Assembly (NCBI GenBank): GCA_017516825.1
Contig: JAFXBC010000011.1
Coordinates: 1,513-65,512, forward strand
Length of the DNA stretch: 64,000 nucleotides
Direction: 5' to 3'
Source of the DNA: Clostridia bacterium
GTDB taxonomy: Bacteria > Bacillota > Clostridia > Oscillospirales > CAG-382
Below the pieces are notes generated by a model. It was not told the origin of the DNA, did no database searches, and worked only from the letters and a program-made list of their open reading frames with translations. Made by a program: the position numbers and the translations under genes. Shown piece after piece: positions 1-64,000 of this stretch (positions are counted from its first letter, which is position 1; each line of letters starts with the position of its first letter).

Positions 1-1
1 C

Positions 2-190
2 GAGGCGGCGGCAGGGGGTGCAGGCTCTGCCCGGGGTACCGGCGGCATGGTGGCAAAGCTCCAAAGCGCCCGCACGGTGACGGAAGCGGGGATTCCTATG
101 ATCATCTGCAACGGTGACGACCCCGCCATGCTGTACGCCATTCTGGACGGTACCTTCATCGGCACCTATTTTGAAGCGAAAGGAATTTGA
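2..190 (+). CDS. proB: glutamate 5-kinase, C-terminal fragment (5' end outside window)
   Basis: Frame 2 reads ...GSARGTGGMVAKLQSARTVTEAGIPMIICNGDDP...FEAKGI*. GTGGM-xx-KL is the amino-acid-kinase ProB motif. Stop TGA 188-190 sits just before the proA ATG; no PUA domain follows. Confidence 0.8.
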   Translation, partial: EAAAGGAGSARGTGGMVAKLQSARTVTEAGIPMIICNGDDPAMLYAILDGTFIGTYFEAKGI

Positions 191-192
191 GT

Positions 193-1428
193 ATGACCAT
201 TCGTGAGATCTGCCTGCGGGGCAGGGAAGCCATCCCCGCGTTACAAGCGTCCTCGGGGCAACAGCGGAACGACGCCTTGCTTGCCATGGAAAGGCTGCTT
301 TTGCGGGACGTGGACACTATTTTGGAAGCCAATCAAAAGGATCTGGCACACGCCTCGGAAAACGGCGTTCCCACCCAAATGCTGGATCGCCTCAAGCTGA
401 CGGAAGCCCGCCTGCAGGCCATCGCCTCCGCATTACGGGAGGTTGCTGCCCTCCCCGACCCCTTGGGGCTGGGAGAGGAATGGGTGCGCCCCAACGGACT
501 TACCGTCCGCCGTCTCACCGTGCCCATCGGGCTGATCGCCATGATCTACGAGGCACGTCCCAACGTAACGGCGGATGCCGCCGCCTTGGCGGTAAAATCC
601 GGCAACTGCGTGGTGTTGCGAGGAGGCAAGGAAGCCTTCTTCACCAACTGCGCCATGGTAAATTCCCTGCGGGAGGCCATGACCTCCGTGGGTCTGCCTG
701 CAGATTGTATCACCATGCCCGAGGATCCCTCCCGTGAGACCGCAACCCAACTGATGCAGTTGCGGGGGATCGTGGATCTGCTGATCCCCAGAGGGGGCAA
801 GGGCTTGATCCGCTCCGTGGTGGATAACGCCACCGTGCCCGTTATCGAGACGGGGGCGGGGAATTGTCACGTTTTCGTGGATGCAAGTGCAGATATGGAT
901 ATGGCCCTTTCCGTGGTGGACAACGCCAAACGGCAAAGGCCTTCGGTGTGCAACGCCGCAGAGGGTCTTTTGGTGCATCGCGATATTGCAAAAACCTTCT
1001 TGCCCTTGTTGAAAGCCCGTCTTGCCGACGTGGAATTGCGGGGGTGCGAGGAGACCTGCGCCATCCTGCCCGATTGCGTGCCTGCAACGGAGGAGGAGTT
1101 CTACAAGGAATACAACGACCTCATCCTCCACGTGAAGGTGGTGGGTGACGTAGAGGAGGCAATCGCCTTTACCAACGCCCACAACACCGGGCATTCCGAG
1201 GCCATCCTCACGGAAAGCCTTACCAACGCACAAAAATTCACCGCAGGCATCGACGCCGCGGCGGTATACGTCAACGCCTCCACCCGTTTTACCGACGGCG
1301 GGGAGTTCGGCTTCGGTGCGGAGATCGGCATCTCCACCCAGAAAATGCACGCCAGAGGCCCCATGGGGCTTTCCGCCCTTACCACGGTGAAGTACGTGGT
1401 CTGGGGGAACGGACAGATCCGCGGGTAA
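193..1428 (+). CDS. proA: gamma-glutamyl phosphate reductase
   Basis: C-terminal VNASTRFTDGGEFGFGAEIGISTQKMHARGPMG is typical of ProA, and it follows proB. ATG 193 preferred over the track's TTG 187. Confidence 0.9.
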   Translation: MTIREICLRGREAIPALQASSGQQRNDALLAMERLLLRDVDTILEANQKDLAHASENGVPTQMLDRLKLTEARLQAIASALREVAALPDPLGLGEEWVRPNGLTVRRLTVPIGLIAMIYEARPNVTADAAALAVKSGNCVVLRGGKEAFFTNCAMVNSLREAMTSVGLPADCITMPEDPSRETATQLMQLRGIVDLLIPRGGKGLIRSVVDNATVPVIETGAGNCHVFVDASADMDMALSVVDNAKRQRPSVCNAAEGLLVHRDIAKTFLPLLKARLADVELRGCEETCAILPDCVPATEEEFYKEYNDLILHVKVVGDVEEAIAFTNAHNTGHSEAILTESLTNAQKFTAGIDAAAVYVNASTRFTDGGEFGFGAEIGISTQKMHARGPMGLSALTTVKYVVWGNGQIRG

Positions 1429-1471
1429 TATTGGACAACCACCCTCACATACCATTGTGAGGGTGATCGTC

Positions 1472-2161
1472 ATGTTGCAAACCGTTTTAACCGTTCTTTC
1501 CCGTTTTTTCGGGCTGTTCCTCCGTGCGTCGGGGACGAATTCCTTTCCCCCGCCCCTTTCCAAGGCCAAGGAAAAGGAGCTGTTCCTCAAAGCCAGGGCA
1601 GGGGATATGACTGCCCGCAATACCCTCATCGAGCATAACCTCCGCCTGGTGGCTCACATCGTGAAAAAATACTACCTTTCCCATCGGGAGCAGGAGGATC
1701 TCCTTTCCGTGGGGACGGTGGGGCTGATCAAGGCCATCGACAGCTACGACGTGGAAAACGGGGCAAGGTTTGCCACCTACGCAGGGAAATGTCTGCAAAA
1801 CGAGATCTTAATGTACTTCCGCGCCCAGAAGAAGCACGCCATGGAGACCTCCATTAACGAACCCGTGGACGTGGACAAAGAGGGGAATCCCCTCACCTAT
1901 CTGGACATTCTTTCCGACGACGAGGATATCGTGGAGACCTTGGACACCAAGATCAAGCACTCCAAGGTGTACAGCGCCGTGCGGGAGGTTCTGGACGAAC
2001 GGGAAAGAGCTGTGATCGTTTTGCGCTACGGCCTGACCGAAAGCGGCAGGGTGTACGCCCAACGGGAGGTGGCACAGCGCATGGGGATCTCCCGCTCCTA
2101 CGTGTCCAGAATCGAAAAAGCGGCTCTTGAAAAGATCAAAAAATACCTGGGAAGCCCATAA
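1472..2161 (+). CDS. sigK: sporulation sigma factor SigK (pro-sigma-K, uninterrupted)
   Basis: IEHNLRLVAHIVKKY and GISRSYVSRIEKAAL parallel B. subtilis SigK. A hydrophobic ~25-aa pro-sequence precedes FPPPLS. GAGGGTG lies 6 nt before ATG 1472 (track starts at GTG 1457). Confidence 0.85.
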   Translation: MLQTVLTVLSRFFGLFLRASGTNSFPPPLSKAKEKELFLKARAGDMTARNTLIEHNLRLVAHIVKKYYLSHREQEDLLSVGTVGLIKAIDSYDVENGARFATYAGKCLQNEILMYFRAQKKHAMETSINEPVDVDKEGNPLTYLDILSDDEDIVETLDTKIKHSKVYSAVREVLDERERAVIVLRYGLTESGRVYAQREVAQRMGISRSYVSRIEKAALEKIKKYLGSP

Positions 2162-2166
2162 AAGAC

Positions 2167-2195
2167 TTGCCAAAACGGAATTTATATAGTATAAT
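2167..2195 (+). promoter_or_regulatory. sigma-A-type promoter TTGCCA-N17-TATAAT
   Basis: TTGCCA 2167-2172, 17-nt spacer, TATAAT 2190-2195, upstream of the 2231 gene. Confidence 0.5.
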
Positions 2196-2230
2196 GGGGA
2201 TGTAAAAAACAAGGAGACCATTCTGCTTTC

Positions 2231-2689
2231 ATGAAGTATCTGATCACGTTTCTTATCAGTATGCTCCCCATCGTGGAGCTGAGAGGCGCAATTCCCTACG
2301 GCATCGGCTTCGGGCTGGATATCCTGCCCGTGATCCTGATCTCCGTGGTGGGCAATCTGCTCCCCATCCCTTTCCTCATCCTGTTCGGCGGCAAGGTGCT
2401 GAATTGGTTCGCGAAATTTCCCAAGCTGGGCAAGCCCTTCCGCAAGATTTTGGAGATCGGCGAAAAGAAGGTCGCCAAGATGCATAAGACCCTGTTCTGG
2501 GGATTGTTCCTGTTTGTAGCCATCCCCCTGCCCGGTACGGGTGCCTGGACGGGCGCCTTGATCTCCATCCTTTTGGGGCTGAAGCTTCGCAAATGCTTCC
2601 CTCCCATCGTCTTGGGCGTTTTGGGCGCAGGCGCTATCATGCTTACCCTGTCCGTGGTGGCGAAGGGATTGTTCGAAGCACTTATTTAA
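2231..2689 (+). CDS. small multi-pass membrane protein (COG2426 / small-multidrug-export-like family, from memory)
   Basis: 152 aa with several hydrophobic helices and an N-terminal LPIVELRGAIPYG motif. Confidence 0.55.
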   Translation: MKYLITFLISMLPIVELRGAIPYGIGFGLDILPVILISVVGNLLPIPFLILFGGKVLNWFAKFPKLGKPFRKILEIGEKKVAKMHKTLFWGLFLFVAIPLPGTGAWTGALISILLGLKLRKCFPPIVLGVLGAGAIMLTLSVVAKGLFEALI

Positions 2690-2726
2690 GTCAAAAAATA
2701 CACAGATCATAAAGAGGTAAAAAACT

Positions 2727-4460
2727 ATGGCAAAGTTCAGCATCGGCGTTATGACCGACTCCTTCAAGCTTCCCTTTGAGCAGGGCTTGGCAAAGGCCGC
2801 TGAGGTAGGCGCTCAGGGCATCCAGCTCTACGTGGTGGACGGCGAAATGAAGTACGACACCTTTGACGACGCAAAGGTTGCCCGCGTACGCGCTCTGTTG
2901 GAGCAGTACGGCCTGGTGATCTCCGCAGTTTGCGGCGATTTCGGCGGCCACGGCTTCGAGCGTGCAGACGAGAACGCATGGAAGATCCCCGCCTCCAAGG
3001 CAGTGGCAGATCTGGCCGTCCGTCTGGGCACCAAGGTGGTTACCACCCACATCGGCGTTGTTCCCGAGGATCCCGCAGACCCCGCAAAGGCAGATACCGC
3101 CTGCGAGGCTTACCACAACATGGTTGCCGCTTGCCGCGAGATCGGTGAGTACGCCGCATCCGTTGGCGTAACCTTCGCCATTGAGACCGGTCCCGAACCT
3201 GCAGAGCGTTTGAAGGCCTTCCTGGACGACGTGAACAGCAAGGGCTTCGGCGTCAACATGGACCCCGCTAACCTTGTTATGTGCACCGGTACCGACCCCG
3301 TTGCCGCAGTTTACACCCTGGGCAATTACATCGTTCACACCCATGCCAAGGACGGCAAGGGCTTCATCATCGATCCCCGCAAGGTATACACCTTCTTCGC
3401 AGAAGGCGGTATCGAGGATCTCCGTCTTTCCGATTACTTCCTGGAGGTTCCTCTGGGCGAGGGCAACGTACCCTTCGACGCGTATCTGAAGGCTTTGGAG
3501 GACATCGGCTTTAACGGCTTCTTGACCGTAGAGCGCGAGTGCGGCGAGGATCCCTATGCGGACATTCTGAAGGCCGTGAACTTCTTGAAGAGCAAGATCG
3601 GCGACAAGAAAGTGAAGAAGATCGGCTTTATCGACTACTTCTTAGAGGAGTGGCACGCTCTCAACTATCCCCAGTTCATCCGCAACGCAGACCCGGATTG
3701 TGAGTTCGTAGTGGCTTACGCCTACGCAGAGCTGGATAAGAAGCCCGGCGGCAATATGACCACCGACGAATTCTGCGAAAAGTTCGGCATCCAGAAGTGC
3801 GATTCCATCGAAGAAGTGGTGGAAAAGAGCGACTGCCTGGTAGTCATGAGCCCCGACAACCCCGAAAGACACTGGGATCTCTGCCAGCTTCCTCTCCGTA
3901 GCGGCAAGCCCGTTTACGTAGACAAGACCTTCGCCCTCACCAAGCAGATCGCCATCGACCTGGTGAAGCTGGGCGAAGAGAACAACACCCCCTTCTTCTC
4001 CTCCTCTGCTCTCCGCTTTGCAGACGAATTGAAGACCCTTTCCAAGGAAGGCATCGTATACATCAACTCCCGCGGCCCCGGTAACTTCGACACCTACGCC
4101 ATCCACCAGCTGGAGCCCATGCTCATGCTGATGGGCAGCAACGTCAGCCGTGTCATGTCCATCGGCAGCGGCAAGTACGAATCCATGGTGCTGGAGTTTG
4201 CCGACGGCAGAAGCGCCGTGATGTCTCACTACGGCTGGAACGGCGGTATCGACTTTGAGTTCGTGGCAAGCTATGCCGACGGCACCAACGTCAAGATCCC
4301 CGCTATGTCCAACACCTTCCCCAACTTCATTGCTTCCATGCTGGACTTCTTCCGCACCGGCAAGATCTACGCCGCTCACGACGAGACCGTAGCCATCATG
4401 GCCGTGATCGAGGCAGGCAACCGCGCCCTCAAGACCCCCGGCGTCTGGGTTGAGGTTTAA
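2727..4460 (+). CDS. fusion protein: xylose-isomerase-like TIM barrel (sugar phosphate isomerase/epimerase family) + Gfo/Idh/MocA-like C-terminal half
   Basis: The first ~290 aa look like the AP-endonuclease-2/xylose-isomerase TIM fold (GVMTDSF..., TTHIGV, FAIETG, HAKDG, TVERE). After a KKVKK linker, KIGFIDYFLEEWHALNYP... resembles an oxidoreductase Rossmann half but has no GxGxxG. Confidence 0.6.
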   Translation: MAKFSIGVMTDSFKLPFEQGLAKAAEVGAQGIQLYVVDGEMKYDTFDDAKVARVRALLEQYGLVISAVCGDFGGHGFERADENAWKIPASKAVADLAVRLGTKVVTTHIGVVPEDPADPAKADTACEAYHNMVAACREIGEYAASVGVTFAIETGPEPAERLKAFLDDVNSKGFGVNMDPANLVMCTGTDPVAAVYTLGNYIVHTHAKDGKGFIIDPRKVYTFFAEGGIEDLRLSDYFLEVPLGEGNVPFDAYLKALEDIGFNGFLTVERECGEDPYADILKAVNFLKSKIGDKKVKKIGFIDYFLEEWHALNYPQFIRNADPDCEFVVAYAYAELDKKPGGNMTTDEFCEKFGIQKCDSIEEVVEKSDCLVVMSPDNPERHWDLCQLPLRSGKPVYVDKTFALTKQIAIDLVKLGEENNTPFFSSSALRFADELKTLSKEGIVYINSRGPGNFDTYAIHQLEPMLMLMGSNVSRVMSIGSGKYESMVLEFADGRSAVMSHYGWNGGIDFEFVASYADGTNVKIPAMSNTFPNFIASMLDFFRTGKIYAAHDETVAIMAVIEAGNRALKTPGVWVEV

Positions 4461-4469
4461 GTTCTGACC

Positions 4470-5519
4470 GTGGCCGGTATGCAAAAGGGTATCCTGCTGT
4501 ACACAAGCTATTGGGGCTACAGCGGAACCAAATATTACGTACCCACCGATGAGGAGCTGCAAAAGCTCCTCTCGGCATCCGAGGAGATCCTGCTGATCCC
4601 CATCGCCGCCTTCAACCGCTACAAGGATGAAGAGGGAAACGAAAAGCAGGTCTTGGACGAGAATACCCTGTCTTCCATGACTCCCGATATGGTGGGGGAT
4701 CCCGCCATGCTGGAGACCATCAAGGCCGAGTATGCGCCCCGTGTGGAGACTTATCTCCGTGCCAACTTCCATATGGATGACTACGTTGAGGACGCCGTGG
4801 CCTATGCCAGACGGCTGGTGAAGCTGAACCCTGCTGTGAAGCTGTGGTTTTCCGTTCCCCACGAGGGCTGTCTCCACGCCCTGACCCATCTGTTTGCAGA
4901 TGCCTGGGTGTACGCTGTTCACCGCGTGAAGGAAGTCTTAGAGCCGGAGATCTGGGAAAACAACGTGCAGGGCATCTACTTCTCCCTAGAGGACATCGTC
5001 ACCGCCTACTACACCAAGTTTGATCCTTCCTGTCCCCAGGAGGATTTCCACAGCCCCATGGTGTATTCCATGCGGAAGGTTTCCCAAGCCGCCCACAGCT
5101 ACGGCAAGGAATGCCTGTGGATCCCTTACTATCACGGTGCCGCCTGCTCCCATACCAATCTGGGACACGTGGTCAACCGCACGGACATTTTCGACACCGT
5201 CATCATCCAGCCCTCCTATTTCTTCCGTGCAGAACGGACGCCGGAGCTGGGCATCGTGGCGGAATGTGTGAGACAGCAGCAGGTCATCGATACCGACGGC
5301 AGTGTCATCGGCGGGGAAAAGACCTCCAAAACCGTCATCGGCTTCGAGATGGAGATCGATCACCAGTTCTTCGACAAGGAAGATTACAAGGAGCGTTACT
5401 TCGCTTACGAGAAGGCCTTTGGCGAGTTCGTAGGGAAGTATCCCACCGCCTACTACGCAGGCTGTCCCGACACCGCCGTGAAGGTGGCAGACCTGATGAA
5501 GAAGTTTTTACAGCAATAA
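4470..5519 (+). CDS. hypothetical protein, glycoside-hydrolase-like domain (resembles DUF4855 as I recall), no signal peptide
   Basis: Shares motif order with the C-terminal half of the 57515-60589 protein: CLWIPYYHGA vs LLWIPYYVAN, VIIQPSYFF vs VCMQPNVMF, GFEMEIDHQF vs SVEIEHSYQA. Start is uncertain (GTG 4470 or ATG 4479). Confidence 0.6.
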   Translation: MAGMQKGILLYTSYWGYSGTKYYVPTDEELQKLLSASEEILLIPIAAFNRYKDEEGNEKQVLDENTLSSMTPDMVGDPAMLETIKAEYAPRVETYLRANFHMDDYVEDAVAYARRLVKLNPAVKLWFSVPHEGCLHALTHLFADAWVYAVHRVKEVLEPEIWENNVQGIYFSLEDIVTAYYTKFDPSCPQEDFHSPMVYSMRKVSQAAHSYGKECLWIPYYHGAACSHTNLGHVVNRTDIFDTVIIQPSYFFRAERTPELGIVAECVRQQQVIDTDGSVIGGEKTSKTVIGFEMEIDHQFFDKEDYKERYFAYEKAFGEFVGKYPTAYYAGCPDTAVKVADLMKKFLQQ

Positions 5520-5531
5520 ATGCAAAAAGAA

Positions 5532-5560
5532 AGAAGCGTCGATTTGACGCTTCTTTTTTA
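5532..5560. terminator. bidirectional intrinsic terminator
   Basis: AGAAGCGTC-GATTT-GACGCTTCT stem-loop flanked by an A-run and a T-run, between convergent genes. Confidence 0.7.
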
Positions 5561-5587
5561 TACGTTGAAGGTGCAGACCGTGAGTAA

Positions 5588-6346
5588 CTAAAAGCGCAGG
5601 ACCTTTTTGACAAGCTTTTTGTCGCAATACAAACGAATATAAAAGCTACTCAGTTCCACTTTTATATAACGCTTTTTTGCCCCTGATGAGAATTTCCCTT
5701 TCAACAGAATATTACGGGCGATGACGCCGAGACCGCGGTATTGATCTGCGGTCTTTCCGTCGATCTCCAGAGAAAGGATGCCTGTAGGCTTAAAAACACG
5801 GATGATATGTCCGTCGATAGTGGTTTCCAACCACGGCTTACCCAGATCATTTCTGCGAATGGAGATCCAGCAACGGATCAAGAGAAATGCAAAAAACAGA
5901 GTGGCCAACATAGCAAGCGGGGAGACAGCCATGCCCAAGATCTGATTGTTCTGATTCACTTCTACGTAATCGGAGAGCTTCAGAAGCACGGTCGTGCCGC
6001 AGGTCAGCTCGCAGATGCGGAATTCGCCAAGGCTTTGATAATACACGTGAACGGTATCGTATTGCTTAAGACCGTTCAGCGCATTCTTATCCAATCGCAT
6101 TACCGCGACGGAGGAAATCTCGAATGGTTCTGTGTATTCTTCAAAAAACAGGTCGTAAAAATAGCGGCCCTTTCCCCAGCTTCTTTTTTCGAAACTGAGA
6201 AAGGTCAGATCCTCGGATATCAAATCGTCATAGGTGATATCGTACGAGGGGTATAATTCCAGACAATTACAAAACAGGAAGAGGAAGAAAATGAAAAGCA
6301 GCAGGCAGAAGATCAGACCAATGATGATGCCGAGTTTTGTTTTCAT
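5588..6346 (-). CDS. orphan membrane protein (2 predicted TM), AT-rich gene
   Basis: Start MKTKLGIIIGLIF preceded by GGAGGCAAGC. The second hydrophobic helix is GMAVSPLAMLATLFFAFLLI. No family recognised; visibly AT-richer than its neighbours. Confidence 0.55.
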   Translation of the reverse strand: MKTKLGIIIGLIFCLLLFIFFLFLFCNCLELYPSYDITYDDLISEDLTFLSFEKRSWGKGRYFYDLFFEEYTEPFEISSVAVMRLDKNALNGLKQYDTVHVYYQSLGEFRICELTCGTTVLLKLSDYVEVNQNNQILGMAVSPLAMLATLFFAFLLIRCWISIRRNDLGKPWLETTIDGHIIRVFKPTGILSLEIDGKTADQYRGLGVIARNILLKGKFSSGAKKRYIKVELSSFYIRLYCDKKLVKKVLRF

Positions 6347-6419
6347 GCTTGCCTCCTTTTGAGAGAACTGTATTTCCGATACGATCATACCATATCTTCA
6401 TCTTTTTTTGTGCGGGGGC

Positions 6420-7889
6420 TTATTTCTTTTTCTTTCTGATCATCCACACCGCAAGGCCTGCCAGAAGGACGACCCCTGCCCCGACGGGGAGCAGAATTTT
6501 CCAAAGTGTACTTTCTTCTGTGGGGAGCGGGGTAGGCGCGGTGCTTTCGGGGAGTGTTTCTACCTTGCTTTCCCCTTCGCTTTCGGCCTCCGAGGGCTCG
6601 GTCTCAAGGTAGGTTTCCTTGTAATAGGCGCTTTCCGTGTAGGTCTTCAACATTCCCAGCATAGCCCCTGCTTCGGAATTGTAGAAGGGGTAGGGATAGC
6701 CCTTGGTGCCGAAGGTGGTGCGGATCATACGGATATACGTCTCCAGCCGTTCGTAGTCACCCATGGTGGCCGCAACCCCTGCGATGGATGCCCAGGGGAA
6801 GGTGTCTCCCGTTTTCAAGACCTGCCAGCCCTTTTCCCGGGTGCCGAAATGGCGGTTGAATTTCTCGTAAAGCGCCTCTGCCCGTTCCCCGGCGGGGTCG
6901 ATCACCCCTGCGGAGATGGGAAACAGTTGGGCGGCGGCGTCGGGATAAAAAATATTCCAATCGGGCTTTGCAGGCTTGTTGCCGTCGGCGAAAACGTAGG
7001 GATAGTAAGCCCCGTTCTCTTCGGACCAGAGATGCTTTTTGATGGCGGCCTTCACCGTCTCCGCAAGACCTGCCAGCTCCTCTGCCAAAGCCTTGTCGCC
7101 GTAAAGGTCCTCCATCAGCTTGGAAGCCGCCACAAGTCCGTCGTATACCTCGCAGTTGTCCATCAGGTAGCAGACCATGTAGTTGGGCTTGGCACCCGTC
7201 AGCCCCAGGGCAGGAACGTAGGTGGATTTCAAGGCGTTCAGCACCCGCAGAACCTCCTCCTTCTTGTCTGTCAGGAAGTCTCCGCCGTAGTTTTTGTGGT
7301 ATTCGTACAGCACCCGCAGGAAGCAGGCGGCGTAGGAATCGGTGGAATCGTAATCGTAGGGATTGTCTGCGGGATTTGCCGGGTATTGATGGGCGTGGAA
7401 CTGACGGACGGTCACCTCCACAATATGATCCTTGTCCTTAGGATCCACAAAGCAATAGTAGTCGTAGACCGTACCGTCCACACCGTTGATATCGGCGGTT
7501 TTGTCGTTTAAGTGGGCAAAATACCAGCCGATGAACCGCTCTGCAGGCTCCTTTGCTTGCTCCGGAGAGGTCTTCAGCATCCCCAGAATGGAAAGCTGGG
7601 AGAAATAGGGAACGATCTTGGCAAAGGGCCATTTGGTATACACCTCCGGGGCAACGCCGTCCACCGTCTCCAGATGAGAGGTGTCCACCACCATCGCGGA
7701 AGTGGGCTTGCTCATGGGGAAAGCCCCGTTTGCCAGCACCAGACCGTCAATGTATTCCGTCAGATCGGAAATCTGTTCCTCTGCCACTTCGTTCACTCCT
7801 TTTTGCGCGTTAACCCCCGTGAGGGGAACCATCGTTAACAGTAAGACCGCCAATGTTCCCACCGTCAGTCGTTTGAACAATCCTTTCAT
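6420..7889 (-). CDS. secreted, C-terminally membrane-anchored protein (possible alpha/alpha-barrel glycan-active fold)
   Basis: N-terminal signal peptide (LLLTMVPLTGVNAQ), an E/S/T/P linker, then a C-terminal TM helix plus a KKKK tail. No catalytic family recognised. Confidence 0.6.
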   Translation of the reverse strand: MKGLFKRLTVGTLAVLLLTMVPLTGVNAQKGVNEVAEEQISDLTEYIDGLVLANGAFPMSKPTSAMVVDTSHLETVDGVAPEVYTKWPFAKIVPYFSQLSILGMLKTSPEQAKEPAERFIGWYFAHLNDKTADINGVDGTVYDYYCFVDPKDKDHIVEVTVRQFHAHQYPANPADNPYDYDSTDSYAACFLRVLYEYHKNYGGDFLTDKKEEVLRVLNALKSTYVPALGLTGAKPNYMVCYLMDNCEVYDGLVAASKLMEDLYGDKALAEELAGLAETVKAAIKKHLWSEENGAYYPYVFADGNKPAKPDWNIFYPDAAAQLFPISAGVIDPAGERAEALYEKFNRHFGTREKGWQVLKTGDTFPWASIAGVAATMGDYERLETYIRMIRTTFGTKGYPYPFYNSEAGAMLGMLKTYTESAYYKETYLETEPSEAESEGESKVETLPESTAPTPLPTEESTLWKILLPVGAGVVLLAGLAVWMIRKKKK

Positions 7890-7981
7890 ACGCAGACCTC
7901 CATGTCGTATCCCTTTGCATCAATTATAGCATAGTTGGTTTTTTCTGTCAAGAAAAATGCTCTGTGACTTAAAGTCTTTCC

Positions 7982-8010
7982 TTGACAACCCACGCCGTTT
8001 ATGCTAAACT
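7982..8010 (+). promoter_or_regulatory. sigma-A-type promoter TTGACA-N17-(TGc)TAAACT
   Basis: TTGACA 7982-7987, 17-nt spacer, TAAACT 8005-8010 with a TG at -15/-14. The block TAAACTGAAAAAAACG is repeated at 53971-53986. Confidence 0.5.
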
Positions 8011-8045
8011 GAAAAAAACGCTTTGAAAAGAAAGAGGATATCACA

Positions 8046-9377
8046 ATGGCAGGAAGCGGAAAGATTCAATATTTGCTTCACGATGAGCTTGCTCAGCTTT
8101 CGGAAGAGGGCAGAGAGATCGACCGTGCGTTTTGGAAAAAAGAGATCGAAACTTGCGGTAGTGACAGGGACAAGCTGATGGCAGTCTACGAAAAGCTGCA
8201 GGCTCTCCCCATGCGGGCGGACTACCCCTACGAGGAACCCAGCGCCCTTGCGGACATCAAAAAAGCAAGCAAGGTGGATACCCTCCCCGCGGATCAATTT
8301 GCTCCCGTGGACCTCACCTACTTCCACGGCGCATGGCTGGGGAGATGCATCGGCTGTGCCTGGGGTCAGCCCTGCGAGGGCTGGGCAATGCCCGACATCC
8401 GCAAGTGGTACAAGGAAGCAGGGAAGTACCCCGTTTCCTATTTCTTCCCCGCACAGTCCGGGGAGAACCGCAAGGAGCATTTCAGCACCGACGAGAATAT
8501 CAACGGCATGGGCTTGGACGACGACACCCGCTTCACCGTGCTGAACTATCTGCTTTTGAAGGACAAGGGCTTTGCCATGGATGCCTACGACGTGGGCAAC
8601 ATGTGGTCCCACAAGCTGCCCTTCCGCTTTGTGTTTACCGCAGAAAGCCAGGCGTATCTGAACTTTATCAACTGCGAGGAGATCACCCCCTGGGGCAAGC
8701 CGGAGAATCCCGAGGAAGTCATGAAGGTTGCAAAGACCGCCACCTACTTGAACCCCTACCGCGAGTGGATCGGGGCACAGATCCGTGCCGACGCTTTTGC
8801 CTACGTTTGTGCAGGCATGCCCGTAAAGGCTTCCGAGCTGGCTTTCGTGGATGCTTCCTTCTCCCACGTGAAGAACGGTATCTACGGCGAGATGTTCTTC
8901 GCCGCCATGATCGCCGCCGCCTTTACGGAAAAGGACGTGGAGAAGTGCTTTGACATCGCCATGGCAACCATCCCCACAAACTGCCGTTTCGCCGAGGAAA
9001 TGAAGTGGGCAAAGAAGCTGGCGGAATCCGATCTGGGCAGGGAGGAGCTGATGGACACCCTGTTTGAAACGGGCAGAAAGTACAATTGGGTACACACCAT
9101 CAACAACGCCACCTTCTGCATCGCCGCCATTATGCGTTACCGAAACGACTTCCGCGGTGCGGTAGCCTTCGCCGTGGAATGCGGCATGGATACCGACTGC
9201 AACGGTGCCACCGTGGGCTCCTTTATGGGGGCTTTGTTGGGCAGAGAGGGCATCCCCGCCGACCTTGCGGACGCCATGAAGGACAAGTTCACCGTGGGCG
9301 TTACTCCCTACGACAACTACTCCATCAAGGCCTTCGCGGCAGAGGTCAAGGCCTTGCATGAAAAGCTGAACGGATAA
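8046..9377 (+). CDS. ADP-ribosylglycohydrolase family protein (long form)
   Basis: GAWLGRCIGCAWGQPCEGW near residue 95 and CGMDTDCNGATVGSFMGALLG near the C-terminus are the two metal-site motifs of the DraG/ARH fold. It carries a ~90-aa N-terminal extension. Confidence 0.8.
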   Translation: MAGSGKIQYLLHDELAQLSEEGREIDRAFWKKEIETCGSDRDKLMAVYEKLQALPMRADYPYEEPSALADIKKASKVDTLPADQFAPVDLTYFHGAWLGRCIGCAWGQPCEGWAMPDIRKWYKEAGKYPVSYFFPAQSGENRKEHFSTDENINGMGLDDDTRFTVLNYLLLKDKGFAMDAYDVGNMWSHKLPFRFVFTAESQAYLNFINCEEITPWGKPENPEEVMKVAKTATYLNPYREWIGAQIRADAFAYVCAGMPVKASELAFVDASFSHVKNGIYGEMFFAAMIAAAFTEKDVEKCFDIAMATIPTNCRFAEEMKWAKKLAESDLGREELMDTLFETGRKYNWVHTINNATFCIAAIMRYRNDFRGAVAFAVECGMDTDCNGATVGSFMGALLGREGIPADLADAMKDKFTVGVTPYDNYSIKAFAAEVKALHEKLNG

Positions 9378-9608
9378 GATTAAAAGGGGACGCTGTCCCC
9401 TTGACCCCTGCCAAAGGGATCACATCCCTTTGGAAACCGGATAGAATAAAAACGATAAGACTACCCGCAAACAGTTTTGTTGCAACGGCTTCGTAGATTC
9501 CCATCATTGAGCAGCAAAAAGCCTCCCCTTAGTAAGGGGAGGGGGACCACCGCAGGTGGTGGAAGGGATTGACCACCCGCCGATCCCGTGACTATCGTTA
9601 TACAACAA

Positions 9609-9641
9609 GAGCGACGCTTTTCACAGCGCCGCTCGTTTTTT
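9609..9641. terminator. intrinsic terminator (strong T-run in + orientation, abuts lgt stop)
   Basis: GAGCGaCGC-8 nt loop-GCGcCGCTC followed by GTTTTTT on the + strand. On the - strand it is followed by TTGTTGT. Confidence 0.6.
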
Positions 9642-10594
9642 CATTCTTCGGGAGTTTCTTCGGAAGCTTCTGCGGGAGCTTCTTCCTCTTGGGGAATCTC
9701 CGATTCCTCCACCGTCTCCACCTTTACAGAGGCGAACTTGGGGGTGTAGGCTTCCTGTGCCGCCTTCTTCTTCGCCTTGCGGTAAAGGATGGTCATCCCC
9801 ACGATGGAAGCCACCACGGAGACCGCACCGATGAACACAGAGATCTTGATGGTCTCGCCCAGCCAGCCTTTGAACAGGTACAGGCTGTCGGTACGGAGCA
9901 TCTCGATCCACATTCTGCCAAAGCCGTACCAGCCAAGGTAAGTAAAGAGGATCTGTCCGTCGAACTTCTTCTTTTTGTAGAAGATCAGATAGATCAGCAA
10001 AATGCCCACGAAATTCCACAGAGATTCATACAGGAAGGTGGGGTGGGCCACGGTCACCCTGCCTAAAGAATCGGTGATCTCCATACGCCAGGGCAGGGTT
10101 TCCACTCCGGGGGAGTAGCCGTAGGCCTCGGCGTTCATAAAGTTGCCCCATCTGCCGATGGCTTGTCCGATCATCACCGCGGGTGCCGCCGCATCCATCA
10201 GCTTCAAGGTGCTCAACTTGGTGATCCGGGAATAGGTATACACGGTGATAATGCCGAAGATAATGGCTCCGTAAATGGCAAGACCGCCCTCGCGGATGTT
10301 GATCATCTTCAGGAAATCTCCCCGATAGCGATCCCATTCCGTCACCACGTACATCACACGGGCACCGACAATGGAAACCGGCACGGTGATCAACGCCAGA
10401 TTGTACAGATGATCCTCGGGGAGGCCCTCTTTTTTGCTGGCGTAGCGGTAGAACATAAACAGGGCAAGGCAGATGCCGATGGTAATGAGTATGCCGTACC
10501 ACTTGACTTCAATGCCCGCAATGGAAAAAGCCACGGAGTTGATCTCAAATTCCAGCCCCAAGCCGGGGAATGCTACGGTATGCATATCATTCAT
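9641..10594 (-). CDS. lgt: prolipoprotein diacylglyceryl transferase
   Basis: HPTFLYESLWNFVGILLI and multi-TM topology. It has an acidic E-rich C-terminal tail. Confidence 0.9.
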   Translation of the reverse strand: MNDMHTVAFPGLGLEFEINSVAFSIAGIEVKWYGILITIGICLALFMFYRYASKKEGLPEDHLYNLALITVPVSIVGARVMYVVTEWDRYRGDFLKMINIREGGLAIYGAIIFGIITVYTYSRITKLSTLKLMDAAAPAVMIGQAIGRWGNFMNAEAYGYSPGVETLPWRMEITDSLGRVTVAHPTFLYESLWNFVGILLIYLIFYKKKKFDGQILFTYLGWYGFGRMWIEMLRTDSLYLFKGWLGETIKISVFIGAVSVVASIVGMTILYRKAKKKAAQEAYTPKFASVKVETVEESEIPQEEEAPAEASEETPEE

Positions 10595-11885
10595 CCTTTC
10601 CTTCTTTGGGATATACCACGCTCATGGCACAACGGTCGGTGCGAACGGTGTTTTTCAGAACCTCCCAGGCTTCCTCGTAACCGATCTTTGAAAGGCAGGC
10701 GGAATAGGACAGGTAGTCCCCGCCGTTCTGCCAGAAGGTCATAAAGGTGTTGGCAATGTCGTCGGTGGAATCAAAATTGAACAGGTTGTTGGCGTACACC
10801 ACACGCTTGGCGGTCTCAAACTCCTCGCGGGTGAAGTAGTCTTCTCTCCGTTTGTCGATCTCGGCACAGACGGCGTCCTTTAAAGCGTAGGGCTCGTTAC
10901 AGTAGGCGGAAACCTCCGTAAAGGCCGCGGTACGCTCCTGGGCGTATGCCCCGCCGAACTTATCGCTGATGAGGCCGCTTTCGTACAGACGGTTGTAGAA
11001 CTCCCCGGATTTTCCAAAGAGTAGCTGCATATTGATGGCGTTTGCCGCGGAAATGCGGATCCGCTCGTCTGGATCCTCTGCGGGGATATCCTTGAAGCCG
11101 ATCTCCACGATGGGCTGAGAGATCTCAAAGAAGCCTTCCACATAGGGACAGTTGATCTCCTCCGGTTCTTTCGGGAACACACGCTCCACTTCCACCACCG
11201 GGGCAACCTCAGTGAGCATTTTGTCGCAAACGGCGTTCACCTGTTCGGGGGTCACGTCGCCGCAAACGATGAGCACCATGTTCCGCAGGTTATAGAAGGT
11301 GTCCGTACAGCGGTACAGCATTTCGGGGGTGATCTTGGCAATGGATTCCCGCGTGCCCACGATACTGCGGCGGACGGGATGCTCCTTGTAAAGGCATTTC
11401 AGCAGATTGACGAACACGCACCAGCCGGGATTGTCGTCGTACATGGCGATTTCCTCCCCGATGATGCCCTGTTCCTTCTGCACCGTCTCCTTGGTGAAAT
11501 AGGGATGGGAAACGAAGTCCAACAGGATCTCCAGATTCTCGTCAAAGCCTTCGGTACAGGAGAACAGATAGCAGGTGCGGTCAAAGGAGGTGAAGGCGTT
11601 GGCGGAGGCTCCCGTCAAAGCGTAACGGGTGAAGGCATCCACGCCGTTTTCATCTTCAAACATCTTATGCTCTAAGAAATGTGCCACGCCGTCGGGAAGC
11701 TCCAGATACTCCTCGTCATTTGCCGTCTTGAATTTGCAATCAATAGAGCCGTAGCGGGTGCCGAACATGGCGTAGGTGGCGGAATGCTTCTTGGGGATCA
11801 CGTAGATGGGCAGACCGCTTTCATGCACACGGTAGAAATACTGCTCTCCTACGGTGCTGTCGCAAACCTTTTGGAAGTTACTCAT
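10587..11885 (-). CDS. M16 (pitrilysin) family zinc peptidase, catalytic-type subunit
   Basis: Inverted zinc motif HFLEHKMFE (HxxEH). Confidence 0.85.
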   Translation of the reverse strand: MSNFQKVCDSTVGEQYFYRVHESGLPIYVIPKKHSATYAMFGTRYGSIDCKFKTANDEEYLELPDGVAHFLEHKMFEDENGVDAFTRYALTGASANAFTSFDRTCYLFSCTEGFDENLEILLDFVSHPYFTKETVQKEQGIIGEEIAMYDDNPGWCVFVNLLKCLYKEHPVRRSIVGTRESIAKITPEMLYRCTDTFYNLRNMVLIVCGDVTPEQVNAVCDKMLTEVAPVVEVERVFPKEPEEINCPYVEGFFEISQPIVEIGFKDIPAEDPDERIRISAANAINMQLLFGKSGEFYNRLYESGLISDKFGGAYAQERTAAFTEVSAYCNEPYALKDAVCAEIDKRREDYFTREEFETAKRVVYANNLFNFDSTDDIANTFMTFWQNGGDYLSYSACLSKIGYEEAWEVLKNTVRTDRCAMSVVYPKEGKDE

Positions 11886-13153
11886 TCCTTTGCCCCTCCT
11901 TCCAGGAAATATACGGTGTCCAGGCGGATGCTGTTTGCCACGGTCACCACGTCCTCGGCGGAAACCTGCTCCATGGCGGCGATGGCCTCCTCGGGGGAAT
12001 CGTACCGTCCCGTTGAGATCCTGCCAAGATACCAGGAGGCAATGGCGGCGGGACTGTCCGTGATCTCACGGTACCCGTTCCGCAGGGAACGGCGGGCGTT
12101 TTCCAGCTCCAGAGGGTCGATGTGACCCTGCTTCAGATCCTCCAACTGCTCCAAAACGGCGTCCAGAGTTTTCTGTTTGTTCTTCTGCTCGATACCGCTG
12201 ACCACCATCAAAAGCCCCTTCAACCCGTCGGGGAAGCTGGAGCAATAGTAGCAAAGGCTTTGCTTTTCCCGTACGTTCATAAACAAACGGCTGTTGGGAG
12301 AACCGCCGAATACCTCGTTGAACAAGGCCATGGCGGGGAAGTTCCCCTCCTGCAAAGCGTATTCCGTGCGGAAGCCCAGGGTCATCTTGCATTGGGAGAT
12401 CCGCATCTGCTCGGTGACGGTGCGGGATTCCTGGGGAAGGGCTCCCAAGGTAGTCTTGGGGAACACCGCCTCGCGGGGGGCAAACTGCAAATAGGTCTTG
12501 CAAAGGGAGGCAACCTCCGCTTCGCCCTTTCTGCCCACGTAGAACATCTCTACCCGTGCCTTGGCCAGCAGGCCCTCGTAGGCCTCCCACAGGGAAGCGG
12601 GGGTGAGCGCGTTTACGTCCTCCAGGTCTCCTCCGTGATCCACGGCGTAGGCTTCACCCTCGCACATGATCTCCACACAGCGGTTTCTGGCGTATGCGGT
12701 TTTGTTGTTGATCCGCCCGCGGATATCGTCGCAGAGGTTTTTCTTTTCCTGCTCCACGTATTCCGCCTTGAACAACCCCTGCTCGGTGTAGGGGCGGAAG
12801 ATCAGCTCCTGCATCAGCTTCATGCCCTCTCCCAGGATCTCCATCCCGTCGAAAGCAAAGCTGTCGTCAATGGCGGTAAGCTCAAAGGTCACCACCTGGG
12901 CTTCTCCCTTCTTCTGTACGAAGGCGCCCAGCCCCAGGGAGTACAGGGTGTCCTGCTTCTGGTTCAGCGCCTGCATGGTGGGGTAGCTTTCCGTGCCTCT
13001 CATCAGCACGTCGGTCAAAAGGGAGTAGGCGGAAGCCGTTTCCTTTTCCAAGGGAACGAACAGATTCACGGTGAAGAAGGCCGTCTTAAAGCGGTCCGTG
13101 GTTACCGTATTCAGGGCAACACCCTGCTGTAATTCGGTTCTGCAAAGCTTCAT
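11882..13153 (-). CDS. M16 family peptidase-like protein lacking HxxEH (non-catalytic partner)
   Basis: Same length class, overlaps the downstream M16 gene by 4 nt. The motif position reads SLLTDVLMRGT, with no His or Glu. Confidence 0.7.
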   Translation of the reverse strand: MKLCRTELQQGVALNTVTTDRFKTAFFTVNLFVPLEKETASAYSLLTDVLMRGTESYPTMQALNQKQDTLYSLGLGAFVQKKGEAQVVTFELTAIDDSFAFDGMEILGEGMKLMQELIFRPYTEQGLFKAEYVEQEKKNLCDDIRGRINNKTAYARNRCVEIMCEGEAYAVDHGGDLEDVNALTPASLWEAYEGLLAKARVEMFYVGRKGEAEVASLCKTYLQFAPREAVFPKTTLGALPQESRTVTEQMRISQCKMTLGFRTEYALQEGNFPAMALFNEVFGGSPNSRLFMNVREKQSLCYYCSSFPDGLKGLLMVVSGIEQKNKQKTLDAVLEQLEDLKQGHIDPLELENARRSLRNGYREITDSPAAIASWYLGRISTGRYDSPEEAIAAMEQVSAEDVVTVANSIRLDTVYFLEGGAKE

Positions 13154-14343
13154 GAAACCTCGGTTCCTTCCTTTTGATAAATAAACTCGCCGCCCAAAAC
13201 GGTGGCTTCCACGTTGATATTTTCGTCAAAGATCGCCAGATCGCCTCGGTAGCCCGCCTTCAGAACGCCCCGCTCCTTGATGCCAAAGAGTCTTGCGGGG
13301 GTGGCGGTCATCATGCACACGGCGGAGCAAAGATCCGCCCCTGCCAGGTTTTTCATGTTCCGTACCAGACGGTCTGCGGTGGCAACGCTTCCCGCAAAGG
13401 CCTTGCGGTCGGGGAGCTTGGCCACTCCGTCCTCAATAAAGCATTCCTGGCCGTTTTCCAAGGAGCCCAGAATGGTTCTGCCCTCCGTCTGCCCTGCACC
13501 GCGCATAGCATCGGTGACCAAAACGGTTCTGTGGACTCCCTTGGAGCGGTAGACCAACTGCAACAGAGTATCGGGAAGATGCTTGCCGTCGGCAATGATC
13601 TCCACGGTGAGGTCGTCGTAGAGATACCCCGCCTCGATGAGGCCGGGATGGCGGTAGCCGTTGATGCGGACGATGGTGCTCATGCCGCTGTAAAAATGGG
13701 TGAGATGGGTATACCCGTGGGAGAGGGCCTCCTTTGCCACGTCGATGGTGGCGTTGGAGTGTCCCATAGAAGGATACACACCCCGTTTTCTCAAAGTGTC
13801 ACCCAGCTCCATGGCTCCGTCAAGCTCGGGAGCCACCGTCCAACGGACGATACAGCCCTCTGCCGCATCCAGCACTTTGTTGTAGTGGGCGGGATTGGGC
13901 ACCTGCAGATATTTCTCATCTTGGGCGCCCTTCTGGTCGGCGGAGAAATAGGGCCCCTCTAAGTGCATACCGTACAGGTAAGCGCCGTTGTAGGGGGTAT
14001 TCTGCGCCTTTTTCAGGGTGACGAAGGATTCAAACAGCTCCTCGTCGGGGCAGGTCAACGTAGTAGGCAGAATGGTGGTAGTGCCGTGCTTCCCGTGAAG
14101 CGTGGCCGCCCCGATAAAGGCCTCCAGGGTGCCGTCCATGTAGTCGTAACCGCCTCCGCCGTGCTGATGCACGTCGATAAAGCCGGGGGAGATGTACTTG
14201 CCCGTGTAATCGTGGATCACGTGGGAACCGTCGTCCTTGCGGCGTACCCCCGCGTAGGTGATCACGCCGTTTTCACAGCAGACCTCGCCGTCCTTGATCA
14301 CCGCGTTGGGGAAGATCAGATGACCGATAAATTTCCGTTTCAT
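13150..14343 (-). CDS. nagA: N-acetylglucosamine-6-phosphate deacetylase
   Basis: GFIDVHQHGGGGYDYMDG metal-binding motif, ~397 aa amidohydrolase. Confidence 0.85.
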   Translation of the reverse strand: MKRKFIGHLIFPNAVIKDGEVCCENGVITYAGVRRKDDGSHVIHDYTGKYISPGFIDVHQHGGGGYDYMDGTLEAFIGAATLHGKHGTTTILPTTLTCPDEELFESFVTLKKAQNTPYNGAYLYGMHLEGPYFSADQKGAQDEKYLQVPNPAHYNKVLDAAEGCIVRWTVAPELDGAMELGDTLRKRGVYPSMGHSNATIDVAKEALSHGYTHLTHFYSGMSTIVRINGYRHPGLIEAGYLYDDLTVEIIADGKHLPDTLLQLVYRSKGVHRTVLVTDAMRGAGQTEGRTILGSLENGQECFIEDGVAKLPDRKAFAGSVATADRLVRNMKNLAGADLCSAVCMMTATPARLFGIKERGVLKAGYRGDLAIFDENINVEATVLGGEFIYQKEGTEVS

Positions 14344-14356
14344 AAGCTGTTTTTCC

Positions 14357-14836
14357 TTATACCTGTTTGATGATCAACGCCACGGCGTGGGAGGCAATGC
14401 CCTCCTCCCGCCCGGAAAAGCCAAGATGCTCCTCCGTGGTGGCTTTCACGTTCACTTGCTCCGCCTTGATCCCCAGGCAAGCGGCAATGTTTTCCGCCAT
14501 GGCGGGGATATAGTTTGCCAGCTTGGGCTTCTGGGCGATGACGGTGGCGTCAATATTCCCCACGGCGTAGCCTTTTTCTGCCAAAAGCTTGCCGCAGTGC
14601 TTCAAAAGCAGAGTGGAATCAATGCCCTTGTAGGCAGGATCGCTGTCGGGGAAATGCTTGCCGATGTCTCCCAGCCCCGCGGCACCCAGCAGGGCGTCGC
14701 AAACGGCGTGGAGAAGCACGTCCGCGTCGGAATGTCCCAACAGGCCCAGGGTGTGAGGGAGCTCCACCCCGCCCAGGATCAGTTTTCTGCCTTCCACCAG
14801 GCGGTGTACGTCGTAGCCGTGGCCGATTCGCATCAT
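14357..14836 (-). CDS. ispF: 2-C-methyl-D-erythritol 2,4-cyclodiphosphate synthase
   Basis: [11 protein letters not shown]...[19 protein letters not shown]...[11 protein letters not shown]. Confidence 0.95.
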
Positions 14837-15543
14837 ACGCTTTGTTCTTTCGCTTTCTCCACCAGAAGCATCGCCCTTGCCAGGATGATGTCCTCCTTGG
14901 TGGTCAATTTGATATTGCGGGGATCCGTTTGCACGTATTCCACCGTAGCCCCCGCCGCCTCCAGCATGGAGGTCTCGTCGGTGAACACGCCCCCTTGCTT
15001 GACGGCCAGGGCGTAGGCAACGGTGTAGCTTTCCTTTTTGAAGACCTGGGGCGTTTGTATCGCCAGCAGGTGATCCCTCTTGGGCGTATACACCGTCTTA
15101 TGCTCCGTGTCCACGAATTTGATGGTGTCCGTCACGGGAGAGCAGGCGGTAGCCGCCCCCGTCTTTTTTGCCCCTTCGATCACGGCGGAAATGATCTCCG
15201 ACGTGACGAAAGGACGTGCACAATCGTGTACGCAGGCGTAGGAAACACCCGGGGACGCTTGGCACACCCCGGCAAAAACGGACTCACTGCGGGTCTTTCC
15301 GCCTTCACAGAAGCGAAGGGGAACGGCAGGGCTGTAACGTCCCGCCAAAAGCCGTAAACGGGGAAGATTTTCCCCGCCTACCACTACGATCTCGTCCACG
15401 GGGGAGGCGAGAAATGCCTCCAGCACCCGTTCGAACAAGGTTTTTCCGTTCAGCTTGATCTCCGGCTTGGAGACCCCGCCCATGCGGGTGCCGCTTCCCG
15501 CGGCAACGATGATCCCGCAAACGGAATCAGTCTTCATACTCAT
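14833..15543 (-). CDS. ispD: 2-C-methyl-D-erythritol 4-phosphate cytidylyltransferase
   Basis: [13 protein letters not shown] nucleotide-binding motif. It overlaps ispF by 4 nt. Confidence 0.9.
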
Positions 15544-16060
15544 AGCCGATGGCGAAGGCCTTGGCGTTCATTTCACCCAGCTCGGGCTTCGCCTTGGGAG
15601 AGGCGGCGCGAAGGCTTTCGCGGAAGTAATCGCCGTCAAACAGCCCGGTTTCCTTCATCAGCTTGCCCAGCATAATGCAGTTTGCCAGCTTGGGGAAGCC
15701 GTTTTCGTTTGCCAGCTTGGTAGCAGGCACGCCGCAGGACTTGATGTCTGCGCGGATCTCATCGGGCGTGACCAGAGAGGAATCGTACACCACGGTGCCG
15801 CCCGCGGCAACCTTGGACACGAACTTATCGTAAGAGGGCTTGTTCATGGCCAACAGAATGTCGGGGGTGGTGACCAGGGGAGAGCCGATGGGCTCGTCGT
15901 CAATGTTTACGGAGCAGTTACAGGTACCGCCGCGCATTTCGGGGCCGTAGGAGGGAAGCCAGCTGACTTCCTTGCCGTTCTTCATGCCTGCCACGATCAA
16001 CTGCTTGCCGGCAAACAGAATACCCTGTCCGCCGAAGCCTGCCAAAAGAATGCCTGCCAT
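15527..16060 (-). CDS. 2-oxoacid:ferredoxin oxidoreductase, gamma subunit
   Basis: [13 protein letters not shown] motif; last gene of the delta-alpha-beta-gamma set. Confidence 0.85.
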
Positions 16061-16809
16061 CAGTTCTGTTCCTCCTTCGTGATATCCTTATAAACACCCA
16101 AGGGATAGTGGGGCATCATGTTCTCCCGGAGCCACTCCAGAGCCTTCTCGGGAGAGAGACCCCAGTTGGTGGGACAGGTGGAAAGCACTTCCACGATGGA
16201 AAGGCCCTTCTTCTCCTGCTGGAGGGTGAACGCCTTCTTGATAGCCGCCTTGGCCTTGCGTACGTTCTGTACGGTGTCCACCGCAACGCGCTCTGCGTAA
16301 GCGGTGCCGTCCAGAGTGGCCATCATCTCGCAAACGCGGATGGGGTTGCCCTGGAGCTTTTGGTCTCTGCCGTAGGGAGAGGTGGTGGTCACCTGGCCCA
16401 GCAGAGTGGTGGGAGCCATCTGACCGCCGGTCATACCGTAGATGGCGTTGTTGATAAAGATGATGGTGATGTTTTCCCCTCTTGCGCCCACGTGGACGGT
16501 CTCTGCCGTACCGATGGCCGCCAGGTCGCCGTCACCCTGGTAGGTGAACACGGTGAGGTCGGGGTTGGAGCGCTTCACACCGGTAGCCACTGCGGGGGCT
16601 CTGCCGTGTGCCGCTTCGATCATATCACAGTTAAAATAATTGTAAGCAAAAACGGAGCATCCTACGGGAGCAACGCCAACAGTGGTGCCCTCCACGCCCA
16701 GCTCGTCGATGACCTCCGCCACCAGGCGATGCACGATACCGTGGGTACAGCCGGGGCAGTAATGGAAGGGAACGTCCGTCAATGCATGGGGTTTTTCAAA
16801 AACGATCAT
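16060..16809 (-). CDS. 2-oxoacid:ferredoxin oxidoreductase, beta (TPP-binding) subunit
   Basis: CPGCTHG and YQGDGDLAAIG TPP motif. Confidence 0.9.
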   Translation of the reverse strand: MIVFEKPHALTDVPFHYCPGCTHGIVHRLVAEVIDELGVEGTTVGVAPVGCSVFAYNYFNCDMIEAAHGRAPAVATGVKRSNPDLTVFTYQGDGDLAAIGTAETVHVGARGENITIIFINNAIYGMTGGQMAPTTLLGQVTTTSPYGRDQKLQGNPIRVCEMMATLDGTAYAERVAVDTVQNVRKAKAAIKKAFTLQQEKKGLSIVEVLSTCPTNWGLSPEKALEWLRENMMPHYPLGVYKDITKEEQN

Positions 16810-17873
16810 CAGTTGTCACCTCCAACTGCTTTCTTGATATGGACGAGGATCTCGTCCGGGGTGGGGATCATGCCGCCGGTTCTGCCGAAGTGGGAAACGG
16901 GCTTTGCACAATCGATGGCAAGCTTCACGTCGCCCAGCATCTGGCCCATGTTCATTTCCACGGACAGGAACGCGGAAGCGGTTGCGGAAAGGGCCTTCAG
17001 CTCCCCCGAGGGGAAGGGCCACAGGGTGATGGGACGGAACAAGCCCGCCTTGATGCCCTGCTCTCTTGCCATACGTACGGCAGTCTTTGCGATTCTTGCG
17101 GTGATGCCGTAGGCCACCACCACGATGTCTGCATCCTCGGTGAGATAGGTGTCGTACTTGACCTCCTTCTCCTCGATCTCCGCATAACGCTCAAAGCGAT
17201 CCAGAACTGTCTGCTCCAATTCCTCGGGAGCGATGTAAAGGGAGTTCACCACGTTGTGCTTTCTTGCATTCTTGTGGCCGTTGGTTGCCCAGGTCTTTGC
17301 GGGGATCTCTCTGGGAGTATGGGCGCCGAAGTCCACCGGCTCCATCATCTGTCCCAAAGCGCCGTCTGCCAGGATCATACAGGGCATACGGTAGATGTCC
17401 GCCAGGTCAAAGGCCTCCCCGGTGAGGGATGCCATCTCCTGCACGGAGTTGGGTGCCAGAACGATGACGTGCTGGTCGCCGTGACCCAAGCCGCGGATGG
17501 CCTGGTTATAGTCGGACTGAGCAGGCTGAATACCGCCCAGACCGGGGCCGCCTCGCTGGACGTTTACCAGCACGCAGGGCAGGTCACTGCCGATGATGTA
17601 GGAGATACCTTCGCTCATCAGGGACACGCCGGGAGAGGAGGTGGAGGTGATGCAACGGCTGCCGGTTGCGGCGGCACCGTAGATCATGTTGATGGCGGAG
17701 ACTTCACTCTCTGCCTGCAAGCACATGCCGTCTCTCTTAGGCAACTGCTTTGCCATATATTCCGCAAGCTCGGTTTGCGGGGTGATGGGGTAGCCGAAGA
17801 ACAGCTTACAGCCGGCGCGGATGGCGGCTTCTGCCAGGGCTTCGTTACCCTTCATTAACAATTTCTCGCTCAT
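16809..17873 (-). CDS. 2-oxoacid:ferredoxin oxidoreductase, alpha subunit
   Basis: MKGNEALAEAAIRAGC...GYPITPQTE N-terminus, typical of the KorA/VorA family. Confidence 0.9.
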   Translation of the reverse strand: MSEKLLMKGNEALAEAAIRAGCKLFFGYPITPQTELAEYMAKQLPKRDGMCLQAESEVSAINMIYGAAATGSRCITSTSSPGVSLMSEGISYIIGSDLPCVLVNVQRGGPGLGGIQPAQSDYNQAIRGLGHGDQHVIVLAPNSVQEMASLTGEAFDLADIYRMPCMILADGALGQMMEPVDFGAHTPREIPAKTWATNGHKNARKHNVVNSLYIAPEELEQTVLDRFERYAEIEEKEVKYDTYLTEDADIVVVAYGITARIAKTAVRMAREQGIKAGLFRPITLWPFPSGELKALSATASAFLSVEMNMGQMLGDVKLAIDCAKPVSHFGRTGGMIPTPDEILVHIKKAVGGDN

Positions 17874-17897
17874 GATGGTTCCTCTTTTCTGTGGGTT

Positions 17898-18110
17898 TTA
17901 CACGTTTTTCTCTACGGTGATTACCAGGTCGGGGCACATGGTTGCGCACATGGCACAGCCCAAGCACTTATCCATTTCTTTCACACCTGCGGGGTGATAC
18001 CCCTTGGCATTGAGAAGCTTTTCTTCCAATGCAATGATCTTCTTGGGGCAGGCAAGGACGCAGAGTCCACAGCCCTTACAAAGATCGGTTTTGAACGTTA
18101 CTCTGTTCAT
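17898..18110 (-). CDS. 2-oxoacid:ferredoxin oxidoreductase delta subunit (2x[4Fe-4S] ferredoxin)
   Basis: CKGCGLCVLACP and CLGCAMCATMCP cluster motifs in 70 aa. Confidence 0.9.
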   Translation of the reverse strand: MNRVTFKTDLCKGCGLCVLACPKKIIALEEKLLNAKGYHPAGVKEMDKCLGCAMCATMCPDLVITVEKNV

Positions 18111-18155
18111 AACAAAGGCCTTTCTTGGGTTTTCTCTATGTTTTTGTTTTTTTTA

Positions 18156-18806
18156 TCAAAATAATTTTCTGGTCACGTCCCGAATGGGAACGCCGCCCTC
18201 CGGCAGATTCTCCGGGAAGGCTGTGACTGCCGCCAGGGGAAGCCCCGTAAGACGGCAAAGCTCTTCGCAGGAAGCGAAGGAAGCCTCCACGTCCTCTCTC
18301 GTGGTCTCTGCTCCCAGATTGGAGTTGTTGATGATGCCGCAGAACCGCATACGGGAGGATCTTTCGATTTCACGTAGCATTTCCGCCGCGGCACGGGGGT
18401 CGGAGATATAGGGGCGGTAATAGTTATACACGTAGTACATGGAATAGCCGCAGTTTTCGTACTTGTCGTGGTGTACGCCCAGAGCCGTGGCACCGTCCCC
18501 GTCGCCCCCCACGTCGATGACGGCACATTCGTCGGTGACGAATACCGAGCCGTATTCTTTGGGCAGGGAGGGGATGTCCACGTTGGTATTGGCAAATTCC
18601 GGGAGGATGGGGCGCACCCCTGCCTCCTTTAACTGTTTTTCGTTGTCCGCGGAGCGGAAGTAGGGGTTCACGATGTCCAGATCCACCAGACAGCACCTCT
18701 TGCCCTCCTCTGCCAGGGACAGCGCCAGGTTCACGGCAATATTGGTCTTGCCGCAACCGAAATGTCCCGCGATCACGGTGATGCGGTTTTGCAAAAGTCT
18801 TTTCAT
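18156..18806 (-). CDS. P-loop ATPase, MinD/ParA-like (SIMIBI) family
   Basis: Deviant Walker A VIAGHFGCGKTN and VDLD Walker B-like motif. Confidence 0.65.
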   Translation of the reverse strand: MKRLLQNRITVIAGHFGCGKTNIAVNLALSLAEEGKRCCLVDLDIVNPYFRSADNEKQLKEAGVRPILPEFANTNVDIPSLPKEYGSVFVTDECAVIDVGGDGDGATALGVHHDKYENCGYSMYYVYNYYRPYISDPRAAAEMLREIERSSRMRFCGIINNSNLGAETTREDVEASFASCEELCRLTGLPLAAVTAFPENLPEGGVPIRDVTRKLF

Positions 18807-18811
18807 GGGTC

Positions 18812-20029
18812 TTAAAGTCCTCGGATGAGATCCCCGGCCTTGGCGTTTTCTACCCGCAGATAGAAGGCCATGCGGGGATGCTTGGTGTCGTTTATGGGGC
18901 TTCCGTCCTTGTCAAACAGCTCCGTGACGGTGATGTCCCGCCCGGTGGTGCCGGGGGAGAGCAGGTTGGCCCTGTCTCCGATCTGCATTTTGTTGAACTG
19001 CTCGCAAAGGGCAAGCCCCGTTTCGGGGTTATAGTCCTTGACCACCGCCAGAAAGGCGCGGTCCTTCAGATATACGTTATTCCCCACGATGTTGGCGTTT
19101 TCGTGAGGGTTGCCGTAAAAATAGCCGGTGGCGTACTCTCTGTGGGAGACGCTTTCCACCTCCGCCATGTAAGCGGGATCAAAGGGCTTGCCGTCGTAGT
19201 AATCGTCCAGCGCCATGCGGTAGGCGTTGGTCACCGCGGCGGTGTAATAAGCGCTTTTCACTCTGCCCTCGATCTTCAAAGAATCCAATCCTGCCTCGGC
19301 CAGCTCTCCGATATGGTCGATCATACACAGATCCTTGGAGGAGAAGAGATAGGTTCCGTATGCGTCCTGCTCCGCGGAGATCACGTCCTCGGGACGTTTT
19401 TCCTCGTGAACGTAATACTTCCAGCGGCAAGGCTGGGCGCAGGCGCCCCCGTTGGCATCCCTGCCTGCAAAATAGTTGGAAAGCAGACATCTTCCCGAAT
19501 AGGAAACGCACATGGCGCCGTGGACGAAGGCCTCCAGCTCCAATTCCTCGGGAACGTTCTTACGGATGGCCTTGATCTCCGCCAGAGAAAGCTCTCTCGC
19601 CAGCACGATGCGCTTCACTCCCTGGCGGTGCCAGAAGCGGCAGGCGGCGGCGTTCACCGTGCTTGCCTGGGTGGAAAGGTGCAGTTCGGGATTCTTGGCG
19701 TTGGCCTTGATGCAATCCATCACCCCGGGGTCGGAAACGATGTAGGCGTCCGGCTTCAGCTCGTCCGCCTCCGCGATAAAGCGGGGAAGTTCGCCGAACT
19801 CCCCTTCGTGGGGCATGACGTTTACCGTCAGGTACACCTTCCTGCCCTTTTCGTGGGCGTAGGCGATGGCGGAGGCCAGGGATTCTTTTGTAAAGTTATC
19901 CGCCGCACGTCGCATCCCAAACCGCTCCAGGGCGCAATACACCGCGTCCGCACCGTAGTCCACGGCGAAACGGAGCTTTTCGGGATTCCCCGCGGGGGAA
20001 AGGATCTCGGGTTTTGTTCTTTTAGTCAT
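18812..20029 (-). CDS. peptidase U32 family protein (YrrO/TrhP-like)
   Basis: EAFVHGAMCVSYSGRCLLSNYF U32 signature. It sits downstream of mltG, as yrrL-yrrO do in Bacillus. Confidence 0.85.
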   Translation of the reverse strand: MTKRTKPEILSPAGNPEKLRFAVDYGADAVYCALERFGMRRAADNFTKESLASAIAYAHEKGRKVYLTVNVMPHEGEFGELPRFIAEADELKPDAYIVSDPGVMDCIKANAKNPELHLSTQASTVNAAACRFWHRQGVKRIVLARELSLAEIKAIRKNVPEELELEAFVHGAMCVSYSGRCLLSNYFAGRDANGGACAQPCRWKYYVHEEKRPEDVISAEQDAYGTYLFSSKDLCMIDHIGELAEAGLDSLKIEGRVKSAYYTAAVTNAYRMALDDYYDGKPFDPAYMAEVESVSHREYATGYFYGNPHENANIVGNNVYLKDRAFLAVVKDYNPETGLALCEQFNKMQIGDRANLLSPGTTGRDITVTELFDKDGSPINDTKHPRMAFYLRVENAKAGDLIRGL

Positions 20030-21578
20030 TTTCTTCTTTTTCTGCCTTCAAAGCTGCGTTCTCTTGCCGCACCCGCTCCACGTTCTTCAGATGTCCCGGA
20101 AGGGTGGAGGCGTAATAGGTCTGCCCCAGGTCGTTGCTGACGAAGAAGAAGACGTCTATATATTCGCCGTCCTCATCGTAGGGAGGCGAAGGGTAGATGG
20201 CGGCAAGGATAGCGTCCAGACCTGCGTTGCAGATGGCTCCGGGAGGCAGTCCTTGGTTGATATAGGTGTTGTAGGGGCTGGGGAAGCTCTTATCGATCTG
20301 GGAGGCGTCCTGGATGCGGTCCATCCCCGCCAGCTCCAAGGCGTACTGAATGGTGGCGTCGCTTTCCAGCAGGGGGAAGGCCTCCTTGTGGGTGAGACGG
20401 TTGTGGAATACGTAGGAGATATACTCAAAATCCTCCGCCGTCTTGCCCTCCGCCTCCACCATGGAGGCAATGGTCACGATGTCGTCCAGGGTGTAGCCCT
20501 TCTCCTCGCAGAAGGATGCGTAGGTGGTCTTCCAGTCGATCCATACCTTGGAATTGAAGTTGTTCAGTAGCTTGTTGATGGCCAGATATTCCTCGGTATC
20601 GGTATAGAAGTCGTAGGTGTCGGGGTAGAGATAACCCTCCAGACGATAGACGCGGTCGGTATTCCATCCGTTTTCGTCCAGGATCCTCACAAACTCATGC
20701 TTGTAGGGATAGTTGTTGATGGCTTCGATAAACCCTTCCTTTGTGCCCACCCCGTTCTTTACGAACAGATCGATGATCTCGTCCACCGTAAAGCCCTCGG
20801 GGATGGTGAGGGTCACGATCTCACGCACCCGCACGGGAGTGGTGAGAGCCGCAAGAAGCTGGGAATAGTTCATGGAAACGTTCAGCGTATGCTCCCCGGA
20901 AATGAAGACCACTTCCTCGCCGTCTCCGTATTGATCCAGATAAATGGAGAACACCCAATCGTATTCGATGAGCCCGTATTCGTACAGGATCTGCGTGACC
21001 TCCTCCTTGGTGGCGTTTTCCGGCAGGGTGATGGTAATCTCCGCATCTCCCTTCACCAGGGCGAATACGTCGTTGCCGATGGTAAGCACGTAATAGGAAA
21101 GATACGCCGCACAGATCAGCACGATGACGATATACAAGGCTGCCTTCAGCAGGAAGCTCATGCCGGCGATTCCTCGCCACACCTTCCGCAGAAGGTTCAG
21201 CGGGAAGGGGAGGCGAAGCTCGTCCTCCTCGTCCTCTTCCTCCTCGGGGACAGGGGGCTCCTCCTCGGGCAGGGGAGGCTCACCTCCCGAGCTTTCGGAA
21301 AAATGGGAGGAAATACCGATGGCTTCCTCCGAAAGGGAATCCGCAAAATGGTTTTCCACCGCCTCGGGGGAGATCCCGATGGATTCCTCCTCCGACGTCG
21401 GCTCTGCCTGCACGGCGGCTCCGGCGGGAAGCTCCACTCTGGTCTTGGCCTCTACCACCCTGGTTTCGGCGGGGAGAGAGGGCTCCTCCGTTGGGGAGGG
21501 CTTTTCTTTTTTCTTCTTACGGTATTCCGCAAGGATCTCTTCCAATTCTTCGTTTTGGGAGAATCGTCCGTTTTCCAT
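20022..21578 (-). CDS. mltG: endolytic murein transglycosylase MltG (YceG-like) with long acidic N-terminal extension
   Basis: ASMVEAEGK, VFHNRL and SPYNTYINQGLPPGAICNAG motifs. One TM helix follows a ~125-aa E/P/S-rich leader. Confidence 0.85.
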   Translation of the reverse strand: MENGRFSQNEELEEILAEYRKKKKEKPSPTEEPSLPAETRVVEAKTRVELPAGAAVQAEPTSEEESIGISPEAVENHFADSLSEEAIGISSHFSESSGGEPPLPEEEPPVPEEEEDEEDELRLPFPLNLLRKVWRGIAGMSFLLKAALYIVIVLICAAYLSYYVLTIGNDVFALVKGDAEITITLPENATKEEVTQILYEYGLIEYDWVFSIYLDQYGDGEEVVFISGEHTLNVSMNYSQLLAALTTPVRVREIVTLTIPEGFTVDEIIDLFVKNGVGTKEGFIEAINNYPYKHEFVRILDENGWNTDRVYRLEGYLYPDTYDFYTDTEEYLAINKLLNNFNSKVWIDWKTTYASFCEEKGYTLDDIVTIASMVEAEGKTAEDFEYISYVFHNRLTHKEAFPLLESDATIQYALELAGMDRIQDASQIDKSFPSPYNTYINQGLPPGAICNAGLDAILAAIYPSPPYDEDGEYIDVFFFVSNDLGQTYYASTLPGHLKNVERVRQENAALKAEKEEND

Positions 21579-21590
21579 TGGGATCCCTCC

Positions 21591-22517
21591 TTATTGGATG
21601 ACCGTGATCAAAAAGAACACGGCGATTAACACGAGAAAGCCGGGGGACAGGAACACCTTCGCCAGATGGGTGCGGTTCTTGGGTGGTAGGGCCTGGTCCG
21701 GAGGTTCCTGGGCGAATCTGAGATACTGAAGCTCCACGCAGTACAGGAATAAAAACAACGCTGCGCCGAACAGGATCGCCAGCAAAAAGCCTACGAAGAA
21801 GGCGCCGTTCTTCTGCATGATGATGTTCAAAAACTGGTCGGAGGTGAACACGCTGAGGGCGTTGTTCAACAGATGCAGCAGCATAGCGGGGATCACCGAG
21901 CGGGAGGCGGAGGTGATCACACCCAGCAGAATGCCTACGAACAGATACACGGGGAAGTTGGTCACGGAAAAATGAAGCATGGCGAAGCAGACGGCGGAGA
22001 ACAGAATGGCGTTCCCCTGGCCCATGGAACGATATTCCGCCAGGATCACCCCGCGGAACAGCAATTCTTCGCACACCGCGGGGACGATCACCATAGATAA
22101 CAGCACTCCGGCAAAGGGAAGCTCTCCCTCTCCCACGGAAAGGCCCTCAAAGAAGGCGGGGGTGGAGACGGATTGCTCCGCCACGGCACGGTAGAAATAC
22201 GTGATCAGCAGGTTTCCCAGGATCAGCACGCATCCGCCGAACAGCGTCAGGGGGATATGGCGCATCTTCATGGGGGAGACCGGCATGGGGGTGGCCAGCT
22301 TCCGCTTCTTCAAAAGGTAATACAGCATACAGGGCACCAACAGCACTAGGATCTGTACCAGAGAAATGCTCATAAACAGATCCGAAACGTCGGTGGCCTC
22401 CGCCAACAGAAAGCGGGAAAAATGCATGGCGGCAAGGACGAACAGCACCAGCAGGGGTGCCGTGAGATGGGGCTGATTCCAGCGCACTCTTTTTTCTGCA
22501 GAGGGAATGCTTTCCAT
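21591..22517 (-). CDS. CPBP (CAAX) family intramembrane glutamic endopeptidase
   Basis: CEELLFRG, FAMLH and LLHLLNN motifs in a multi-TM protein. Confidence 0.85.
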   Translation of the reverse strand: MESIPSAEKRVRWNQPHLTAPLLVLFVLAAMHFSRFLLAEATDVSDLFMSISLVQILVLLVPCMLYYLLKKRKLATPMPVSPMKMRHIPLTLFGGCVLILGNLLITYFYRAVAEQSVSTPAFFEGLSVGEGELPFAGVLLSMVIVPAVCEELLFRGVILAEYRSMGQGNAILFSAVCFAMLHFSVTNFPVYLFVGILLGVITSASRSVIPAMLLHLLNNALSVFTSDQFLNIIMQKNGAFFVGFLLAILFGAALFLFLYCVELQYLRFAQEPPDQALPPKNRTHLAKVFLSPGFLVLIAVFFLITVIQ

Positions 22518-22556
22518 AATACCCTTGTCCTTTCCGTCGTTTTTTTGAAAAATACC

Positions 22557-23105
22557 TTACGCGTAACGGGTCTGCTCCTTCAGCACGGTTGCCGTCTCAA
22601 AGCCGAACAGCAATTCCACCAGGCGGAACCCGAATTCAAAGGAAACGCCCATGCCCTCGGCGGTGACGAAGATGTCGTCGTGCTCCACCTTCTTGCCGGT
22701 GCGGGTGCCTCCGGAGATCTCTTTTTCAAAGCCGGGATAGCAGGCGTACCGTCTGCCCTCTAGCAGACCCATCTTCCCCAGGATGGAGGGGGCGGCACAG
22801 ATGGCGGCAACGTAAATACCGTTTTCCACGGCGTACTGCACCAAAGCCCGTACGGCAAAGCTGTCGCAAAGGGCTTCCGTGCCCTTCAGCCCGCCGGGGA
22901 GCATCACGCAGTTCAAATCGGTTTTGTCCAGACGATCCAGAGATACGTCGGTGCGGAAGGTAATGCCGTGGGCACCGGTGACGTATTCCTTGCCGTGGGC
23001 GGAGACCAGAACCACGTCTCCTCCTGCACGGCGCAAAAGGTCTGCAGGCACCAACGCTTCCGCTTCTTCAAATCCATCTGCCAACAAGATCGCGATCTTT
23101 ACCAT
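22557..23105 (-). CDS. DJ-1/PfpI family protein
   Basis: VAAICAAPSILG nucleophile-elbow Cys motif, 182 aa. Confidence 0.85.
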   Translation of the reverse strand: MVKIAILLADGFEEAEALVPADLLRRAGGDVVLVSAHGKEYVTGAHGITFRTDVSLDRLDKTDLNCVMLPGGLKGTEALCDSFAVRALVQYAVENGIYVAAICAAPSILGKMGLLEGRRYACYPGFEKEISGGTRTGKKVEHDDIFVTAEGMGVSFEFGFRLVELLFGFETATVLKEQTRYA

Positions 23106-23126
23106 AGGGAAATACCTCGTTTCTTT

Positions 23127-23813
23127 TTAGTCGGAGAGCAGGGCTTCCACAGCACGGAGGATCTCTTTATGGATGTCCTCCCGGGTGCGAAGCGCCGTGC
23201 CTCTTGCACAGTCTATCTTTTTCCAGCCCAGCTTTTCAGCGGAATACAGCGCCGCCTTGTAGCTGTCGGACAAATGCCGCTTGTCATTCTCGTGGATATC
23301 CGTTTCCCGCCCGGTTTGGGAGGAGCGGCTTTTGATGAGCGCTTCCGAGACCTCCGGCGGTACGCACAGGTACAGCACCAGATCGGGCACAGGCAGACCC
23401 ATCTTCCCGTATTCCAGGTCGAACAGCCATTCCAGGAATCCGTCGTAGTCCTCTGCGGGAAGCTTGGAAAGCTGATGCACCGCGTTGGCGGTGGTGTAGC
23501 GGTTGGCCAGGATCACCGTTCCCGCTTCGTAGTCCTTTTTCCAATCCAGCATGTAGGAGCAGTAGCGATCCACCCCGTAGAACACCGAGGCGGCGTAACC
23601 GTTCACCGCGTGGGGATCGTTGCCGAAGGCACCGCCCAGATACAGCTTCACTGCGGCACTCATCTTCTCGTCGTAGGTGGGGAAGGACACGGAACGGCAG
23701 GGGATGCCCTTTGCCTTCAAGGCCTCCTCCAGCAAACGGGTCTGGGTCTCTTTGCCCGAACCGTCCAGCCCGTCCAGGGCGATGAGGATGCCTTTTTTGC
23801 TTTGCTTTTCCAT
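23127..23813 (-). CDS. tmk: thymidylate kinase family protein
   Basis: P-loop ILIALDGLDGSGKETQ and NRYTTAN. Somewhat longer than classical Tmk, so the symbol is tentative. Confidence 0.65.
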   Translation of the reverse strand: MEKQSKKGILIALDGLDGSGKETQTRLLEEALKAKGIPCRSVSFPTYDEKMSAAVKLYLGGAFGNDPHAVNGYAASVFYGVDRYCSYMLDWKKDYEAGTVILANRYTTANAVHQLSKLPAEDYDGFLEWLFDLEYGKMGLPVPDLVLYLCVPPEVSEALIKSRSSQTGRETDIHENDKRHLSDSYKAALYSAEKLGWKKIDCARGTALRTREDIHKEILRAVEALLSD

Positions 23814-23856
23814 GGAACCTTTCCACCTCCGAAAGAAAACACTTCTTTAGTATAGT

Positions 23857-23885
23857 ATTATACCACTTTACGGTGGAGATTGCAA
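23857..23885 (-). promoter_or_regulatory. sigma-A-type promoter TTGCAA-N17-(TGg)TATAAT (minus strand)
   Basis: Reverse complement of 23857-23885 reads TTGCAA-17 nt-TATAAT. It would head the 16-gene minus-strand array. Confidence 0.55.
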
Positions 23886-23911
23886 GGGTTTGATGGAAAA
23901 ATTCAAAATAC

Positions 23912-23947
23912 CGCAACAAAAAACAGCGCCGCAATTCGCGACGCTGT
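23912..23947 (-). terminator. intrinsic terminator of the CapA-like gene
   Basis: Hairpin 23923-23947 (ACAGCGcCGC / GCGaCGCTGT), followed on the minus strand by TTTTTGTTG. Confidence 0.6.
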
Positions 23948-23953
23948 CTGTCT

Positions 23954-25369
23954 TTAACGGTATTCCTCGGGTAAAAACTCCGCGGGGATGACGGACTGAA
24001 CGGTTTTGTAAAGGTTCTCAATGGAGAACTTCCCGCCCTTGAGCGTTGTGGTACCCTTCTTCTTTTCGTACCAGGTCACACCGCTGGCCTTTACCAGCTC
24101 CTCGGTGTAATCCTTCAACTCGTAGATCTTAAAGTTGCGGTAGCCCGTATCCTTTTCGCCGTCTGCGCTTTCCTTGGTGTAGTGAAGCACCACGGGGGTG
24201 AGAATGGGATTCTCGATGGTGATCTCCCCGGTCTCGGCGCTCTTGCGTACGTCAAAGGAGAGCATACCCTCCAGCACGTTCAAGGCGTTTTGCATTCCGG
24301 AAACGAAGTTGCCCAGGGAGTAGGTCAACAGCATTTTATGACCGGTGATGTCGTTGGTCACCCATTTCATAGGCTGTAAGCAATGGGAATGGGTACCGAT
24401 GACCACGTCCACCTCCAGCTCACAGAACAACTCGGCATAATTTCTCTGCTCCTGGTTCTGGGTGTAGCTGTCCTCGTAGCCCCAGTGAGCGGAGACGATC
24501 ACCACGTCTGCCAAGGCGTGGGCCAGACCCACCTGACGGCGGATCAGCTCCTCGTCCAGATAGGGAATATAGGTCTCGGAATAACACTGAATGCCGTTGG
24601 TGGCGTAGGTGTAGGTGAGCAGAGCGAAGGTGATGCCCTCTTTCTCGTAAATCACGATATTGTTGGTGTCTGCCTCGTCCTTGTAATAGCCCAGAGGGGT
24701 CATCCCCAAGGACTTGTAGTAGGGGTCGGAATACTTCAACAGCTTATCGTTGCCGGAATCCAGCATATGGTTGTGGGCCATGTTGATAATGTCCACGCCC
24801 AGGGTTGCCAGATCTCTCGCCACCGCTATGGGGGTATTGAACTGGGGATATCCGTCGATCTTGGTGCCGGGGCCTCCGGAGAGGGTCTCCTGGTTGATGA
24901 AGCAGATGTCTGCGTTCTTCATGGTATCCGCCACGTATTCGTAAATGGGCAGGAAGTCGTAGTCCATCTCGTTGGTGGGCCAGGTCTTGTAATCCACCTT
25001 GGTGCCGTGGGCGGCGGCGTAATACTCCATCCCCGCGTAATACACGGAGGGGTGGATCAGGTTGTCCCCGCAGGCCACGAAGCTGACCACCGCATCCACG
25101 GGATCCTCGGGCAGGACGATGATGTCGGGGGCGCTGGATTCTCCCTCGCTTTCCTCCGGCAGAGAGATATCCTCGGGTGCGGAGCTTTCTTCATCGGGTA
25201 GGGAGATGGTCTCGGAGCTTTCGGGAGAGACGTCATCCGAGGAAGCGGTGCTTTCCGCAAAGGATTCGGTGGATTCTCCCCCCAGGGGATCTACGAAGGA
25301 ACAGCCGCAGCAAAGCACCAGAATGCAAAGCAGGCAGGCGGTCAGACGCTTAAAAGGGAACATAATCAA
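23954..25369 (-). CDS. CapA/PGA_cap family metallophosphatase-like lipoprotein
   Basis: Lipobox LCCGCS, acidic S/E linker, then VACGDNLIH, NMAHNHMLD, SAHWGYEDS and VIGTHSHCLQP. Confidence 0.8.
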   Translation of the reverse strand: MIMFPFKRLTACLLCILVLCCGCSFVDPLGGESTESFAESTASSDDVSPESSETISLPDEESSAPEDISLPEESEGESSAPDIIVLPEDPVDAVVSFVACGDNLIHPSVYYAGMEYYAAAHGTKVDYKTWPTNEMDYDFLPIYEYVADTMKNADICFINQETLSGGPGTKIDGYPQFNTPIAVARDLATLGVDIINMAHNHMLDSGNDKLLKYSDPYYKSLGMTPLGYYKDEADTNNIVIYEKEGITFALLTYTYATNGIQCYSETYIPYLDEELIRRQVGLAHALADVVIVSAHWGYEDSYTQNQEQRNYAELFCELEVDVVIGTHSHCLQPMKWVTNDITGHKMLLTYSLGNFVSGMQNALNVLEGMLSFDVRKSAETGEITIENPILTPVVLHYTKESADGEKDTGYRNFKIYELKDYTEELVKASGVTWYEKKKGTTTLKGGKFSIENLYKTVQSVIPAEFLPEEYR

Positions 25370-25405
25370 AACCTCAAACTGCAGGGTTATTTTGCTTGGA
25401 AAAAC

Positions 25406-25434
25406 AGTATACCAGTATTTCTATGGAATGTCAA
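25406..25434 (-). promoter_or_regulatory. sigma-A-type promoter TTGACA-N17-TATACT (minus strand)
   Basis: Reverse complement reads TTGACA-17 nt-TATACT, immediately downstream of the hflX stop and upstream of the CapA-like gene. Confidence 0.5.
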
Positions 25435-25438
25435 GGGA

Positions 25439-26710
25439 TTATTCTTGGACAAATTGTGAAAACATTCCCTGGGCGCGGCTGTCGCAAAGGGCGGTGATCA
25501 CCGTGCCGTTTTCCGTGTATTCGGTATCGTGGACCGTGGCAAAGCGATACACCTCCGCCGCCTTCCCCGCCTGAGCGTGGGAGAAGAACAGCTTCAGGAT
25601 CTTTTTACCCCCGTTCACCGTTTCCTCCAGCTTGTCCAGTAAAGCCTCGATCCCCGTGCCGGTAGCAGCGGAGATCTCCAAAGCGTTCCCGGGGAACAGT
25701 CCCTTGTCGGCGTCGGAGACCAGGTCGGTCTTGTTGTATACTTCAAGAATGGGTTTGTCTCCCGCACCCAATTCGCCGATCAGCTTTTCCGTCACGGCGC
25801 GCTTGCGGGTGCGTTCTCCCGCCTCCTCACTGCCGTCGGTGAGGCAGAGGATCACGTCGCAGTAGGTCAATTCCTCCAAGGTGGAGCGGAAGGCTCTCAC
25901 CAGATGGGTGGGCAGACGGTCGATGAAGCCTACGGTGTCCGTCAACAGCACCTCCGTACCCCCGGGCAGGGTGAGCCTGCGGGTGGTGGGATCCAGGGTG
26001 GCGAACAGCTTGTCCTCCGCCAGAATGCCCGCGTCGGTGAGCCTGTTCAGCAGGGTGGATTTCCCCGCGTTGGTGTAGCCGATGATGGCCACGGTGGCCA
26101 GCCCCGACCGCATTCGTTGGGAGCGCTTGATGCCTCTGGTGCGTTCCAGCTCGTCCAGCTCCGCCTCCAGGGCCTCGATACGGCGGCGGATGTGACGGCG
26201 GTCGCTTTCCAGCTTGCTCTCACCGGGACCTCTGCTGCCGATGCCGCCGCCCTGACGGGAGAGCATCTTGCCCTTGCCCACCAAACGGGGCGCGGTATAC
26301 CGCAGACAGGCGATCTCCACCTGGAGCTTTCCTTCCCCCGTGACGGCGTGCAGGGCGAAAATATCCAGAATCAGCATGGTGCGGTCGATGACGCGGATGC
26401 CCACGATCTCTTCCACCGCGGCGATCTGGGAGGGGGAAAGCTCGTTGTCAAACACCGCAAGGGTGATGGTGGGGTCGGCCTTCACCAGCTCCGCCACCTC
26501 CTCGCATTTACCGCTTCCGATATAGGTAGCCTTGTCGGGATGGGGTCTGTTCTGGATCACCGTGGCGGCTACCTCGCCTCCCGCGGTATCCAACAGCCGC
26601 TCCAATTCCGCCAGGGAGTTTTCGCATTCCGCGTCCTCTCTCCCCAGAGAAACGGCGATGAGTACCGCACGGGTGATCTCTTCTTTTTGTATGATGTTGG
26701 GTTCTGCCAT
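25439..26710 (-). CDS. hflX: GTPase HflX
   Basis: IIGYTNAGKSTLLNRLT (G1) and DTVGFI (G3). ATG 26710 (MAEPNIIQ) has an AAAGGAG RBS; the track ORF extends to 26767. Confidence 0.9.
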   Translation of the reverse strand: MAEPNIIQKEEITRAVLIAVSLGREDAECENSLAELERLLDTAGGEVAATVIQNRPHPDKATYIGSGKCEEVAELVKADPTITLAVFDNELSPSQIAAVEEIVGIRVIDRTMLILDIFALHAVTGEGKLQVEIACLRYTAPRLVGKGKMLSRQGGGIGSRGPGESKLESDRRHIRRRIEALEAELDELERTRGIKRSQRMRSGLATVAIIGYTNAGKSTLLNRLTDAGILAEDKLFATLDPTTRRLTLPGGTEVLLTDTVGFIDRLPTHLVRAFRSTLEELTYCDVILCLTDGSEEAGERTRKRAVTEKLIGELGAGDKPILEVYNKTDLVSDADKGLFPGNALEISAATGTGIEALLDKLEETVNGGKKILKLFFSHAQAGKAAEVYRFATVHDTEYTENGTVITALCDSRAQGMFSQFVQE

Positions 26711-26793
26711 AAGGAACTCCTTTCGTCTTGGCAAAAAATAACGGCGCACAAATCCTGTGCGCCGCAATCTTGTTGCTACTGTAATGGGGGAAC

Positions 26794-26994
26794 TTACTTC
26801 AGGTTAAACTTCTTCTTGAACTTGTCAACACGTCCGCCGGCGTCAACAAACTTCTGCTTACCGGTGAAGAACGGATGGCACTTAGAGCAGATATCAACCT
26901 TCAGGTTCTCCTTAACGGACTTGGTGGCGTACACCGCACCGCAAGCGCAAGTGATGGTCGTGTTCTTGTAATCGGGATGGATGCCCTGCTTCAT
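26794..26994 (-). CDS. rpmE: 50S ribosomal protein L31 (Cys-containing, zinc-type)
   Basis: [10 protein letters not shown]...CACG...[16 protein letters not shown]. True start is 26994; the track ORF is 5'-extended. Confidence 0.95.
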
Positions 26995-27066
26995 GATGGA
27001 ATTCCTCGCTTTCTTCTTGGACCCGACATTTCCGGCGCCGGATCGATCAAATTTCATACGGGCGTC

Positions 27067-27095
27067 ATTATAACACACAATTTTTCAAAAATCAA
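27067..27095 (-). promoter_or_regulatory. sigma-A-type promoter TTGATT-N17-(TGt)TATAAT for rpmE (minus strand)
   Basis: Reverse complement of 27067-27095; leaves a ~70-nt leader. Confidence 0.55.
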
Positions 27096-27186
27096 TACCT
27101 TTTTTTGATTTTTTTGAAATTTTGCTTGCTTTTTTTCTCCCGATGGAGTATGATGAAGAAAACCTACGATAAAGGAAGTGTATTTT

Positions 27187-28023
27187 ATGAAACTGACATA
27201 CTTGGGCACCGCCGCCGCAGAGGGCTGGCCCGCATTGTTCTGCCGTTGCGAATACTGCGTGAAGGCGTTGGAAAGAGGGGGCAAGAACCTCCGCAGCCGT
27301 TCCCAGGCCTTGGTGAACGACGATCTGCTCATCGATTTTCCCGCAGATTCCTTCTCCCATATGCAACAGAACGGGCTGAACTTCTCCGCCGTGAAGGATC
27401 TGCTCATCACCCATTCCCACATGGATCATTTTTCTCCCACGGATCTCCATCTCCGTTCCACCAGCTACTACGCCCACAACCTCACCACCCCTCATCTGAC
27501 CTTGCACGGCAACGAGCGGGTGATGAAGCTGTTGGAAAGAGAACGGATCACCCGTGAGGAGGAGCCCAACGATACCGGCATCACCGCCGTGTTGGTGGAG
27601 GCCTACAAGCCCTTCACCGCAGGGAAGTACCGGGTCACCGCTCTGCCCGCCTTCCACGCCATGAACGAGAAGGCCTTCGTCTACCTCATCGAGGACGGGG
27701 AAAAGACCTTGCTGTACCTCCACGACACCGGGGAGCTGTTCGACGAGGTGTACGAGTATCTTGCCGCCAACAAGGTGAAGGCGGATCTCATTTCCTACGA
27801 CTGTACCTACGTGGCTCTGCCCTCCGGCGGCGGCCACATGGGGCTGGATTCCTGCCCCAAGGTACGGGCAAGATTGGCATCCATCGGCGTTGCCCACGAG
27901 AACACCGTCCACGTCATCAACCACTTCTCCCATAACGGCAAGCTGATCCACGACGAGCTGGAGCCTGCCGCAAAGGATCTGGGCTTCTTGACCTCCTACG
28001 ACGGCATGGTGGTGGAATTCTGA
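27187..28023 (+). CDS. MBL-fold metallo-hydrolase
   Basis: LITHSHMDHF (HxHxDH). AAGGAAG RBS before ATG 27187. Confidence 0.8.
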   Translation: MKLTYLGTAAAEGWPALFCRCEYCVKALERGGKNLRSRSQALVNDDLLIDFPADSFSHMQQNGLNFSAVKDLLITHSHMDHFSPTDLHLRSTSYYAHNLTTPHLTLHGNERVMKLLERERITREEEPNDTGITAVLVEAYKPFTAGKYRVTALPAFHAMNEKAFVYLIEDGEKTLLYLHDTGELFDEVYEYLAANKVKADLISYDCTYVALPSGGGHMGLDSCPKVRARLASIGVAHENTVHVINHFSHNGKLIHDELEPAAKDLGFLTSYDGMVVEF

Positions 28024-28025
28024 AG

Positions 28026-29081
28026 ATGACGACGGAAAACATCGATCTTCTGAAAAGATCCAGCTATTATTACGATCTTCCCGAGGAGCTCATCGCCCAG
28101 ACACCCTCGGAAAAGCGGGACGGATCCCGTCTTTTGGTGCTGAACCGCGAAAGCGGAGAGGTCACCCAGGGGCATTTCTCCGACGTGCTTTCCTATTTCA
28201 AGAAAGGGGATTGTTTGGTGATCAACGACACCCGCGTCATTCCCGCCCGTATCTTCGGAACGGCAAGGGGGAGAACGGGGGAGATCGAAACGGTGCTTCT
28301 TTCCCGGGTGGAAAGCGAGGAGGGGGAGGTCTGGGAAGCCCTGACCAAGCCCGGCAAGAAGACCCGTATCGGGCAGATCGTGGAATATCCGGAAGGCCTT
28401 TCCGGGGAGGTCATCGGTATCCGTGAGGACGGCGTGCGGGTGATCCGCTTTACCTACCAAGGGGTGTTTTTGGAGGTGCTGGAGCGTATCGGGCTTATGC
28501 CTCTGCCTCCCTACATCAAGGCCCGCCTGGAGGACAAAAACCGTTACCAGACGGTGTACGCCCGCACCAACGGCTCCGCCGCCGCACCCACCGCGGGATT
28601 GCATTTTACCCCCGAATTGCTTGGGGAATTGGAGGCCAAAGGCGTGGAGATCGTCCGCGTTCTTTTGCACGTGGGACTCGGCACCTTCCGTCCCGTGAAA
28701 GAGGACGATATCTTGGCACACAAAATGCATTCGGAATACATCAAGGTCACTCCCGAGGCGGCGGAAGCCATCAACCGTACCAAGCAGAACGGGGGCAGAG
28801 TCTTCGCCGTGGGTACCACCAGCGTACGTACGCTGGAGTCCGTTACCGGGGAGGACGGGGTGGTGAAGCCCTTCGAGGGACACACCGAGATCTTCCTGTA
28901 TCCCGGCAAAAAATTTCACGCCGTGGATGGGCTGATCACCAATTTTCACCTGCCGGAAAGCACCCTGATCATGCTGGTCTCCGCCTTCGCGGGGTATGAA
29001 AACACCATGAACGCATACCGCTTCGCCGTGGAGGAGCGCTTTCGCTTCTTCTCTTTCGGTGATGCCATGCTGATCGTGTGA
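28026..29081 (+). CDS. queA: S-adenosylmethionine:tRNA ribosyltransferase-isomerase
   Basis: YYYDLPEELIAQTPSEKRDGSRLLVL N-terminus and ...FFSFGDAMLI C-terminus. Confidence 0.95.
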   Translation: MTTENIDLLKRSSYYYDLPEELIAQTPSEKRDGSRLLVLNRESGEVTQGHFSDVLSYFKKGDCLVINDTRVIPARIFGTARGRTGEIETVLLSRVESEEGEVWEALTKPGKKTRIGQIVEYPEGLSGEVIGIREDGVRVIRFTYQGVFLEVLERIGLMPLPPYIKARLEDKNRYQTVYARTNGSAAAPTAGLHFTPELLGELEAKGVEIVRVLLHVGLGTFRPVKEDDILAHKMHSEYIKVTPEAAEAINRTKQNGGRVFAVGTTSVRTLESVTGEDGVVKPFEGHTEIFLYPGKKFHAVDGLITNFHLPESTLIMLVSAFAGYENTMNAYRFAVEERFRFFSFGDAMLIV

Positions 29082-29085
29082 ATTT

Positions 29086-30168
29086 ATGAAAGATTTTGGC
29101 AAGCTTCAATACCACTTTCGTCCGAAGAAGGGGTGGATCAACGACCCCAACGGGCTGGTGTACTTCAAGGGGTATTACCACGTGTTTTATCAGCACGCCC
29201 CCGATCATGAGATCCCCTGGAAGCAGCCCATGCATTGGGGACACGCCCGTACCAAGGATTTCCTTCATTGGGAGGAGCTTCCTGTGGCCCTCACCCCCGA
29301 CCGCCCCTACGATACAGGCGGGTGCTGGTCGGGAACCGCCATCGTTAAGGACGATAAGCTGTACCTGTTTTACGCCGGCATTACGGAGGTCTCTACGGTG
29401 GCGGTGGCCGTCTCCGAGGACGGGATCCACTTTGAAAAATACCGACGGAACCCTGTGATCGCCACCTTCCCTCCCGAAGGAGGGCCGGATTTCCGTGACC
29501 CTGCCGTTAGCCGTATCGACGGCGTGTATTACTGCGTGGTGGCCTCGGGACATCCCGCCACCAAGACGGCAAGACTGCTATTGTACCGCAGTGAGGATCT
29601 GCTGGATTGGACGTTCTGCTCCGTGATGGCGGAGTGGGAAGAATCCAAGTATGCGGAATGTCCGTCTTTTATGCCCGCGGAAGAAGGGTGCCTCCTCACC
29701 GCCTCCGTCTGTCCTTTGGAAAAGGAGCATTTCTTCTCGGTGATGTACGGAGAACTGAAGGACGGCCGCTTCACCGTGAAGCACCGCGGTCAGGTGGACA
29801 AGGGGCCGGATCAGTACGCGGGGCAGGCCTTTCGGGATCACCTGCAAAGAAATTTGCTGATCACCTGGATCCCCGGCTGGAAATACAGCGGCTACGCCTC
29901 TGCGGATATCGGCTGTATGTCTGTTCCCAGAGAATTGAAGCAGGAAAACGGGCGGATCACCGCTTATCCCATCCCGGAGCTTCAATATCTTTTGAAGGAC
30001 GAGGACCCCTGCCTGCAAAGGACGGAGAACGGCTTTATCGTGGCGCGGGAGGGCAGAGAGCCGCTGGTGTACCGGGGCGAGATCCGCAGTCTGAAGATCC
30101 TGCGGGACGCATACGTTGCGGAGATCTTCGTCAACGGCGGGGAAGAGGTCTTTTCCGTTTTGCTGTAA
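29086..30168 (+). CDS. glycoside hydrolase family 32 (beta-fructofuranosidase / sucrose-6-phosphate hydrolase-like), short form
   Basis: WINDPNGLVYFKGYYHVFYQH, FRDP and YAECPSF catalytic motifs. Confidence 0.85.
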   Translation: MKDFGKLQYHFRPKKGWINDPNGLVYFKGYYHVFYQHAPDHEIPWKQPMHWGHARTKDFLHWEELPVALTPDRPYDTGGCWSGTAIVKDDKLYLFYAGITEVSTVAVAVSEDGIHFEKYRRNPVIATFPPEGGPDFRDPAVSRIDGVYYCVVASGHPATKTARLLLYRSEDLLDWTFCSVMAEWEESKYAECPSFMPAEEGCLLTASVCPLEKEHFFSVMYGELKDGRFTVKHRGQVDKGPDQYAGQAFRDHLQRNLLITWIPGWKYSGYASADIGCMSVPRELKQENGRITAYPIPELQYLLKDEDPCLQRTENGFIVAREGREPLVYRGEIRSLKILRDAYVAEIFVNGGEEVFSVLL

Positions 30169-30194
30169 AAAATCAAAATTCTCTCCTTTTCCTC

Positions 30195-30225
30195 TTGACA
30201 TTGACCTTGGGTCAAGTGTTATACT
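30195..30225 (+). promoter_or_regulatory. MerR-type promoter: TTGACA-19 nt spacer-TATACT with operator dyad TTGACC-ttg-GGTCAA
   Basis: -35 at 30195-30200, 19-nt spacer 30201-30219, -10 at 30220-30225. The dyad lies at 30201-30215 inside the spacer. Confidence 0.65.
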
Positions 30226-30252
30226 GAGGGCGGAAAGGAGAGGATTTCTTTT

Positions 30253-30945
30253 ATGGAGCAGAAGCTTTTGGATATCAATACGGTGTGCCGTATGCTGGGC
30301 ACCACCTCCCGCACCCTGCGTTTTTACGAGGAAAAAGGGATCGTCCAAAGCACCGTAAATCCTTTTTCCACCCGCAGACAGTACAGCATGGAGCAATTGG
30401 AGCAGATCAAAAAGGTGTTGGTTCTGCGCTCCCTGGGTCTGCCCGTGGCGGAGATCAGAAAATTGCAGCAGGAAAAGGGAGATCTGGGGCAAGCCATCCT
30501 GGAACGGCGTGCCAAGGTGATGGCTTCCATCACCACCAAGACCCGTGAGATCGCGCTGTTGAACGAGGCGTTGCAGATCCTTGAGCGGGGCGGGGACGTG
30601 TTTGCCCCAAGGAAATCTGCAGAGATGCAACGGAAGGAGCGGCTGAAGACTGTGGAGGTGTTTTCCGACGCCTTTCTGGCAGGAGAGCTGGAGATCTGTT
30701 ACAGCTTCTTTGATGATGTTTTGCAGAAGGCTTTGCCTTTTGAGGACTTTGCCGCAGGTGCGAAGGAGACCTTGCGCCCGGTGGGAAACTATGTCTCCCG
30801 CGGGGTACGGTGGACGGGATATCTGCCCGACACCGTCTATATCGAGCTGGAATACGAGAACGTGGGCGTCTACCTTCAGCTTGTTTTTAAGGAGCATTTG
30901 ATCCGGGGGATCTGGATGAGCTATTACGAACCGAAGGAGAAGTGA
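30253..30945 (+). CDS. MerR family transcriptional regulator with ~120-aa C-terminal effector domain
   Basis: LDINTVCRMLGTTSRTLRFYEEKGIV HTH. Confidence 0.85.
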   Translation: MEQKLLDINTVCRMLGTTSRTLRFYEEKGIVQSTVNPFSTRRQYSMEQLEQIKKVLVLRSLGLPVAEIRKLQQEKGDLGQAILERRAKVMASITTKTREIALLNEALQILERGGDVFAPRKSAEMQRKERLKTVEVFSDAFLAGELEICYSFFDDVLQKALPFEDFAAGAKETLRPVGNYVSRGVRWTGYLPDTVYIELEYENVGVYLQLVFKEHLIRGIWMSYYEPKEK

Positions 30946-31199
30946 TTATGGTTTTTTTATACGCTTTGGCCGCGCAGACGAGACACTTTACCATGCCTTG
31001 GTGGATAGGCGCTATCCTTGTGGGATTGGTGTTTCTGATCGCCCATCTTTACTGCGTGACGCGGAAATACCATTGTCCCAAATGCGGCAGCACCTTCCGC
31101 GTAAAGTGGTATGCCTTCTCTACTTGGTATCACACCGAAGATCGCAGAGTGGCAAAATGCCCACATTGCAAACGGAAGGGATTCTGTAAGTATGATTAA
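30942..31199 (+). CDS. small membrane protein with C-terminal zinc-ribbon (CPKC...CPHC)
   Basis: One TM helix (WWIGAILVGLVFLIAHLY), then CPKCGSTF...CPHCKRKG. It overlaps merR by 4 nt. Confidence 0.55.
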   Translation: MIMVFLYALAAQTRHFTMPWWIGAILVGLVFLIAHLYCVTRKYHCPKCGSTFRVKWYAFSTWYHTEDRRVAKCPHCKRKGFCKYD

Positions 31200-31647
31200 G
31201 AAAGAACGGTTTTTGATCCTGTGTTCTTGCTTGCTCGTAGCGTTGCTTGTTGCCGTTTTTCATGGGTATTGGCGCTTGACAGCCGGTTCCCTTTTGCCGT
31301 TGTTCTTTGTGCTTCTTTCTTTGGCTTTGGCGGTTTCTTTTCGGAAGGCGACGCCCCGGGAGGAGCAGACTGCCTACGGAAGCGATCTGACACCGGAGGA
31401 GCAGGGCTTGCTGGGGAAGTATACGTCTTTCGGCTTTGGCCTTTTGGCGCCTTGGCAGGGGATCTTTCTGTTCTTCTTTCCCACTGCTGTGAAGATGCTT
31501 TCCGTGTTGCTGTTTTTGGCAGGCGTTATCGCAGGGCCTTGCCTGTTCCGTGTGCGCCACGGTAAGGAGCTGAAGTCCCGTCTTCTCCGGGAACGATCGG
31601 AATTGGAGGAGCAACGCAGGAAAGAAGAATCCGGCAAATGGAAATGA
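31192..31647 (+). CDS. membrane protein (about 4 TM), basic/acidic C-terminal tail
   Basis: MIKKERFLILCSCLL... It overlaps the previous gene by 8 nt. The track ORF start at 31111 lies inside the previous CDS. Confidence 0.5.
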   Translation: MIKKERFLILCSCLLVALLVAVFHGYWRLTAGSLLPLFFVLLSLALAVSFRKATPREEQTAYGSDLTPEEQGLLGKYTSFGFGLLAPWQGIFLFFFPTAVKMLSVLLFLAGVIAGPCLFRVRHGKELKSRLLRERSELEEQRRKEESGKWK

Positions 31648-31695
31648 TCCCTCCCGAAAACGACAGTTTTCGGCAATCAAGTTTCTTTGAGGATT

Positions 31696-31733
31696 CTTAA
31701 GGGGCTTTCTTTTTCGAAAGAAAGCCCCTTAAG
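31696..31733. repeat. 38-nt perfect palindrome (17-bp stem, TTCG loop)
   Basis: CTTAAGGGGCTTTCTTT-TTCG-AAAGAAAGCCCCTTAAG. No adjacent U-tract on either strand. Confidence 0.8.
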
Positions 31734-31750
31734 CGTTCTCCCGTCCCCCC

Positions 31751-31788
31751 AAAACGTCCGCGAAAAAAGCGGGCGTTTTCTTTGTCTT
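31751..31788 (+). terminator. intrinsic terminator
   Basis: AAAACGTCCGC-7 nt loop-GCGGGCGTTTT (11 bp including one G.U), followed by CTTTGTCTT. Confidence 0.6.
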
Positions 31789-31792
31789 CCAC

Positions 31793-31821
31793 TTGCTTTT
31801 TGGAAAGAGTTGTGATATAAT
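31793..31821 (+). promoter_or_regulatory. sigma-A-type promoter TTGCTT-N17-TATAAT for miaA
   Basis: TTGCTT 31793-31798, TATAAT 31816-31821. Confidence 0.5.
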
Positions 31822-31853
31822 ATGGTACTTATTATTGGATCGTGTGGAAAGTC

Positions 31854-32732
31854 ATGGAAAAAATACCCGTCTACGCCGTGGTGGGCCCCACCGCCTCGGG
31901 AAAAAGTGCATACGCCATCCGTCTGGCCAAGGAGCTGGATGGGGAAGTGATCAGCGGGGATTCCATGCAGATCTACCGCGGCATGGACATCGGCACCGCC
32001 AAGGCGAGCACGGCGGAACAGCAGGGAGTCCCCCACCATCTGCTGGACGTGGCGGAGATCACCGAGGGCTTTTCCGCAGGCAGGTTTATGGAGCTGGCCA
32101 AGGAAAAGATCGCCGAGATCCACGGAAGGGGGAAGACTCCCATTATTTGCGGCGGCACGGGATTGTATATCGAGCTACTGCTCACCGGGAAACGGCTTTC
32201 CGAGAACACCGCGGACGAAAAACTGCGGGAGGAGCTTTTGCAGTTTGCAAACGAACGGGGTAACGAGGCACTCCACGCAAGGCTTGCAGAACTTGACCCC
32301 AAGTCTGCGGAGAATATCCACCCCAACAACGTAAAGCGGGTGGTGAGAGCCCTGGAGATCGCCCTGACCACGGGAAATACCAAAAGCGAAGCGGACGAAA
32401 AGAGCAGAGAGGGGGAAAATCCCTACGCACCCACCATCATCCGCCTGACCTACGGAGACCGTGAGGGGCTTTACAAAAAGATCGACCTGCGGGTACGCAG
32501 GATGTTTGAGGAAGGCTTGGAGAACGAGGTACGCACCCTTTGGGAAAAGGGCCTGCGGGAAACGCCTACCGCCTCCCAGGCCATCGGATACAAGGAGTTT
32601 TACCCCTATTTTGACGGCGAAATATCCCTGGAGCAGGTGGAGGAAGACATCTGCCGTAACACCAGGCGCTACGCCAAACGGCAGGAGACCTGGTTCTCCA
32701 GAATGCATTACGACCAATTGATCACGCTTTAA
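31854..32732 (+). CDS. miaA: tRNA dimethylallyltransferase
   Basis: VVGPTASGKSAYAIRLAKEL P-loop, DSMQIYRGMDIGTAK. Confidence 0.95.
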   Translation: MEKIPVYAVVGPTASGKSAYAIRLAKELDGEVISGDSMQIYRGMDIGTAKASTAEQQGVPHHLLDVAEITEGFSAGRFMELAKEKIAEIHGRGKTPIICGGTGLYIELLLTGKRLSENTADEKLREELLQFANERGNEALHARLAELDPKSAENIHPNNVKRVVRALEIALTTGNTKSEADEKSREGENPYAPTIIRLTYGDREGLYKKIDLRVRRMFEEGLENEVRTLWEKGLRETPTASQAIGYKEFYPYFDGEISLEQVEEDICRNTRRYAKRQETWFSRMHYDQLITL

Positions 32733-32754
32733 TTTTCAGACGAGGAGGGTTTTT

Positions 32755-34023
32755 ATGGCAAAGATCAAACGTTTCTTTTCCCAGTTCGGCGTGACCGTAC
32801 TGCTGGTGACCCTCTGCGTCTATCTGGTCTTGCAGTTGACCTTTGGCATCGGCGAAGTGGCTGAGGTGGAGCATACCACCTACGTCACCGTGCGGGATAC
32901 CGTCCAGCTGGAGGCCTACCTCTTCCGTGACGAGACCCCGCTTTACAGCGGCACGGAGGGGATCGACTGCTTCCTGGTGGACGATGGCACAAGAGTTGCC
33001 AAGGGCACCAAGGTGGCCGTGACCTATACCGACGAAAACGATGCCTCCGTCCAGGAGCGGATCACCCGCATCAACCGTATGATCCGTATTCTGGAGCTTT
33101 CCAACCTCACCGAGGGCGTCCAGACCACCGACCTTGCCATCCTGGACAAACGGATCCTGGCATTGACGGTGGAGCACCTGCGGGATGTCGCCGACGGGGA
33201 TCTTACCGCCGCTTTGCGGGGGGAGGAAGCCCTTTGGGTGGAGATGAACCGCCGACAGGCACTTTTGGAGGATAATTTTGATTATTCCAACCAGATCAAC
33301 CTGCTCAAGCAGGAGAAGGCGGATCTGGAAGCCTCCCTGGCAGGGAGATCCGTCACCGTTTCCGCCCCCTCCGCAGGGTATTATTACCAGTCTGCGGACG
33401 GATACGAAAACGTCTTCACCATAGAGGCCCTGGAGACTCTGACGGTGGACAGCTTCGACGAACTGCTCCGATCCTCGGCTGACGGAGAGATCCTGACCCG
33501 CTCCTGCGGAAAGATGGCTCATTCTGCCGACTGGTACGTGGCTGTATCCTTGGACAAGCGTTCCGCCAGCGAGTATACGGAAGGAAAGACCTACGAGATG
33601 GTGTTCCCCTTCTCCACGGGGATGCGCCTGACCATGACGCTGGATAAAAAGGCGGTGCAGACCAACCGGGAACACGCCGTGCTGGTGTTCCGCTCCGGCC
33701 AATTGCCCGAGGGATTTGACTTCACCCGCCGCCAGACGGTACAACTGGTAGCGGGGACCTATTCCGGCATCCGGGTCAGTACCGACGCTCTGCGTATGCA
33801 GGACGGCGTACTGGGCTGTTACGTACTGGACGGCAACCACGTGATCTTCAAAAAAGCGGATATCATTTACCGGGAGGAGGAGTTTGCCGTCTGCCGCGTT
33901 CCCTTCAACAGCGTGAAGGGCAATCGGGACGACAAGGCCTTTATTTCCGAGGAATACGTTTCTCTGTACGATACGGTGGTGGTTTCTGCCGATGACCTGT
34001 ACGAGGGGAAAGTGTTGCAGTAA
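32755..34023 (+). CDS. HlyD-family (membrane-fusion-protein-like) protein
   Basis: N-terminal TM, lipoyl-like hairpin (VDDGTRVAKGTKVAV), coiled-coil segment, then VSAPSAGYYY motif. Confidence 0.6.
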   Translation: MAKIKRFFSQFGVTVLLVTLCVYLVLQLTFGIGEVAEVEHTTYVTVRDTVQLEAYLFRDETPLYSGTEGIDCFLVDDGTRVAKGTKVAVTYTDENDASVQERITRINRMIRILELSNLTEGVQTTDLAILDKRILALTVEHLRDVADGDLTAALRGEEALWVEMNRRQALLEDNFDYSNQINLLKQEKADLEASLAGRSVTVSAPSAGYYYQSADGYENVFTIEALETLTVDSFDELLRSSADGEILTRSCGKMAHSADWYVAVSLDKRSASEYTEGKTYEMVFPFSTGMRLTMTLDKKAVQTNREHAVLVFRSGQLPEGFDFTRRQTVQLVAGTYSGIRVSTDALRMQDGVLGCYVLDGNHVIFKKADIIYREEEFAVCRVPFNSVKGNRDDKAFISEEYVSLYDTVVVSADDLYEGKVLQ

Positions 34024-34036
34024 CGGAGGGTTTCTT

Positions 34037-34717
34037 TTGAACACCAGAGCAGAGATCAAAGAGAATATCGAAAAAGCCCTGCAGGCGGCAGACGGCAGAG
34101 CCAGAGTGCTTCTTGCTACCAAAACCGTGCCTGCGGAGCTGATCAATTACGCAGTTACCTGCGGCACCAACCTTATCGGAGAAAACAGGGTCCAGGAGCT
34201 TCTGGAAAAGTACGACGCTTTGGATAAGGATAAGATGGAGATCCATTTTATCGGCCATCTCCAGACCAATAAGGTGAAATACATCATCGACAAGGTCTCC
34301 ATGATCCATTCGGTGGACAGCATCCCCCTGGCAAAGGAGATCGAAAAACAGGCGGCGAAGCGCGGCATCACCATGAAGGTGCTTATCGAGGTGAACATCG
34401 GGAACGAGCCGGGGAAGTCCGGGATCCCCTTTGAGGAAACGGAGACGTTTTTGGAAGCCCTTGAGGAATTTCCCCACCTTCTGCCCTGTGGATTGATGGT
34501 GATCCCGCCCAAAAGGGAGCTCCCCGAAGAAAATTTGCATTTTTTTGAAAAAATCTATCAAAAATTCATTGACATTCGGACAAAAAAAGAAGATAATAAG
34601 AATTGGGCAGTTTTGTCCGCGGGGATGAGCGGCGATTATGCGGAAGCGATCTCCTGCGGATCCAACCTGATCCGTCTGGGCAGCTTTGTGTTTGGCGCAC
34701 GGAGCTACCCTACTTGA
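34037..34717 (+). CDS. yggS: YggS/YlmE family pyridoxal-phosphate homeostasis protein
   Basis: LLATKTV (PLP Lys), IGENRVQEL, HFIGHLQTNKVKY. TTG 34037 has a GGAGGG RBS; the track ORF is 5'-extended into the previous gene. Confidence 0.85.
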   Translation: MNTRAEIKENIEKALQAADGRARVLLATKTVPAELINYAVTCGTNLIGENRVQELLEKYDALDKDKMEIHFIGHLQTNKVKYIIDKVSMIHSVDSIPLAKEIEKQAAKRGITMKVLIEVNIGNEPGKSGIPFEETETFLEALEEFPHLLPCGLMVIPPKRELPEENLHFFEKIYQKFIDIRTKKEDNKNWAVLSAGMSGDYAEAISCGSNLIRLGSFVFGARSYPT

Positions 34718-34765
34718 ATTTGTAAAGAAAAGAATTTGTTATAAAAACCATCATGGAGGTATATC

Positions 34766-35206
34766 ATGGGATTTTTAGGCCGTATCAACGAAATGTTTAA
34801 GGAAGACGAAAGCTATCTGGAGGAAGAGGAAAACTTCAACGTTGCCGACGACAACGCAGGGGAGACCTTTGAGGAAAAGTCTGCTCCCGCAGCAGCTCCC
34901 AAGTCCACCGGCGTAGGCTCTGCCGCTTCTCTGGAAATGAAGGTGGTCAAGCCCGAGCGTATGGACGCCGCCTTCGGCATCGGCGATCATCTTCTCGCAA
35001 GACGTACCGTGGTTCTGAACTTTGAGGATACCAACAAGGAGACCGTCCGCCGTATTCTGGATTTCCTTGGCGGCGTTGTGTTCGCTATCGAGGGCAACAT
35101 CAAGAAGGTATCCGACTCTACCTATATCGTCACCCCCAAGCACGTTGACGTAACCGCAGACGTTCCTCCCCAGGCAGAGGCGCCCAAGTCCAGAGAGCTG
35201 TTCTGA
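34766..35206 (+). CDS. sepF: cell division protein SepF
   Basis: VVKPERMDAAFGIGDHLLARRTVVLNFEDT...FLGGVVFAIEGNIKKVS. Confidence 0.9.
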   Translation: MGFLGRINEMFKEDESYLEEEENFNVADDNAGETFEEKSAPAAAPKSTGVGSAASLEMKVVKPERMDAAFGIGDHLLARRTVVLNFEDTNKETVRRILDFLGGVVFAIEGNIKKVSDSTYIVTPKHVDVTADVPPQAEAPKSRELF

Positions 35207-35249
35207 GAGCCCTCTTTTCCCCCGTTTTTGCCAAGGAAAGTGAACTGAG

Positions 35250-35522
35250 TTGGAAGTTATTACGGTTATCAAGCTTGCCGTGTTGCTGTTCATAGAGGTC
35301 CTGGGTTACGCGATGTTGATCCGGGCAATCATATCTTTTCTCGGATTTGAGGAATCCATGGTCAATGTGATCTGCTACGCGGTATCGGAGCCTGTGGTGG
35401 CACCCGTCCGAAGTCTTTTGGACCGTGTCACCGGCCTCCGGGAAATCGGGATCGACTTCTCCTTTATGGCAACCTTTTTGCTGTTGGAGGTCGTCCGGAT
35501 CTTTCTGCTGTCCTTCGCCTGA
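35250..35522 (+). CDS. YggT family membrane protein
   Basis: 90 aa with 2-3 TM helices and a YAMLIRAIISF motif, in the conserved position between sepF and divIVA. TTG start. Confidence 0.75.
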   Translation: MEVITVIKLAVLLFIEVLGYAMLIRAIISFLGFEESMVNVICYAVSEPVVAPVRSLLDRVTGLREIGIDFSFMATFLLLEVVRIFLLSFA

Positions 35523-35618
35523 AAAGCAGGCAGGGAGAGCAGTTTTGCGGCGCAATTTTTTCCTCGCGGGGAGGAAGGCCGCCCCGCTTAATATTAACAT
35601 TGAAAGGAACTTTGCAGG

Positions 35619-36293
35619 ATGCTTGCACCACACGAACTGAAAAACAAGCCCTTCTCCAAATCCATCAAGGGGTACAACCCCGCAGAGGTGGATGAGTACA
35701 TCGAGTTTCTCATAGGAAAGTATACCGAGGTATACCGCGAGAACAACGAGCTGGAACGGAAGCTCCACGTGGTCGTCACCAATCTGGACGAGATCAAGGA
35801 CGAGGAGGAATCCATTCGGAGCACGCTGATCTCCGCGCAGAAGATGGCGGATAAGATCGTCAAGGACGCAACCGACCGTGCGGACGTGATCACAGGCGCC
35901 ATCAAGGAGCGTTGTGATGCGGTGATCGCAGAGTTCAAGGAACAGCTGAAGGCCGAGAAGGAGGAGATGTGGGAGCTTCGCGCCCGCATCGTGGACTTCA
36001 AGAAGCAGCTGTTCGACCTGTACCGCGGTCATATCGAATCCATCAAGAACGTTTCCGTCAACGAGATCGACGAGATCGTTCTGCCCGAGGAGGATGCCGT
36101 GGTCGCCCGTATCTTCACCGACGTGAAGCAGGGCATCGAGGAAAGCGACACCGAGGCCAAAAAGGCGGCCAAGGACGAGCTGGAGGAGGAAAAGAGCTTT
36201 ACCCTCACTCCCGACGCCCCCGCAGAAAAGAAGCTTTCCGCGGCGGAGGCCGAAGACGACTTCCTTCGCTTTATGATGGAAGACGGCGAGTAA
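35619..36293 (+). CDS. divIVA: DivIVA domain-containing protein
   Basis: LAPHELKNKPFSKSIKGYNPAEVDEYIEFL N-terminal DivIVA motif plus coiled coil. Confidence 0.85.
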   Translation: MLAPHELKNKPFSKSIKGYNPAEVDEYIEFLIGKYTEVYRENNELERKLHVVVTNLDEIKDEEESIRSTLISAQKMADKIVKDATDRADVITGAIKERCDAVIAEFKEQLKAEKEEMWELRARIVDFKKQLFDLYRGHIESIKNVSVNEIDEIVLPEEDAVVARIFTDVKQGIEESDTEAKKAAKDELEEEKSFTLTPDAPAEKKLSAAEAEDDFLRFMMEDGE

Positions 36294-36342
36294 TAGTTAG
36301 CAGGAAAGGAAACGGCAAAGCCTTGCCGTTAGGAATAGACAC

Positions 36343-39150
36343 ATGAAAGATTACAAAGATACGTTGAATCTTCCCGTCACAGCCTTCCCCATGCGAGGGA
36401 ATCTCCCCGCCAGAGAGCCGGAGATGAAAAAGCGCTGGGACGAGATGGATCTTTACAAAAAGATGCTGGAGGTCAACGAGGGCAAGCCCTCCTTCCTCCT
36501 TCACGACGGCCCTCCCTTCTCCAACGGTAACATCCACATGGGCCACGTGATGAATAAGGTGCTGAAGGACATGGTGAACAAATCCAAATCCATGGCCGGC
36601 TTCCGCACCCCCTTCGTTCCCGGCTGGGATAACCACGGTATGCCCATCGAGAGCGCCATCATCAAGCAGTCCAAGCTGGACCGCAAGCGTATGTCCATCC
36701 CCGAGTTCCGCTCTGCCTGCAAGGACTTCGCCATGAAGTTCGTGAACCTGCAGAGAGAGTCCTTCGAGCGTCTGGGCATCGTGGGGGATTGGGACGAGCC
36801 CTACCTCACCATGAACCCCTCCTTCGAGGCGAAGGAAGTCAAGGTCTTCGGCAAGATGTTCGAAAACGGTTACATCTACAAGGGCTTGAAGCCCGTTTAT
36901 TGGTGCGCCCACGACGAGACTGCTCTCGCCGAGGCGGAGATCGAGTACAAGGATGCTCCCTGTACCTCTATTTACGTGAAATTCCGTGTTGCGGACGACC
37001 GGGGTAAGCTGGCAGACAGAGTAGATCTTTCCAAGACCTATTTCGTGATCTGGACCACCACCCCCTGGACCCTGCCCGGTAACGTTGCCATTGCCGTTCA
37101 TCCCCGTGAATCCTATTGCATCGTCCGCGTTGGCGAGGAGAATTACATCATCGCCGAGGCGTTGGTCAACGACACCATGGCAAACGCAGGGATCGAAAGC
37201 TACGAGATCCTTTGCAACGACCTTATTGGCTCCGATCTGGAGTACATGACCGCACAGCACCCCTTCCTGGACCGTACCAGCCAGCTTTGCGTGGCAGACT
37301 ACGTTACCATGGACAGCGGTACCGGCTGCGTTCACACCGCTCCCGGCTACGGCGCGGAGGACTACCTCACCGGCATGAAGTACAAGCTGGAGATCCTGGT
37401 TCCCGTGGACGACAAGGGCTACCAGGGCGAGGCGGCAGGCAAGTTTGCAGGCCTGCGTTACGATGAGTCCAACCAAGCGATTCTGGAGGATATGAAGGAA
37501 ACCGGCGCTCTGCTGGCTTCCAAGGAGATCATCCACCCCTATCCCCATTGCTGGAGATGTAAGCATCCCATCATCTTCCGTGCCACTCCCCAGTGGTTCT
37601 GCTCTGTGGAGGCCTTCCGCGAAGCGGCTGCAAAGGCTTGCGACAGCGTGACCTGGATGCCCGCGTGGGGCGGAGAGCGCATGGTTTCTATGATCAACGA
37701 GCGCGCAGACTGGTGTATCTCCCGTCAGCGCCATTGGGGTCTGCCCATTCCCGTCCTTTACTGTAAGGATTGCGGCAAGCCCATCTGTACCGAAGAGACC
37801 ATCAACCACATCTCTGCCGTGTTTGAGGCCGAAGGCTCCAACGCATGGTTTGAGAGAGAAGCCGCCAGGCTTCTCCCCGAGGGCTTCGCTTGTCCCGATT
37901 GCGGATGCAAGTCCTTCGAAAAGGAGACCGATACCCTGGACGGCTGGTTTGACTCCGGCTCCACCCATTTCGACGTGCTGGATGGCAGAGACGGCCATTC
38001 CCGTCCCGCAGATCTGTATCTGGAGGGCGGCGATCAGTACCGCGGTTGGTTCCAGGCATCCCTGTTGACCGCCATCGGTTCAGGCCTGGAGGAGGCTCCT
38101 TATAAGGCGGTTCTCACCCACGGCTGGACGGTGGACGGCGAGGGTAAGGCAATGCACAAATCCCTGGGCAACGGCGTAGAGCCCGAGTCCATCATCAAGG
38201 TCTACGGCGCGGATATCCTCCGTCTGTGGGTGGCCTCCAGCGATTACCGTGTGGACGTTCGTTGCTCCGACGCCATCTTCAAGCAGTTGGCGGAAAGCTA
38301 CCGTAAGATCCGTAACACCTGCCGTATCCTGCTGGCAAACCTGGGCACTCCCGACACCGATTTCGATCCCGCAAAGCACATGATCCCCGTGGATCGGATG
38401 GAGGAGATCGACCGTTGGGCCCTTTCCCGCCTGAACGAGCTGGTGGCAAACGCCCGCAAGGCCTACGACAATTACGAATTCCACGTCATCTGCCACGACG
38501 TTTTGAATTTCTGCGCTATCGATATGTCCAAGCTGTATATCGATATCACCAAGGATCGTTTGTACTGCAACCGCAAGGACGCTCCCGAGCGCCGCAGTGC
38601 CCAGACGGCGATGTATCTCATCGTCAAGTCCCTTGCCAAGCTGTTGGCACCCATCCTCTCCTTCACCGCAGAAGAGCTGTGGAGCTTTATGGCGCTGTCC
38701 GAGGGAGACAATACCGATTCCGTTCTGTGTAATGAACTGCCCTCCGTCAACGAGGCGTATAACTGTCCCGAGCTGGAGGCTAAGTACGAGGGTCTGTTCC
38801 GCTACCGCGACGACGTGATGAAGGCTTTGGAGATCGCCCGTGCCGCTAAGGTCATCGGTAAGTCTCTGGAGGCCAAGGTCACCCTTTACGGCAAGGCAGA
38901 CAACGAGGCTATGAAGCTGTTCTCCGCTCATCTTGACGAGCTGGAGGAGCTGTTCATCGTCAGCAAGGTGGTGCTTTCCGGTGAGGAAGCTCCCGCAGAA
39001 GCCTTTACGGAAACCGAAAGCGGCGTTGCCGTTCTGGTAGAGGTGGCCGAAGGCGAGAAGTGCGTCCGTTGCTGGGCGTACCGTGACGATTGCACCCATG
39101 ATGAGGAAGGGCAGTGCCTCTGCGCACGTTGCCGTGAGGCAGTATGCTGA
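36343..39150 (+). CDS. ileS: isoleucine--tRNA ligase
   Basis: PPFSNGNIHMGHV (HIGH), GKAMHKSLGN (KMSKS-like), C-terminal CVRCW...CARC zinc knuckles; 935 aa. Confidence 0.95.
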   Translation: MKDYKDTLNLPVTAFPMRGNLPAREPEMKKRWDEMDLYKKMLEVNEGKPSFLLHDGPPFSNGNIHMGHVMNKVLKDMVNKSKSMAGFRTPFVPGWDNHGMPIESAIIKQSKLDRKRMSIPEFRSACKDFAMKFVNLQRESFERLGIVGDWDEPYLTMNPSFEAKEVKVFGKMFENGYIYKGLKPVYWCAHDETALAEAEIEYKDAPCTSIYVKFRVADDRGKLADRVDLSKTYFVIWTTTPWTLPGNVAIAVHPRESYCIVRVGEENYIIAEALVNDTMANAGIESYEILCNDLIGSDLEYMTAQHPFLDRTSQLCVADYVTMDSGTGCVHTAPGYGAEDYLTGMKYKLEILVPVDDKGYQGEAAGKFAGLRYDESNQAILEDMKETGALLASKEIIHPYPHCWRCKHPIIFRATPQWFCSVEAFREAAAKACDSVTWMPAWGGERMVSMINERADWCISRQRHWGLPIPVLYCKDCGKPICTEETINHISAVFEAEGSNAWFEREAARLLPEGFACPDCGCKSFEKETDTLDGWFDSGSTHFDVLDGRDGHSRPADLYLEGGDQYRGWFQASLLTAIGSGLEEAPYKAVLTHGWTVDGEGKAMHKSLGNGVEPESIIKVYGADILRLWVASSDYRVDVRCSDAIFKQLAESYRKIRNTCRILLANLGTPDTDFDPAKHMIPVDRMEEIDRWALSRLNELVANARKAYDNYEFHVICHDVLNFCAIDMSKLYIDITKDRLYCNRKDAPERRSAQTAMYLIVKSLAKLLAPILSFTAEELWSFMALSEGDNTDSVLCNELPSVNEAYNCPELEAKYEGLFRYRDDVMKALEIARAAKVIGKSLEAKVTLYGKADNEAMKLFSAHLDELEELFIVSKVVLSGEEAPAEAFTETESGVAVLVEVAEGEKCVRCWAYRDDCTHDEEGQCLCARCREAVC

Positions 39151-39677
39151 TCGCAGTCCTTTCCGTCCTCTTTGGCTCGGTGATCTTAGATCAGGTCACC
39201 AAGGCCATCGTGGTCTCCCAGCTGGAACTGTACGAGGAAGCGGCGTTCCTGCCCGGACTGGTACGGTTCTACCACACCCGCAACACCGGCGCGGCCTTCA
39301 GTATGTTCTCCGACAACCGTTGGGTGTTCATGGTGTTCTCTTTGATCGCCATGGTGCTGATGACCTATCTGCTGGTAAAGTTCCACGGAAGACATTGGAT
39401 GCTTTCCGTTTCCCTGGCGGCTGTGCTGGGGGGCGGCATCGGCAACATGATCGACCGCGTGCTTTGCGGCTACGTAGTGGATTTTCTGGATTTTCAATTT
39501 ATGAAGTTTGCCGTGTTCAACGTGGCGGATATCTTCGTCACCTGCGGCTCCGTTGCCCTGGCGGTGTACATCCTCTTTGTCGAACCTAAGGTGGAACGCC
39601 GTCTGCAGGAGCAAAAGGCGGCGGAAACCGTCCCGGAGGAGGCTCCCTGTGAAGGAAACGACGACGGTGACGAGTGA
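39144..39677 (+). CDS. lspA: lipoprotein signal peptidase II
   Basis: NTGAAFSMF and FAVFNVADIFVTCG motifs. It overlaps the ileS stop (ATGCTGA). Confidence 0.9.
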   Translation: MLIAVLSVLFGSVILDQVTKAIVVSQLELYEEAAFLPGLVRFYHTRNTGAAFSMFSDNRWVFMVFSLIAMVLMTYLLVKFHGRHWMLSVSLAAVLGGGIGNMIDRVLCGYVVDFLDFQFMKFAVFNVADIFVTCGSVALAVYILFVEPKVERRLQEQKAAETVPEEAPCEGNDDGDE

Positions 39678-40569
39678 TCGGTCCGGCAAACGGCTGGACG
39701 TTTGGCTTGCGGAAGCGGCGGAGATCAGCCGTTCCAGAGCCCAACAGCTTATCGAAGGCGGGGAAGTGCTGAAAAACGGCAAGGTCGCCAAAAAGCGGGA
39801 TACGGTGTTCCAAGGGGACGAGGTGATTTACGAGATCCCCGAGCCCGAGGAGATCGAGGCCATTCCCCAGGATCTTCCCATTACCATCGTATATGAGGAC
39901 GACCATTTGCTGGTGGTGGATAAGCCCCAGGGAATGGTGGTGCATCCTGCCCCGGGGAATCCCGACGGCACTTTGGTAAACGCCTTGCTGTACCATTGCA
40001 AAGGAAGGCTTTCTTCCATCAACGGCATGGTACGGCCGGGCATTGTCCACCGCATCGATAAGGATACCTCGGGTCTGCTCATCGTTGCCAAAACCGATGA
40101 AGCCCATCGGGGTCTGGCGGAGCAGATCGCTGTTCACAGCTTTGTCCGCCGCTACGAGGCGGTTTGCGTGGGCAGCTTCCGCGAGGAGGCAGGAACGGTG
40201 AACGCCCCCATCGGCAGGAGTAAGACCGATCGCAAGAAAATGGCGGTGACACAGGAAAACTCCAAGCCCGCCGTTACCCATTATCGGGTGTTGGGGGAAA
40301 CGAAAAACAAGATGTATTCGCATTTGGAGCTCACTCTGGAAACAGGGCGCACCCACCAGATCCGCGTGCATATGGCCTATATGGGGCACCCCGTGGCGGG
40401 GGATCCCGTGTACGGCACCGAAAAGCACCGTTTGGGGCTTTCGGGACAATGTCTGTTTGCAAAATTTATTCAATTTACTCATCCCGTTACCGGTGCGGTT
40501 TTGGCTTTTGAAGCGGATCGCCCACAGTTTCTCAGAGAAACTCTGCAGAAGCTCGGGATCGGAGGCTAA
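39649..40569 (+). CDS. rluD: RluA-family 23S rRNA pseudouridine synthase (RluD-like)
   Basis: S4 domain (RLDVWLAE...SRSRAQQLI) plus HRIDKDTSGLLIVAKT. GTG 39649 follows GGAGGAGG; the track ORF is 5'-extended. Confidence 0.85.
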   Translation: MKETTTVTSDRSGKRLDVWLAEAAEISRSRAQQLIEGGEVLKNGKVAKKRDTVFQGDEVIYEIPEPEEIEAIPQDLPITIVYEDDHLLVVDKPQGMVVHPAPGNPDGTLVNALLYHCKGRLSSINGMVRPGIVHRIDKDTSGLLIVAKTDEAHRGLAEQIAVHSFVRRYEAVCVGSFREEAGTVNAPIGRSKTDRKKMAVTQENSKPAVTHYRVLGETKNKMYSHLELTLETGRTHQIRVHMAYMGHPVAGDPVYGTEKHRLGLSGQCLFAKFIQFTHPVTGAVLAFEADRPQFLRETLQKLGIGG

Positions 40570-40600
40570 ACTCTAAAACATAGAGTTGGAAAGGCTTATT

Positions 40601-41452
40601 ATGCAAAAGCAGGAACTTTTGATGCTTGCCGAAAAGGCGGCGGAAATCAGAAAATTGGCGGTAGACGCCATCTACCACGCCAAGTCCGGCCATCCCGGCG
40701 GCTCTCTGTCCATCGCAGAGATCGTGGCCTACCTTTATTTCAAGGAAATGAAGGTGGACGCGGCAAATCCCGCAGACCCGGAGCGCGACCGCTTCGTGTT
40801 GTCTAAAGGCCATTGCTGTCCCGCACTTTACGCCGCTCTGGCGATGAAAGGTTTCTTCCCCAAGGAGGATCTGAACACCCTTCGCCATTTGGGCAGCTAT
40901 CTTTCCGGTCACCCGGATATGAAGAACGTCCCCGGTGTGGATATGTCCACCGGATCTCTGGGTCAGGGCATTTCCGCGGCAGCAGGCATGGCGCTGGCGG
41001 GCAAGCGGAACGGTAAGAGCTATCGCGTGTTCTCCATCCTGGGGGACGGCGAATGCCAGGAAGGCCAGGTTTGGGAGGCGGCAATGTTCTCCGCTCACTA
41101 TAAGCTGGACAACCTGATCGCTTTCGTGGACTTTAACCACCTGCAGATCGACGGCGACGTCCGCGACGTTATGAATCCCACCCCCATCGACAAGAAGTTT
41201 GAGGCCTTCGGCTGGTACGTCCAGTGTATCGACGGACACGACTTTGCTCAGATCGAGGAGGCCGTTGCCAATGCCTGCAAGTCCGACAGACCCTCCGCCA
41301 TCGTTTGCACCACGGTGAAGGGCAAGGGCGTCTCCTTCATGGAGAACAACTACGGCTGGCACGGCAAGGCACCCAAGGCTGAAGAATACGAGATCGCTAT
41401 GAACGAGCTGAACGCAGCTCTTGCAGCGGCAAAGGAGGCTAACAATGGCTGA
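40601..41452 (+). CDS. transketolase, N-terminal (TPP-binding) subunit
   Basis: AKSGHPGGSLS, GDGECQEGQVWEA. Confidence 0.9.
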   Translation: MQKQELLMLAEKAAEIRKLAVDAIYHAKSGHPGGSLSIAEIVAYLYFKEMKVDAANPADPERDRFVLSKGHCCPALYAALAMKGFFPKEDLNTLRHLGSYLSGHPDMKNVPGVDMSTGSLGQGISAAAGMALAGKRNGKSYRVFSILGDGECQEGQVWEAAMFSAHYKLDNLIAFVDFNHLQIDGDVRDVMNPTPIDKKFEAFGWYVQCIDGHDFAQIEEAVANACKSDRPSAIVCTTVKGKGVSFMENNYGWHGKAPKAEEYEIAMNELNAALAAAKEANNG

Positions 41453-42380
41453 GAGAATCGCTACCCGTGTTGCTTACGGTAAGACGTTGGCCGCTCTGGG
41501 CGAGACCCGTCACTTTTTCGTCATGGATGCAGACCTTTCCGGCTCCACCCAGACCGCTATTTTCGGCAAGAAATTCCCCGATCGCTTTATCAACTGCGGT
41601 ATCGCGGAAGCCAATATGATCTCTGCCGCCGCAGGTATTGCCGCCGCAGGGACCCCCGTGTTCTGCTCCAGCTTTGCCATGTTCGCTTGCGGACGAGCCT
41701 ACGAGCAGATCCGTAACTCCGTGGCTTATCCCAAGCTGAACGTAAAGATCTGCGCTTCCCACGGCGGCATCACCGTTGGCGAGGACGGTGCCACTCACCA
41801 GTATTGCGAGGATCTGGCCATCATGCGCGCTACCCCCAACATGGTGGTGGCGAATCCTGCCGATGCCACCGAGACGGTGAAGGCTATCGAGGCGATCCTG
41901 GATTACGACGGCCCCGTTTACTGCCGTTTGGGCAGGTTTGCCGTTCCCGTGGTGTTTGACCCCGCTACCTATAAGTTCGAGCTGGGCAAGGGCAACGTTT
42001 TGGCTGACGGCAAGGACGTAGCCATCTTTGCCACCGGTATTATGAACGCCGCCGCTTTGGAGGCGAGAGAACAGTTGAAGGCTCACGGCGTGGATGCGGC
42101 CATCATCGATATCCACACCATCAAGCCCATCGACAGAGATCTTATCGCTCACTACGCCGCCAAGACCGGCGCCGTGGTTACCGTTGAAGAGCATAATATC
42201 ATCGGCGGCTTGGGCAGTGCGGTGGCCGAGGTTCTGGCCGAGACCGTGCCCACCAAGATGGCCCGGGTTGGCATTGAGGACGTATTCGGCACTTCTGCTT
42301 CCGCAGAGGTTCTGCTGGATTACTACAAGCTCAACGCACAGGGCATCGTAGAGAAGACGCTCAAGCTTCTCGGAAAATAA
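41445..42380 (+). CDS. transketolase, C-terminal (pyrimidine-binding) subunit
   Basis: FINCGIAEANMISAAAGIA. It overlaps the N-terminal subunit gene by 8 nt. Confidence 0.9.
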   Translation: MAERIATRVAYGKTLAALGETRHFFVMDADLSGSTQTAIFGKKFPDRFINCGIAEANMISAAAGIAAAGTPVFCSSFAMFACGRAYEQIRNSVAYPKLNVKICASHGGITVGEDGATHQYCEDLAIMRATPNMVVANPADATETVKAIEAILDYDGPVYCRLGRFAVPVVFDPATYKFELGKGNVLADGKDVAIFATGIMNAAALEAREQLKAHGVDAAIIDIHTIKPIDRDLIAHYAAKTGAVVTVEEHNIIGGLGSAVAEVLAETVPTKMARVGIEDVFGTSASAEVLLDYYKLNAQGIVEKTLKLLGK

Positions 42381-42387
42381 CAAACAC

Positions 42388-42415
42388 GTGCCCACCCTCG
42401 GGTGGGCACACTTTG
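42388..42415 (+). terminator. intrinsic terminator (weak U-tract)
   Basis: GTGCCCACC-CTCG-GGTGGGCAC, then ACTTTGT. Confidence 0.5.
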
Positions 42416-42434
42416 TATCACTAAGAGGTACCAT

Positions 42435-43187
42435 ATGACCGTACAAGAATTGGCTGTATACCTGGATGAACGGATTTCCGTATCCCTTTCCGAGCCCTGG
42501 GATAACGACGGACGGATGGTGATCCCCCACAGAGAGACCGAGGTCACGGGGGTGCTTTGCGCCCTGGATTGCACAAGCGGCGCCATCGCCCGTGCCAAGG
42601 AGCTGGGATGCAACGTGATCTTGACCCATCACCCCCTGATCTTCAAGCCCCTGGCAAGCCTTGCGGATACCGACAGCGTGGGGAAGCGGGTGATTGCCTG
42701 CGTGGAAAGCGGCATCGCCGTCCTTTCCTACCATACCCGCCTGGACTCCCTGGAGGGGGGCGTCAACGATTGCCTGGCAGAAGCCCTGGGCCTGCGGAAT
42801 ATCACCTCCTTCCTGCCTTACGGTAGGATCGGCGAGGTGGAGGAGCAGCCCTTTGAGACCTTCGCTTCCCACGTGGGCAAGGCGTTGGAAACGAAAGAGC
42901 TTTCCTTGGTGAAGGCGACGCCTGCCGTAAAGAAGGTTGCCTTGGTCTCCGGCAGCGGCAAGGATGAGATCCGTGAAGCGTTGGAAGCGGGGGCAGATAC
43001 CTTCGTCACCGGGGAGGCCAACCACAGCAGTATGCTGGATTGCATGGAGCTGGGGCTGAATCTGATCTGCGCCACCCATTACGCCACCGAGCGGGTGGTA
43101 CTGCCCTTCCTGCAGACTCTCGCAGAGGAGGCGGGGCTGAAGGCCGTTATTTACCCCTTCGCCAGGGAGGCGGAATATGGCATTTGA
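42435..43187 (+). CDS. Nif3-like dinuclear metal centre protein
   Basis: NVILTHHPLIF and ICATHYATE motifs. AAGAGG RBS before ATG 42435. Confidence 0.85.
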   Translation: MTVQELAVYLDERISVSLSEPWDNDGRMVIPHRETEVTGVLCALDCTSGAIARAKELGCNVILTHHPLIFKPLASLADTDSVGKRVIACVESGIAVLSYHTRLDSLEGGVNDCLAEALGLRNITSFLPYGRIGEVEEQPFETFASHVGKALETKELSLVKATPAVKKVALVSGSGKDEIREALEAGADTFVTGEANHSSMLDCMELGLNLICATHYATERVVLPFLQTLAEEAGLKAVIYPFAREAEYGI

Positions 43188-44904
43188 CGGCTTCTTTTGT
43201 GTGGCGGTTGCCAATGAATTGAACGCGTGGGCAGGAGCCAAGGTGGAAAAGGTTCACCAAAGCGCCCCCTCTTGTATGTATCTTTGCCTGTATCGGGAGG
43301 GCAAGCGGGCCAATCTGATCCTTTCCGTGGCGGCCTCCCGCCCTCTTTTGGCCATCACCGCGGAGGACATCGCCAAGCCCAAGGATCCCACCCCCTTCTG
43401 TATGTTGTTCCGCAAGCATTTGCAAAACGGCAGGTTAACTTCCGTCTCCTGCGTGCCCCACGAGCGTATCGTGAAGCTTTCCTTCGCCTGCGCCGACGAA
43501 TTGGGCTTCCTGCGGGAGAAGACCCTGTACGCGGAGATGATGGGGAAGTATTCCAATCTGATCTTAGTCAATGAGGACGGCAGGATCGTGGGGGCAACCT
43601 CCACGGCAGACCTCACCGCCTCCGTGCGCCAGGTGATGCCGGGGATGCCCTACGAATTGCCCGCCCCGCAAGAAAAATTCGACGCCCTCACCGTGACGGA
43701 AAGTGATTTCTTCGCCCTGCTGGCGGTGAATCGGGAGCTGACCTTCGACCGCTTCCTGGTGTCCAAGTTCTTCGCCTTTTCCCCCGCCGTAGCAAGGGAG
43801 ATCTCCTTCCTGGCCTCGGGGAATACCGAGACTTTTATCAGCCAGCTGAACTTCACCCACGCCTGGGAAAGCTTTTCCTCCGTGATCGCCCGCATACGGG
43901 AAAACGACTATCTCCCTTCTGCGGTATACAACGGAGAGAAGGGCGTGGAGTACGCCTACATTCCCCTCACCCAGTACGGCGGCATGACGGTGAAGACCTA
44001 CCAAAGCTTTTCTTCGCTTCTGCTTTCCTATTTCGCCTCCAAGGAGGAGACGGTGAACATCCGCTCCTACGCGGCGGATATTCTCAAAACGGTGAATAAT
44101 CACCTTGCCAGAGAAGAAAAGAAAATAGGTCTGCAGAAAAAGGAACTGCTGGATTGTGAAAAGCGGGAGACCCTGCGGAAAAACGGCGACCTGCTCATGG
44201 CAAACCTGTATCGTTTGAAAAGCGGTATGACCTCCGTGGTGGTGAACGACTACGAGACCGGGGAGGACCTGGAAATTTCCATGGATGGCAGACTCACCCC
44301 CGTGCAGAACGCCCAGAACTACTACAAAAAGTACGCCAAGATGAAGCGTGCCGCCGAGGCGTTGACGGAACAGCTTTTGCTCACGGAGGGAAAGATCCAC
44401 CATCTGGAAAGCGTTCTGGACGCCGTGGCCCGTGCCGGCGAGCTTACCGATTTAGAGGAGATCCGCAGGGAGCTGATGGAAACCGGCTTTTTGAAGTCCC
44501 ACGCCGTGGGCAACCCCAAAAAGAAAAAGCAAGGGCTTTCCAAGCCCCTCACCTATACCACCACCGACGGCATGACCGTCCGCGTGGGGCGTAACAACCT
44601 GCAAAACGATGCCTTGACCGCCTCTGCGGAGAAAAAGGATCTGTGGTTCCATATCAAGAAGTTCCACGGCTCCCACGTGATCCTGGTGACGAACGGCGTG
44701 GAGCCCACCGACCGTGACTACACCGAAGCCGCCATGCTGGCCGCCTTCCACAGCGAAAAGAAGGGGAGCTCCAACGTGGAGGTGGATTATACCCGTGTGA
44801 AGTTTTTACGCAAGCCTGCGGGAAGCGCCCCGGGCTTCGTGACCTACGAGACCTATTACAGCGCCGTGGTAGACGCGGTGGATCCCTTTGCAAAAGGAGA
44901 ATAA
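43177..44904 (+). CDS. rqcH: ribosome quality control protein RqcH (FbpA/NFACT family)
   Basis: MAFDGFF NFACT-N start, central coiled coil, DLWFHIKKFHGSHVIL NFACT-R motif. Confidence 0.85.
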   Translation: MAFDGFFCVAVANELNAWAGAKVEKVHQSAPSCMYLCLYREGKRANLILSVAASRPLLAITAEDIAKPKDPTPFCMLFRKHLQNGRLTSVSCVPHERIVKLSFACADELGFLREKTLYAEMMGKYSNLILVNEDGRIVGATSTADLTASVRQVMPGMPYELPAPQEKFDALTVTESDFFALLAVNRELTFDRFLVSKFFAFSPAVAREISFLASGNTETFISQLNFTHAWESFSSVIARIRENDYLPSAVYNGEKGVEYAYIPLTQYGGMTVKTYQSFSSLLLSYFASKEETVNIRSYAADILKTVNNHLAREEKKIGLQKKELLDCEKRETLRKNGDLLMANLYRLKSGMTSVVVNDYETGEDLEISMDGRLTPVQNAQNYYKKYAKMKRAAEALTEQLLLTEGKIHHLESVLDAVARAGELTDLEEIRRELMETGFLKSHAVGNPKKKKQGLSKPLTYTTTDGMTVRVGRNNLQNDALTASAEKKDLWFHIKKFHGSHVILVTNGVEPTDRDYTEAAMLAAFHSEKKGSSNVEVDYTRVKFLRKPAGSAPGFVTYETYYSAVVDAVDPFAKGE

Positions 44905-44907
44905 ACA

Positions 44908-45471
44908 ATGGCAAAAATGAAATGGAAGGGCGGCACCATGATGTCTCCCGTTCCCGCGGTGCTGGTAAGCTGTGCCGACGGGGAAAAGAAAAATCTGTTT
45001 ACCGTGGCATGGACGGGCATCGTATGCTCCAACCCGCCCCGTACCTACGTTTCCGTTCGTCCCGAGCGGTATTCCTACGAGCTGATCAAAAACAGTGGGG
45101 AATTCTGTATCAACCTGCCCACCTCCTACCTGGTGAAGGCGGTGGACTTCTGCGGCGTGCGAAGCGGCAGAGATATGGATAAGTTCGAGATGTGCCGTCT
45201 CACCCCCGAAGCCTCCCAGACGGTCTCCTGCCCCTCCGTGGCGGAATGTCCCATCACCCTGGAATGCAAGGTGTTCGAGGAAAAGGATCTGGGCAGCCAC
45301 ACCATGTTCCTTGCGGACATCACCGCCGTAACGGTGGATGAAAGCATTGTGGGCGAGGATGGCAAGATGCACCTGGAGAAGGCGCACCCCATGGCCTACG
45401 GACACGGCACCTATTACACCCTGGGGAAACGGATCGGCAAGTTCGGCTATTCCGTGAAGAAACGCAAATGA
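44908..45471 (+). CDS. flavin reductase-like (FMN-binding split barrel) protein
   Basis: PVPAVLVSC...NLFTVAWTGIVCSNPP pattern. Confidence 0.75.
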   Translation: MAKMKWKGGTMMSPVPAVLVSCADGEKKNLFTVAWTGIVCSNPPRTYVSVRPERYSYELIKNSGEFCINLPTSYLVKAVDFCGVRSGRDMDKFEMCRLTPEASQTVSCPSVAECPITLECKVFEEKDLGSHTMFLADITAVTVDESIVGEDGKMHLEKAHPMAYGHGTYYTLGKRIGKFGYSVKKRK

Positions 45472-45944
45472 CCTCCGTCGTATTGATCCACGTGGGGGAT
45501 TTTCGGGAATCCTACTTCCGCGAGGCGGAGGCGGAATACAAAAAACGTCTGCAGAAGTATTGCACCTACCGCACGGTTTGCATTGCGGAAGAGCGTGTCC
45601 CCGACGAAAACAACCAAACCCACATCAAGCGCGCCTTGGAAAAGGAGGCGGAAAAGATCCGTGCCGCCATCCCGCCCCACCATACCAAGATCGCTTTGTG
45701 CGTGGAGGGGAAACAGCTTTCCTCCGAGGGGCTTGCAAAGCTGATGGGGGAAAAGACCTTGGAAGGCGGGCTGTGCTTTGTCATCGGCAGCAGCCACGGG
45801 CTGGACGAGACTCTCAAAAAGGAATGTCCCGTAAAGCTTTCCTTCTCCCAAATGACCTTCCCGCACCGCATCGCCCGCATTCTGCTGGCGGAGCAGGTGT
45901 ACCGCGGCTTCACCATCCTGGCAGGGACAGGCTACCACAAATAA
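45468..45944 (+). CDS. rlmH: 23S rRNA (pseudouridine1915-N3)-methyltransferase
   Basis: 158-aa SPOUT protein; FVIGSSHGL...LSFSQMTFPHRIARILLAEQVYR. Confidence 0.9.
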   Translation: MTSVVLIHVGDFRESYFREAEAEYKKRLQKYCTYRTVCIAEERVPDENNQTHIKRALEKEAEKIRAAIPPHHTKIALCVEGKQLSSEGLAKLMGEKTLEGGLCFVIGSSHGLDETLKKECPVKLSFSQMTFPHRIARILLAEQVYRGFTILAGTGYHK

Positions 45945-45952
45945 TCTGTATA

Positions 45953-46004
45953 AAAAAGCTTCTTTTCGGTCTATACTAAGTTTACCAACCGAAAGGAGCT
46001 TTTT
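45953..46004 (+). terminator. rlmH terminator hairpin whose 3' arm contains the Shine-Dalgarno of the next micro-ORF
   Basis: About 16 bp (AAAAAGCTTCTTTTCGG / CCGAAAGGAGCTTTTT) with a 19-nt loop carrying TATACT; A-run 5' and T-run 3'. Confidence 0.55.
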
Positions 46005-46006
46005 CT

Positions 46007-46159
46007 ATGTCCAATTCCAAAAACCAAAAGAACCAAGCCAAGAACCAAAAGAACGACTGCAAGAATCAGCAAAATCAGCAAAACCAGCAAAATCAGAATC
46101 AGCAGAACAAAAGCAAAATGCAAAATGAAAAGAGCAAGGAACAGCTCTACGACTTCTGA
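46007..46159 (+). CDS. 50-aa N/Q/K-rich micro-protein (unclassified)
   Basis: AAAGGAG RBS 8 nt upstream. Sequence is MSNSKNQKNQAKNQKNDCKNQQNQQNQQNQNQQNKSKMQNEKSKEQLYDF, followed by a strong terminator. Below the 60-aa cut-off of the ORF track. Confidence 0.55.
   Translation: MSNSKNQKNQAKNQKNDCKNQQNQQNQQNQNQQNKSKMQNEKSKEQLYDF
46064..46108 (+). repeat. in-frame 9-nt tandem repeat (AATCAGCAA-like x5) encoding (NQQ)n
   Basis: AATCAGCAA AATCAGCAA AACCAGCAA AATCAGAAT CAGCAGAAC. Confidence 0.8.
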
Positions 46160-46171
46160 TCCTCTCTCTGC

Positions 46172-46201
46172 CCGCCCTCCTCGGAGGGCGGATATTTTTT
46201 T
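46172..46201 (+). terminator. intrinsic terminator
   Basis: CCGCCCTCC-TC-GGAGGGCGG, then ATATTTTTTT. Confidence 0.75.
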
Positions 46202-46231
46202 GCGTGAGAAGAACTTTTGTTCGATTCTCTA

Positions 46232-46260
46232 TTGCAATCGTGAAAAAAGTATGATATAAT
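46232..46260 (+). promoter_or_regulatory. sigma-A-type promoter TTGCAA-N17-TATAAT
   Basis: TTGCAA 46232-46237, TATAAT 46255-46260, upstream of the glycosylase-like operon. Confidence 0.6.
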
Positions 46261-46286
46261 CAGTTTCACAAGGAGGGGAGACGTCC

Positions 46287-47339
46287 ATGACCTTGGAAGA
46301 ACTGAAGATCCGCCAAATGACCAACCAATATCTGATCCGAAAGGGCACAAAGGAAACCGTGGTTCGTGACCTTTGCGGGGTGCAAGCCCAATTTTTGGGG
46401 AACGCCATCCACTCTCTGAAGATCCGTTGCCATGATTTTGAAGAATCCACGGTAAAAGACGGCCTGGCGAAAAACTGGACGTTGCGCGGTACCGTCCACG
46501 TTTTCTCGGAGAAGGATCTACCCCTGTTCATCCGTTTTGGCAACGGGGCGGACTACCGCAGAAATCAATGGAACGGCTACACCTTCTGGAATCAGCGGGA
46601 CAAATGGGCACTTTCCCCGGAGCGTCAGGCTTACCTTTCCGGTGTGATCCTGGAGGCTTTGGGAAACGGCTCAAAGACCCGTGAAGAGCTGAAGGAGATC
46701 TGTCGGGAAAAGGGCATGACCTACCCGGAGGAGACCTGTATGTTTGAGCCCTGGGGCGGCGGGATCTGCGAGCTTTGCAAGCGGGGCTTTATGCAGTACG
46801 TGGTGCAGGAAAAGAAGGCTTACTGCCTGTCGCCTGCCTTCACCCCCATGGAAGACGAGGAAGCACAGCTTGAGATCGCAAGGCGGTATTTCACTCACAT
46901 CGCCCCTGCCACCATCCACGACGCCATGTATTTCCTGGGGGCAAAGCAGGTGGAGGTGAAAAGGTGGCTCTCCCTGCTGTCTGTGGAAAGCACCACCCTG
47001 GAGGGCAAGACCTATTTCTACATTGAAAACGGAAAATCCTACGACGAAGCTATCCCCAAGTGCGTCTTCCTTGCAGGATTCGACCAATTGATGTTGGGTT
47101 ATCAGAAAAAAGAAAGCCTGTATCTGCCGCAGGAGCATCTCCGCGGGATCTTCAACTTGGCGGGGATCGTGATGCCTGCCCTCCTTTTGGACGGCCGCGT
47201 GGCGGGGAAGTGGAAAAAGAAAAACACCAAGCTCACCGTCACCTTGTTTGAGCAGGTGAGGGCGGAGGACAGAAAAGCCATCGTCTCCCACGGGGAAGCC
47301 CTTTGGAGCGACCTGAAGAAGATCGAGTTTGAGGAGTAA
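46287..47339 (+). CDS. winged-helix DNA glycosylase-like protein (HTH_42 / DUF1006; AlkZ/YcaQ family)
   Basis: N-terminal LIRKG...VRDLCGVQAQFLGNAIHSL. C-terminal FLAGFDQLMLGYQKKE...PALLLDGRVAGKWKKK..LTVTLFE matches the family pattern I recall. Confidence 0.7.
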   Translation: MTLEELKIRQMTNQYLIRKGTKETVVRDLCGVQAQFLGNAIHSLKIRCHDFEESTVKDGLAKNWTLRGTVHVFSEKDLPLFIRFGNGADYRRNQWNGYTFWNQRDKWALSPERQAYLSGVILEALGNGSKTREELKEICREKGMTYPEETCMFEPWGGGICELCKRGFMQYVVQEKKAYCLSPAFTPMEDEEAQLEIARRYFTHIAPATIHDAMYFLGAKQVEVKRWLSLLSVESTTLEGKTYFYIENGKSYDEAIPKCVFLAGFDQLMLGYQKKESLYLPQEHLRGIFNLAGIVMPALLLDGRVAGKWKKKNTKLTVTLFEQVRAEDRKAIVSHGEALWSDLKKIEFEE

Positions 47340-47343
47340 AATC

Positions 47344-47730
47344 ATGCTGACCCTGAAAAACAAAAACCTTTGTTATTCCTACGTGATGGGGATGAAGGAC
47401 GAGATCTTTTCCCTGAAGGAGCAGGGCTTTACCGTCTGCCGGGACGGGGAGAACTACACCGTGACCTTCCCGAAGGAACTGGCCTCCCTGTGGGAAATGT
47501 TCGTTTCTTCTCATTTGCCCCGGGACTATTGGAACGAGTATCTTGCCGACGGCCGTGTGGTGTTCCTTTTCTCCTTGGAAGCGGGGATCAAACGCGTTGT
47601 AGTGGAAGCCGACTCCCACCCGGAGGTGCTTTCCCTTTGCGAAGCGCTTTGCGGGTGTGAGTTCCCGTCCTTGCAAGAAATGCTCTTGGGAAATTGGTTT
47701 TATAGGCAAGCGATAGGAGGAACCCCATGA
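47344..47730 (+). CDS. hypothetical protein (128 aa)
   Basis: ATG is 5 nt after the upstream stop, and the gene overlaps the next by 4 nt. No motif recognised. Confidence 0.45.
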   Translation: MLTLKNKNLCYSYVMGMKDEIFSLKEQGFTVCRDGENYTVTFPKELASLWEMFVSSHLPRDYWNEYLADGRVVFLFSLEAGIKRVVVEADSHPEVLSLCEALCGCEFPSLQEMLLGNWFYRQAIGGTP

Positions 47731-48446
47731 CGAAAACCGAGATCTGCCAACCGATCTACGATACGTATCATGCAATAAACGCCGCCCTGCAGGGGGATGA
47801 CCTTGGGTTGATCAAAAAGCTGGCCTTGGAGCTTCACGCCATGACCCATCCGAGGGAGGTTTCCGGGAGCGATATTCCCACCATTGCCGACACCGTTTTT
47901 GACTATATGCGTTGCGGCCACCGGAATCTTTTGGTTCCCCGGGAGGATTACGAAACGGATCTCCACTATGCGGGGACGAAGACCGTCCCTCTGTGCTGGT
48001 ACTTCTGGCATACCTACCGCATCGAAGACCTGGTGAGCAATCTTCTCATGTGCAACCAAAACCAGATCTTCGACAGCACGTGGCAAAAGGCGATAAACGC
48101 CCCCATCACCGACACGGGCAACGCCTTGAACGAGGAGGAAGCCATTGCCTTGGGCAAGGCGTTGGATCTCAACGCGCTGTACGAATACATGATCGAGGTG
48201 GGGAGGAACACCCGCAGGGTGATCGAAGGCTTGTCCCTTGAGGAGATCCGTTCCATGGTTCCCGAGGAATGGGTGATGCGTATTCTGGAGGAAGGGGGCG
48301 TCACCACAGACTTCCGATCTGTGTGGCTGTTGGTCTTCTGGGGCAGACTCACCCGCGGCGGCATGATCCTGACCCCGCTGACCTCCCACCATATGATGCA
48401 CCTCCCCGCGTGCTTGGAAAAAATATTGAACGAACGATTTATATAG
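47727..48446 (+). CDS. DinB-like helical-bundle protein (tentative)
   Basis: Spaced His residues (HAMTH, WHTYRIEDL, SHHMMH) are reminiscent of the DinB_2 metal triad. Confidence 0.45.
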   Translation: MTKTEICQPIYDTYHAINAALQGDDLGLIKKLALELHAMTHPREVSGSDIPTIADTVFDYMRCGHRNLLVPREDYETDLHYAGTKTVPLCWYFWHTYRIEDLVSNLLMCNQNQIFDSTWQKAINAPITDTGNALNEEEAIALGKALDLNALYEYMIEVGRNTRRVIEGLSLEEIRSMVPEEWVMRILEEGGVTTDFRSVWLLVFWGRLTRGGMILTPLTSHHMMHLPACLEKILNERFI

Positions 48447-48469
48447 ATTGGAAAAAAGGAGAAAGAATT

Positions 48470-49390
48470 ATGAAAACTACGTTTGAAAAAGCAAGAGAAT
48501 TTATTTACCGCAATGCAAGACCGCTGGATCTTGCCCGTTTTCAGTATCATTTTGAAAACGGTAGCAAAGCAGCGGTGATGAACGCCTTGTCATATTATCA
48601 AAACGAAGACGGCGGATTTGGTCACGCAGTGGAAGCGGATTGCTGGAACCCGAATTCGATACCTTTGCACTCCGGCTCGGCAGGTGATATTATTGCCCGG
48701 GAAATCGATTTCGAAGATAGCAAGCATCCCGTTGTCCAAGGTCTTTTGAAATGGTATGCAAGCGGCGCTTATTTTGACGGAAAAAAGTGGGCAATTACCG
48801 CAGAAAGTAATAACGATTATCCACATGCACCGTGGTGGCATACAGATAGCGTTAGTTCTTGTCATACGGATTATAACGGAACTGCTCAAATCGCAGGTTT
48901 TATCGTTCGCTATGCCGACAGGGAAAGCGATCTGTTCCGGCTCGGCGTTCGTATCGCCAACGAAGCCATTGAGGCTCTTTCCCCCGACGAGATCAGAGAT
49001 ATGCATACCTGCACCTGCTATATGAGAATGGCAGATCTTTTTGAAAAAGCGGGTGCAACGGACTGTATCGCGTTCGACGAGTTGAAGGAAAAGCTTCATA
49101 AGTCTATCCATAAACTCATCGTTACCGACACCTCGCAATGGAACGGTTACGTTTGTCAACCATCCTGCTTTATCAATTCCAATAAGAGCGAGTATTATCC
49201 CGAGAACAAAGAGATCGCTGATTATGAGTGCGAATATATCATGAAGACGCAGTTCGATGACGGATCCTGGAATATCGGTTGGAATTGGGGCGGCAACTAT
49301 CCCGACGAATGGGCAATCAGTAAGAACTGGTGGAAATCCCAATGGATCATTCAGAATCTGCTGTATTTGAAAGGCTTCGGAAAGATATAA
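48470..49390 (+). CDS. prenyltransferase/squalene-oxidase-repeat (alpha/alpha toroid) protein
   Basis: YYQNEDGGFGH and QFDDGSWNIGW QW-type repeats. AGGAG RBS. AT-richer than the flanks; the track ORF is 5'-extended. Confidence 0.6.
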   Translation: MKTTFEKAREFIYRNARPLDLARFQYHFENGSKAAVMNALSYYQNEDGGFGHAVEADCWNPNSIPLHSGSAGDIIAREIDFEDSKHPVVQGLLKWYASGAYFDGKKWAITAESNNDYPHAPWWHTDSVSSCHTDYNGTAQIAGFIVRYADRESDLFRLGVRIANEAIEALSPDEIRDMHTCTCYMRMADLFEKAGATDCIAFDELKEKLHKSIHKLIVTDTSQWNGYVCQPSCFINSNKSEYYPENKEIADYECEYIMKTQFDDGSWNIGWNWGGNYPDEWAISKNWWKSQWIIQNLLYLKGFGKI

Positions 49391-49406
49391 TAAGGAGAAC
49401 TTATAT

Positions 49407-49772
49407 ATGATTAAGCGTCTGCCCACCCATTGCGGCGATGAAACCTGCCCTTCTTGCGTTGTTGCGGGAGATTATATCTTTCTTGCCCACCATGCGGGCG
49501 GGTTTGAAAAGAAGGATATTGCATATCAAACGAGAGTTGCTTTTGAAGCCATGAAAAATACCCTTGCGTCCGTTGGCGCGACGCCGGATGATATGGTGCA
49601 ACTGAATTATTACATCAAAAATACCGAGGATTTCCGTGCGGGACGTGATGTTTTCACCGAGTTCTTTCCCAACGGTGCGCCTGCCAGAATGACTGTGGTG
49701 ACTCAATTCCTTGACGATAACTGCCTCTGTCAAATCGACGGTATTGCGTACAAACCGAACAGGGAGAGATAA
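49407..49772 (+). CDS. RidA/YjgF family protein
   Basis: 121 aa; ...FLAHHAG...QTRVAFEAMKNTLASVGATPDDMVQLNYYIKN...FPNGAPARMTV pattern. Confidence 0.75.
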   Translation: MIKRLPTHCGDETCPSCVVAGDYIFLAHHAGGFEKKDIAYQTRVAFEAMKNTLASVGATPDDMVQLNYYIKNTEDFRAGRDVFTEFFPNGAPARMTVVTQFLDDNCLCQIDGIAYKPNRER

Positions 49773-49992
49773 CCAACGGACGGTAGAATCAATAAGATTA
49801 TTGGCGCAAATAGGGATATCGATTTTTCCAATCCGTCTTTTGGAAATTCAATGTGTCCTTGGAATATTGCGGAGAACACCATGGAGAAGTTTGAAAAAGG
49901 GATCCTTTTTCAAACATGATTTTGTGGCATCGCCTACAAAATCATTAGCAACCGCCCGTAAGAAGCGGGCTGCGAAAGGAATGGTCATAACT

Positions 49993-50325
49993 ATGAAAAA
50001 ATGGGTTACGGAAGATTGGCAGTTTGAGCTGACCGCCGTGGAAGGCAGTGCAGGGAATTGCAGGCTGGGCTTGGAAAAAGGGGATCGTTTCATTTTCTCT
50101 TATGAATGTCCCGCGGGGATCTGCCCCAGAGTGATGAACGAATTGTTTACCTGGTGCGAGGTCGTTCGTTGCGGTGGAGATTTTACCCATCGGGGGAGCA
50201 AGGAAAAGTACGAAATGGAGCTTCGATGCCCCTGCGGAAGCATCCTGTTCCGCCTCAAAGCCCTGCCCATCAATCGGGACGAAAACGGAGATCCTCTCCC
50301 CAACGGTGCGAGACCGCGGGATTAA
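49993..50325 (+). CDS. small Cys-rich protein (TIGR04076-like, from memory)
   Basis: MKKWVTEDWQFELT...NCRLGLEKGDRFIFSYECPAGICPRVM...CPCGS. The upstream part of the track ORF is not credible. Confidence 0.5.
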   Translation: MKKWVTEDWQFELTAVEGSAGNCRLGLEKGDRFIFSYECPAGICPRVMNELFTWCEVVRCGGDFTHRGSKEKYEMELRCPCGSILFRLKALPINRDENGDPLPNGARPRD

Positions 50326-50350
50326 ACGACGGTAGAGTGTATATAAAGAC

Positions 50351-50395
50351 GGCACGGGCACCATGAATCCTGTGGTGCCCGTGTCTCGGTTTTCA
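50351..50395. terminator. bidirectional terminator between convergent genes
   Basis: 11-bp stem CACGGGCACCA / TGGTGCCCGTG with a 9-nt loop, A-rich 5' and T-rich 3'. Confidence 0.7.
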
Positions 50396-51445
50396 GTTTT
50401 TGTTCAACAGCGCGGCGAAGGCTTCGGAATCTTTCAGAGAATGGAACGCTTTGTTGCTTGCCACGCTTGCCTTTAAGCGGCCGACCAATTCTTGGTAGGG
50501 GTGGACTGCCGGCCCGGACTGACAGACTCGGTATCCGAAGGTCTCGCATCTGCGCAGAAGCGAGGACGAAGGCGTGCCGTACGGGATGCTGTCATGCTTT
50601 TCTGCCAGTGCAAACGCTTTTTCCAAATGCGCCACCGCCGCCTCCTGCCGTGCATTTTCGGTGCAAAGCTCCGCCATGCGGCAATGAAGCTCTGCTTGCA
50701 TTTTCAGAGAGGCGGTATCGTCGCCGCTCTCGAACAGAACCTCCAAGAGCGACACGCATTTTTCCAAAAGCTGAAGCTGTTGCTCAAAAGAATAATACGG
50801 CAGTATTTTCTCAATGCTGCGGTGAAAATCTTCTCCGTATTTTGCCACGATATTCAAAAGAACGTGGTGAACCAACGCCTCCCCCTCCAACAGGTCTCTC
50901 AAAACCTCTCTGCGGGATTGCCCGGGCAAGGGGAGCGTTCGGGCCAATTGAAGCGCCTTTTCGCTGTCTCCTGCGGATGCATAAGCATAGCACAAATCTG
51001 CCCGTACCCGGTTCAGAATGGCGGGGTCCTTGCAGTTCAGCAACAGATATTCTCCCAGCTCAATACTCCGACGAGGCGCAATGCGGCAGCCGCCGTAAAC
51101 GATCCACGCCATCAAGCGGTGATTGTTGGGGAATTTCTTCAGCCCGCTTTCCGCCTCTGCCAATAAGGCGGGGTAGTCTCTTTTTGCGTCCAACAGCCGC
51201 AATGTTTCGATGAGCTCCTCCGCCGCCTTTTCTTCTTCCCATCGGTTGGCGCCGATCAATTCGTCCACCGTGATATGGAAGAAGCTTGCGATGGCGGGCA
51301 ACAGCTCCAAATCGGGATACGTTTCGCCACGTTCCCACTTGCTGACGGCTTGAAAGCTGACACCAAGGCGGTCTGCTAAGCATTCTTGGGATAATTTCAA
51401 ATTTCGTCTGTGTTCGCGGATATTCTCTGCGATCGTAAGTTTCAT
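50393..51445 (-). CDS. XRE-family HTH regulator with TPR-like helical C-terminal domain
   Basis: IREHRRNLKLSQECLADRLGVSFQAVSKWERGETYPDLELLPAIASFFHITVDELIG. Confidence 0.85.
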   Translation of the reverse strand: MKLTIAENIREHRRNLKLSQECLADRLGVSFQAVSKWERGETYPDLELLPAIASFFHITVDELIGANRWEEEKAAEELIETLRLLDAKRDYPALLAEAESGLKKFPNNHRLMAWIVYGGCRIAPRRSIELGEYLLLNCKDPAILNRVRADLCYAYASAGDSEKALQLARTLPLPGQSRREVLRDLLEGEALVHHVLLNIVAKYGEDFHRSIEKILPYYSFEQQLQLLEKCVSLLEVLFESGDDTASLKMQAELHCRMAELCTENARQEAAVAHLEKAFALAEKHDSIPYGTPSSSLLRRCETFGYRVCQSGPAVHPYQELVGRLKASVASNKAFHSLKDSEAFAALLNKN

Positions 51446-51583
51446 ACCGTTCTCCTTGTGAGGATTGATTCAGCGGTACCTGCTGTGTATACATTCTAAC
51501 ACACCGTACTGTCATTGGTCAATAACCCTTTTTTTGAAGCGTATTCAACCATTGATAGAATGTTTCCACCGGAGGATTGCTTC

Positions 51584-52450
51584 ATGCACTTCGTCAATGC
51601 AAAAGGGATCTTATCCCAACACAACGGAATGAATATTTACCGCGGGTGTACCCACGGATGCATTTACTGCGACAGCCGTTCTGCCTGTTATCAAATGCCC
51701 CACGATTTTGAGGATATCGAGGTGAAGCAAAACGCTCCCGAACTGTTGGAGCAAGCCCTGCGGCGGAAGCGGAACAAATGCATGATCGGTACGGGGGCTA
51801 TGTGCGACCCGTATATGCATTGCGAGGCGGAGCTGATGCTCACCCGCCGTTGCCTGGAGATCATCGACCGCTACCACTTCGGGGTGGCGTTGCAGACGAA
51901 ATCCGATCTGGTACTGCGGGATCTGGATCTCCTCAAAAGCATTCACGCCCATTCCAAGGCCGTGGTGCAAATGACCCTGACCACTTACGACGAAGCGCTT
52001 TGCCGCATCGTGGAGCCGAACGTCTGCACCACCAAACGGCGGTACGAGGTCTTGAAGCGCCTTCAAAAGGAGGGCATCCCCACGGTGGTTTGGCTCACTC
52101 CGCTTCTGCCCTACATCAACGACACCCCGGAGAACGTGCGGGGGATCCTGAGCTACTGTTTTGACGCAGGGGTGAAGGGGATCCTTACCTTCGGCGAGGG
52201 CGGTATGACCCTGCGGGAAGGGGATCGGGAATACTACTATGCCGCTTTGGATCGGCATTTCCCGGGGTTGAAGCAGAGGTATATCCGGCGATACGGGATG
52301 GAGTACCAACTCCCTTCGGACAGGGGCAGATATCTGATGCACATCGTCCGCGAGGAATGCAAAGCCCACGGCGTCATGTGCGACCAAAACGAGATCTTCG
52401 GATATCTGTTTGCGTATCCAAAGAAATACGAGCAATTGAGCTTGTTTTAA
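51584..52450 (+). CDS. radical SAM protein (SPL / Rv2578c-like 'DNA repair photolyase' family)
   Basis: CTHGCIYCDS CxxxCxxC motif near the N-terminus. GGAGG RBS before ATG 51584. Confidence 0.75.
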   Translation: MHFVNAKGILSQHNGMNIYRGCTHGCIYCDSRSACYQMPHDFEDIEVKQNAPELLEQALRRKRNKCMIGTGAMCDPYMHCEAELMLTRRCLEIIDRYHFGVALQTKSDLVLRDLDLLKSIHAHSKAVVQMTLTTYDEALCRIVEPNVCTTKRRYEVLKRLQKEGIPTVVWLTPLLPYINDTPENVRGILSYCFDAGVKGILTFGEGGMTLREGDREYYYAALDRHFPGLKQRYIRRYGMEYQLPSDRGRYLMHIVREECKAHGVMCDQNEIFGYLFAYPKKYEQLSLF

Positions 52451-52453
52451 AGA

Positions 52454-52474
52454 AGCCGAGGTCGCCCCTCGGCT
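52454..52474 (+). repeat. terminator hairpin, copy 1 (AGCCGAGGTCgCCCCTCGGCT)
   Basis: 20/21 identical to 53920-53940. Follows the radical SAM stop codon. Confidence 0.8.
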
Positions 52475-52558
52475 GTTTGTTTGAAAAGCTTTGTCCATTT
52501 TTCGTGTTTTCATTCGTATTATTTACAGAAGCAGATCTTTAGGAAAAGAGGTGCAAAC

Positions 52559-53086
52559 GTGAACCGTTTGACGTGTGAAATTCATTGCAATCGAGCCTTG
52601 TGCAAAATATCGGAAGGCGATCTGTCTGCTCTTACCGTGGTATACGATTGTATGGCGCGTCGGATGTTTGCGTTGGCGCTTTCTATCTTAAAGAACTATG
52701 CCGACGCAGAAGATGCCACGCAGGACGCCTTTTTGAAGGTGATCCAAAGCATTGGCACTTATCGCAAGGACGGGAACGCTGTGGCGTGGCTGTTGTCCAT
52801 CACCCGAAACGCCGCCATTGATCTGATGCGGAAGCGAAAGGATTCGATTTCCGTGGAGACGTTTTTCGGGGATGCGGAGCCCTCCGAGCGCAAGGATCCG
52901 GTAGAGCGGCTGGCCTTGGAGGAGGCGTTCATGTCTCTGGAGCGGGAGGATCGGGAGATCTTAACATTGAAGATCTACGGCGGGCTGAAGTTCCGGGAGA
53001 TCAGCGATCAAATGGGACTTCCGCTGACCACTGTACAGAAGCGGTACCAACGGGCCTTGCAAAAACTGAAAACACAATTGAGGTGA
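52559..53086 (+). CDS. ECF-type sigma-70 family sigma factor
   Basis: Region 2 is DAEDATQDAFLKVIQ...WLLSITRNAAIDLMRK; region 4 is FREISDQMGLPLTTVQKRYQRALQKL. GTG 52559 start is tentative. Confidence 0.8.
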   Translation: MNRLTCEIHCNRALCKISEGDLSALTVVYDCMARRMFALALSILKNYADAEDATQDAFLKVIQSIGTYRKDGNAVAWLLSITRNAAIDLMRKRKDSISVETFFGDAEPSERKDPVERLALEEAFMSLEREDREILTLKIYGGLKFREISDQMGLPLTTVQKRYQRALQKLKTQLR

Positions 53087-53090
53087 TTTG

Positions 53091-53912
53091 ATGAAACCGA
53101 AAAAGCAAGTGAAAACCTATTTTGACACCTTGAAGATCCCTTCCGCAAGCAAGCTCCTCCCTGCAGAGGCACAGCAGGCCGCCGCAAGGCAAGAAATCCG
53201 CCCCTGCCAAAGACAGTGGGGGAGGGTGGCCGCGGTAAGTCTCTGCTTGTGCGTCGTGACGATCGGCCTTTTCGTAGGACTTGGCCGTCCCTCCGTTCCG
53301 CCCCCCGTAGTGACTCCCTCGGAGGACGTTTCTCCAAATGAGCTTTCTTCTTTGCCTGCCGAGAGTGAAACACCCTCTGCGGAAACTTCTGCCTCCACGG
53401 AACCTCCCGAAGAATCGGAAAACTCCGCCGACAGCCCCGTGGAGCCTCCCGAAACCATAAAGATTATCGGCAGTACCGTACCGGGAGAATTCGCGGGAGA
53501 TATGTATCGCCCCGACGGGTATCACGAGAAGATCGGATCTGCCCTTGCCATCATGCTTTCTATGAACGCGGAATCGGAAACCAGATTCAACGTTCTCGTT
53601 ACAACAAACGATCTGATCGATCTGAAAGCCTTCCTTTTGGAGACTTTAGAAATGGAGGAGGCCGTTTCCGTGGAGCTCAACGGCAGCTTTGTCGCCGAAT
53701 CCTGCTACGTCCGCGCAACGGAAGCACAGATTCAAGAGCTGACACGTTTCGGCTTGCGGTGCTCCTATATCGGCAGCGGCTTGGGATCCCACCTGGATGT
53801 GGATTGGGAGACGGAGGAGGGTAAGAGAGCGTATTGTGAGCTGTTTGGAGATCTGTACACCTTTAGCAAACAGGGGATCTCCTACGATCCCGATATAGGC
53901 ACAGCAGAATAA
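53091..53912 (+). CDS. putative anti-sigma factor (single-pass membrane protein, no zinc-binding motif)
   Basis: Starts 4 nt after the sigma stop. Short cytoplasmic N-terminus, TM VAAVSLCLCVVTIGLFVGL, P/S/E linker, ~170-aa extracytoplasmic domain. Confidence 0.55.
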   Translation: MKPKKQVKTYFDTLKIPSASKLLPAEAQQAAARQEIRPCQRQWGRVAAVSLCLCVVTIGLFVGLGRPSVPPPVVTPSEDVSPNELSSLPAESETPSAETSASTEPPEESENSADSPVEPPETIKIIGSTVPGEFAGDMYRPDGYHEKIGSALAIMLSMNAESETRFNVLVTTNDLIDLKAFLLETLEMEEAVSVELNGSFVAESCYVRATEAQIQELTRFGLRCSYIGSGLGSHLDVDWETEEGKRAYCELFGDLYTFSKQGISYDPDIGTAE

Positions 53913-53919
53913 ATCCAAG

Positions 53920-53940
53920 AGCCGAGGTCACCCCTCGGCT
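53920..53940 (+). repeat. terminator hairpin, copy 2 (AGCCGAGGTCaCCCCTCGGCT + T5)
   Basis: 20/21 identical to 52454-52474. Confidence 0.8.
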
Positions 53941-53947
53941 TTTTTCA

Positions 53948-53976
53948 TTGACAAATTCATTTTAATGTGTTAAACT
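53948..53976 (+). promoter_or_regulatory. sigma-A-type promoter TTGACA-N17-(TGt)TAAACT
   Basis: TTGACA 53948-53953, TAAACT 53971-53976. The 16-nt block TAAACTGAAAAAAACG is identical to 8005-8020. Confidence 0.5.
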
Positions 53977-54006
53977 GAAAAAAACGAATACAGGAAGGAA
54001 TCATTT

Positions 54007-55920
54007 ATGAAAAAACGTTTGATCCCGTTGCTTCTGATCCTGACCTTGCTTTTGGGGGCTTGTGCCACCGCACCTGTGGACACCTCCTCGGAACCTGCGG
54101 ACACTTCCTCGGAAGTGAGCGCGGAAGCAAGCACAGAAGTCAGCGACGAAACATCATCTGAAGAAAGCGGTGAAGACATGCCCAACCAACCCATCGTCCG
54201 TCCCACGGATTACCCCACTCTGTGCGGTAACTTTATGCAGCCCGGGGCGTTTAAGAATTATTCTGCCCAGCAGATGAAATCCCACCTCCAGACCATGTAC
54301 GACGTGGGCATCGACATTCTGATCCTCCAGTGGTCTTTTGAGAACACAAGCGACGGCGTGACAAGCGTTTACTACGACGCTTCCTTTGAGTCTGCGGACA
54401 AGTCGTCTCTTTACAACGAAAGCGGCAAGAACCTGCTGGGGAACATCCTGAAGGCCGCCGAGGAGGTTGGCGTAAAGGTGTTTGTAGGCCTCAATAACAA
54501 CGACGAGTGGTGGGAAAAGGCTGTTTCCGACCGTTCCTGGCTTGCCGATCAGGCAGATTTGGGTATCAAGGGCGCAAAGCAGATCTACGATACCTATAAA
54601 GAACAGTACCCCAACGCACTTTACGGCTGGTACTTCGTATTTGAAATGTATAATACCGCAACAACCCAGACCATGATGGAAAACGCAGCATTCCTGCTGA
54701 ACGGATTCTGTGACGGCTTGACGGAGATCGATGGGGAAATGCCCATGATGCTCTCTCCCTTCCTTTCCGCTTACGGCACCGAGCCCGAGGTCACAGGTCA
54801 GCAGTGGAAGGAGATCTTCGCCATGACCCGCTTCCGCGATGGCGACATCTTCTGTTGCCAGGATTCCGTGGGTGCAGGCTACATCTCCATCGACCAGCTG
54901 GAGGGTTATTACAGAGAGATCAAGAAAGCGGTAGATACCAAGGAAGGTCTGCACTTCTGGGCCAACAATGAGGATTTTGACCTGTCCAACAGCAGCACCG
55001 CGCCTTTGAATCGCTTTTTGAAGCAGCTGCAGATCTCTTCTTCCTACGTGGAAGCGCACGTTACCTTTGCATACTCTCATTATCAGCATCCCGATATGGG
55101 AAAGACCGGTTATCACAACGCCTATAAAACCTATTACGAGACGGGAAAACTCCCCGAAAATACGTTGACCGCGCCCGAAGTAAGCTTCGATATGGAGGAG
55201 GATGGTTCCGCCGTCACTCTGAGCGGTTCTATTCAAAACCCCGATAAGACCGTAGCGGGCATTCGTATCCTTAAGAACGGCGAGGAGCTCCAGGTGATTG
55301 ACCTCACCCGCGAGTACGGCAAATCTTCCATCAGCTTCTCCTTCACCGATCACGACAATGCGGGAAGCGGTACTGCAGAATACGAGATCTGCGGTATTGA
55401 CTACTGCGGCAGTGACGGCCCCGCCGCAAAGCTCACCGTGTCCTTTGTAACGCGAAACGGCGTGAACGTTGCCGAGGGCAAGAGCTACACCATGCTGAAA
55501 CAGCCTGAAGCCAACTACCCCGACGAGGTGGGAAATGCCTTCACCGACGGCAAGCTGGGCGAACCCACCTACGGCGATAAGGCATGGTCCGGCTTCCTGG
55601 GCAGACCCGAGTTCGTCATCGACCTGGGCGAAAAGGTGGATGGCATCTATTCCGTCCGCGTGAACACTCTGGGCGGCGGCAATGCGGCCATCTACGCTCC
55701 CAATCAGATCACGATTTACGTTTCCGACGATGGCGAGAACTTCACCCAGGTGGCAAGCAAGACCTTCGCCGCCGACGTGAATTCCGGCAGTCTGAACGTG
55801 GTGGTACGCAGTGTCACCCTGCCCCAGGACGCTTCCGCAAGATACGTGAAGATCGCGGTGGCTACCAACCAGAGCTGGATCTTCATCGACGAGATCAGCG
55901 TCATGGCTGAACAATCATAA
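54007..55920 (+). CDS. lipoprotein: glycoside-hydrolase-like TIM barrel (DUF4434-like, from memory) + Ig-like + discoidin (F5/8 type C) domain
   Basis: Lipobox LLLGAC, S/E linker, GNFMQP...DILILQW core, and C-terminal ...ARYVKIAVATNQSWIFIDEISVMA discoidin-end signature. Confidence 0.65.
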   Translation: MKKRLIPLLLILTLLLGACATAPVDTSSEPADTSSEVSAEASTEVSDETSSEESGEDMPNQPIVRPTDYPTLCGNFMQPGAFKNYSAQQMKSHLQTMYDVGIDILILQWSFENTSDGVTSVYYDASFESADKSSLYNESGKNLLGNILKAAEEVGVKVFVGLNNNDEWWEKAVSDRSWLADQADLGIKGAKQIYDTYKEQYPNALYGWYFVFEMYNTATTQTMMENAAFLLNGFCDGLTEIDGEMPMMLSPFLSAYGTEPEVTGQQWKEIFAMTRFRDGDIFCCQDSVGAGYISIDQLEGYYREIKKAVDTKEGLHFWANNEDFDLSNSSTAPLNRFLKQLQISSSYVEAHVTFAYSHYQHPDMGKTGYHNAYKTYYETGKLPENTLTAPEVSFDMEEDGSAVTLSGSIQNPDKTVAGIRILKNGEELQVIDLTREYGKSSISFSFTDHDNAGSGTAEYEICGIDYCGSDGPAAKLTVSFVTRNGVNVAEGKSYTMLKQPEANYPDEVGNAFTDGKLGEPTYGDKAWSGFLGRPEFVIDLGEKVDGIYSVRVNTLGGGNAAIYAPNQITIYVSDDGENFTQVASKTFAADVNSGSLNVVVRSVTLPQDASARYVKIAVATNQSWIFIDEISVMAEQS

Positions 55921-55931
55921 ACAAAATAAAA

Positions 55932-55961
55932 ACGACCTGTTTGCCTCGGCAAACAGGTCGT
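55932..55961. terminator. bidirectional terminator
   Basis: 14-bp stem ACGACCTGTTTGCC / GGCAAACAGGTCGT flanked by A-run and T-run. Confidence 0.75.
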
Positions 55962-55964
55962 TTC

Positions 55965-56186
55965 TCACTCTCCAAGCTTTTCAAACAGCTCCGCCAGGGA
56001 TTCTTCCCCGCGGATCTCGGCGGTGGTCGCAAACCGTTCTGTTTCGATACGTCCGTCTTCGAAGAACTCCACTTCCCAACGTTCTCCCGGTGCGGCGATC
56101 TCCACCATAAGGCTGTCCCGCACCCGTTCCAAACGGTAGTTGATCCTCTTTTCGTCCAGCAGATGCAGAAATTGAAAAATGCTCAT
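55965..56186 (-). CDS. hypothetical acidic 73-aa protein
   Basis: MSIFQFLHLLDEKR... with a GGAGGAATTGCA RBS. No family recognised. Confidence 0.45.
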   Translation of the reverse strand: MSIFQFLHLLDEKRINYRLERVRDSLMVEIAAPGERWEVEFFEDGRIETERFATTAEIRGEESLAELFEKLGE

Positions 56187-56270
56187 TGCAATTCCTCCTT
56201 GGTTGGTGTACCAACAGGATATCATACTTTTCCCGCCGTGTCAAGCGTTCCTCCGTCAACCACGGGACGA

Positions 56271-56299
56271 TTGACAAAACGCTCATCCTGTGGTATGAT
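56271..56299 (+). promoter_or_regulatory. sigma-A-type promoter TTGACA-N17-(TGg)TATGAT
   Basis: TTGACA 56271-56276, TATGAT 56294-56299. Confidence 0.55.
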
Positions 56300-56331
56300 G
56301 AAAGCAGAAAAACGTTCAGAAAGGAACCGCC

Positions 56332-56640
56332 ATGGAACATCCTCAAACTCCTGCTACAACCAAAGAATTTCTCTTTTTGATGGAATGGGTCTGCTATACC
56401 ATCGACGATCTGATCGACCACGTTCTGGCGGATTCCGAGGAAGACCCTCATTATTCCGCCGTTACCGCTACCAATATGATCAAATGTTTGATCAAGACTA
56501 TGGCAGATCACGGAGAGCCCCTTTCCTATACCGATGCGGAAGGATATTTCCGAAAGAGCGGCTATTCCCCCGAAGACTTCCGTCTCTTCGAAGAAAAACG
56601 ACTCAAAGAGATTCCCGTTTTCCACGGCGAGATCTTTTGA
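56332..56640 (+). CDS. hypothetical protein (102 aa)
   Basis: ORF with an AGGAACCGCC RBS-like stretch, downstream of the promoter above. No motif recognised. Confidence 0.45.
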   Translation: MEHPQTPATTKEFLFLMEWVCYTIDDLIDHVLADSEEDPHYSAVTATNMIKCLIKTMADHGEPLSYTDAEGYFRKSGYSPEDFRLFEEKRLKEIPVFHGEIF

Positions 56641-56657
56641 GCAGATGCGGGTCTTTT

Positions 56658-57470
56658 ATGTCCGATTGTTTTTTTCTCACTCTCACAACCAATCCCTCCC
56701 TTTCCGCCATCTACTACGCATTACTTCAATGTGGTTACGAATACCACCTTCCCGAGAGGGAAGCCTTGGAGCGCTTCCGCGGCGGGGACGTACCTGTCTT
56801 TTTTCGGGGTGTCAAGCAAAACACCTGTGAGGTCTACCCCTATTGGCCCCGTGCCGCTTTGCTGGAAAGCGCCCTGTTCTACTTGACTCCCGATCATAGG
56901 GAGTGGGCAGACTTTCCCGCCTTCCGGGCCCGGGTGATGAACGCCCCCAACCTCACGCCCGAGGAGCGGAATGATGATCTTTGGCAGTGGATCCGGGAGT
57001 TCCCCTCTGCCTTGCAGGAGGTTCTTGCGTCCCCTGCTTTCCGGGAATATCTGGCGTGGGAAATTACCTGGCTGGAAGCGCAAAAAGCTCTCCACGCCCA
57101 TTCTCTGAACGCCTTGGGAGACCTGCTTGCGGAGTGCAATGCCCGTTACGGCGGCAGGGTGAAACGGGTACAGCTTTGGCTGAACCCCATCAAATGCGTT
57201 AACTCCGCGGATTATCACATCCACGGGGACACCTTGTTCTATTGCTCCGGCACGTTGAAGGCGGAATCCATCCTCCACGAGTTTCTCCATCCCATCGTTC
57301 ACCCGCTGATGGCAGAGAGGGAAGACCTCCCTGCGGATCCCGCTCTGGATCCTTCCTATACAGCAGACCCCCGCTACGCCGCAGAGGAGACCGCCGTCCG
57401 CCGTCTCACCTCCGCCATCTTGAAAGGGGAGTTCCCCGAAGATCTGCCCACATTTCTTTCGTCTCTATAA
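56658..57470 (+). CDS. hypothetical protein with HExxH motif (possible zinc metallopeptidase fold)
   Basis: ILHEFLHPIVHPLM near the C-terminus; no signal peptide. Only the last 270 codons of the 509-aa track ORF are credible. Confidence 0.5.
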   Translation: MSDCFFLTLTTNPSLSAIYYALLQCGYEYHLPEREALERFRGGDVPVFFRGVKQNTCEVYPYWPRAALLESALFYLTPDHREWADFPAFRARVMNAPNLTPEERNDDLWQWIREFPSALQEVLASPAFREYLAWEITWLEAQKALHAHSLNALGDLLAECNARYGGRVKRVQLWLNPIKCVNSADYHIHGDTLFYCSGTLKAESILHEFLHPIVHPLMAEREDLPADPALDPSYTADPRYAAEETAVRRLTSAILKGEFPEDLPTFLSSL

Positions 57471-57476
57471 AAAACG

Positions 57477-57510
57477 GCATCCCGACCCAAACGGATCGGG
57501 ATGCTTTTTT
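57477..57510. terminator. bidirectional terminator
   Basis: GCATCCCGA-10 nt-TCGGGATGC flanked by A-run and T6. Confidence 0.75.
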
Positions 57511-57514
57511 CGTG

Positions 57515-60500
57515 TTATTCCACCGTGATCTCCACGTAGCAGATTTGAGATTCTCCAAGGTAATTGTTGTAGGTGTAAGCGAAGGTGTCCTTCCCGGTGT
57601 AGCCGGGTTCGGGGAGGTAACGGAAGGTGCCGTCGACGGAAAGCACCACGCTGCCGTGGGTGGGAGAGCCCGCCGGGGTGTACCGTGCGGGAACGCCCTC
57701 GCCGTTCAGGGTGCTGTCCAGAATGGTGTCCTTCTTGGCAGTGAAGGTAAGAGTCTCCACCGTCTCGGGGTAGACCTCCAGGGTGCCTTTTGCAAACTTG
57801 TAGGTGGATTCGTACTGCATACGGCAGAGAGGCAGATCACTTCTTGCCATCTGTGCGAAGTTGTCACGGTCGTCGTAGTAGATCCGCACGCCCTCGTCGT
57901 AACCCGTGACGGCACCGTAATACAGATACAGCATATAGTTCCGCACGAAATGGGGGTCGGAAAGAGCCTGGTAGGAATGCTCGATCTCCACGGACATATG
58001 GGTCTGCTTAGCAGCTTCCGCGGTGTGGGTGAACTGCCACAGGGGCACGTCCCCGGTGAACATCACGTTGGGCTGCATGCACACCAGGTCAAAGCCCAGC
58101 TCGTACCCGGTGTAGTAACGGTTGGCAACGTAATAGGGGATCCAAAGAAGCTGTGAGCCTCTGTCGTGGATCACCTCGGCGGTCTCTTTGACCAAATGGC
58201 TGTCGTCACGCCAGTAGCCGATGGCCTCTATGCCCCAGTAGAACCCGCCGAGCTCCAGGTTTTTATACCCGCGGGAGGCGAATTCCTCCAGGCACAGGTC
58301 GGTGAACCATTCCAGAACCTTTCTGCGGTCCTCCGCCTTGGTAAGATCCTCGGAAACGCCGTCCCCGTCCACGTCGCCGAAATCGGTCACCGTGTCACGG
58401 ATGGGGAAGAGGGAGAGGTAGATCTGTACCTTGTAATCGGGCTTGTTCAAGGCATCCTTCACGGTACCTACTACTTCCTCCACGTGATCCATGCCCGTGG
58501 GGCCGTTGAACAAGCAGTTAAAGAGGTGATCCCAGTCCTTTTTGTAGCTGGCCTCCGCCACCTTGGACTTGGAGGGAAGATCCTCTCCGTTGGAAAGGAT
58601 AAAGCCGTCCATAAAGGTATCGGTGATATTGCCCTCCTCATCCAGATAGGCCACGTAGGGCAGGAGACGGTTCAGATCCGTCATCTGGGTGTTGATGAAG
58701 GAAATATCGTGAGCCTTCACGGAGGTGTTTTCCGTGGTGGCGTATTGGAGGGTCTCCTCGTTGGTGTAGAAGCGATTGGGGACGATACCGCTGTCCTGTA
58801 CGAGGACGGTTCCCTCCTTCACTTCCTTGGTGCCAAAGGCCTCCAGCTCGTCCAGCCAAACGGATTCGTTGTAGCCGCATTCCACACGGAAGCGGACGAA
58901 GCGTGCGGCGTAAGGAGGGTCAAGGGTGAAGTCTAGTGTGACGGGGGAGAAATTGTTCCCCAGCTTGGATTCATCCCACTTGCAATCGGATACGGGATAC
59001 CACAGATTGCCGTCGTTGGAGAGCAGGATCGTCACGAACTTGGGACGGGAAATGCCCCAGCTCTTCTGATCCAGGGTGTGTACCTTGAAGGACTCCAGGG
59101 TGGAGATGGCTCCCAGGTCAAAGAAGAAATCAATGGCGTTGCCGCCGCCGGCAAAGAACCAGTCGGGGGCGTAGCAGGTCTTGCTGGTGGCACGCTTGCC
59201 GTCGGTGAGAATGGGGCTGTCCCCGGGAGTGTGCTCCTTCTTCACCGTGGCGGGTGCGTAGTAAGAGGTAGCGATCTGTTGAGCCTTGCCCAAAATCAAG
59301 TTTTGGGTTTTGCCGTAATCGGCTTCCTGTTCCCAATAGACCTCCTCGGTGACGGCGGGGAAGCGTACCTCCCCGTAAATGGAATCCTCGGGGATGTTCT
59401 CAAGCCCCGCAAATACCTCGATCTCCTCCACCCAGTAATTGCCTGCACCGGGGGCAAAGTCCAAACGGATATATCTTGCGGAGATATATTCCGGCAACAG
59501 CAGGGTATAGGTGTAGTTATCACCCTTCAAGGGGGCGTACATCCTGCCTAAGAAGGTGTAAGTCTTGCCGTCCCGGGAGCCGTAGGCGTCGATATAGTCG
59601 GCATACTTCACGTCGATGCCCGAGCCCAAAGCGTGGACGCGGAGGTGATACAGATCGGAACGCTGCTGTCCCAGATCCAGCTTGATGGAAGAAGTCTCTT
59701 TCTCCTTTGCTCGGATCCCCACCCAAACGGACTCGCTGAACAGGCGGGTGGTACGTTCTCCGTCGGTGAGAAGCTTATCGTTCATGGGGGCGCGTTCGTC
59801 AAAGGTACAGTTTTCAAAGGTGTAAGAAACCCCTGCGGCTACGTTTTCCGAAGCGGCGGGCAGGGCTTCTTTCCCGGTGGAAAGGGATTTCCACGCCGTA
59901 CGGTCGATGTTCTCCTTGCCGTACGCCAGGGCCACGGTGTCCGTTTCCTCCTTGGGAGGCACGTCGGCGTAAACCTCCAGTTCATCTAAGAAAATGAACA
60001 TTCCTCCGGTCCCCATCCACATACGGATGCGGATATAGCGGTAGTCCGCCACCTCCTCCAGCTCCAGCCTTGCGGAGCTGACGGTGAGGTAGCCCGTCTC
60101 CTCAAAATTCACGGTACCCAGACGTTCAAATTCCTTGCCGTCGTTGGAGCCGTAAAAACGGGCGCTTTGGGCCAGCTTCACCCCGTCCTTGGTCTGATCC
60201 AGACTGCGGGCAACGATGGCGGAGATCCGCTTGCCGTCCTCCCCCAGATCCACGGTGAAGATCACGTCGGAGGCAAAGCCCACCATGCGGGAGTCGATGT
60301 AATGGGCCCCCACGTCGGGGGTCTTCAGCCCGTCGGTAAGCTGTTGATCGAAAAAGTCGTCGTATCCGCCGCCGGAGGGCTCCCCGTTCAAGGTGTAGGG
60401 CTTGCCCACGCTGACCAGAGTGTAAAGCCGATCCTCCTTGTCCGTGTTTTCTTCCGAGGAGGCCTCCTCTGTGGAGGATTCCCCGGGAGAGGGGATAGAT

Positions 60501-60589
60501 TCCGTTACACCGCTTTCGCAGGCGGAAAACAACAGCACCGCCGTAAGGAGTAACAGAAGCCACTTTTTCATATATTTCATAGAAATCAT
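57515..60589 (-). CDS. 1024-aa surface lipoprotein: three discoidin-like modules + DUF4855-like glycoside-hydrolase-like domain + C-terminal Ig/cadherin-like domain
   Basis: Lipobox LLFSAC. Three module ends: YRYIRIRM...FLDELEVYA, ARYIRLDF...WVEEIEVFA, ARFVRFRV...WLDELEAFG. Then LLWIPYYVAN...CMQPNVMF...VEIEHSY, and a tail PTHGSVVLSVDGTFRYLPEPGYTGKDTFAYTY. Start could be M4 (60580). Confidence 0.7.
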   Translation of the reverse strand: MISMKYMKKWLLLLLTAVLLFSACESGVTESIPSPGESSTEEASSEENTDKEDRLYTLVSVGKPYTLNGEPSGGGYDDFFDQQLTDGLKTPDVGAHYIDSRMVGFASDVIFTVDLGEDGKRISAIVARSLDQTKDGVKLAQSARFYGSNDGKEFERLGTVNFEETGYLTVSSARLELEEVADYRYIRIRMWMGTGGMFIFLDELEVYADVPPKEETDTVALAYGKENIDRTAWKSLSTGKEALPAASENVAAGVSYTFENCTFDERAPMNDKLLTDGERTTRLFSESVWVGIRAKEKETSSIKLDLGQQRSDLYHLRVHALGSGIDVKYADYIDAYGSRDGKTYTFLGRMYAPLKGDNYTYTLLLPEYISARYIRLDFAPGAGNYWVEEIEVFAGLENIPEDSIYGEVRFPAVTEEVYWEQEADYGKTQNLILGKAQQIATSYYAPATVKKEHTPGDSPILTDGKRATSKTCYAPDWFFAGGGNAIDFFFDLGAISTLESFKVHTLDQKSWGISRPKFVTILLSNDGNLWYPVSDCKWDESKLGNNFSPVTLDFTLDPPYAARFVRFRVECGYNESVWLDELEAFGTKEVKEGTVLVQDSGIVPNRFYTNEETLQYATTENTSVKAHDISFINTQMTDLNRLLPYVAYLDEEGNITDTFMDGFILSNGEDLPSKSKVAEASYKKDWDHLFNCLFNGPTGMDHVEEVVGTVKDALNKPDYKVQIYLSLFPIRDTVTDFGDVDGDGVSEDLTKAEDRRKVLEWFTDLCLEEFASRGYKNLELGGFYWGIEAIGYWRDDSHLVKETAEVIHDRGSQLLWIPYYVANRYYTGYELGFDLVCMQPNVMFTGDVPLWQFTHTAEAAKQTHMSVEIEHSYQALSDPHFVRNYMLYLYYGAVTGYDEGVRIYYDDRDNFAQMARSDLPLCRMQYESTYKFAKGTLEVYPETVETLTFTAKKDTILDSTLNGEGVPARYTPAGSPTHGSVVLSVDGTFRYLPEPGYTGKDTFAYTYNNYLGESQICYVEITVE

Positions 60590-60612
60590 GTCCTTTCATA
60601 GTGTTAAATATA

Positions 60613-60641
60613 AGTATAGCATATTTCCCAATCCTTGGCAA
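60613..60641 (-). promoter_or_regulatory. sigma-A-type promoter TTGCCA-N17-TATACT (minus strand)
   Basis: Reverse complement of 60613-60641, upstream of the 1024-aa gene. Confidence 0.5.
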
Positions 60642-60705
60642 TCGTCAAGAGGGTCAAAATTTCCCCTTCCGTTTTATGAAAAATCCCGAAACGCCAAACC
60701 CATCG

Positions 60706-60734
60706 TTGCATTTTCTTGCAAAGTGTGTTATACT
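60706..60734 (+). promoter_or_regulatory. sigma-A-type promoter TTGCAT-N17-TATACT
   Basis: TTGCAT 60706-60711, TATACT 60729-60734, upstream of the nitroreductase-WYL-WYL genes. Confidence 0.55.
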
Positions 60735-60758
60735 GTGGAAAACACTTGGAGGTCATTT

Positions 60759-61289
60759 ATGGAATTCTTCGAAACCTTATACAGCCGCAAAACGGTGCGG
60801 AGCTACAACGGAACCCCCGTGACCGAGGCAGAACTGCAAGAGATCTTAAAGGCGGGCTACGCCGCCCCCATCGGCAGAAGACGGTACGACACGTTGCATC
60901 TCACGGTGATCACCGATGCCGCTTTCCTTGCGGAATGGGAAAAGCGTGTGGGCCTGGAGACGGGCAAGGAGGACGCCCATCCCTTCTACGGAGCGCCCAC
61001 CCTGGTGCTGATCTCCTCCGTGGTGGACGAGGATCCCTACGGCAACGTGAACTACTCCAACGCCGCCTCCATCGCCCAGAACATGGCCCTTGCGGCCTGT
61101 GACCTGGGTGTGGGTGCCTGCCATATCTGGGGCGCCGTCCGCACCTTGAACAATTGCCCCGACCTGCTGTCCCGCCTGCCCATCCCCGCGGGGATGAAGC
61201 CGGTCTGCTCGGTAGCCTTGGGACACACCCACGAGACCTATACCCTGCGGGAGATCCCCGCGCGGATCGAGACCGCCTATTTGAAGTAA
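60759..61289 (+). CDS. nitroreductase family protein
   Basis: MEFFETLYSRKTVRSYNG... is a typical N-terminus; 176 aa. GGAGG RBS. The track ORF is 5'-extended. Confidence 0.8.
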   Translation: MEFFETLYSRKTVRSYNGTPVTEAELQEILKAGYAAPIGRRRYDTLHLTVITDAAFLAEWEKRVGLETGKEDAHPFYGAPTLVLISSVVDEDPYGNVNYSNAASIAQNMALAACDLGVGACHIWGAVRTLNNCPDLLSRLPIPAGMKPVCSVALGHTHETYTLREIPARIETAYLK

Positions 61290-61311
61290 CCTGTGAAAGG
61301 AGAAGCCGTAT

Positions 61312-62559
61312 ATGTCCGCATACCGTGAGTTGATCAAAAATTTCGGGCGGATCCGCGCCTATATGCGGGAGTTTTACGTCTACGGCTTCAAGCACAGGGA
61401 GCAGTACGCCGCCAAAAGCCCCCGCTCCTACGACGACGAGCGCCGCCGGGTGGAAAGCTGGCTGGGGGATCACATGGGCTTCGTCCGCACCCCCGAGGGG
61501 AAGAACGTGTTCCTTTCCATCGACAGCCGCAGAATGGATCACAATCCCCTGTATAAGGCCTGGAAGGCGAAAAGCTTCACCGATGGGGATATCACTTTGC
61601 ATTTTATCCTGCTGGACATCCTGCATACTCCCGAGAGGGCACTTTCCCCGGGGGAGCTGTTACAGATCATAGACAGGGAGTATCTTGCTTCCTTTCAAAC
61701 GCCCATGGCATTGGACGAATCCACCCTGCGTAAGAAGCTGAAGGAGTACGTCTCCGAGGGGATCTTGACCATGGAAAAGCAGGGGAAGCGGGTGCGTTAC
61801 CGCCGTGCGGCAGACACCGTCGCCCTCCCGTCCCGGGACGTGCTGGATCTGTTTTCCGAGATCCTGCCCTGCGGTGTCATCGGCTCTTTCCTGATAGACC
61901 GTACCGAGGAACGGGACAGCCCCTTCCGCTTCAAGCACCACTACATCACGGGTACCTTGGAAAGCGATCTGATGGCCGTTTTGTTTGACGCCATGGGGAA
62001 GGGGTCTTCCGTGACGGTTACCAACGCCGCAAGGCGTACGGGAGAGCCCAAGCGGGTACGGGCGATTCCCTTGCGGATCTACGTCAGCGCGCAAAGCGGC
62101 AGGCAGTACCTGGTGGCCTACGTGCCGGAACAAAACCGCATCCGCGCCTTCCGTCTGGACTATCTTTCCGCCGTAAAGCTTGAAGAACCCACGCCCCGCT
62201 TTGGGGAATTGCGGGCAAAGCTGGATGCTATGGAGCCTTTTCTTTGGGGCGTGAACCTGAAGGACGGGAGCGGAAAAACGGAGAAGATCTCCTTCACCGT
62301 GAAGGCGGGGTACAACGAAGAATACATCGTGGACCGTCTGCAGCGGGAAAAACGCACGGGGCAGGTGGAGTGCCTGGAAAACGGGCTGTACCGCTTTTCC
62401 GCCCAAGTGCAGGACGCAAGAGAGCTGCTTCCCTGGATCCGTACCTTCTTATGCCGCATCGTGGATTTTGAATGCTCCAATATCGGCGTGAAGGAGCGGT
62501 TTTTGCGGGATCTGAAGGCCATGTATGCGCTATACGGCTTGGGAGGTGATTCGGTATGA
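61312..62559 (+). CDS. WYL domain-containing transcriptional regulator (wHTH + WYL + C-terminal extension)
   Basis: wHTH-like LSPGELLQIIDREY...TLRKKLKEYVSEGILTMEKQGKRVRYRR. The WYL core is SGRQYLVAYVPEQNRIRAFRLDYLSAVKL. Confidence 0.7.
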   Translation: MSAYRELIKNFGRIRAYMREFYVYGFKHREQYAAKSPRSYDDERRRVESWLGDHMGFVRTPEGKNVFLSIDSRRMDHNPLYKAWKAKSFTDGDITLHFILLDILHTPERALSPGELLQIIDREYLASFQTPMALDESTLRKKLKEYVSEGILTMEKQGKRVRYRRAADTVALPSRDVLDLFSEILPCGVIGSFLIDRTEERDSPFRFKHHYITGTLESDLMAVLFDAMGKGSSVTVTNAARRTGEPKRVRAIPLRIYVSAQSGRQYLVAYVPEQNRIRAFRLDYLSAVKLEEPTPRFGELRAKLDAMEPFLWGVNLKDGSGKTEKISFTVKAGYNEEYIVDRLQREKRTGQVECLENGLYRFSAQVQDARELLPWIRTFLCRIVDFECSNIGVKERFLRDLKAMYALYGLGGDSV

Positions 62560-63467
62560 TCTTCCGTGAATATTTTTCTGTCTATTACCGCACCGTGGGG
62601 AAGCTCCTGGAGGCGTTGCAGACGGGAACTCCCACGGAGAAGGAGCTTCAGGCCATCGTGCGGAGGTACGCCTTCGAGGAAAGCGCCGCCGTCATTCTCC
62701 CCGCCTTAAAACAGGGGCAGTGGCAGTTGATGAAAGAAGATTTGACCACGCCCATCCGTCACACCCCCACCATGCCCTTGACCTTGATAGAAAAGCGTTG
62801 GTTGAAGGCGGTCTCCCTGGATCCCCGTATCCGTCTGTTCGATTTTTCCGCAGAGGGGTTGGAGGACGTGGAGCCTTTGTTCACCCCGCGGGACGTTCGT
62901 GTGTTTGACCGTTACGGTGACGGCGACCCCTATGAGGACGAGACCTACCGCCGCCATTTCCGTACCGCCTTGGAGGCGGTGAAGACGGGAAAGCCGTTGT
63001 TCGTCCGTATGAAGGGGCGGAAGGGCAACGACATTTGTGCCGTTTGTATGCCTTACAAGCTGGAATACTCCGAAAAGGACGATAAATTCCGTCTCCTCAC
63101 CCGAGGTAACCGTTACGTCACCACCCTGAACCTGGCAAAGCTTACGGAATGCTGCTTCTACGAAGGTGTTTGGCAGAACCGTCGGAGCAGGGAACAGCGG
63201 GAGCAATACGCCGTTGTGCTGGAGATCCACGACCGCCGCAACGCCATGGAGCGGGTGATGTTCCATTTCGCCCACTTCAAAAAGCAGGCGGAGATGATAG
63301 GGCGGGAAAAATACCGTCTCACCCTTTGGTGCGACAAGGAGGACGATATGGAGCTTGCCATCCGCATCCTGTCCTTCGGCCCCATGGTAAAGGTTTTGGA
63401 GCCTGCACCCATGGTGGATCTTATCCGAAAAAAGTTGATCATGCAGAAAAACTGCGGACTCATTTGA
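62556..63467 (+). CDS. second WYL-like regulator (paralogous partner)
   Basis: Overlaps the first by 4 nt. Degenerate WYL-like core is PYKLEYSEKDDKFRLLTRGNRYVTTLNLAKL. The WCX-like end is AIRILSFGPMVKVLEPAPMVDLIRKKL. Confidence 0.6.
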   Translation: MIFREYFSVYYRTVGKLLEALQTGTPTEKELQAIVRRYAFEESAAVILPALKQGQWQLMKEDLTTPIRHTPTMPLTLIEKRWLKAVSLDPRIRLFDFSAEGLEDVEPLFTPRDVRVFDRYGDGDPYEDETYRRHFRTALEAVKTGKPLFVRMKGRKGNDICAVCMPYKLEYSEKDDKFRLLTRGNRYVTTLNLAKLTECCFYEGVWQNRRSREQREQYAVVLEIHDRRNAMERVMFHFAHFKKQAEMIGREKYRLTLWCDKEDDMELAIRILSFGPMVKVLEPAPMVDLIRKKLIMQKNCGLI

Positions 63468-63485
63468 GAGTTCGCAGCTTTTTTT
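63452..63485 (+). terminator. strong intrinsic terminator of the WYL operon
   Basis: 10-bp stem CTGCGGACTC / GAGTTCGCAG (one G.U) with the stop codon in the loop, then C + T7. Confidence 0.8.
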
Positions 63486-63507
63486 CCGTGTTTTTACAGG
63501 AAAACCA

Positions 63508-63516
63508 TGGTAAACT
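63508..63516 (+). promoter_or_regulatory. extended -10 element TGgTAAACT (no good -35)
   Basis: Same TGnTAAACTG form as the promoters at 8002-8011 and 53968-53977. Confidence 0.35.
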
Positions 63517-63519
63517 GTG

Positions 63520-63860
63520 CTTGCAAGAGGGAAGGCGGAGCGTTTTCTCACACGCCGGGGTGCGGCGGAGGCTTTCTCCGAGCGTATTCCCAAGTCCTCT
63601 CTCTTGAAAAAGCAGGTTCGATTCCTGCGGTATGCACTCTAAAAATGCATACTCCTATGGTTTGGGAAAGCGCTCTTCGGAGCAAAAACGGTACGCGTAA
63701 GCGTGCGAGAACGTTTTTATGCAAAACCAAGGTGCTCCCGCAGAGGCGGTAAGCTTGGGGGACACGCCGCCTTTGCAGTGAAAGGATCGCCTTGCCGGAG
63801 AGAGGATACCGCATTCTTGCATAGAAAAGAGTGCTGAATCTCTCTGCCGCGATCCTTTCA
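63520..63860 (+). ncRNA. candidate structured RNA or long structured 5' leader (unclassified)
   Basis: Six or more hand-foldable helices including T-loop-like, UUCG and GNRA hairpins and a 78-nt three-helix rod. No credible ORF (see findings). Confidence 0.35.
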
Positions 63861-63892
63861 TGGAAGCACCCTTCAGGGAAGGAAGAAAAGTG

Positions 63893-64000
63893 ATGTTTTG
63901 GAAAGACAGGAAAAAATTCAGAAAGAAGATCAGCGCCGCCTTTCCGGCCTGCTACCGAAAGGACGTGACGGCGGTGTTGAGACGTCTCCTTCCCGGGGGA
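63893..64000 (+). CDS. unknown protein, N-terminal 36 codons only (runs off window)
   Basis: GGAAGGAAG RBS, then ATG 63893: MFWKDRKKFRKKISAAFPACYRKDVTAVLRRLLPGG... Confidence 0.35.
   Translation, partial: MFWKDRKKFRKKISAAFPACYRKDVTAVLRRLLPGG

Follow-up and report, generated by a model that had tools for sequence, protein, structure and literature searches.

The window, by which we mean the whole 64-kb stretch of Clostridial DNA that was analysed, carries near its 3' end two WYL regulator genes followed by a spacer (63488-63892) and the start of a further gene. The spacer is flanked by a strong terminator on its 5' side and by a ribosome-binding site and the ATG at 63893 on its 3' side, and is non-coding, since the list of open reading frames holds only short, unconserved frames within it. 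The nature of the downstream gene, left as unknown in the first-pass annotation, became clear when the contig was extended. Five longer contigs (L001-L005), whose DNA is identical to that of the window and which were retrieved via the second WYL protein, have the gene order RNA - unk198 - Band_7 - RtcB with the two WYL regulators upstream, as judged by Pfam matches for Band_7 and RtcB. The carriers are gut-metagenome Clostridia. The gene starting at ATG 63893 is the first of the cassette and encodes a 198-aa protein without a family (unk198), for which only 9 homologues were found; its AlphaFold model is poor (pLDDT 64), and a Foldseek search on this poor model gave no match at E<=0.001. The second gene encodes a Band-7/SPFH protein (slipin, stomatin-type) of 366 aa with a repeat-containing N-terminal extension, in which no Pfam or PDB match was found before residue ~150. 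It is followed by the gene for a 402-aa RtcB RNA ligase. Within +/-10 kb of the RNA there is neither a TROVE/Ro60 (Rsr) gene nor a reverse-transcriptase gene.

The spacer encodes a multi-domain structured non-coding RNA of ~340 nt on the + strand (~63523-63872). The first-pass annotation had described about 400 nt without a credible ORF, and had read them as a functional structured RNA instead of random spacer. Both views have held up. The minimum free energy of the + strand is -163.9 kcal/mol, compared to -132.3 +/- 5.5 for dinucleotide shuffles (z = -5.77; 0 of 100 shuffles as good), and three modules of the RNA show covariation; the minus strand of the spacer reaches z = -4.64. An overlapping 81-aa ORF at 63507-63752 would, as a conserved and translated protein, have refuted this reading. 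It is not a gene, because it begins within the -10 box, has no Pfam match and is not kept in the closest divergent relative (L008, 78% identity), where the same ATG opens only 53 aa and the frame departs after ~30 residues. Searches with Rfam 15 found no family at gathering in the whole 64-kb window and nothing meaningful at E<=10 in 62500-64000, and ARAGORN detected no tRNA or tmRNA in the window. A weak 'Plastid-ycf2' Rfam match on the minus strand was rejected, as it is the reverse complement of the T-arm GCAGG-UUCGAUU-CCUGC only. The features of the locus are as follows.

63452-63485, + strand: terminator of the second WYL gene, with the stem at 63452-63477 followed by a T-run (terminator scan)
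63470-63490, + strand: conserved 3' half of the terminator, T-run and CCGTG, GTTCGCAGCTTTTTTTCCGTG (~40 Clostridia loci)
63508-63516, + strand: extended -10 box TGGTAAACT, matching TGNTANNNT at the same distance in 35 of 52 relatives
63520-63527, + strand: palindrome CTTGCAAG, conserved in relatives
63534-63556, + strand: small hairpin P0, GGCG...CGCC (by eye in the window and L008)
63558-63590, + strand: 5' stem-loop with a near-invariant GGUGC...G(Y)GUAUNCC helix (alignment A6, n=52)
63591-63606, + strand: hairpin at the anticodon-arm position, CAAG UCCUCUCU CUUG (comparison with relatives)
63607-63611, + strand: variable-loop-like linker AAAAA, 5 nt (sequence)
63612-63628, + strand: T-arm mimic GCAGG UUCGAUU CCUGC (T-loop upstream of Band-7 in 74 of 76 loci)
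63629-63653, + strand: closed acceptor-stem-like hairpin, 8 bp, loop CUCUAAAAA (relatives, covariation)
63654-63666, + strand: D-arm-like element CCUA UGGUU UGGG (family consensus GCCA GYGGWU UGGU)
63672-63683, + strand: short hairpin GCUC-UUCG-GAGC (4 of 4 stem pairs covary)
63684-63718, + strand: variable-region hairpin AAAAACG/CGUUUUU enclosing GUACGC-GUAA-GCGUGC (nearest group only)
63731-63870, + strand: 3' domain, in which helix P1 encloses hairpin Pa and the rod (relatives)
63731-63738 with 63862-63870, + strand: long-range helix P1, GGUGCUCC with GGAAGCACC (pairing kept in relatives)
63740-63776, + strand: hairpin Pa, inside P1
63777-63861, + strand: rod (MAFFT alignment A5, n=40)
63877-63895, + strand: ribosome-binding site GGAAGGAAG and ATG 63893 of unk198 (longer contigs L001-L005)

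The helices that the first-pass annotation had drawn by hand are all present, some of them corrected in extent or register. Those at 63612-63628 (a canonical T-arm), 63672-63683 and 63740-63776 stand as drawn, while the 7-bp helix placed at 63630-63652 really has 8 bp and spans 63629-63653. The 78-nt rod exists (~63777-63861), with its middle helix drawn one step off the register of the family. The helix at 63684-63718 with its inner helix at 63691-63706 is also present, but is conserved in a subgroup only, with a compensatory A-U to G-C change. Four elements had been missed, namely the 5' stem-loop (63558-63590), the hairpin at 63591-63606, the D-arm-like element (63654-63666) and the long-range helix 63731-63738/63862-63870. 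In related genomes, the stems of the tRNA-like core and of the rod are conserved and covary.

The strong terminator that had been assigned to the second WYL gene was recovered by the terminator scan, and its downstream part is itself conserved: GTTCGCAGCTTTTTTTCCGTG is kept across ~40 Clostridia loci even with a differing upstream stem. Judged by its sequence, this region may also serve as an operator or as the -35 region, and the stretch from the terminator to the transcription start holds conserved operator-like sequence. The extended -10 box, proposed as a promoter from the window sequence, is kept as TGGTAAAAT or similar in 35 of the 52 relatives. Transcription probably starts near 63523, within the conserved palindrome. 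One metatranscriptome contig begins at exactly this position, contig ends being weak evidence for transcript ends. Downstream, the terminator scan found no terminator between the RNA and the ATG of unk198.

The 5' part of the RNA starts with the small hairpin P0, and equivalent hairpins (e.g., GGUG...CACC) were seen by eye in front of the 5' stem-loop in relatives. The 5' stem-loop has the form GGUGC...GUAUGCC, with the pairs G.U, U-A, G.U and C-G, and carries as its cap a small hairpin that covaries and reads GGAG GCUUU CUCC in the window. In alignment A6 (n=52), 94.5% of the cells are paired, compared to 81.3% for shuffles and 24-61% for slid controls, and the covarying pairs are 24-49, 25-48 and 38-42.

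The following hairpin, linker, T-arm, closed acceptor hairpin and D-arm form a tRNA-like core with the order of a circularly permuted tRNA. A covariance model of this core (R1), built from 20 seeds, has a single match in the 64 kb (63611-63684, 56.4 bits, E 1e-11) and one match upstream of Band-7 in ~50 loci at E<0.01. A second, weak R1 match in L012 turned out to be an unrelated tRNA/tmRNA-like 3' fragment. Over 46 R1 matches 93.5% of the cells pair, compared to 73.6% after shuffling, and 16 of the 20 pairs covary, in an alignment that is model-fitted and hence biased toward the structure. In the same model-fitted alignment the T-arm stem covaries (GC/AU at pair 3, CG/UA at pair 2) and the D-arm stem is 92.7% paired. 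Directly after the T-arm, 57 of 58 RNAs start a hairpin of 4-13 bp, built from unrelated sequences; all 7 modelled pairs of this closed acceptor hairpin covary, and compensatory changes separate the window from L008. Canonical D-arm forms (UAGCUCAnnGGUnAGAGC) occur in L054, L075, L078, L081 and L089. The loop of the short hairpin at 63672-63683 alternates between UUCG and GAAA among relatives, and the Bacteroidota have a full anticodon arm with a 7-nt loop at this place. The variable-region hairpin is shared, with compensatory changes, by L008, L013, L014, L016, L018, L022, L030 and L048 only, and other lineages have different hairpins at its position.

The window copy is a reduced variant, with a short degenerate D-arm, a non-anticodon loop and a truncated rod. 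Its loop at the anticodon-arm position is not anticodon-like, whereas relatives have an anticodon-arm mimic with a CUGUNAA loop there. L025 and L034 are without the acceptor and D elements, and full tRNA mimicry may thus not be essential. Two other folds of the core were considered. The tRNA-Asp and tRNA-His calls made by ARAGORN in L017 and L022 pair the upstream GYGUAUG with the strand after the T-arm, as in a non-permuted tRNA; this fold was rejected because the closed hairpin is found in all lineages, also where the upstream strand cannot pair, and because cases in which the two options differ favour the local D-arm. The other fold, in which an upstream GCCAG would pair at long range with UUGG and close a stem like that of YrlA, was rejected on the members with canonical D-arms.

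The 3' domain is closed by P1, which in relatives is built from very different sequences (GCAAUUACUCG/UGAGUGAUUGC, GCACUUCCCC/GGGGAAGUGC and GUGGAUUGCUCG/CGAGUAAUCCAC). Within the rod the near-invariant unpaired motifs are GCCUUGCC (63789-63796), GGAUACCG (63804-63811), CUGAA (63834-63838) and GCCGC (63846-63850), which correspond to the family-wide loops GCCUUGYC, GGAUACCG, CUNAA and GCCGC at constant spacing. It is the family register of the middle helix, one step from that drawn before, that leaves GGAUACCG unpaired. Compared with the consensus, the rod of the window is 29 nt shorter and lacks an inner hairpin, GCCARAAG...UUUCCGC. Alignment A5 was made with MAFFT from 40 RNAs and is purely sequence-based; RNAalifold finds 38 pairs in it, with compensatory changes in 35. 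In A5 88.2% of the cells are paired, compared to 62.6% after shuffling (0 of 500) and 36-45% in slid controls, and 406 cells show double changes where 126 are expected. The rod motif also matched 50 viral contigs, none with an adjoining tRNA-like module, and these phage copies were dismissed as chance matches.

Homologues of the Band-7 protein number more than 6,000 at E<=1e-10, and a scan at one genome per species yielded 80 Band-7 loci, mostly from Clostridia, with some from Erysipelotrichaceae, Paenibacillus and Bacteroidota; the Bacteroidota members have a different 3' domain. In these 80 loci, tblastn placed the WYL pair upstream in 47-51, RtcB downstream in 50 and an unk198 homologue in 7. 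The motif counts are limited to the 76 loci whose sequence reaches 600 nt or more upstream of Band-7; of these, 74 have the T-loop, 60 the rod and 56 the 5' stem-loop, and loci that fail a strict T-arm search still contain variant forms of the RNA. The three motifs stand at constant distances from the Band-7 start (~-400, -320 and -150 nt), apart from a shift of ~640 nt in loci with an intervening unk198, the window included. Besides the window, unk198 separates the RNA from Band-7 in L014, L027, L030, L038 and L047; elsewhere the RNA adjoins Band-7, and in L025 unk198 comes after Band-7. At gathering, Rfam reported only ordinary tRNAs and one group II intron in 16 relatives.

Three observations tie the RNA to Band-7 and not to promoter-proximal regulation. 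In L009 (88% identity), precisely the RNA (~63525-63870) and Band-7 are gone, while the WYL pair, promoter, ribosome-binding site, unk198 and RtcB are retained. In L074-L078, an RtcB-like gene and Band-7 flank the RNA. Finally, the gene adjacent to the RNA varies. The RNA is also kept in loci without an adjacent WYL pair (e.g., L021, L024, L054, L063, L065 and the Bacteroidota), and remains on the Band-7 strand where the WYL pair is divergent. The constant partner of the RNA is the Band-7/RtcB cassette rather than the WYL pair.

The RNA is present in transcriptomes. It is covered by contigs of 157-331 nt in 7 gut metatranscriptomes: one of 331 nt (63479-63809), one of 157 nt (63582-63738), one of 241 nt (63523-63765) and four more, 180-279 nt long, which lie over 63607-63812 and come from strains of 88-95% identity. 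The flanking WYL genes and the start of unk198 yielded almost nothing in the same runs, mostly short pieces continuing into unrelated sequence, which suggests that the RNA is more abundant than its neighbours. This evidence is contig-level, and where a contig stops is no guide to where the transcript does. The contig ends at 63479/63523 and at ~63798-63812 probably arose as artefacts of assembly; the latter cluster coincides with the variable apex of the rod and is probably a branch in the assembly graph.

Taken together, the explanation that we favour, and that we consider rather probable as a whole, is that the RNA is co-transcribed with unk198, Band-7 and RtcB, is processed from the operon transcript and acts as a Y-RNA-like cofactor of a Band-7/RtcB repair system. 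We infer processing, protein partners and the cofactor role from the tie to Band-7, from the lack of a terminator or an evident expression platform, and from a size and near-invariant loops that are typical of protein-bound RNAs. Transcription would start from the extended -10 box just after the terminator of the WYL pair and run through unk198, Band-7 and RtcB. The RNA would then be excised, like the Y RNAs of the rsr-yrlBA-rtcBA operon, and would serve the repair system in trans as its RNA subunit. Putative protein-binding sites are the near-invariant loops inside the rod and the 5' helix rich in G.U pairs, with a Band-7 oligomer as the prime candidate, and RtcB or factors that handle tRNAs may find a tRNA-like surface in the tRNA-shaped module. 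The RNA could thereby scaffold, target or gate the ligation of damaged tRNA or rRNA.

The anticodon-like loops of relatives give a further hint at function. Among 61 anticodon-like heptaloops in 58 RNAs, 17 read GUN in a CUGUNAA context (GUC 9, GUU 4, GUA 2, GUG 2), where ~0.9 would be expected and no more than 4 occurred in any of 200 shuffles, a count that gives no clean probability since the sequences are related; the window and L008 have no such loop. GUN anticodons are those of the queuosine-family tRNAs (Asp, Asn, His, Tyr). QUN tRNAs are cut by nucleases of the colicin E5 type, and recurrent mimics of their anticodon loops suggest a link to anticodon-nuclease attack and queuosine modification. 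A more specific proposal, which we put forward tentatively and would sooner doubt than accept, is that the RNA represents a previously undescribed class of large (~340-450 nt) RNP RNAs, defined by a complete circularly permuted tRNA, a conserved 3' rod and, in many members, CUGUNAA loops. Held together with RtcB on an SPFH cage in the cytoplasm, such an RNA would bait or sense anticodon nucleases.

The same loops bear on a serious rival to the Y-RNA-like cofactor, which we nevertheless hold to be unlikely. The RNA could be a cis-acting leader or sensor, a tRNA-shaped 5' UTR that baits tRNA-damaging nucleases or RNase P/Z, whose cleavage or re-ligation by RtcB would alter the stability or translation of the downstream message and so provide RNA-damage feedback. 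The position of the RNA between promoter and first ORF in most loci, the absence of a terminator behind it and the excess of GUC, GUU, GUA and GUG heptaloops all fit such a leader, and rtcBA of Salmonella is known to be under the control of damaged tRNAs (PMC7790460). However, the RNA is internal to the cluster in L074-L078, and L009 has lost it together with Band-7 while RtcB and the promoter remain. An alternative-pairing expression platform was not found, ~340 nt with three conserved domains is large for a leader, and the window copy is without an anticodon-like loop. A riboswitch or leader had been among the options of the first-pass annotation, and is disfavoured for the lack of an expression platform and of a terminator between RNA and ORF, as well as for its poor fit with L074-L078.

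Less probable still is a role of the RNA or its fragments as ligand or decoy for the adjacent WYL regulators, which would close a regulatory loop. WYL domains bind nucleic-acid ligands, the pair stands immediately upstream in more than half of the 80 loci, and conserved operator-like DNA surrounds the promoter, but the retention of the RNA in the loci without an adjacent WYL pair, and its place on the Band-7 strand where that pair is divergent, speak against this role. That the spacer is debris of a decayed tRNA gene or integration site, that the 81-aa ORF is real after all, or that the element is the reverse-transcriptase template RNA once suggested for it is hardly credible and already contradicted by covariation and synteny: a perfect T-arm is the expected 3' remnant of a tRNA, and ARAGORN places a tRNA at this site in L017 and L022, but the covariation extends across more than 40 genomes into parts that are not tRNA-like, position and strand are fixed relative to Band-7, the 81-aa frame is not conserved, and there is no reverse transcriptase within +/-10 kb of the RNA and no retron or other Rfam match.

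For the Y-RNA-like cofactor, the wider interest lies in the question of what bacterial RtcB repairs, and why it is accompanied by Ro60 and Y RNA or by Band-7 and a tRNA-like RNA. To this question the locus contributes a covariation-supported structure of the RNA partner of Band-7, absent from Rfam, as well as evidence for transcription in animal guts, a natural co-deletion of RNA and Band-7, and cultured carriers such as Oscillibacter valericigenes Sjm18-20 (L036) and Dielma fastidiosa JC13 (L051). If the element is the RNA subunit of an SPFH-RtcB particle, the tethering or gating of a repair enzyme by an RNA, which is the principle of the Y RNAs, would extend to a second, unrelated protein scaffold, and a widespread large non-coding RNA would be added to those of gut Firmicutes.

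The class to which the element fits is not new. A Band-7-associated tRNA-like RNA (b7a-tRNA) near RtcB was predicted by Burroughs and Aravind in 2016, as reported in bioRxiv 10.1101/312249, and in the account of that preprint it is occasionally exchanged with YrlA/Rsr next to RtcB and was never validated. The earlier statement that the element belongs to no known family thus holds for Rfam 15, which has no entry for b7a-tRNA, but not for this published prediction. Common to both are the neighbourhood of Band-7/SPFH and RtcB, found in the window and in most of the 76 loci, and a tRNA-like structure with a canonical T-arm, in which T-arm, closed acceptor and D-like arm covary and of which the window copy is a degenerate form. 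This copy differs in that it has no ARAGORN call and so does not 'strongly resemble an authentic tRNA', in the wording of the preprint. Relative to the prediction as relayed there (bioRxiv 10.1101/312249), several points may be new: an architecture of three domains with support from covariation, the permuted order of the arms, the conserved 3' rod domain of ~130 nt, the GUN heptaloops and the evidence for transcription.

The permuted tRNA-like arrangement with a closed acceptor is that of YrlA, and Y RNAs are processed from an operon transcript in Salmonella and Mycobacterium (Chen et al., 2014, PMC4201824). The element shares with YrlA (RF02553; Chen et al., 2014; Wang et al., 2018) the order of T-arm, closed acceptor and D-arm, an optional hairpin 5' of the T-arm and co-transcription in an RtcB repair operon. 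In a Bacteroidota member (L081), the core matches positions 30-81 of the Rfam YrlA model (32.2 bits, E 3.7e-5; threshold 69), with the D-arm and full anticodon arm also matching positions 10-42 of the tRNA model. Together with the T-arm, closed acceptor and D-arm this partial match backs the tRNA-mimicking, Y-RNA-type option of the first-pass annotation. However, positions 1-29 and 82-114 of the YrlA model are unmatched in L081, the strands flanking the core form separate local hairpins in the family alignments, and the model is reached neither by the window (E<=10, gathering) nor by the consensus-like Clostridial L022. The element is not a YrlA, since there is no nearby Ro60/Rsr (TROVE) gene, no Ro-binding helix of the 5' and 3' ends and no Rfam match in the window. 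Separate closed hairpins also take the anticodon-stem position, and the RNA is ~3x longer, with conserved 5' and 3' domains of its own.

Neither is the element a tRNA, a riboswitch or a retron RNA. It shares with tRNA and the tRNA-like domain of tmRNA the UUCGAUU T-loop, a GG-containing D-loop and an acceptor/T stack of 7-8 bp and 5 bp, but it has permuted arms, no free acceptor end or CCA, no gene call by ARAGORN and no tag reading frame; a tRNA (RF00005) cloverleaf with a free acceptor end was not detected in the window by ARAGORN or Rfam. For riboswitches and T-boxes, no expression platform was found and no cis-regulatory Rfam family matched at E<=10.

At the level of the operon, the closest counterpart is the RtcR-regulated rsr-yrlBA-rtcBA operon of Salmonella, in which damaged tRNAs regulate rtcBA (PMC7790460). 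Both systems combine an RNA-repair ligase with embedded non-coding RNA genes and a dedicated ligand-sensing regulator. The present locus has two WYL proteins instead of the sigma-54 CARF activator RtcR, Band-7/SPFH instead of Ro60, and no RtcA; the WYL pair probably stands in for RtcR as the regulator that senses damage. In Anabaena, a trcR mutant derepresses the slipin gene, rtcB and a tRNA array together, and translational stress reportedly relieves the repression (PMC10272220), which lends independent support to a functional link between these partners.

The family RNA, the structured RNA encoded 5' of the Band-7 gene, repeatedly carries CUGUNAA heptaloops, at several of its positions, and these make up 17 of the 61 anticodon-like loops in 58 mutually related family sequences, against ~0.9 expected. 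They are found in the RNA regions of the relatives' loci L013, L014, L015, L018, L019, L023, L027, L035, L037, L046, L048, L059, L064, L081, and L089, and none occurs in the window's own copy. Judged by sequence, these loops are mimics of GUC/GUU/GUA/GUG anticodon loops. A second T-arm-like hairpin, GGGGUUCAAMUCCCC, lies in the variable region of many relatives' RNAs, 20-45 nt 5' of the T-arm (L010, L015, L016, L036, L037, L038, L043, L061, and L064), with GGCAAUCG... standing ahead of it. The second hairpins suggest that tRNA-derived pieces may have been captured repeatedly.

The DNA between the stop of WYL2, the second WYL-domain regulator gene, and the RNA is conserved at the sequence level across ~40 Clostridia loci, and contains the following elements:

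63470-63527, first element: GTTCGCAGCTTTTTTTCCGTG(A), the 3' half of the terminator
63470-63527, N15-20 after it: TGGTAAAAT, conserved in the ~40 Clostridia loci
63470-63527, a further N3-5 on: palindrome CTTGCAAG, where transcription probably begins

This conserved DNA, overlapping the terminator, looks like a set of candidate operator sites for the WYL pair.

The protein genes downstream are located as follows:

Window 63893-64000 (start at 63893) and L001 (a longer contig with identical DNA) 11338-11934: unk198, an unknown protein of 198 aa
L001 11956-13056: Band-7 protein (slipin)

The unk198 gene is optional and stands either 5' or 3' of Band-7; its product is without a relative in Pfam, NCBIfam, or PDB. 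Nine close homologues and no more were found, tblastn gave further matches in 7 loci (29-53%), and the AlphaFold model shows a mostly helical fold at low confidence. In the close relative L009 (region 5923-6620) the RNA is cleanly deleted, the Band-7 gene is separately absent, and RtcB directly follows an unk198 gene that is frameshifted near its 3' end (182 aa called). The ~150 N-terminal residues of the slipin are not covered by the Pfam SPFH model, and seem to repeat the first SPFH-domain strands three times (consensus ENQRGLLFKNGKY / QLALHYVNGKF / QKARLYFNxKF); such a slipin would count as a non-canonical SPFH protein of the cytoplasm.

Near the cassette, tRNA genes and tRNA-like sequence also occur outside the RNA:

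L012 5061-5122, - strand: tRNA/tmRNA-like 3' fragment (T-arm + CAUCUCC + GCCA), just downstream of RtcB
L079 830-1623, L081 689-1792, L084 1789-2829, L089 550-1780: tRNA arrays, Bacteroidota

The L012 fragment is unrelated to the family RNA and was rejected as a member; it may be an integration-site remnant. The Bacteroidota arrays comprise 5-12 ordinary tRNA genes, precede the Band-7 gene by 2-3 kb, and are reminiscent of the stress-induced tRNA array of Anabaena, which is co-regulated with slipin and rtcB (PMC10272220).

Follow-up and report, generated by a model that had tools for sequence, protein, structure and literature searches.

The bacterial Y RNA YrlA (Rfam RF02553) is reportedly a tRNA-like RNA of rsr-yrlBA-rtcBA operons (Chen et al. 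2014). Circularly permuted tRNA genes are said to occur in the red alga Cyanidioschyzon merolae (Soma et al. 2007). In such genes the 3′ half, comprising the T arm and the 3′ strand of the acceptor stem, stands before the 5′ half with the other acceptor strand and the D arm, the two being joined via the acceptor end, and an RtcB-type ligase takes part in the maturation of the C. merolae permuted tRNAs. YrlA itself runs in the order T stem-loop, closed acceptor stem, D stem-loop (bioRxiv 10.1101/312249). A Band-7-associated tRNA-like RNA (b7a-tRNA) lying beside RtcB was predicted by Burroughs and Aravind (2016); in the account that a 2018 preprint gives of this class it was at that date unvalidated, and YrlA is described there as occasionally adjoining Band-7 (bioRxiv 10.1101/312249).

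How does an apparently stray tRNA fragment in a Clostridia genome compare with these systems? The fragment lies close to the 3′ end of the window, as we call the whole stretch of 64,000 nucleotides analysed here (from a Clostridia bacterium, GCA_017516825.1), and the RNA that contains it is closest in kind to the Band-7-associated tRNA-like RNA, or to a YrlA-like RNA, of RtcB repair systems. Set against the summary of its description, b7a-tRNA resembles the window RNA in several respects: each adjoins a Band-7/SPFH gene within an RtcB operon and is tRNA-like but non-decoding; T, acceptor and D arms with tRNA-like loop letters are found in the window RNA, albeit in permuted order; and the theme recurs upstream of SPFH orthologs in Citrobacter, where it is controlled by RtcR, and in Burkholderia. 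On the other hand, the window copy is permuted, its acceptor end is closed, and it is called neither by ARAGORN nor by the Rfam tRNA model; its tRNA-like domain is one module of a ~350-nt RNA with more conserved domains; and a WYL pair, instead of RtcR, supplies the regulators at the locus.

The gene order is WYL, WYL, RNA, a 209-aa protein (p209), SPFH/Band-7, RtcB. Directly upstream of the RNA, on the plus strand, two overlapping genes encode WYL-type regulators of 415 and 303 aa (61312–63467; bounds in the Pfam search 61312–62559 and 62556–63467), with a WYL match at 1.4e-7 and a WCX match at 2.3e-4, the latter below its cut-off. Some 420 nt of non-coding DNA separate the second of these from the next gene, which was listed as a 209-aa ORF from 63860. 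Alignment with two congeners (G032 and G007) and tblastn coverage beginning at residue 12 indicate that it probably starts at ATG 63894, not at ATG 63860, giving a protein of ~198 aa (63894–64000, plus strand; 3222–3818 of locus L002). The 209-aa protein has no family in Pfam or NCBIfam. The ~198-aa protein contains no hydrophobic segment, and it is encoded at only some loci, before SPFH or, in L026, after it. Beyond the window end lie the SPFH/Band-7 gene (L002 3840–4940; Band_7, 3.9e-24) and the RtcB gene (L002 4956–6164; Pfam 1.6e-59), the latter 1.3 kb downstream and on the RNA's strand. A Kyte–Doolittle scan detected no hydrophobic segment in the SPFH protein.

Is the tRNA fragment itself real? 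A sequence-only reading had described, at 63612–63637, the T stem, T loop, acceptor 3′ strand and discriminator of a tRNA, and the text is as it reported: GCAGG TTCGATT CCTGC GGTATGC A C. The T arm (63612–63628, plus strand) pairs 63612–16 with 63624–28 around the loop UUCGAUU. When the motif is defined as five Watson–Crick pairs ending in G-C and closing a TTCRANT loop, the window contains one copy and the 2.12-Mb assembly 14. Thirteen of the 14 are inside ARAGORN tRNA genes; the fourteenth is the locus at 63612, the only such T arm outside tRNA genes in the assembly. First-order Markov shuffles of the window give a chance expectation of 0.01 motif per 64 kb, both strands counted. We conclude, from this rate and from the placement of 13 of 14 copies in tRNA genes, that the T arm is not a product of chance. 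ARAGORN calls no tRNA or tmRNA gene in the window, and with the E limit relaxed to 10 the Rfam tRNA and tmRNA models still match nothing in 433 nt of the region. An Rfam cmscan of the region returned a 21-bit minus-strand match to Plastid-ycf2, a chance match to the T arm in reverse, and a 13-bit c-di-GMP-I match, rejected as chance. A terminator-like call on the minus strand (63628–63612), made up of the T arm and the complement of AAAAA, was rejected because no minus-strand gene ends there.

If the motif is the 3′ half of a tRNA, where is the remainder? Comparison of the homologous sequences shows the motif to be the T arm and acceptor stem of a circularly permuted tRNA-like domain, which consists, from 5′ to 3′, of a hairpin in the anticodon position, a 5-nt linker, the T arm, a loop-closed acceptor stem and a D arm. 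It is because of this order that neither a D arm nor a 5′ acceptor strand was seen upstream. The hairpin CAAG-UCCUCUCU-CUUG (63591–63606, plus strand), recorded already in the sequence-only reading, exists and is in the local MFE fold; its CUCUUG has an alternative partner, CAAGAG, at the 5′ end of the RNA (63524–63529). It is followed by the linker AAAAA (63607–63611, plus strand), which occupies the variable-loop position and corresponds to a linker of 5–7 nt in all homologs. In the acceptor-like stem (63629–63653, plus strand), 63629–36 (GGTATGCA) pairs with 63646–53 (TGCATACT) to form 8 pairs closed by a 9-nt loop, with no CCA and no free 3′ end. The complementarity of 63630–63636 to 63646–63652 had been pointed out before, in passing; the helix extends to 63629–63653 and, the mimic being circularly permuted, is the real acceptor stem. 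Next comes the D-arm analogue CCUA-UGGUU-UGGG (63654–63666, plus strand; stem 63654–57/63663–66). The earlier statement that there is no D arm therefore holds upstream of the motif and fails downstream of it, while the statement that upstream DNA lacks an exact GCATACC is correct, a wobble-rich complement, GCGTATT, being present at 63582–63588. The anticodon arm of the window copy is vestigial, and its flanks form no anticodon-like stem. Pairing of the A run that follows the D arm with the linker preceding the T arm (AAAAA/UUUUC), which would make an anticodon-like stem, shows no covariation and was rejected.

The pairing of this domain is maintained by compensatory change. Across 28 sequences the T arm is 100% paired, with changes of CG to UA and of GC to AU; in other families its stems are wholly different (GGAGG/CCTCC, GTGAG/CTCAC, GAAGG/CCTTC) but the loop is unchanged, the T-loop letters being invariant or nearly so across homologs. 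In the acceptor stem, whose hairpin is retained in the MFE fold, 98.9% of cells are paired and six of seven pairs have double-sided changes; two pairs between the acceptor 3′ strand and the downstream strand exchange CG and UA in ratios of 20:7 and 13:12. The D-arm stem covaries as well (CCAG/UUGG, CCGG/UCGG, UCA/UGA). Within the D loop G63660 is invariant and G63659 is conserved in at least 90%; by analogy with tRNA and with the structure of YrlA (bioRxiv 10.1101/312249), this GG (63659–63660) would dock on the T loop as G18–G19 does in tRNA. All sequences were re-aligned (alignment A5) to a core covariance model, R1, of 117 positions and 34 pairs. Pairing in A5 extends to 96% of cells, and double-sided changes occur at 22 of the 34 pairs; the sample consists of related homologs, and the seed of R1 included the window sequence. 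The observed values were not attained in any of 500 shuffles, and sliding the partners by 1–3 columns lowers pairing to 54% or less. The hairpin is thus conserved in homologous loci with compensatory changes, and the second of the two readings offered earlier, a tRNA mimic within a structured RNA, is supported by the motif together with such changes in about 50 homologous loci.

With YrlA the window domain has in common the permuted T, closed acceptor and D helices (63612–28, 63629–53 and 63654–66), here backed by covariation, the conserved T-loop and D-loop letters, and a location inside an rtcB operon. It differs in that the locus is without a Ro60/Rsr gene and a Ro-binding stem, the presumed partner protein being SPFH instead, and in that the D loop is only 5 nt long and no anticodon-like stem forms from the flanks. 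Within the window no complement of CUCUUG follows the D arm, and in the assembly (91% complete) no match to a TROVE/Ro gene was found. Rfam 15 holds no family for the window RNA. RF02553 does not match the window locus, scoring worse than E = 10 (threshold 69 bits), and on the window's own genome it matches true tRNA genes only. In four of five distant genomes, however, its best genome-wide match falls inside the RNA upstream of SPFH (in unit 1, see below), at 42.7, 35, 33 and 27.5 bits, scores that are below the 69-bit gathering threshold. The C. merolae genes are like the window domain in that a 3′ half precedes a 5′ half and is joined to it through the acceptor end. But theirs are true tRNAs, re-cut and used in translation, whereas the window RNA has no bulge-helix-bulge motif, splicing endonuclease, conserved anticodon or proper anticodon arm.

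The tRNA-like domain is embedded in a structured leader or non-coding RNA of about 350–360 nt (63522–63885, plus strand), which is conserved across genera. Over 364 nt the MFE of this leader is −153.9 kcal/mol (z = −4.8 against 100 shuffles), and its RNAalifold consensus from 27 de-replicated sequences contains 66 pairs, 36 of them with double-sided changes. Ahead of it, a terminator-like site of the second WYL gene (63452–63477) is followed by a T run. The 3′ half of this terminator, the T run and CCGTG make up a conserved element, GTTCGCAGC-TTTTTTT-CCGTG (63470–63490, plus strand), which is near-identical in loci (L057–L063) whose WYL proteins are just 40–50% identical; it is too conserved for a mere terminator, and may be the operator of the WYL pair. 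In L062, L064 and L065 the element is replaced by an inverted repeat, AAAGTTTGCAAC...GTTGCAAACTTT. A scan found no two-hexamer sigma-70 promoter, so that the extended −10 promoter TGgTAAACT (TGGTAAACT; 63508–63516, plus strand; homolog form TGGTAAAAT) is assigned by conservation only. The palindrome CTTGCAAG (63520–63527, plus strand) lies 3′ of this box, and TGGTARAWT followed at equal spacing by CTTGCAAG is shared by 36 of 43 homologous loci; transcription probably begins near 63522. No terminator was found between the RNA and the operon genes; the RNA is therefore transcribed as an operon leader.

The other domains of the RNA are conserved in their own right. In the 5′ domain, hairpin P1 (63560–63587, plus strand) pairs GUGCG with CGUAU around the hairpin GGAG-GCUUU-CUCC. 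The hairpin GCUC-UUCG-GAGC (63672–63683, plus strand) has four pairs, all four with double-sided changes across homologs (GUCC/GGAC, GCCG/CGGC). It is followed by the most conserved block in Oscillospirales, a long hairpin, AAAAACG-GUACGC-GUAA-GCGUGC-[GAGAA bulge]-CGUUUUU (63684–63718, plus strand), in which AACGGUAC and GUGCNAGAACGUUUU are invariant. A 13-bp helix (63778–90/63849–61) closes the 3′ domain (63778–63861, plus strand); it is fully re-coded between genera (GUGAAAGGAUCGC vs AUGCAAAAGCAGC), with many double-sided changes. The 3′ domain holds GGAUACCG (63804–63811), which is universally conserved, distant families included. Class-wide, what is conserved is GCGGUGC...GGUAUGCC in the 5′ domain and GGAUACCG in the 3′ domain. 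A long-range pairing of the 5′-domain GCGGU with the ACCGC of GGAUACCG fails in the window genus and was rejected.

How widely is the RNA distributed? Its intergenic sequence is shared by three congeners, and a DNA search within the family found collinear pieces in other genera. A pattern taken from the most conserved block (AACGGTAC ... GTGCNAGAACGTTTT) retrieved 39 loci from GTDB genomes, all of them Oscillospirales MAGs. The T arm lies 69–84 nt upstream of that block in all 39, and the order WYL, WYL, RNA, (p209), SPFH, RtcB holds in nearly all. A search of 399 sampled Clostridia genomes with the SPFH protein only gave 13 orthologs (43–57% identity) in other Clostridia families. One of these loci is cut by a contig end; in the 12 evaluable ones, without exception, a T-arm hairpin lies 300–480 nt upstream of SPFH, with unrelated T stems (GGAGG/CCTCC, GTGAG/CTCAC, GTTGG/CCAAT, GAAGG/CCTTC, GAGGG/CCCTC) and one loop. 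The element is syntenic in over 50 Clostridia genomes, the WYL pair accompanies the RNA in nearly all loci, and Subdoligranulum variabile is a carrier of the cassette. In L031 the WYL genes are unusually distant from the RNA, and a second, weak R1 match (3456–3538; 20.6 bits) lies ~1.8 kb upstream of the main RNA.

Some loci contain more of a tRNA than the window does. In other Clostridia families, two tandem permuted tRNA-like units stand upstream of SPFH, at L061, L062, L064, L065, L068 and L069. Unit 1 of such loci is a complete permuted tRNA with T arm, closed acceptor stem and canonical D arm (e.g. TAGCTCAGCGGTAGAGCA); in addition, the strand after its D arm and the strand before its variable loop form an anticodon-like stem that covaries (UAAGG/CCUUA, UGUCU/AGACA, AUCAG/CUGAU, ACACA/UGUGU). 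The window unit resembles unit 2 (D arm CCUA-UGGUU-UGGG vs GCUA-UGGUU-UAGC). Most Oscillospirales homologs (L009–L051) carry, 6–7 nt upstream of the T arm, a hairpin of 4–5 bp with a 7-nt loop YU-NNN-AA, whose flanks are conserved like anticodon-loop positions 32, 33, 37 and 38 and whose middle triplet varies (GUC 10, UUU 9, GUA 3, GUG 2, UAC 2, others); the window genus is without this hairpin. The SPFH homologue search yielded >6,000 proteins at E 1e-20 or better, the best 120 of which, as listed, are all about 50% identical or more and do not represent distant phyla. tRNA-like units also occur in the gap upstream of SPFH orthologs in Proteobacteria. This holds for Citrobacter freundii (L070 3790–3860), whose gene pair is slipin and a nucleotidyltransferase, adjoining rtcR. 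Burkholderia cenocepacia (L071 3600–3745) has one mini-helix unit and one tRNA-like unit in ordinary order, the latter with a 6-nt ‘anticodon’ loop and called tRNA-??? by ARAGORN.

Nature has also provided deletion variants. The 8-nt direct repeat AGGGAAGG occurs at 63528–63535 and at 63875–63882 (both plus strand), its right copy overlapping the ribosome-binding site of the next gene. The intervening 347 nt are absent from the congeners G032 and G007 (L007 1501–1563; L008 1501–1563), in which the operon promoter abuts the ribosome-binding site through a short leader. Searched genome-wide, G007 has no R1 match elsewhere at all and G032 only matches of 25–28 bits, none of them strong. As the RNA occupies this site across the class, the state of the two congeners is a deletion and not the result of an insertion in the others. 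G007 keeps SPFH and RtcB without the RNA, which is therefore not indispensable for the cassette. G032 (L007 1551–3053) has precisely lost the SPFH gene, p209 being followed after 24 nt by rtcB, while both WYL genes, p209 and RtcB are kept; RNA and presumed SPFH partner are thus missing together in this genome.

Could the motif nevertheless be a piece of an ordinary tRNA? The first of the two readings offered earlier, that it is a tRNA 3′-end scar or att copy left by an integrative element and marks an island boundary, starts from the established knowledge that integrases duplicate a tRNA-gene segment of just this kind. The 347 nt missing around the motif in two congeners, flanked by an 8-nt direct repeat, would suit it, as would an assembly that is 91% complete and from which several tRNA genes are absent. 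We nevertheless regard it as exceedingly improbable. The 25-mer is unique, with no second copy in the assembly at up to three mismatches, and it is absent from all 30 tRNA genes found, although in an assembly 91% complete one such gene could be missing. Matches to Phage_integrase (PF00589) are confined to contig C62 and those to Resolvase (PF00239) to C69, so that contig C70, which bears the motif, has no tyrosine or serine recombinase match. The 17 kb downstream encode the 209-aa ORF, SPFH/Band-7, RtcB, an amidohydrolase, AdoHcy hydrolase, a histidine kinase and an HtrA-like protease, with no integrase or resolvase among them, and the genes that had been supposed foreign form a conserved operon, not an island. 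Since the element is syntenic across many Clostridia families, with compensatory changes, its presence is ancestral and the gap in G032 and G007 a deletion. The odd tRNA fragment is thereby accounted for, and a false island boundary is removed. It is also very unlikely, though less so, that the domain is a cloverleaf in ordinary order, with GCGUAUU (63582–88) as the true 5′ acceptor strand, CAAG/CUUG as its sole other arm and the downstream hairpin incidental. Seven pairs are possible (G-C, C-G, G-U, U-A, A-U, U-G, U-G); opposite a C-to-G change in the 3′ strand, the window genus carries U in place of the G of others; and Burkholderia does have an ordinary-order unit upstream of its SPFH ortholog. 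ARAGORN finds weak cloverleaves in 12 of 47 sequences scanned, their 5′ acceptor strand being the conserved upstream GYGUAUG of which GCGUAUU is the window counterpart. But the upstream strand, which can pair with the 3′ strand of the acceptor in 96.8% of cells, does so by way of wobbles, with one double-sided change and at a level not above shuffled controls (reached by 27 of 500), and it is the downstream partner that covariation backs. Moreover, the D arm with its GG loop is located downstream, ARAGORN calls nothing in the window, and the hairpin state is favoured energetically: the penalty for a forced cloverleaf is 11.4 kcal/mol for the window copy and 6.7 kcal/mol for the homolog L047. 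Counted and folded, the cloverleaf with the upstream strand was weaker than the hairpin state and was rejected. P1, in which one pair switches from A-U to G-C in 8 of 27 sequences, holds GCGUAUU locally. A switch between hairpin and cloverleaf states is a minority possibility.

What, then, might the RNA do? Its fold, synteny and conservation are observed, and we think it probable that the permuted tRNA-like domain is a module of a ~350-nt operon-leader RNA that is the cognate partner of SPFH and RtcB. With its acceptor end closed, the RNA can neither be charged with an amino acid nor decode. Its synthesis would be confined to times when the WYL regulators turn the operon on; either released from the leader or active within it, the RNA would be to the soluble SPFH protein and RtcB what YrlA is to Ro60, a cognate partner. 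The elbow and L-shape of a tRNA would allow it to sit in tRNA-binding sites; it could tether broken tRNAs, or present them to RtcB, on an SPFH scaffold, or else tether tRNA-binding factors. Alternatively, it might serve as a decoy for tRNA-cutting toxins or nucleases. The ends of the transcript, its processing and its binding to SPFH or RtcB are in this model predicted from sequence. The recurrence of the order WYL-WYL-RNA-p209-SPFH-RtcB in the 39 pattern-found and 13 SPFH-found loci speaks for a partnership; against it are the failure of the window copy with the YrlA and tRNA models, the lack of an anticodon-like stem from its flanks and the lack of a Ro/TROVE gene. The main rival is a cis-regulatory role, in which the tRNA-like fold and the other domains control SPFH–RtcB expression in cis and there is no separate RNA partner, the leader binding a protein, a tRNA fragment or a damaged tRNA, or toggling its acceptor 3′ strand between GCGUAUU and the downstream strand. 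The position of the RNA between promoter and ribosome-binding site with no terminator is what such a leader would have, and if the RNA just modulates expression, one would expect what G032 and G007 show, the genes being driven from that same promoter by way of a short leader; the 96.8% pairability of the upstream strand and the ARAGORN cloverleaves count for toggling. We consider this role unlikely all the same. The alternative pairing meets here the objections of shuffles, single double-sided change and energetic cost already given, its upstream strand is locked in the covarying hairpin P1, and a helix sequestering the ribosome-binding site is not conserved across genera. The Y RNAs of Salmonella, moreover, although encoded inside an operon, function as separate RNAs (PMC7790460). 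Somewhat more doubtful is a role as the structural and targeting RNA of a soluble SPFH cage, Ro/Y-RNA-like or vault-like, that captures nuclease-cut tRNAs for RtcB, or as a bait for anticodon nucleases, whose cuts RtcB would reseal, with the fragments as a signal to the WYL pair; the varying triplets of the YU-NNN-AA loops (GUC, UUU, GUA, GUG and others) would fit lineage-specific baits.

We place the RNA as a further member of a predicted, unvalidated class; in the literature searched we found no experimental study of an RNA of the window type. SPFH–RtcB repair operons across Clostridia are constantly accompanied by a large, ornate RNA that includes a tRNA mimic, and those of Proteobacteria by other forms of it. 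With cultured carriers and natural deletion variants at hand, the cassette is a tractable case, one that bears on how bacterial RtcB finds its substrates and on what Y-like RNAs do in repair.
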